A stretch of 20,000 nt of DNA. It comes from Lentisphaeria bacterium (GTDB taxonomy: Bacteria > Verrucomicrobiota > Lentisphaeria > JABSQK01 > JAWLHB01). Location: positions 292,534 through 312,533 of the forward strand of contig JAWLHB010000002.1 in the NCBI GenBank assembly GCA_041690595.1, in the 5' to 3' direction. The notes beneath the pieces are model-generated. The model saw only the letters and a program-made list of their open reading frames with translations, did not search any database and was not told the DNA's origin. The position numbers were made by a program, and so were the translations under genes. Shown here one piece after another: positions 1 to 20,000 of this stretch (its first letter is position 1; each line of letters begins with the position of its first letter).

Positions 1-1264
1 TGGACTTGTCGCTGACATTGGCCTGCCCGTATCGCTCCCTGCTCCCTTTGCCTTTCTCCATTGCCTCGATGCTGCCCATGCCCCGATACACCACGTAAGT
101 GCGACCATGATGCAGGATCTTCTGACCAGGGCTCTCCTGCGTTCCCGCAAGCGCCGAACCCATCATCACGCAATCACCGCCCACGCACAACGCCTTTACC
201 ACATCTCCAGAATACTTGATACCCCCGTCCGCAATGATCGGCACCTCGCCGCCGACGCCGCGATACGTCTCATAGACGGCGGTAAGCTGCGGTATACCCA
301 CCCCGCAGACGACCCGCGTCGTGCAGATCGAACCGGGACCCACACCCACCTTGATCGCATCCGCACCCGCTCTCACAAGGGCGATCCCTGCCTCGGCCGA
401 AGCCACGTTGCCGGCCACCACGTCGATGCTGGTATAGGCCTTCTTCAGCTCCTTGACACTCTCGATGACTCCCTTCGTGAAACCATGCGCCGTATCGATG
501 ACCACCGCGTCGACGCCTGCCTCCACCAACCTCGCCACCCGGGAAAAGTCATACGGACTGACCGCCGCCGCAACCCGCAATTTGAACTGCGCATCGCGAT
601 TGATCGTCGGATCGATGTTGTCGCTGAGGCTCTTCACATCGTGAAAGGAGTACAGCCCCGCCAGACGCCCTTCGCCGTCCACGATCGGCAACTTCCCGAC
701 ACGGTGCTCCCGCATGATCGAGAATGCCTGGTCAAGAGTCGTTCCCACTGGCGCGGTGATCAACTCCTTCGTCATCACGTCACTCACCGATACATCCGTG
801 TTGCTGACGAACTTGATGTCGCGCGCTGTCAGAATGCCAACCAGCTTGCTGTCCGCATCCAGAATCGGAAACCCGGTGAACGTGTAGCTCTTGCGATGCT
901 TGATGTCGAGCAGCTCGCTGAGGAGCATGTCGTGGCGGAAGCAAACCGGATTCTCGATGAGACCATTCAGGTAGCTCTTGACGCGCCGCACCTCTTCTGC
1001 CTGGCGATCTTCATCGAGGTTCTTGTGGATGACGCCGATGCCACCGGCAAGCGCCATCGCAATGGCCATCTCGCTCTCGGTCACCGTATCCATTGCCGCG
1101 CTGGCAAAGGGGATGAAGGTCTTGATGTTACGGCTGAATCTGGATTCGATCACAGCTTCGTCTGGAGCGAAATCCGCATATTGGGTGACCAGCGAGACAT
1201 CGTCAAAAGTCAGTCCCTCCCCGGGGAACTGTGCCATCAATGCCTCGATATGGGGGCTAAGCAC
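1..1264 (-). CDS. guaB: IMP dehydrogenase with CBS subdomain (3' end runs off the window)
   Basis: Manual minus-strand translation from GTG at 1264 (AAGGA SD upstream): [26 protein letters not shown]...[28 protein letters not shown], catalytic loop [20 protein letters not shown], and YRGMGS. Absent from the ORF track; the + ORF 107..1348 is its antisense shadow. Confidence 0.97.
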
Positions 1265-1341
1265 GGTCGGTATCCTTGCTCTTTTGGTGGTCGTTACGGA
1301 AGACGTGTCAGCGAGGCTGACCTGCTTCCCCTGACCAAGAT

Positions 1342-1369
1342 AAGGTAGAAGGCACGGCGGCTATGTCAA
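1342..1369 (-). promoter_or_regulatory. Putative sigma70 promoter for guaB
   Basis: Minus strand TTGACA (1369-1364), 16-nt spacer, TACCTT (1347-1342), ~80 bp upstream of the guaB start. Confidence 0.55.
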
Positions 1370-1413
1370 GCAGTGCCCCTTCAATTGCCTGCGCGACCAG
1401 TTATACCGCCGGC

Positions 1414-1444
1414 TTGACAGGCGCGCCCAGCCGTTGTGTAGTAT
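1414..1444 (+). promoter_or_regulatory. Putative sigma70 promoter for the J-domain gene
   Basis: Perfect TTGACA at 1414-1419. The -10 is ambiguous: TGTAGT at a 17-nt spacer or TAGTAT at a 19-nt spacer. Confidence 0.4.
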
Positions 1445-1482
1445 CAAGAAAGGATACCCTCAACGCCCCTGCGAATCTCCAG

Positions 1483-2337
1483 ATGACAGAGCTCACTTTC
1501 TACGATATCCTGCGGATTTCGCGAACGGCCACCTTTGCTGAACTGAAGAAGGCCTACTACCAGCGGGCAAAGGAGTGTCACCCCGACCTGCACCATGGCT
1601 CCAGCGCCAGGACCGAAGACTTCAAACGCCTGGTCCACGCCTTCAACGTCCTGTCTGACCCGCTTCAGCGCCGGCAATACGACGAGCAGTTGCGCTTTGT
1701 CACCGACCTGGGCGCAAGCGGCTTTACCGGCGATGCCATCGGCTATATGCCCCCCGATGGCATACCCATCATGGACAGCGTGGCGGACGATATTCTCGAA
1801 GAGCTGATCGTCGGCAACGACGTGCCCCCCGGCGCGACATTGCAGTCCTTGATGCGAGACTTGGAGAGCACCCGCAAATTCATCCGCTTCCGCGAAGGCA
1901 AGACCCTCTTGTTCCAGAACCAGCCTCGGGAAGCCTTCCAGCGCTTCAGCTCCGCCAGCGCCGAAAGCCCATCCAATATTCTCTATCGCTATTACCTGGC
2001 AGCGACGTGCCTGCGCCTCGACATGCGGCAGCTCGCACGCAAGCATCTCGAGCTATGCCTGCAACTGGGCTCCAGCCGCAATCCGCCCCAGTATCTCCAG
2101 CGCATTCGCGATGAGTTGCGCCGTAGCCGCCACCAGTACCGGGGCTTCCTCGGTTGGCTCGTTGACGCACTCAAGCCTCCCCCGCCCCCAGGCCGCTTCA
2201 AGAGCACCGAACAGCAGATGATCGAGGAAGTGAGCAGATCGATCGTCCACATTGTCCGCCAGGAGGCAAGAGAAAAGCGAGCGGCCGACCGGCAAAGGCG
2301 GCAGCTCGGCGAGGGCAAAGACGATCAGCGCTCCTGA
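1483..2337 (+). CDS. DnaJ (J-domain) protein with C-terminal TPR-like helices
   Basis: Starts MTELTFYDILRISRTATFAELKKAYYQRAKECHPD (HPD motif) ...FKRLVHAFNVLSDPLQRRQYD. TPR-like segment EGKTLLFQNQPREAFQRFSSASAESPSNILYRYYLAATCLRL. ATG 1483 preferred over 1363 because the J-domain begins there and the promoter lies between the two. Confidence 0.88.
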   Translation: MTELTFYDILRISRTATFAELKKAYYQRAKECHPDLHHGSSARTEDFKRLVHAFNVLSDPLQRRQYDEQLRFVTDLGASGFTGDAIGYMPPDGIPIMDSVADDILEELIVGNDVPPGATLQSLMRDLESTRKFIRFREGKTLLFQNQPREAFQRFSSASAESPSNILYRYYLAATCLRLDMRQLARKHLELCLQLGSSRNPPQYLQRIRDELRRSRHQYRGFLGWLVDALKPPPPPGRFKSTEQQMIEEVSRSIVHIVRQEAREKRAADRQRRQLGEGKDDQRS

Positions 2338-4475
2338 CCGCGCGACTGAGCCACTTCCCGCATCGAAAGCGATATCCGCCGTCGCTCTCGATCGATCCCG
2401 ATGACACGCACCAGAACCGTCTGCATGGCAGCAATCACGCCCTGCCCCTGATTCACCAGCTCACTGACGTGAACCATGCCGTCGCGGTGCACCCCGATGT
2501 CGACAAAGGCACCGAAGTTGGTGACATTGGTGATGCGGCCCGGCAGCACCATGCCCATCTTCACATCATCGAACGTGCGCACGTCGTCGGCAAATGCGAA
2601 GGGGACGAAGACGGGCCGCGGATCACGCCCCGGCCGCTTCAGTTCCTCACGGATGTCGAGCAACGTTGGCATGCCGACCTCTCCCGCCACGAACTGGCCG
2701 AGATCCAGTGCCTCCAGCAACGCTTCATCCTCCATGAGCTGCTTGATCGAGGCCCCAAGCTCCGCCGCCATGCGCTCCACCAGCCCGTAGCTCTCCGGAT
2801 GAACCGCACTCGCATCGAGCGGATTCCTTCCGCTTCGCACCCGAAGGAAGCCCACCCCCTGCTCGAATGCTGTTTTGCCGAAGCGCGGCACCCGAAGCAA
2901 CTGCTGCCGGTCGACAAAGCGGCCGTGCGTCTCCCGGTAAGCGACGATGTTGGCGGCAAGAGCAGGTCCCACCCCCGAGATCAACCGCAGAAGCTGAACG
3001 CTCGCCGAATTCACCTCCACACCAACGGCATGCACACAGCTCACCACCTCTTCCTCAAGCTTCTTGCGCAGCTTCTTCTGATCCACATCATGTTGATACT
3101 GCCCGACCCCGATGGTCTTCGGATCGAGCTTGACCAACTCCGCCAGAGGATCGATCAACCGCCGGCCGATCGAGACCGCGCCACGGACGGTGATATCCTC
3201 GTTCGGGAACTCCTCCCGCGCCAGATCCGAGGCGGAATAGATCGAAGCCCCACTCTCGTCCACCATGATGACCTGCACTCCCGCCAGGTGCCAGCCACGA
3301 ATGCATGCCTCGGCTTCGCGTCCCCCGGTGCCGTTGCCGATGGCGATAGCCCGGATGCCATGCTTCGCGCACACCCCCTCCAGAGCCTTCCTGGCTTCCA
3401 TCTCCGCTTTCACGCCTTGGCTCAGGAAGAGAACCATGCTGGCAACGAGACAACCGGTGGCATCGAGCACCACGGTCTTGCAGCCGGTTCGCAGCCCCGG
3501 ATCGATGGCCACGATCGGCTGTGGCCCAAGCGGCGCCGCCATCAGCAGATTGCGCAGATTGCGGGCAAAGACCGCGATAGCCTTATCGTCCGCGCTCTCC
3601 TTGAGCTGGTTTCGCAGCTCCGTCTCCAGAGATGGGGCCAGAAGGCGCCGGTAGCTCTCCTCCACGGCGAGAAGAAGCTGCTCCCCCATGGCGTTGCGGC
3701 GACGCACCAGCCGGTCCGCCATCATCGCAATCGCTTCCGCCGCCGGGGGGCGAATCGAAACCCGCAAAAAGCCCTCACGCGCCCCCCGCAGAATGGCGAG
3801 CAGACGATGACTTGGAACGCGCTTGGCCAGCTCGCTCCACTCAAAGTAATCCCGATACGTCTCCCCTTCCTTTGCTTTCCCCTTGACTACGCTGGCTGTG
3901 AGAATGGCCTTCTCGGCAAAGAAGTGGCGCAAGGCCTGGCGAATGCTGGCGTTCTCGCTGATCCATTCCGCCTGAATGTCGCGCGCCCCCTGAAGCGCCG
4001 CCTCCACGTCAGTCACATGCTCCGTCACATACGAGCGCGCAACCGTGTATGGATCCAAATTCTGGCGACCTTCATTCAGCAGCTTCGCCAAAGGCTCCAA
4101 CCCCAACTCGATGGCCACCTGAGCACGCGTACGCCGCTTTTCCCGATACGGCATGAAAAGATCCTCGAGCTCCGTCAGGTTCCGCGCCCGATAGAGCTCC
4201 GTACGTAACTGCTTCGACAGCAGCCCTCGACGCTCCAGCTGCGACAGGATCACCCTCCGCCGCGTGTCCCTCTCCTCTATCCGCGCAGCCCCGTCGCGTA
4301 TGGCCCGAATGCCCACTTCATCCAGACCGTCAAGGTGCTCCTTGCGATATCGGGCGATGAAAGGCACCGTCGCCCCACCCTGCAGCAGAACAAGTGTACG
4401 ACATACCTGTCCCAGCTCCAGATCCAGAGACGTGGCAAGCTCCAGAAGAGCCCCCTGCGTATAGTCGGTCGCCAT
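2325..4475 (-). CDS. tex: Tex/YhgF-family RNA-binding transcriptional accessory protein
   Basis: GATVPFIARYRKE, AIDPGLRTGCK (YqgF-like), AIGNGTGGRE, VDESGASIYSAS, RGAVSIGRRLIDPLAELVKLDPKTIGVGQYQHDV, HhH region, C-terminal S1 domain GRITNVTNFGAFVDIGVHRDGMVHVSE. Confidence 0.96.
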   Translation of the reverse strand: MATDYTQGALLELATSLDLELGQVCRTLVLLQGGATVPFIARYRKEHLDGLDEVGIRAIRDGAARIEERDTRRRVILSQLERRGLLSKQLRTELYRARNLTELEDLFMPYREKRRTRAQVAIELGLEPLAKLLNEGRQNLDPYTVARSYVTEHVTDVEAALQGARDIQAEWISENASIRQALRHFFAEKAILTASVVKGKAKEGETYRDYFEWSELAKRVPSHRLLAILRGAREGFLRVSIRPPAAEAIAMMADRLVRRRNAMGEQLLLAVEESYRRLLAPSLETELRNQLKESADDKAIAVFARNLRNLLMAAPLGPQPIVAIDPGLRTGCKTVVLDATGCLVASMVLFLSQGVKAEMEARKALEGVCAKHGIRAIAIGNGTGGREAEACIRGWHLAGVQVIMVDESGASIYSASDLAREEFPNEDITVRGAVSIGRRLIDPLAELVKLDPKTIGVGQYQHDVDQKKLRKKLEEEVVSCVHAVGVEVNSASVQLLRLISGVGPALAANIVAYRETHGRFVDRQQLLRVPRFGKTAFEQGVGFLRVRSGRNPLDASAVHPESYGLVERMAAELGASIKQLMEDEALLEALDLGQFVAGEVGMPTLLDIREELKRPGRDPRPVFVPFAFADDVRTFDDVKMGMVLPGRITNVTNFGAFVDIGVHRDGMVHVSELVNQGQGVIAAMQTVLVRVIGIDRERRRISLSMREVAQSRGQER

Positions 4476-4478
4476 CGT

Positions 4479-5195
4479 CTAGTCCTGATCGTCGTCGTCA
4501 AAAAGATCGTGACAGGGACCATACCGCTCATTCTCCCGAAGGATCTCCAGCGACACGTTGCTGGCCGACACATAAGGTGCAAGGCACGTGGGCAACGCCA
4601 TTTTGCCACAATCTTCGTCTTCGACATAGACCAGCTCGGCACCCTGTTCGCACCATGGCCGCTGGAAACAATCCGGGCAGAAGCCGTTGCAGCCGTCCAG
4701 CATGACCATGCCGCCCGGCGCCATGATATCGAACTCTTTGCCCTCGACTTCCTCCCGCAGGTACGCGTAGACCAGCCGGTCGGGCACCCCGATGTGCAGA
4801 TCGGCAATGTAGCCATGCATGTGTAGACGCTCCACAACCTCCTCCAGCTCCGCCGCCACATCCGTGTCACTCATGGCATCCAAGTCCTTGAAGACGACAT
4901 TGAGCGAGTGCTTCACCGGCTTGCCCTCCATCCAGCGCTCGAAGCGCAGCCAGTCCGTATCCGGATCGTAATCTGGCTCCACTGGCGGAAACAACATCCC
5001 CTTTGCCTCCAGCGCCTCGCGGTTAGGGCACGCACGATAGGTGCGCGCCCAGTGCAACAGGACGCGCAGGCGGCTATTCTCCATCTTCAGCTCCTCGGGC
5101 GTCTCCTGGAAAACGTCACCAATATCCAGCCCAAGCGCCGCGAACTCCCGCTTCAGCCCCTTGTTCTCAAGAATATGATCTAGTTTGGCGCCCAT
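4479..5195 (-). CDS. Hypothetical acidic protein with a C-terminal Cys cluster (possible metal or Fe-S binding)
   Basis: ORF 4479..5234. Strong SD AAGGAGG 5 nt before ATG 5195. Ends 3 nt before the tex start. Motif GCNGFCPDCFQRPWCE, further Cys residues, acidic tail. Confidence 0.75.
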   Translation of the reverse strand: MGAKLDHILENKGLKREFAALGLDIGDVFQETPEELKMENSRLRVLLHWARTYRACPNREALEAKGMLFPPVEPDYDPDTDWLRFERWMEGKPVKHSLNVVFKDLDAMSDTDVAAELEEVVERLHMHGYIADLHIGVPDRLVYAYLREEVEGKEFDIMAPGGMVMLDGCNGFCPDCFQRPWCEQGAELVYVEDEDCGKMALPTCLAPYVSASNVSLEILRENERYGPCHDLFDDDDQD

Positions 5196-5375
5196 CATAA
5201 CCTCCTTCAGCATGTTACTGCCATACCTTGTCACTCACATGGACATCTGTCCACCCAAATCGTCGGCGGATTTGCAATGCATCGGGGACAGCATAAGCTT
5301 ATGGGTTGCCACGTTGCCTTCCGGGGAGGGAGGCAGCTTTCATCGAACCACGTCTTGCGAACTTGATCAGTCTTC

Positions 5376-5987
5376 ATGCTGACCCTGACACGACCATCCA
5401 GAGCGAGCATCGAGCGGTGCCTGGCGGATCAGTCGCCTTGCAGATATACCTACGCCGAGGTCGGATGCACACAAAACGTTACGGACCCGACGCTGCCCCA
5501 ACTGCGCGAACGGGTGCCGACCAGCTACGCCATCGATCGCACTCGAGCCCTCCTGGGATCAGGCGAAGGTTGCTACCTTCGCGCCTGCGAATCCATGCGC
5601 AGCTGGCGGATGTGCGACGTCGGATGGGCATCGGCCTGCTGGCCCGAGACACCGATCGAAATTGGTAGGATTGTGGCCATCCTCGCGCGCACCTACGGGC
5701 TCTGGTCGCTCAACGTGTCGCGCATTATCTACGTGATCGAAGATCGCGGCGACGTGGAGCGATTCGGCTTTGCATACGGCACCCTGCCCCACCACGTCGA
5801 GCGAGGCGAAGAGCGATTCTCCATCGAATGGGATCATGCCACCGACAAAGTCTGGTATCGCATCACCGCCATATCCCAGCCAAAGCATTGGCTGGTGAAC
5901 CTCGCTCATCGCCTGGCCCGAAAAACCCAGCGACGCTTCGCCCGCGACTCCGTCTGCGCCATTCGCGCCGCCGCGAACGCACCATGA
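5376..5987 (+). CDS. DUF1990 family protein
   Basis: YTYAEVGCT, LGSGEGCYLRACESMRSWRM, SRIIYVIED, RFGFAYGTLPHHVERGEERFSIEW match the DUF1990 pattern. Confidence 0.88.
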   Translation: MLTLTRPSRASIERCLADQSPCRYTYAEVGCTQNVTDPTLPQLRERVPTSYAIDRTRALLGSGEGCYLRACESMRSWRMCDVGWASACWPETPIEIGRIVAILARTYGLWSLNVSRIIYVIEDRGDVERFGFAYGTLPHHVERGEERFSIEWDHATDKVWYRITAISQPKHWLVNLAHRLARKTQRRFARDSVCAIRAAANAP

Positions 5988-6056
5988 CGTCCCGCCTCCC
6001 TCTTTTTTTATCCTGTTGACGCATCATTTCCCGAGGCGTGGAGTCCAAAAGCACAA

Positions 6057-8558
6057 ATGTCGAGTGATACAGATGCCGCGGTCATGACGAGGTCTATCTT
6101 GCAACGTTATCTTCTGGTTCTTCTGCTGCTGATTGGGCTGACTGGCTTGCGCCTCCATGGCGCGCCGGCGGATGACATCGCAAAACTGGAACAAGCGATC
6201 CAGGCGGATCCCCCGCCCCCGGTCTCCCCGACCTCGCGGGCACTGGAAAATCTGCCGGAGAACACCGCGCTCTCCTGCGGCCCCTGGCAGTTGCGCCGCT
6301 ACCTGCTCAAGGAAGTGACCACACCACTGCAGAAGCGCCTCGCCCCCAAACAGGAAAAAGCGGTGCAGCCTGTCCATCTGCTCCCTGTCGATTTCAGTGA
6401 CAATCGCGACTTCTTCGCGCGTCCCCAAGGCTCCCTCTGGGGTTGGAATACCCTGCACGTCGAGCTGGAGTTCCCCGAAGGTTTCCCGGATGAAGCGGAT
6501 CTCTACTTCTTCGTCAAGGACTGGGATGATCTGTGGCTGCATATCCGCAAACCCGTGACCAGCTCCGCCGGACAACGGCTGGTCTTTGCCTTGCCGATCT
6601 CCGGGAAGGCTGCCACCCAGGCCTGGACCCCGCGCGGCCATCAGCGCCCCTGGCATCAGTTGACACCGGATCAGCTATCCGAAGTCGGTATCAAGATCGC
6701 CGCTCCCGCCGGCATCGCGTCCACCTGGAAAGGAGACGTGAAGCTCCACGGTCTCACCTTGAGCCGATCGCTGGAGAGCACCCAAAAGCCGCGCATCCAT
6801 GACCTGCAGCGTCTGCCGGAAGTCCCACAGGTAGGGCGCATGGTCGAAATCTCCTTCCGCGTCAATCATCTCTACAAAGACCCCTTCAATCCCGCGGATG
6901 TCGATCTGGCCGCCACCATCACCACCCCCAATGGCGACACCTATCGAACCAGAGCCTTCTACATGGAAGATTTCCTTTACGACGACAAGCCCCGGGGTTC
7001 GCGCCTGTTGACGCCACATGGCATGCCCCGCTTCGCGGTGCGCTTCACCCCCCGGCACCAGGGCTTCCACAAGGTGGCGATCGCCGGTCACCTTGGTAGC
7101 GTGGCGCTCGCCCTTCCTGAACTGGAAGTCGAAATTCTGCCCGAGACACAACCATGGAAGGGCTTTGTCAGGGTCTCCCCCCATGATGACCGGCTGCTGG
7201 TGAATTCCCGGGACAACTCGGAATATTGGGGCCTCGGCATGAACATGCGCTCCCCCAACGATACCCGCTATCATGAATCGTTCCCCTTCACCGAATGGGA
7301 TGGACGCGATTTCGAAGTCTACGAGAAACTCCTGCCAAAATATGCGGCCGCCGGTATCAAGGTGATCGAGGTATGGATGTCTCCATGGTGGCTGGCTCTG
7401 GAGTGGATTCCGGATGCACCCGGCAACCATGGGCTCGGCTACATGAACCCATGGCGCGCCTGGAAAATCGACCGCCTCATGATGCTCGCCGAGAAATACG
7501 ACCTCCAGGTCATCCTCGTGATCAACAACCATGGGAAGTTCAGTGCATGGATCGACTCCGACTGGGCGCGCAACCCCTTCAACAAGGAGAATGGCGGGCC
7601 GCTTGTCACCCCCATGGAATACTTCAGCAAGCCCGTCGCCCGGGAAGCCTTCAAACGACTCGCCGATTATATGGTGGCAAGATGGGGCTACTCATCCAAT
7701 CTCCTCGCATGGAAGCTCTTCACCGAGATTGACCTCACTGGCGACAATCGACAATGGTACAAGGACCAGTCGGTGACGGACTGGCATCGCTTCGCTGCCC
7801 GCTACCTGAAGTCCATCGACCCCAACCAGCACCTGGTCACCACCCACTGGGCAACCTCCTATGAACTGGTCAACGAAGAGCTGGCCAAACTTCCGGAACT
7901 CGACATCCTCACTCTGGACATCTACTACGGTGGAAGCGGCGCCCGGCACCTCTTCAACTTCATGTTCTCCACTGCCAGTTTTGTCGACAGCATGAAGAAG
8001 CCGGCAATCATCACGGAATTCGGCGGCAGTCCGCACGGCGATACGCTGCCGCATATCCTCCACCAGCTCCACATGGGCTTGTGGGCGGGATACTTCACGA
8101 AGTTCCCCGTCAGTCCGTGCTTCTGGTGGTATCCCCTCGTGGAGGAGAAGAACCTCTACAGCTACTACGAAAGCCTCGCCCACTTCGCGGCAGGAGAGAA
8201 TCGCACCGGCGCCAAACGCGTCAATCGTACCCTGCGCGACGACCTCTACCTCTGCGAACTGCGCCAGGAAAATTCGCGCCTCTTCTGGCTCCTCGACACC
8301 AAGCACTACTTCGGCGGCAGCCTCACCATCCCCCCAACCGTGCACCGCACGGTCGATCTGGAGATGCCCGGATTGCCGGCCGGCACCTACGAGGTCGAAT
8401 TCTGGGACTGCCGATCGGGCATCCGAATGCAGCAGGAACGTTGGCAGATTCAACCCGGCGACAGCTCCCCCAAGCTCAAGCTGCCCGTCTTCCAGTGCGA
8501 TATCGCCGGCAAGATTCGGCGAGTTCAAGACGCGGCCAAGGAAACCGCCGCCGACTGA
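6057..8558 (+). CDS. Secreted DUF5060-domain protein with a clan GH-A (GH5-like) TIM barrel, putative glycoside hydrolase
   Basis: Hydrophobic signal (YLLVLLLLIGLTGL; start could be ATG 6084). DUF5060-like VEISF...YKDPFNPADVDLAATITTPNG...AFYMEDF...FAVRFTP. Barrel motifs YMVARWGYSSNLLAWKLFTEID, DPNQHLVTT, KPAIITEFG. C-terminal beta domain GLPAGTYEVEFWD. Confidence 0.8.
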   Translation: MSSDTDAAVMTRSILQRYLLVLLLLIGLTGLRLHGAPADDIAKLEQAIQADPPPPVSPTSRALENLPENTALSCGPWQLRRYLLKEVTTPLQKRLAPKQEKAVQPVHLLPVDFSDNRDFFARPQGSLWGWNTLHVELEFPEGFPDEADLYFFVKDWDDLWLHIRKPVTSSAGQRLVFALPISGKAATQAWTPRGHQRPWHQLTPDQLSEVGIKIAAPAGIASTWKGDVKLHGLTLSRSLESTQKPRIHDLQRLPEVPQVGRMVEISFRVNHLYKDPFNPADVDLAATITTPNGDTYRTRAFYMEDFLYDDKPRGSRLLTPHGMPRFAVRFTPRHQGFHKVAIAGHLGSVALALPELEVEILPETQPWKGFVRVSPHDDRLLVNSRDNSEYWGLGMNMRSPNDTRYHESFPFTEWDGRDFEVYEKLLPKYAAAGIKVIEVWMSPWWLALEWIPDAPGNHGLGYMNPWRAWKIDRLMMLAEKYDLQVILVINNHGKFSAWIDSDWARNPFNKENGGPLVTPMEYFSKPVAREAFKRLADYMVARWGYSSNLLAWKLFTEIDLTGDNRQWYKDQSVTDWHRFAARYLKSIDPNQHLVTTHWATSYELVNEELAKLPELDILTLDIYYGGSGARHLFNFMFSTASFVDSMKKPAIITEFGGSPHGDTLPHILHQLHMGLWAGYFTKFPVSPCFWWYPLVEEKNLYSYYESLAHFAAGENRTGAKRVNRTLRDDLYLCELRQENSRLFWLLDTKHYFGGSLTIPPTVHRTVDLEMPGLPAGTYEVEFWDCRSGIRMQQERWQIQPGDSSPKLKLPVFQCDIAGKIRRVQDAAKETAAD

Positions 8559-8596
8559 AAACGCGAAGCAGAACGCATACGCAAATGAGGCACATC

Positions 8597-9055
8597 ATGA
8601 GCGACAGCCTGGACCACGGCCTACTCCTGGAGACCGCGTTGGCGGAGGCGCGGGATGGCCTGCGCGAAGGTGGCATCCCCATCGGCGCAGCCATCTTCGA
8701 CCGGAGCGGAACCTTGCTTGGACGCGGCCGGAATCGCCGCGTACAGGAGGGTGATCCTTCGGCGCATGCCGAGGTGGACGCCTTCCGCAACGCCGGCCGC
8801 CAGCCCTCCTATGCGGGCACGATCATGGTCACCACCCTCGCGCCATGCTGGTACTGCAGCGGCCTGATCCGCCAGTTCAGAATCCCCCTGGTGCTGGTGG
8901 GTGAATCGAGAAATTTCCAAGGTGGCATGGCGTGGTTGCGCCAGTGTGGGATCGAGGTGATCGACCTTGACTCGGCGCCATGCTACGACATGCTCAGCCT
9001 CTATATCGCCGACCATCCGCGCGTCTGGAACGAAGACATCGGCGAGGCTACCTAA
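8597..9055 (+). CDS. Zn-dependent nucleoside/cytosine deaminase, yeast FCY1-like
   Basis: EGGIPIGAA, GRNRRVQEGDPSAHAEVDA (HxE), TTLAPCWYC (PCxxC), C-terminal WNEDIGE. GAGG SD 6 nt before ATG 8597. Confidence 0.9.
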   Translation: MSDSLDHGLLLETALAEARDGLREGGIPIGAAIFDRSGTLLGRGRNRRVQEGDPSAHAEVDAFRNAGRQPSYAGTIMVTTLAPCWYCSGLIRQFRIPLVLVGESRNFQGGMAWLRQCGIEVIDLDSAPCYDMLSLYIADHPRVWNEDIGEAT

Positions 9056-11169
9056 GCCGTATCGTCCTTGCCGGTTGGCGGCTCGATGTCGGTGTCCAGC
9101 CGCCTGGTCGGCTGGCGCTGCCACGGTTCGGTCCGCGGCTCCGGTGCCTGCAGAAGCTGGGTACGCTCCGGCATGGCATCATGAACCCGCGTGTGGAGAC
9201 CGGTGGCGGCCTGACGCGAAGCAATCGCGGAAGTCTGACAGGCAGCCAGGACAGTGGCGACCTCGGCCATGTCGCGGGGGCGGTCGCGAGGATCCTTCCG
9301 GAGGCAGCCCATCACAAGGTCCGCCAGTGCCGGGTCGAGATCGGGATGGCGGTCCGAAATGGGCGAGGCTTCTTCCTCCAGGTGACCATGCAGAATGCGC
9401 GGAACTTCCGGCCATGAAAAGGGGGGGCGCCCGGAAAGCAGATGGTAGAGGGTGGCTCCAAAACTGTAGATGTCGCTCTTGGGCGTGATTGCCTGGCACC
9501 GAATCTGTTCCGGGGACATGTACTGGGGTGTGCCGACAAGCATGCCGGCCTGTGTCAGATGCGGCGCGTCCGTCTTGCTGGCGATGCCGAAGTCCGTTAG
9601 CTTCGGGATTGCCGTGGCGGTGAGCATGATATTGCTCGGCTTGAGATCGCGATGAACAACCCCCAGCTGGTGCGCCTGATAGAGTGCCCAGGCGATCCCT
9701 TCACAGGTCCGCACCACCTCCTGCTGCGTCATCCTGTGCTGCTCCTCCAGGACCTCACCCAGACTCTTGCCCGAAATGTACTCCATCGCATAATAGGGCT
9801 GCCCCGATACCTCACCCGCGTCGATAATGCGCACGATGTTCGGGTGATTCAGCTCCCGCAGCAGATCCATTTCCCGCAGAAAACGCTGCACGGCCTGCTC
9901 GTCGGCGGCATAGTGCGGCAGCATCTGCTTGAGGGCGACCACTTCCTTGGTCCGTGGATGGCGAGCCAGGTAGACCACCGCCATCCCACCGTGGCCAAGC
10001 TCGCGGATGAGCTGATACGGCCCCACCTGCGTGTGCAGCACCATCGGCTGGCGGGCAGGAAGACCCGCCAGTATATACCCCAGCGGCATCGCCACCATGC
10101 CATACGACATGTCCACGCTGACCCCGTGGTAGACCATCAGCCAGATCGCCACCACCATGATGCCGACCGCCATGCAGCCGTACCCGATGACCACCGCCAG
10201 CCCCGATCGAAACATGGCAAGATAGGCAGCTATCGCGGCAATGACCATGGCCAGCAAGGCCTGCGCCTGCCGCGCCATATCGCGGCAATAACGACCGTTC
10301 AGCAGAGAGGCCAGGACATTGGCATGGATCTCGACCCCGGCACACAGTTCGTCACCCTTGGCCAGCGGGGTGGCGAAAAACTCCTTGGCTTCGGTCAACG
10401 TCACGCCGATCAGCACGATCTTCCCCTCGAAAAGCCCAGGTTCGCTGAGCAGGGCATTCCCCGAAAGCACATCGGTGGCGGAGACCGAGGCAAAACTCCC
10501 GCCACCACCCACATAGTCGATCCCATGCTCCGCATCGAGTCGCAGCAGCGGATAGCTGCCGGTATGCATGCGGTGCAGCTCCATCGCCAGCGCGTAATGG
10601 TCGTCGCCGAAGATCTCCAGGCGTGGCTTGAAGCGACGCACGACATGGTCCCGGTCGAAGGGCAGGTTCACCAGAGCGACCCGCGCCCGATCGCGGAAGA
10701 GCGGCAAGAGCAGGCGCATCTGCTGAAGCTCGGCCGCCCCGCCAGCCACCCGCCGATCCGTCGCGTCCAGCTTGGCCCCAAGCACAACATTCGGGTACTC
10801 CTGAAGCGCGCTGGCAAAGCGTTCGTCCTCGCCGGGGTCGGTGCGGTCGAGGAAGAGCATGTCGAAGCCGATTGCCGTGGCGCCGCCGCCGTCCACCGCG
10901 GCGAGGAGGTCGGCGTAGAGCGACCGCGGCCATGGCCAGGCGATGCCCAGCTCACTCTGGGTCTCCTCGTCGATCAGCACCAGCACGATGCGACTGCGCA
11001 CGCTGCTGGTGTCACGAAGCTCGGAACGCACGTCGAGCAGAAAGTCGTAGACCTGGTGATCGATCGGCTCGAAGAGGCGTATCCAGGCAAGGCCACCGAT
11101 CAGGAGGATGGCGATGATGCCGCCGGCGACGCCATGGTAGAGCGGTCGCCTGGAGCCTGGCTCGTTCAT
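9052..11169 (-). CDS. CHASE2-domain membrane sensor Ser/Thr protein kinase (Hanks type)
   Basis: N-terminal TM, CHASE2 motifs (IVLVLIDEET, WPWPRSLYA, IGFDMLF, DRDHVVRR, GKIVLIG, GVEIHANVLASLL), three TM helices, then kinase motifs GHGGMAVVY, VALK, HRDLKPSN, DFG, GTPQYMSPEQ. ATG 11169 lies 4 nt after the upstream stop. Confidence 0.95.
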   Translation of the reverse strand: MNEPGSRRPLYHGVAGGIIAILLIGGLAWIRLFEPIDHQVYDFLLDVRSELRDTSSVRSRIVLVLIDEETQSELGIAWPWPRSLYADLLAAVDGGGATAIGFDMLFLDRTDPGEDERFASALQEYPNVVLGAKLDATDRRVAGGAAELQQMRLLLPLFRDRARVALVNLPFDRDHVVRRFKPRLEIFGDDHYALAMELHRMHTGSYPLLRLDAEHGIDYVGGGGSFASVSATDVLSGNALLSEPGLFEGKIVLIGVTLTEAKEFFATPLAKGDELCAGVEIHANVLASLLNGRYCRDMARQAQALLAMVIAAIAAYLAMFRSGLAVVIGYGCMAVGIMVVAIWLMVYHGVSVDMSYGMVAMPLGYILAGLPARQPMVLHTQVGPYQLIRELGHGGMAVVYLARHPRTKEVVALKQMLPHYAADEQAVQRFLREMDLLRELNHPNIVRIIDAGEVSGQPYYAMEYISGKSLGEVLEEQHRMTQQEVVRTCEGIAWALYQAHQLGVVHRDLKPSNIMLTATAIPKLTDFGIASKTDAPHLTQAGMLVGTPQYMSPEQIRCQAITPKSDIYSFGATLYHLLSGRPPFSWPEVPRILHGHLEEEASPISDRHPDLDPALADLVMGCLRKDPRDRPRDMAEVATVLAACQTSAIASRQAATGLHTRVHDAMPERTQLLQAPEPRTEPWQRQPTRRLDTDIEPPTGKDDTA

Positions 11170-11173
11170 GATC

Positions 11174-12316
11174 TCATTCCAGTTCTCGCTGGAGCGCCCG
11201 CAGACGCCCCATGGTGACCAGCCGTTCATTGTCATCGTGGCTGGAGGCGACCCCATCGCGTCCCCGGCTGTGCAGGTAGAAGCCCATGACCCGATCGCCC
11301 CGCTTCAGGTGATAGACGCAATATTCGTTGCCATACGGATCCTTGAAGTCGCTCTGGATGTACGGCCCCTTCCACTCCGCAAGCGGTTGCCCCGCATGGT
11401 CCACATTCTCGACGAGGCCGCGCAGCGTCACCGCACCGGATGACTTCCGCGCTCCCTCTCCGGGCAGGAACTGCGTATCGCGGTAAAGGCGAGCGATGGC
11501 CAGTTGCAGCTTGTCGAAGTCCTCGTCCATCTTCTTGCGTGCCCGATCCTCCGCAATGGCCCCGCGAAGCTCGTCCCGAACGTCCGAAACCCGCTGATCT
11601 TCGATTCTGGCCATCTCGACCGCGCCGCCGCCAAGAACACTGGCCAGCCCCAGTCCCTGCAACTGCTCGTTGAACTGCTGCTTCTCGCGCTCGCGGGCAG
11701 CTTCCATCTTCAGCATGGTCTGCTTGTCGGGCGGCTTGTTGAAAAGCACCTCGATCTGGAAGCCCGCGGGCACGTCCACCGTCTGCTCCCTCAACGGCTC
11801 CTGATACGCGGAGACGCGCACCTCCCCTTCCCAGACGCCGATGGTGCTGTTGCGGGTCTGGGGATCCGATTCGACAAAATACTCAGTCCCCCGCACTGCC
11901 GCGATGGCAGCCGGTGTATAGATCGAGAAGGAACTCGTGTCGTTCTTCTTGAACTTGGCCCACAGCTTGCCGACCAGGAGGCCGATCAAGCTCTTCCCCC
12001 CCTGCTCATCCTCATCACCGCCCTGCATGGTGTGCAGATAGACGAGACTGTATTCGTGCACCGTGACGACCGCCTCTCCCGGGAATCGCAGGACCACCTT
12101 GGCATCCGCACCCGTGCGCAGATAGCTGCGCAGGGGCAACTCCGCCGCCTTCTCCAGCTTCTTCCAGGGGCCCTTCTGGGTCGTTCCATAGCCGGCCTGA
12201 CCTTCAACCTGAACCGCCGTTGCGGTGATCTCCGCCCGCACCGACGAAAAAGCCACGAAGAGCGCGCAGCCCAGGAAGAGAAGAAGAGTGACATGCACCG
12301 GACAGTGAGTACGCAT
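11174..12316 (-). CDS. Exported FecR-domain protein fused to a C-terminal GspG/T2SSG-like pseudopilin globular domain
   Basis: GGAGG SD 6 nt before ATG 12316. Signal peptide ending VRA. FecR motifs LRTGADAKVVLRF, LLVGKLWAKF, IYTPAAIAAVRGTEYFVE, GVWEGEVRV. C-terminus LAIARLYRDTQFLP...LRGLVEN...WKGPYIQSDFKDPYGNEY...FYLHSRGRDG...DD. Confidence 0.85.
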   Translation of the reverse strand: MRTHCPVHVTLLLFLGCALFVAFSSVRAEITATAVQVEGQAGYGTTQKGPWKKLEKAAELPLRSYLRTGADAKVVLRFPGEAVVTVHEYSLVYLHTMQGGDEDEQGGKSLIGLLVGKLWAKFKKNDTSSFSIYTPAAIAAVRGTEYFVESDPQTRNSTIGVWEGEVRVSAYQEPLREQTVDVPAGFQIEVLFNKPPDKQTMLKMEAAREREKQQFNEQLQGLGLASVLGGGAVEMARIEDQRVSDVRDELRGAIAEDRARKKMDEDFDKLQLAIARLYRDTQFLPGEGARKSSGAVTLRGLVENVDHAGQPLAEWKGPYIQSDFKDPYGNEYCVYHLKRGDRVMGFYLHSRGRDGVASSHDDNERLVTMGRLRALQRELE

Positions 12317-12379
12317 CTTGATCCTCCGCTGGTAGATCAGGTTGTCGCATGCCGGTTGCGCTCGCAACCGCTACCCGTG

Positions 12380-12408
12380 AATCTATCTAACTCCGACCCG
12401 AATTGCAA
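12380..12408 (-). promoter_or_regulatory. Putative sigma70 promoter of the FecR-GspG / CHASE2 kinase operon
   Basis: Minus strand TTGCAA (12408-12403), 17-nt spacer, TAGATT (12385-12380). Confidence 0.55.
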
Positions 12409-12530
12409 GAATGGCTCACGCCATGACGGAAGCCAAGCTCCCGCAACCCCAGCATTTCAGCACGGAAACTCCAGGCGATCTGCCGCTTGTGGAGTATAGT
12501 TCCCACTGACCGCACTGGAGAACCTGCGCC

Positions 12531-13262
12531 ATGACTCGCTACTTGAAACAAACTCGCACCGCCACCTATGGCTTCTGGGCTGCCATGCCGCTGCTCATTG
12601 CCTACGAATGGCTGATCATCATCGCCAATAACCATGCCTCCATCTCCGTGCGGGTCGGAGCCGATGTCTGGATAAAGCGCATGCTCGGCTCCCTCGGCGT
12701 TCGCGGACATCTCATCCTGGGCGCGCTCGTGGCGACCATCGGGCTCATCATCTTCTTTCGCGAACGCAAACAGAACATCGAGCTGAAGGGAGCCTATTTC
12801 ATCGGCATCCTGGCGGAGAGCATCGTCTACGCCATCGTTGTGACCATGGTGATCACCACCATGATCAACCGGCTCTTCATCCCCGCCATCGCCCCCATGC
12901 TGGCAGCCGGCCAGGGAGGCATCACCACGATGACGCACCTTGCTCTCTCCATCGGCGCCGGCCTCTACGAAGAGCTGCTCTTCCGCGTCCTCATCTTCGG
13001 CGCCATCTTTCTGGTGCTGGATCGGCTGACCGCCAAACGCGTACCCGCCATCTGCGTCGCCACACTCATCTCCGCCCTCCTCTTCAGCGCCGCCCATCAT
13101 GTCGGCTCACTTGGCGACGACTGGACAGCCCCCGTCTTCCTCTACCGCTTCCTCTATGGCATTGCCCTCCAGCTCCTTTACCTGGGCCGCGGTTTTGGCG
13201 TTGCCGCCTGGACTCATGCATTGTACGACATTATGGTCGTCCTCATCAAGGGAGAACTCTGA
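12531..13262 (+). CDS. CPBP (CAAX protease/Abi) family intramembrane glutamic endopeptidase
   Basis: Multiple TM helices; motifs GLYEELLFR (EExxxR), SALLFSAAHH (FxxxH), WTHALYD. GGAG SD upstream. Confidence 0.9.
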   Translation: MTRYLKQTRTATYGFWAAMPLLIAYEWLIIIANNHASISVRVGADVWIKRMLGSLGVRGHLILGALVATIGLIIFFRERKQNIELKGAYFIGILAESIVYAIVVTMVITTMINRLFIPAIAPMLAAGQGGITTMTHLALSIGAGLYEELLFRVLIFGAIFLVLDRLTAKRVPAICVATLISALLFSAAHHVGSLGDDWTAPVFLYRFLYGIALQLLYLGRGFGVAAWTHALYDIMVVLIKGEL

Positions 13263-14170
13263 TGCCCCAAAGCGACAAGGATATCTACTACTACGATCGG
13301 GCCAGCGGTCGGCTCGAACGGGAGACCGTCTACGGCGAGCGCTTCGTCAAATGGGCCTATCAGGAAGGTGGCAAACCGCTCCTGCACCGCCTCCTCTTCA
13401 CTTCCCCCCTCCCATCCCGCCTGCTCGGCCACTATTTCAACTCACGCTTCTCTCGCCATCGCATCCGCCCCGCCATCGATCTGCTCAAGATCGACACCAG
13501 CGAGTTCCGCGATCCCGTCGAAAGCTTCTCCTCCTTCAATCACTTCTTCACCCGCCACCTCAAACCCGAAGCAAGACCCTTTGACCACGCACCGGACGTG
13601 CTGGTTTCGCCCGCCGATGGGCGCACCCTCGTCTTTCCCTGTGTCGATGGCGATACCGCCGTCCCCGTGAAAGGCAAGAGCTTTTCCGTGCAGGAGCTTC
13701 TGCAGCGCGACGCGCCGGATTTCCGCGGCGGCGTCGTCATCGTCATCCGCCTCTGCCCCGCCGACTACCACCGCTATCATTTCCCCTGCGCCGGCACGGT
13801 GACCGACCAGTACGACATCCCCGGCGCCTATCATTCCGTCAATCCCGTCGCCCTCGCCGCCGGATTCGACGTCTTTACCGAGAATCGCCGCGCTTGTTGC
13901 CTGCTGGAAACTGCCCAGTTCGGCAGCATCGCTTTCATCGAAGTCGGCGCCTTCGGGGTTGCCGGCATTGTCCAGACCTATGCCGGCACCAAAGTCAGCA
14001 AGATGGACGAGAAGGGCTACTTCACCTTCGGCGGCTCGACCATCATCCTCGCTATTCAGGCAGGCAGGATCGTACCATCGGCCGATCTGCTCGCGCAGTC
14101 GGCCAATGGACGGGAGACTCTGGTCAAGGTCGGCGAGACGATCGGCCGCGCCGTCAATCCCCACGCGTAA
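13262..14170 (+). CDS. psd: Phosphatidylserine decarboxylase proenzyme
   Basis: [48 protein letters not shown], and the self-cleavage site [11 protein letters not shown]. Start overlaps the CPBP stop (TGATG). Confidence 0.95.
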
Positions 14171-15422
14171 AGAGGACGCTCTCCTCGTACTCGCGGATCC
14201 GCGTCAGCCAGTTGATGCCAACCGGCACATTCTCGCGCAGGCAGTAGTAGTCCCACACCGCCCCGAACGGCATCGTCTTCAGCTCCTCCAGAAGGGCCAG
14301 ACGCTTGGTGAAATCCCCCTCGACCTCGTACTCGCGCAGGATCTCGGTCGGCTCCAGCAACGCCATCATCAGCGCCTTCAGCATCGCCCGCGTGCCGATC
14401 GTCCAGGCCGCCACCCGATTGATGCTGGCGTCGAAAAAGTCGAGCCCGATGTGCACGCGGCCGAAGTAGTCGTTGCGCGCCACTTCCTGGGCCAGCGAAT
14501 GCAGATCGTCTGAGAGGATCACCACATGGTCGCTGTCCCAGCGCACCCCGCGACTCACATGCAGGATGACCTCATCCACGAAGAGCAGAACCGACGACAA
14601 TTTGTCGTAGATCACCTCGGTCGGATGAAAGTGACCCGCATCCAGGCAGAGCATGACCTCATTCTCTACCGCATAACCAAGATAGAACTCATGCGAGCCA
14701 ATGACGCAGCTCTCCGAGCCGATTCCGAAAAGCTTCGACTCCACCGCGTCCCGGTGGTGGCGGGGGTCCAGCTTCTCCGCGAACATCTCGTTCAGCGACT
14801 CCTTCAGCAGCGCGCGATGCCGCGCCCGATCGATCGGGATATCCTTGTAGCCATCGGGTATCCATACGTTGGTGATACAGGGGGTGCCCAGCTGACTCCC
14901 CATCGCGGCGCTGATCGTGCGGCAGCGTTTGCCATGCTCGATCCAGAAGCGGCGAATGTCCGCGTCCATGCTGGCAAGCGTGAAGCCGTCAGCCGCCTTT
15001 GGGTGCGAAAAGAAGGTCTGGTTGAAGTCCAGCCCGATTCCCTGCTCCTTCGCCCAGTCGATCCAGCCCTGAAAGTGCTCCACCCCGATCTCGTCGCGGT
15101 CCACGTGCTTGCCGCCGAACTCGCCGTAAATAGCATGCAGGTTGAGCCTGTGTTTGCCGGGAAGCAGGCTGTACGCCTCTTCCAGATCCTGCCGCAGCTC
15201 GTCGGGCGTGCGGGCCTTCCCCGGATAGTTGCCGGTCGCCATGATGCCGCCACCGGTCAGTCCGGCACTGCTTTCAAAACCACCGACGTCGTCCCCCTGC
15301 CAGCAGTGCAGCGAGATCGGCACCTCGGCAAGCGTATCCATCGCGGCCTCGGTATCGACGCCAAGCTCCTCGTATATCTCCTGCGCTTCGGCATAGCGAC
15401 GCTCGATTCTGCTCTCACTCAT
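14154..15422 (-). CDS. rhaA: L-rhamnose isomerase
   Basis: [101 protein letters not shown] before ATG 15422. Confidence 0.97.
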
Positions 15423-15471
15423 GATCAGCTTCCTTACTGGTGATAAAAGATGGCCATTCCCTACTTCTGCA

Positions 15472-15500
15472 AGAATAGTAGGCTGCCCCGAAAATGTCAA
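15472..15500 (-). promoter_or_regulatory. Near-consensus sigma70 promoter for rhaA
   Basis: Minus strand TTGACA (15500-15495), 17-nt spacer, TATTCT (15477-15472). Confidence 0.7.
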
Positions 15501-15513
15501 CCACGCTGCACAC

Positions 15514-18500
15514 CTACTCCACGATCAGGATGCGAAGATCGTGCGCGCCCAGCTCCAGGCGGCGGCCCGCGTACTCGCCCCATTCGCGCACCCGCTTCTC
15601 CGGATTCCAGAAGGTGCGGAACGCATAGCCGCTTTCGGCATCCCGTACACTCGCGGGCACCCTCCCAAGCAGCGCGGGAAGGAGTTCGAACTCCACATCC
15701 AACTCCCGGTTGTTTCCATTCAAAATAACCAGCGCCGCCTTCCCCTTGCCGTGATAGATCGAGCAATAGACCTCCGGAGTGTCGACCTTCACCATCTCGC
15801 CGCTCCGCCAATAACCCGTGAAGGGGCAGGCCGCATCTTCGCTAAAGAAGCCAACCGCCTCGTCCAGCAGCTCCGGCAGCTTCTGGTGCTCCCAGGCATA
15901 CTCCGTTCCCCAGCGGTAGGCGCCAATGTCGTGAAGCAGGCAAAGCCCGATGATGTTCCGCGAACGCCGCCGCGACTCCGCCTGCGTCGACGCTTCCCCC
16001 CCGCCATAGCGCGAGGCAAGCCGATGAATGATCCCCCGCTTCAGCCGCGCATACGACCGGAACTGATGCACCGACATCTGGTCGAGCAGCGTATTCGTCG
16101 GTCCATCCACATAGAAGTCGTTCTCGATATGCCACGCCACCTGGTTGAAGGACCAGTCCACGTGCATGTTGCCGATCCACCACGGACGCCGGTTCAACTG
16201 CCAGCCGATCGTGTTGAGCCGGCGCGTCAGCTCCCGCCGCATCCCCGTATTCCAGCGCCAATAGAACTCCTGACGCCGCGGATCGTAATCCTTGATCTGA
16301 AAGCTCGACCGATTGTCCCACCAGGTCCCGTTCACCGGGCAGTCGCGCAACAGCTGATAGTGGTACCAGACGAAGCAATCCACCTGGCTCTGCACCCAGT
16401 TCACCCCGATCTCGTGCTGATCCCGCTTCAGCGTCGACTCGTAGGAGCCCTGCATGTTGAAGCCATTCGACTTCGCCGCCAGCTCCTGCGACCGCAATTG
16501 CGTGTTGCCAAGCCACTCCCCCCCATAGGTGTCGAAGCTCGGCAGATCCATCATCATGTTCTTCGTCGAACCGTACAGGGTGATCGGCAACTGCCGTCGC
16601 GCCGCTATCTCGGCATCCTGGCGAAAACCACCCAGAGGTCGTCCCGGAGCCCGAAGCCCCTGCAGCATCTGCCGCAACGCCTCGCGGTCGTTCTGCTCCA
16701 TATAGTAGCCATCGCTCGAACGCCCCCACTGCCGCCAGCCAAAAGTGCTGTGCGCGTACCACCCCGGCCCGACCGGGCCCTGATGTCCCCAGCCAATCAC
16801 CCGCTCCGCCAGCATCTTCTTTACCGGATCGGCCAGCAAACCGAAATGGAAACGGCGTGTTTGCTTCACTTCCACCGGCTCGCCAATAAAGTGAATGTGC
16901 ACCTCGACTAGCCCGGCACCGTTGCGCACGACCTCCACCGCCGGCCGCTTCTCGCTCATCACCCAGTCGCGATTATCGTCCGCAAACCACCAGAGACCCT
17001 TGTCGCCGTTGCCTGCATGGACAATGGGCGCAAAGGTGCGCCAGACATCCCCATTCCGCGGCACCGGCTGAAGCATGCCGCTGTGCCAGACAACCCCCTG
17101 CCCGGCCGGAATCGCGTCCATCTTGTTGCCGCCGGCAAAGGTATCCGCCCCTCGCTGCACGTACATCGTATCCGCCCCTTTCCACAGCGGCAAGACCAGC
17201 GTCAGCGAGTCGATCGTGCCACCACCCGCCGGCGGCGTCACAAAAAGCTCCACGTCGTAGTAGCCGTCAAAGAGCATGCGCGTATCGGCAATCAGCGTGA
17301 AATCCCCCATCTGCCCCAGCGAGCGCAAGACCACCTGGCTCTCCGACTGCGAGATCAGGGCAGCATGTGGGTCACTCAGCGCCAGCTCCTGCCCACCATG
17401 CACCAGCGTCAGGTGTATCGGCCGTTCGAGCAGCCTCTCCCGACCAGCCCCACCCTCCGCTTCGATCGACATCGGCAGCCCCATATCGCCGATGGTATAG
17501 GACCGCAGAATCGGTGACAACACCTGGCGCCCTTCCCGCTCCTCCACCTTGATCGGCTTGAAGGGCGGAAAAACGACCTCCTCCTGGCCCAGCGCGTTGC
17601 CCTCCCACTCATAATGCCGGCGGACAAACGGCACCTCCCGCACCTCTCCAACCATCTCGCCACCATCGTTCAACAGCTTCATCTCCGCCACGTACTCGCC
17701 CTCCCCCAGACGTCCGCAGTTGACAAGCAACCGCCCCCGGCCACCCTCGATTCGACCGATCGCGCTCGCCACCGCTTCTCCCTCCCACGGCCGGATACTC
17801 ACGGCAAAGCTGCCCGCTCCCGCCACCGCCTCCGGCATACCAAAGAAGTCCAGATCCACGCTCGTCTCCGCGATCCCATGCGTCGGCCAATAAGCGAACC
17901 GCCACTCCGGCTCTCCTGACCGGGGCTTCTGTTGCAGCCACGGCTCCACCCGCGCCGCCCATTCAACCGGATCGACCAGCGACTTCACCGGCAATTCCAC
18001 CTCGTACAGCGTCACCAGCTCGCCCTCTGCCGCACCCTCCTCAGCCGGAAGGCGAGCCGTCGCCAGGATATGCAGCCGATTCCGGCCCGACGGCCAGTTG
18101 ACCTCGCGTTCCACGACCATCGAGGCAAGTCCCCCAGGCGCCACCACCGCCTGGCGATGCTCGCGAAAGAGTTCGCCCCCCTGTGGATCCCGCGCCGTCA
18201 CCGTTACCTCGATCTCCGCCTCCTCGCTCCCACCGAGAATCTCGAATCCCAGGCGCGGGCGCCCCTTGGCCAGCTCACCCGTCTCCAGAAAACGGAAGAC
18301 CGGCGCATCCGCATCGAAGACGATCTCCCCGAAATCGCCCCAGGCCATCCAGGCTTCACCTACCCAACCAGCAAAGTAGACCCCACCCGGAGCATCCGCC
18401 CGCAGCAGTTGCATCACCCACGACTCCCCCTCCAGATCCTTCGGCGCCTGCAGCGCCGCCAGGGAAATCTTCAACTCCATCTCCCACCGCGACTCCGTGA

Positions 18501-19056
18501 CCGACACCTTATGCTCGCCGATGATCGACCAGTCCTGCTCAGTCCCCGGCGTCCCATTGAAATACCACATGTCATGGAGCGTCCCCTTGGCATTGGTCAT
18601 GATTTTGTAGAAACCTTTGCCCGGCGCGGAGTAGTTCCGCCTCCCCTGCGTCGCAATCTGAATCTCCGTATGATCATCCCAGAGGATAGCCCCATCGTCA
18701 TCCTCCTTCACCCGTGCCGCCGGCCAGGTCCCCGGCGGATGCGGCGAGCGCATCGCCAGATAGAAGTACTCGGCGTCGTAGCTCACGAACCATGTCACCT
18801 GCTGTTCGTTGGCCACTACCGACTTCTCCGCGCCTCCCGGTCCGCCCCAGGTCACCATCCCCGTTATCGCCGGCACCGACGCATATTCCTCCTCACCAAT
18901 CACCCCGTCAATCACCGGGCTCATGCTCAACCGCGGAATCCGCCAGACCGGGTGATCGTACGCCGCGCCCACGGTGAACGCCACGCCTATCCCCAGGACC
19001 ACACCAAGGAAACTGAATCTCTTCATGCCTCTACGCCCCCATGCGCTCCGCTCCAT
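15514..19056 (-). CDS. Large secreted protein with an N-terminal CBM9-like domain and a DUF6067-like putative glycoside hydrolase region
   Basis: GGAGGT SD before ATG 19056 (alternative start 19026). Signal peptide. [12 protein letters not shown]...[11 protein letters not shown]...WDDHTEI...WEMELKISL resembles CBM9-type sugar-binding domains. Later [45 protein letters not shown] resemble the DUF6067-type proteins of PVC bacteria. The ORF is secure; the product is tentative. Confidence 0.7.
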
Positions 19057-19211
19057 GGCATACCTCCAGCTGATGTTCTTTCTCTCATGACCAGCCCTAA
19101 CCTATCTCCATCCGCACCGAAATTCCCACCCGAGCCGCCACCGCCTCGGAAATAACCGCTGCCGGCCGAACTGGAATCGTTCAAGGTTTCACAGTTTTTT
19201 GGAACTTTCAC

Positions 19212-19260
19212 TTTACTTTAGCCCCAGCTCTGATTATAGTGATCAGTATAAAGGCAACAA
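19212..19260. promoter_or_regulatory. Overlapping divergent sigma70 promoters
   Basis: Plus: TTTACT (19212-19217), 17 nt, TATAGT (19235-19240). Minus: TTGTTG (19260-19255), 16 nt, TATAAT (19238-19233). AT-rich island in a GC-rich context. Confidence 0.55.
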
Positions 19261-19337
19261 GAGCTCACATCTTGCACGCCGAACCTGTCAGCCTAAGGTC
19301 CGCGATACCCTCGATTCGACAGGTTCGGCTTTTTTTT
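19247..19337 (+). ncRNA. Candidate ~90-nt small RNA or attenuated leader
   Basis: Bounded by the plus-strand promoter and the terminator-like hairpin; no credible CDS inside or in the following 660 bp. Confidence 0.4.
19278..19337 (+). terminator. Intrinsic terminator-like hairpin with a large loop
   Basis: Perfect 12-bp stem GCCGAACCTGTC (19278-19289) / GACAGGTTCGGC (19318-19329), 28-nt loop, then T8 (19330-19337). Confidence 0.7.
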
Positions 19338-19498
19338 GCCCGTTTGCCCCAACGAACCGCGACTGTCCGGCAACGTGGGAGGGGTTCTCCGAACCGCGAC
19401 TTGGGCTTTGCTATCCCTCCACGTGAGCACACCCCAGCCTTCAGCCTCGACAGGCCCGGCAACGTGGACCCAGCCTTCAGCCTCAACAGGCCCGGAAG

Positions 19499-19658
19499 TG
19501 TGGGAGTCCCCCCCGGCCGTTGCCCGGCCATTCTTCTTCATAACTCCAAACCCGTTCCGCCCCCAGTGTGAGCTCAATGTGGGAGTCCCCTCCCGGCCCT
19601 TGCCCGGACATTGTTCTTCATAAGTCCAAACCCAATGCAGCCCTCCCGTTTGAGCTCA
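19499..19658 (+). repeat. Tandem duplication of a ~79-bp unit (family B)
   Basis: TGTGGGAGTCCCC..CCGGCC.TTGCCCGG.CATT.TTCTTCATAA.TCCAAACCC...TGAGCTCA at 19499-19576 and 19578-19658. Confidence 0.9.
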
Positions 19659-19692
19659 GTTTCACAGAAACCGGCATCTCCTTTCGCCCCTT

Positions 19693-19789
19693 GCCCCAGC
19701 GGGGCTGCGTCCCATAGCCCAGGGTTGCCCTTGAGGCTACCCTGGGTATACTGCCCGCTCATGCATCAACCCCAGTCGGGGTTGCGTCC
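19693..19789. repeat. Three-hairpin REP-like palindromic element
   Basis: GCCCC-AGC-GGGGC (19693-19705); CCCAGGGTTGCC-CTTGA-GGCTACCCTGGG (19718-19746); CAACCCC-AGTC-GGGGTTG (19767-19784); direct repeat GGGGYTGCGTCC at 19701 and 19778. Confidence 0.75.
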
Positions 19790-20000
19790 ACGGCCTCGCC
19801 CTCTCCCCGCGTGAGCGAATCCCACGGGACATATTATATAATGAGGGATTCTCCGAACCGCGACTTGGACTTTGCCATCCCCCCACAGGAGCACAGTTTC
19901 CCCAGCCTTCAGCCTCGACAGGCCCGACAACGTGAGAGGGGTTCTCCGAACCGCGACTTGGATTATGCCCCCCCCCCCACAGGAGCACAGTTTCCCCAGC

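Follow-up and report, generated by a model that had tools for sequence, protein, structure and literature searches.

The window, as we call the whole stretch of 20,000 nucleotides analysed here (Lentisphaeria bacterium, contig JAWLHB010000002.1, positions 292,534 to 312,533), shows a gene on the minus strand whose product joins an N-terminal FecR domain to a C-terminal globular head of the GspG type. GspG is the major pseudopilin of type II secretion systems (T2SS), and the head found here lacks the hydrophobic helix alpha1N. A gene encoding a CHASE2 Ser/Thr kinase begins 4 nt downstream. The FecR-T2SSG protein is probably, and we hold this with moderate confidence, an exported, anchor-free accessory protein of that kinase.

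Gene, reading frame and putative export signal

The features of the window are the following:

12322..12327, minus strand: Shine-Dalgarno-like GGAGGA, 5 nt before the ATG of the FecR-T2SSG gene
11174..12316, minus strand: FecR-T2SSG gene (P0001), 380 aa plus stop
12233..12316, minus strand: N-terminal hydrophobic segment, residues 1-28, ending ...SVRA, putative Sec signal peptide by hydropathy
11816..12121, minus strand: FecR domain, residues 66-167 (Pfam PF04773, 47.9 bits, E 2e-12)
11567..11725, minus strand: polar linker, residues about 198-250, predicted helical in a low-confidence full-length model and without hydrophobic stretch
11177..11566, minus strand: GspG-type pseudopilin head without alpha1N, residues 251-380 (Pfam, PDB profile, AlphaFold and Foldseek)
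11231..11266, minus strand: putative calcium-binding loop, residues 351-362, with D354, S359, D361 and D362 (alignment with PulG L114-D125)
9052..11169, minus strand: CHASE2 Ser/Thr kinase gene, 705 aa, with its ATG at 11169, 4 nt past the FecR-T2SSG stop
10228..11112, minus strand: CHASE2 domain of the kinase (Pfam PF05226, 155.6 bits)
9274..10017, minus strand: protein kinase domain (Pfam PF00069, 190.6 bits), with readable motifs

The FecR-T2SSG gene starts with the ATG at 12316 and ends with the TGA at 11174-11176. A longer ORF, started by TTG, extends to 12367, and the relatives align from the ATG. From the N to the C terminus the protein contains the signal-like segment, the FecR domain, the polar helical linker and the T2SSG/GspG head. 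Residues about 3-30 are its only hydrophobic segment on the Kyte-Doolittle scale, and the family alignment shows a hydrophobic N terminus in 14 members, those without N-terminal TPR repeats or another extension. Judged by hydropathy only, this segment is read as a putative Sec signal peptide. The window protein also shows a cysteine at residue 17 (LFLGC), which is possibly lipobox-like and is absent as a conserved residue in the two closest relatives; through it, the window member might be processed as a lipoprotein. The full-length AlphaFold model, built on a three-sequence alignment, has a pLDDT of 48.4, and therefore the arrangement of the domains is not readable from it.

FecR domain

The initial annotation had placed a FecR domain at the N terminus, and the match to PF04773 does lie in the N-terminal half, with 47.9 bits against a Pfam cut-off of 24 bits. 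The best NCBIfam matches of the protein cover the FecR region only and correspond to Lsa33 (49.3 bits) and LipL45 (41.8 bits), both under the cut-offs of these families (420 and 350, respectively). In the ESM Atlas, the nearest cluster contains FecR-only proteins (score 0.88), which is taken as a lead only.

The FecR/PupR anti-sigma factors share the periplasmic FecR domain (PF04773) with the window protein, and in E. coli FecR this domain contacts the periplasmic N-terminal part of FecA (PMC5498481). That the window protein could be an anti-sigma factor of the FecR type, belonging to cell-surface signalling, is suggested by the FecR domain itself and by a weak match to a leptospiral anti-sigma family (20.2 bits, cut-off 200). 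This identity is very unlikely, since the protein contains neither a cytoplasmic anti-sigma domain nor an internal transmembrane segment, and the scanned ORFs of the window include none for an ECF sigma factor or a TonB-dependent transducer.

GspG-type head

Pfam T2SSG (PF08334) matches residues 297-366 with 27.2 bits (E 4e-6, profile positions 41-105 of 108), and the C-terminal 128 aa on their own reach 30.3 bits, the cut-off of this family being 21 bits. With the GspG equivalog TIGR01710, a profile of 134 positions, residues 262-364 match positions 37-128 at 20.9 bits, under its cut-off of 88.85. When the single C-terminal sequence was compared with the PDB sequences by phmmer, only a chance match to an alpha-glucosidase was obtained (E 0.09). 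A family head profile made from 18 C-terminal domains (alignment A5) gave eight PDB matches at E<=0.01, every one of them a major pseudopilin of the GspG type (EpsG, XcpT, PulG, EHEC GspG and one further GspG entry); the best has E 2.3e-9. Residues 251-380 were modelled by AlphaFold on A5 with a pLDDT of 90.8 and a pTM of 0.86, and the model contains three strands and three helices, one of 30 residues, one short and one C-terminal. In the Foldseek comparison with the PDB, the top 14 among the matches listed are all GspG, PulG, EpsG or XcpT chains, with target-normalised TM values of 0.45-0.74 and E<=0.001 in four of the 14; type IVb pilins come next, with E >0.2. The proposal that the C terminus is a GspG head is thus upheld by Pfam, by the PDB profile and by the fold.

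The motif order first noted in the C terminus is present in the translation and corresponds to the conserved columns of the family. The head keeps the amphipathic helix motif D-F-x-x-L-x-x-A-(I/L)-x-x-(L/Y)-Y-x-D-T, an L-x-x-L turn, W-x-G-P-Y, D-P-(Y/W/F)-G-x-x-Y and the S-x-G-x-D loop. It is the same head as in GspG (PulG, EpsG, XcpT, OutG), with alpha1C, the alpha-beta loop, the beta-sheet, W-x-GPY, DP-x-G-x-x-Y and the calcium columns. The C-terminal domain would be descended from a major T2SS pseudopilin, keeping from it the amphipathic half of its long helix together with the beta-sheet, the alpha-beta loop and the calcium loop.

Putative calcium loop

PulG is reported to be disordered and degraded without Ca2+. 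In the HMMER alignment with the family profile, L114-D125 of PulG (1t92) correspond column by column to R351-D362 of the window protein, and the side-chain ligand columns D117, S122, D124 and D125 of PulG correspond to D354, S359, D361 and D362. According to a 2026 preprint on OutG and PulG, calcium is bound mainly by D117 and D125, with D124, S/T122 and two backbone carbonyls, those of residues 114 and 119, as further ligands (PMC13081927). The two positions that correspond to the main ligands, D354 and D362, show no variation among the nine kinase-linked sequences (alignment A3). The window protein is therefore likely to contain a calcium site. Cyclase-linked relatives show other residues at the ligand positions, for example G-L-V-G-A-A-G-E-T-x-G-E-E, and so calcium binding is not the common function of the family.

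Absence of the pilin-defining features

Membrane insertion and polymerisation of pilins need a prepilin leader and a hydrophobic alpha1N. The FecR-T2SSG protein contains no prepilin leader, N-methylation motif or hydrophobic alpha1N, and its head starts about 250 residues in. Pfam gives no N_methyl match at E<=1, and the Kyte-Doolittle mean over 19 residues rises no higher than 0.94 beyond residue 30, from which it follows that a prepilin-type hydrophobic helix is absent, as the initial annotation had stated. With the leader and alpha1N lost, the protein cannot be part of a filament, which leaves it the role of a soluble globular module.

These features separate the window protein from GspG, which it resembles only in the head: FecR and a polar linker precede this head, the gene is outside a gsp operon and pilin-type polymerisation is impossible. 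One member of the family, P0016 (MCD6521198.1, Candidatus Calescamantes), is recorded at NCBI as 'type II secretion system protein GspG', and this name, together with the T2SSG match above the cut-off, would make the window protein a real T2SS pseudopilin. Such a function is extremely improbable: leader, N_methyl match and hydrophobic helix are missing, a FecR region of 250 residues lies ahead of the head, there is no gsp operon and TIGR01710 gives 20.9 bits against 88.85. Given the pseudopilin tests, the name 'GspG' for P0016 is wrong. The readings as true pseudopilin and as anti-sigma factor were both rejected, being contradicted by the defining features tested.

CHASE2 kinase gene and pairing in the window's class

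The CHASE2 Ser/Thr kinase gene located 4 nt downstream is a context that the initial annotation had missed. In its 705-residue product, the CHASE2 domain lies between hydrophobic segments (residues about 11-33 on one side, about 302-353 on the other), and the alignment lets VALK, HRDLKPSN, DFG and SPE be read as kinase motifs. We know of no signal for the CHASE2 domain. Both genes are co-directional with a 4-nt spacer, which is the arrangement of the FecR-CHASE2 gene-neighbourhood class, and most likely they form one operon. In the window's class, each of the 10 loci (the window, L011-L017, L173 and L174, with L171 left out as a duplicate of L013) has, immediately downstream and in the same orientation, a gene that combines CHASE2 with a protein kinase domain. 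A complex prediction with the periplasmic CHASE2 domain (residues 34-300 of the kinase) and the mature FecR-T2SSG protein (residues 29-380), given as alignments, had a score of 0.00 in two runs, which were made without controls and weigh on neither side of the question of binding.

Second subfamily and comparison loci

The second subfamily was analysed in 24 metagenome loci, 10 of which have an adjoining CHASE2 gene. L091 and L092 show the order FecR-T2SSG, CHASE2 kinase and FHA-GAF histidine kinase, and in L098, L099, L100, L102, L103, L104, L108 and L109 a gene encoding a CHASE2 adenylate/guanylate cyclase is directly upstream. Upstream of the cyclase, Pfam found an ORF for a GAF/HATPase histidine kinase in each of the seven loci scanned there, all but L102. 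The pairing with CHASE2 is conserved across lineages and output types. Among the 14 loci without CHASE2, 12 are cut near the gene on the receptor side and two are exceptions: L094 shows the C-terminus of a histidine kinase upstream and LpxK downstream, without CHASE2, and L106 shows no CHASE2 in its available flank of about 3-5 kb.

The FecR-only relatives (L018-L090) have a CHASE2 ORF in the flank in 42 of 73 loci, mostly directly downstream, and none in the flank of the other 31. Among the plain pseudopilin-like loci (L115-L170), no CHASE2 ORF was found in any of the 56. For these counts, a CHASE2 HMM built from the CHASE2 receptors of the FecR-T2SSG loci was run over all fetched loci; the receptors used to build it match by construction, and Pfam confirmed them independently.

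Leptospiral LipL45 and Lsa33, which are FecR-domain proteins, reportedly have a proposed adhesin-like role. The window protein could likewise act on its own as an adhesin-like binding protein, secreted or in the outer membrane, with the head binding an external or envelope ligand and the kinase as a mere neighbour. This alternative, which we consider rather unlikely, agrees with Lsa33 (49.3 bits) and LipL45 (41.8 bits) being the best NCBIfam matches over FecR, with the two loci without an adjacent CHASE2 gene (L094 and L106) and with the possible lipobox-like cysteine at residue 17. Against it, the NCBIfam scores are far under the cut-offs, the 4-nt spacing and the pairing in 10 of 10 loci are hard to ascribe to chance, and the output of the partner switches while CHASE2 is kept.

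Relation to the T2SS

No T2SS family was found when 18 of the window's ORFs (two, and 16 with a length of 150 aa or more) were scanned with Pfam, in agreement with the earlier statement that the window is without T2SS genes. The genome contains two canonical GspG genes, on contigs C53 and C28, and the window is on C2. In L017 a prepilin peptidase gene is directly upstream, the sole pilus-related neighbour, found in one of the 10 loci of the window's class.

Known pilin-pilin contacts depend heavily on the alpha1N helix. The head could dock on the T2SS of the cell itself (endopilus, assembly platform or secretin) and report or modulate the status of the machine, with or without the kinase. In favour of this docking, the head is truly homologous to GspG and its calcium loop is intact, the genome has the two canonical GspG genes, and L017 has the prepilin peptidase gene. 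It is unlikely nonetheless: the window contains no T2SS genes and only one of 10 class loci has such a neighbour, the helix that is key to known pilin-pilin contacts is missing, and pseudopilin loci with a CHASE2 neighbour amount to 0 of 56.

Size, distribution and names of the family

A HMMER search with a 3-sequence profile against 1.84 billion representatives gave 15,992 matches at E<=0.001, mostly FecR-only. Among the best 150 of these 15,992 matches, both domains are aligned in 16 representatives (clusters at 50% identity), and in 14 of the 16 T2SSG is above the Pfam cut-off, with up to 67.8 bits; in P0005 and P0006 T2SSG was not found by Pfam at E<=0.01. A word-index search with the head profile, limited to longer proteins, gave 47 proteins at E<=1e-5, 45 of them with FecR and T2SSG, so that at least 45 database proteins contain both Pfam domains.

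The fusion is carried by Victivallales, Omnitrophica and Calescamantes MAGs. Species-representative genomes contain seven full-length loci, all in Victivallales or Victivallaceae MAGs. A further carrier has a protein with 100% identity to that of one of these MAGs, which puts the window's genome into the class that includes Victivallaceae. In the phylum sample, the fusion is present in four of 401 genomes, namely the window's own and three among the 400 others, and the first 40 relatives searched gave single-domain matches only, with no full-length match. The FecR-T2SSG family is sparse. Some members (P0018, P0023 and L093) show N-terminal TPR repeats.

The source names include 'FecR domain-containing protein', in several Candidatus Omnitrophica MAGs, and, at JGI, 'FecR-like protein/type II secretion system (T2SS) protein G', P0023 being named 'tetratricopeptide (TPR) repeat protein'. 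The initial annotation knew of no description of this architecture. Full-text searches, with most subscription journals outside their scope, found no paper on a FecR-pseudopilin fusion or on a CHASE2-pseudopilin tie, and in this respect the statement stands; the architecture is not unique, being present in at least 45 proteins with automatic names, and public domain annotations already show it.

That the fusion is an artefact of assembly or gene calling, which was the other doubt raised at first, has practically no probability, and no point in favour of it was found. The frame is continuous on a 312-kb contig, and the same architecture is found in 16 clusters among the best 150 of the 15,992 matches, in nine further genome loci and in at least 45 proteins. 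The fusion is not an artefact because it recurs across many independent assemblies.

Discussion

Known FecR-CHASE2 systems

The pairing of a FecR-domain protein with a CHASE2 receptor has been observed in other bacteria. In Burkholderiales, LysM-FecR genes cluster with CHASE2 histidine kinases (PMC5192318). The Burkholderia 'BiofilmReg' arrangement resembles that of the window in having an exported FecR-domain protein (COG4254) encoded immediately upstream of a CHASE2 sensor, with a short gap (PMC5192318). It differs in the N-terminal LysM and the PAS histidine kinase output, where the window shows a C-terminal GspG head and a Ser/Thr kinase, and its operon has a response regulator and a DUF4136 gene, neither of which accompanies the window pair.

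In Campylobacterota, the cluster of a CHASE2 adenylate cyclase also contains a phosphodiesterase, a TPR protein and a protein with a FecR domain (PMC9239204). The FecR-domain protein and the CHASE2 receptor are common to both cases, and TPR repeats occur in some members of the window family, which also has a cyclase-linked subfamily. No pilin head is reported for the Campylobacterota cluster in the available text of that source, and the window has a kinase receptor and neither a phosphodiesterase nor a separate TPR gene. Sinorhizobium has CHASE2 cyclases, and the targets of its cAMP regulator Clr include a FecR-domain protein and a TPR protein, both of which were dispensable for plant-signal perception when tested (PMC5498481). 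In the available text of these three sources, the FecR-CHASE2 pair is a gene-neighbourhood observation for which no mechanism is given (PMC5192318, PMC9239204, PMC5498481). We place the window gene as a variant of this known pair whose accessory protein acquired a pilin head.

Proposed role

As an accessory protein of the CHASE2 kinase, the FecR-T2SSG protein would be located in the periplasm, where it would contact the periplasmic CHASE2 domain or bring a ligand or partner to it, and this contact or delivery would set the activity of the kinase. The FecR domain would be the module common to many FecR-domain proteins encoded beside CHASE2 receptors, and the pilin head would offer a surface for docking or for a ligand, which Ca2+ might stabilise or gate. 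A periplasmic link is suggested by the loci compared: the cytoplasmic output (kinase or cyclase) and the downstream reader vary, the kinase being followed by an FHA-GAF histidine kinase and the cyclase accompanied by a GAF histidine kinase, and CHASE2 is constant. We infer export, physical contact with CHASE2 and any dependence on calcium or a ligand, and the 'soluble periplasmic sensing or docking module' of the initial annotation is an assignment of the same kind.

A more specific and speculative version, which we judge improbable, is that a pilin-type interface lets the CHASE2 kinase read the envelope, either by docking on the T2SS endopilus or platform, which would turn secretion activity into phospho-signalling, or by a calcium-gated fold switch, an idea drawn from the reported disorder and degradation of PulG without Ca2+. 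If this were true, CHASE2 would gain a defined protein co-sensor.

Significance

The sequences themselves are not new, but their reading is: an anchor-less GspG head that has pilin-type calcium ligands, is fused to FecR and is tied to CHASE2 receptors. For annotation, the label 'GspG' on a FecR-T2SSG member wrongly implies a secretion-system gene. The GspG head ties a structurally well-understood module to CHASE2 receptors, and this tie outlasts the change of output domain. The apparently intact calcium loop, together with the CHASE2 tie, gives a concrete experimental handle. In this family, a head of the type IV-pilin class serves naturally outside a filament and without the pilin-defining helix, which bears on the evolution of pilins.

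Other genes of the window and start of the CHASE2 kinase gene

The longest ORF of the CHASE2 Ser/Thr kinase gene, downstream of the FecR-T2SSG gene, spans window 9052-11256 (minus strand), and its start at 11256 gives an 83-nt overlap with the upstream gene. An ATG at 11169, located 4 nt past the upstream stop, agrees better with the N-termini of the relatives and is the better-fitting candidate start. Outside this region, two adjoining minus-strand genes were found:

14154-15500, minus strand, L-rhamnose isomerase (677.7 bits, Pfam)
15514-19056, minus strand, 1180-aa protein with a GH123 N-terminal domain (Pfam)

These neighbours are consistent with a polysaccharide-degrading lifestyle and seem to have no relation to the FecR-T2SSG finding. 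The window also shows a candidate coding ORF of 833 aa at 6057-8558 (plus strand), with only a weak DUF5060 match (Pfam, 25.2 bits, below the cut-off of 27.2), which overlaps three minus-strand ORFs, likewise candidates for coding, at 6024-6656, 6675-7532 and 7692-8528; none of these three matches a Pfam family. No Pfam family match at E<=0.001 was obtained for the ORFs at 107-1348 (plus strand, 413 aa) and 4479-5234 (minus strand, 251 aa).

Members of the FecR-T2SSG family and related proteins

The database protein P0016 (MCD6521198.1) contains FecR and T2SSG domains; the name "type II secretion system protein GspG", given to it by a public record, is likely a misannotation. Some members show TPR repeats N-terminal to FecR-T2SSG: the database proteins P0018 and P0023, and the metagenome locus L093 (337-1776). 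These fused repeats echo the Campylobacterota CHASE2 clusters, for which PMC9239204 reports a separate TPR protein. P0185, a protein of 484 aa from the head-profile search, has five T2SSG-like stretches (Pfam, 137 bits) and no FecR domain by Pfam; the protein may consist of pilin heads repeated in tandem. Only one of the 10 loci of the window's class, L017 from a Victivallales genome, shows a prepilin peptidase gene (Peptidase_A24, 4039-4902), directly upstream of the FecR-T2SSG gene, and despite this neighbour its fusion protein has no prepilin leader.

Third gene of the second subfamily

In the second subfamily, the type of third gene tracks the output domain of the CHASE2 receptor:

After a CHASE2 Ser/Thr kinase, FHA-GAF histidine kinase: L091 4174-7599; L092 6005-9648
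Before a CHASE2 cyclase, GAF histidine kinase: L099 1920-4977; L100 1849-4882; L104 1816-4819; L109 1905-4929

The window's operon contains neither of these histidine kinases as a third gene. FHA domains bind phosphothreonine, and cyclic nucleotides are frequent ligands of GAF domains. Since the third gene is matched to the receptor output, FHA with the Ser/Thr kinase and GAF with the cyclase, this distribution suggests that in the second subfamily the CHASE2 receptor relays its signal to a cytoplasmic histidine kinase.
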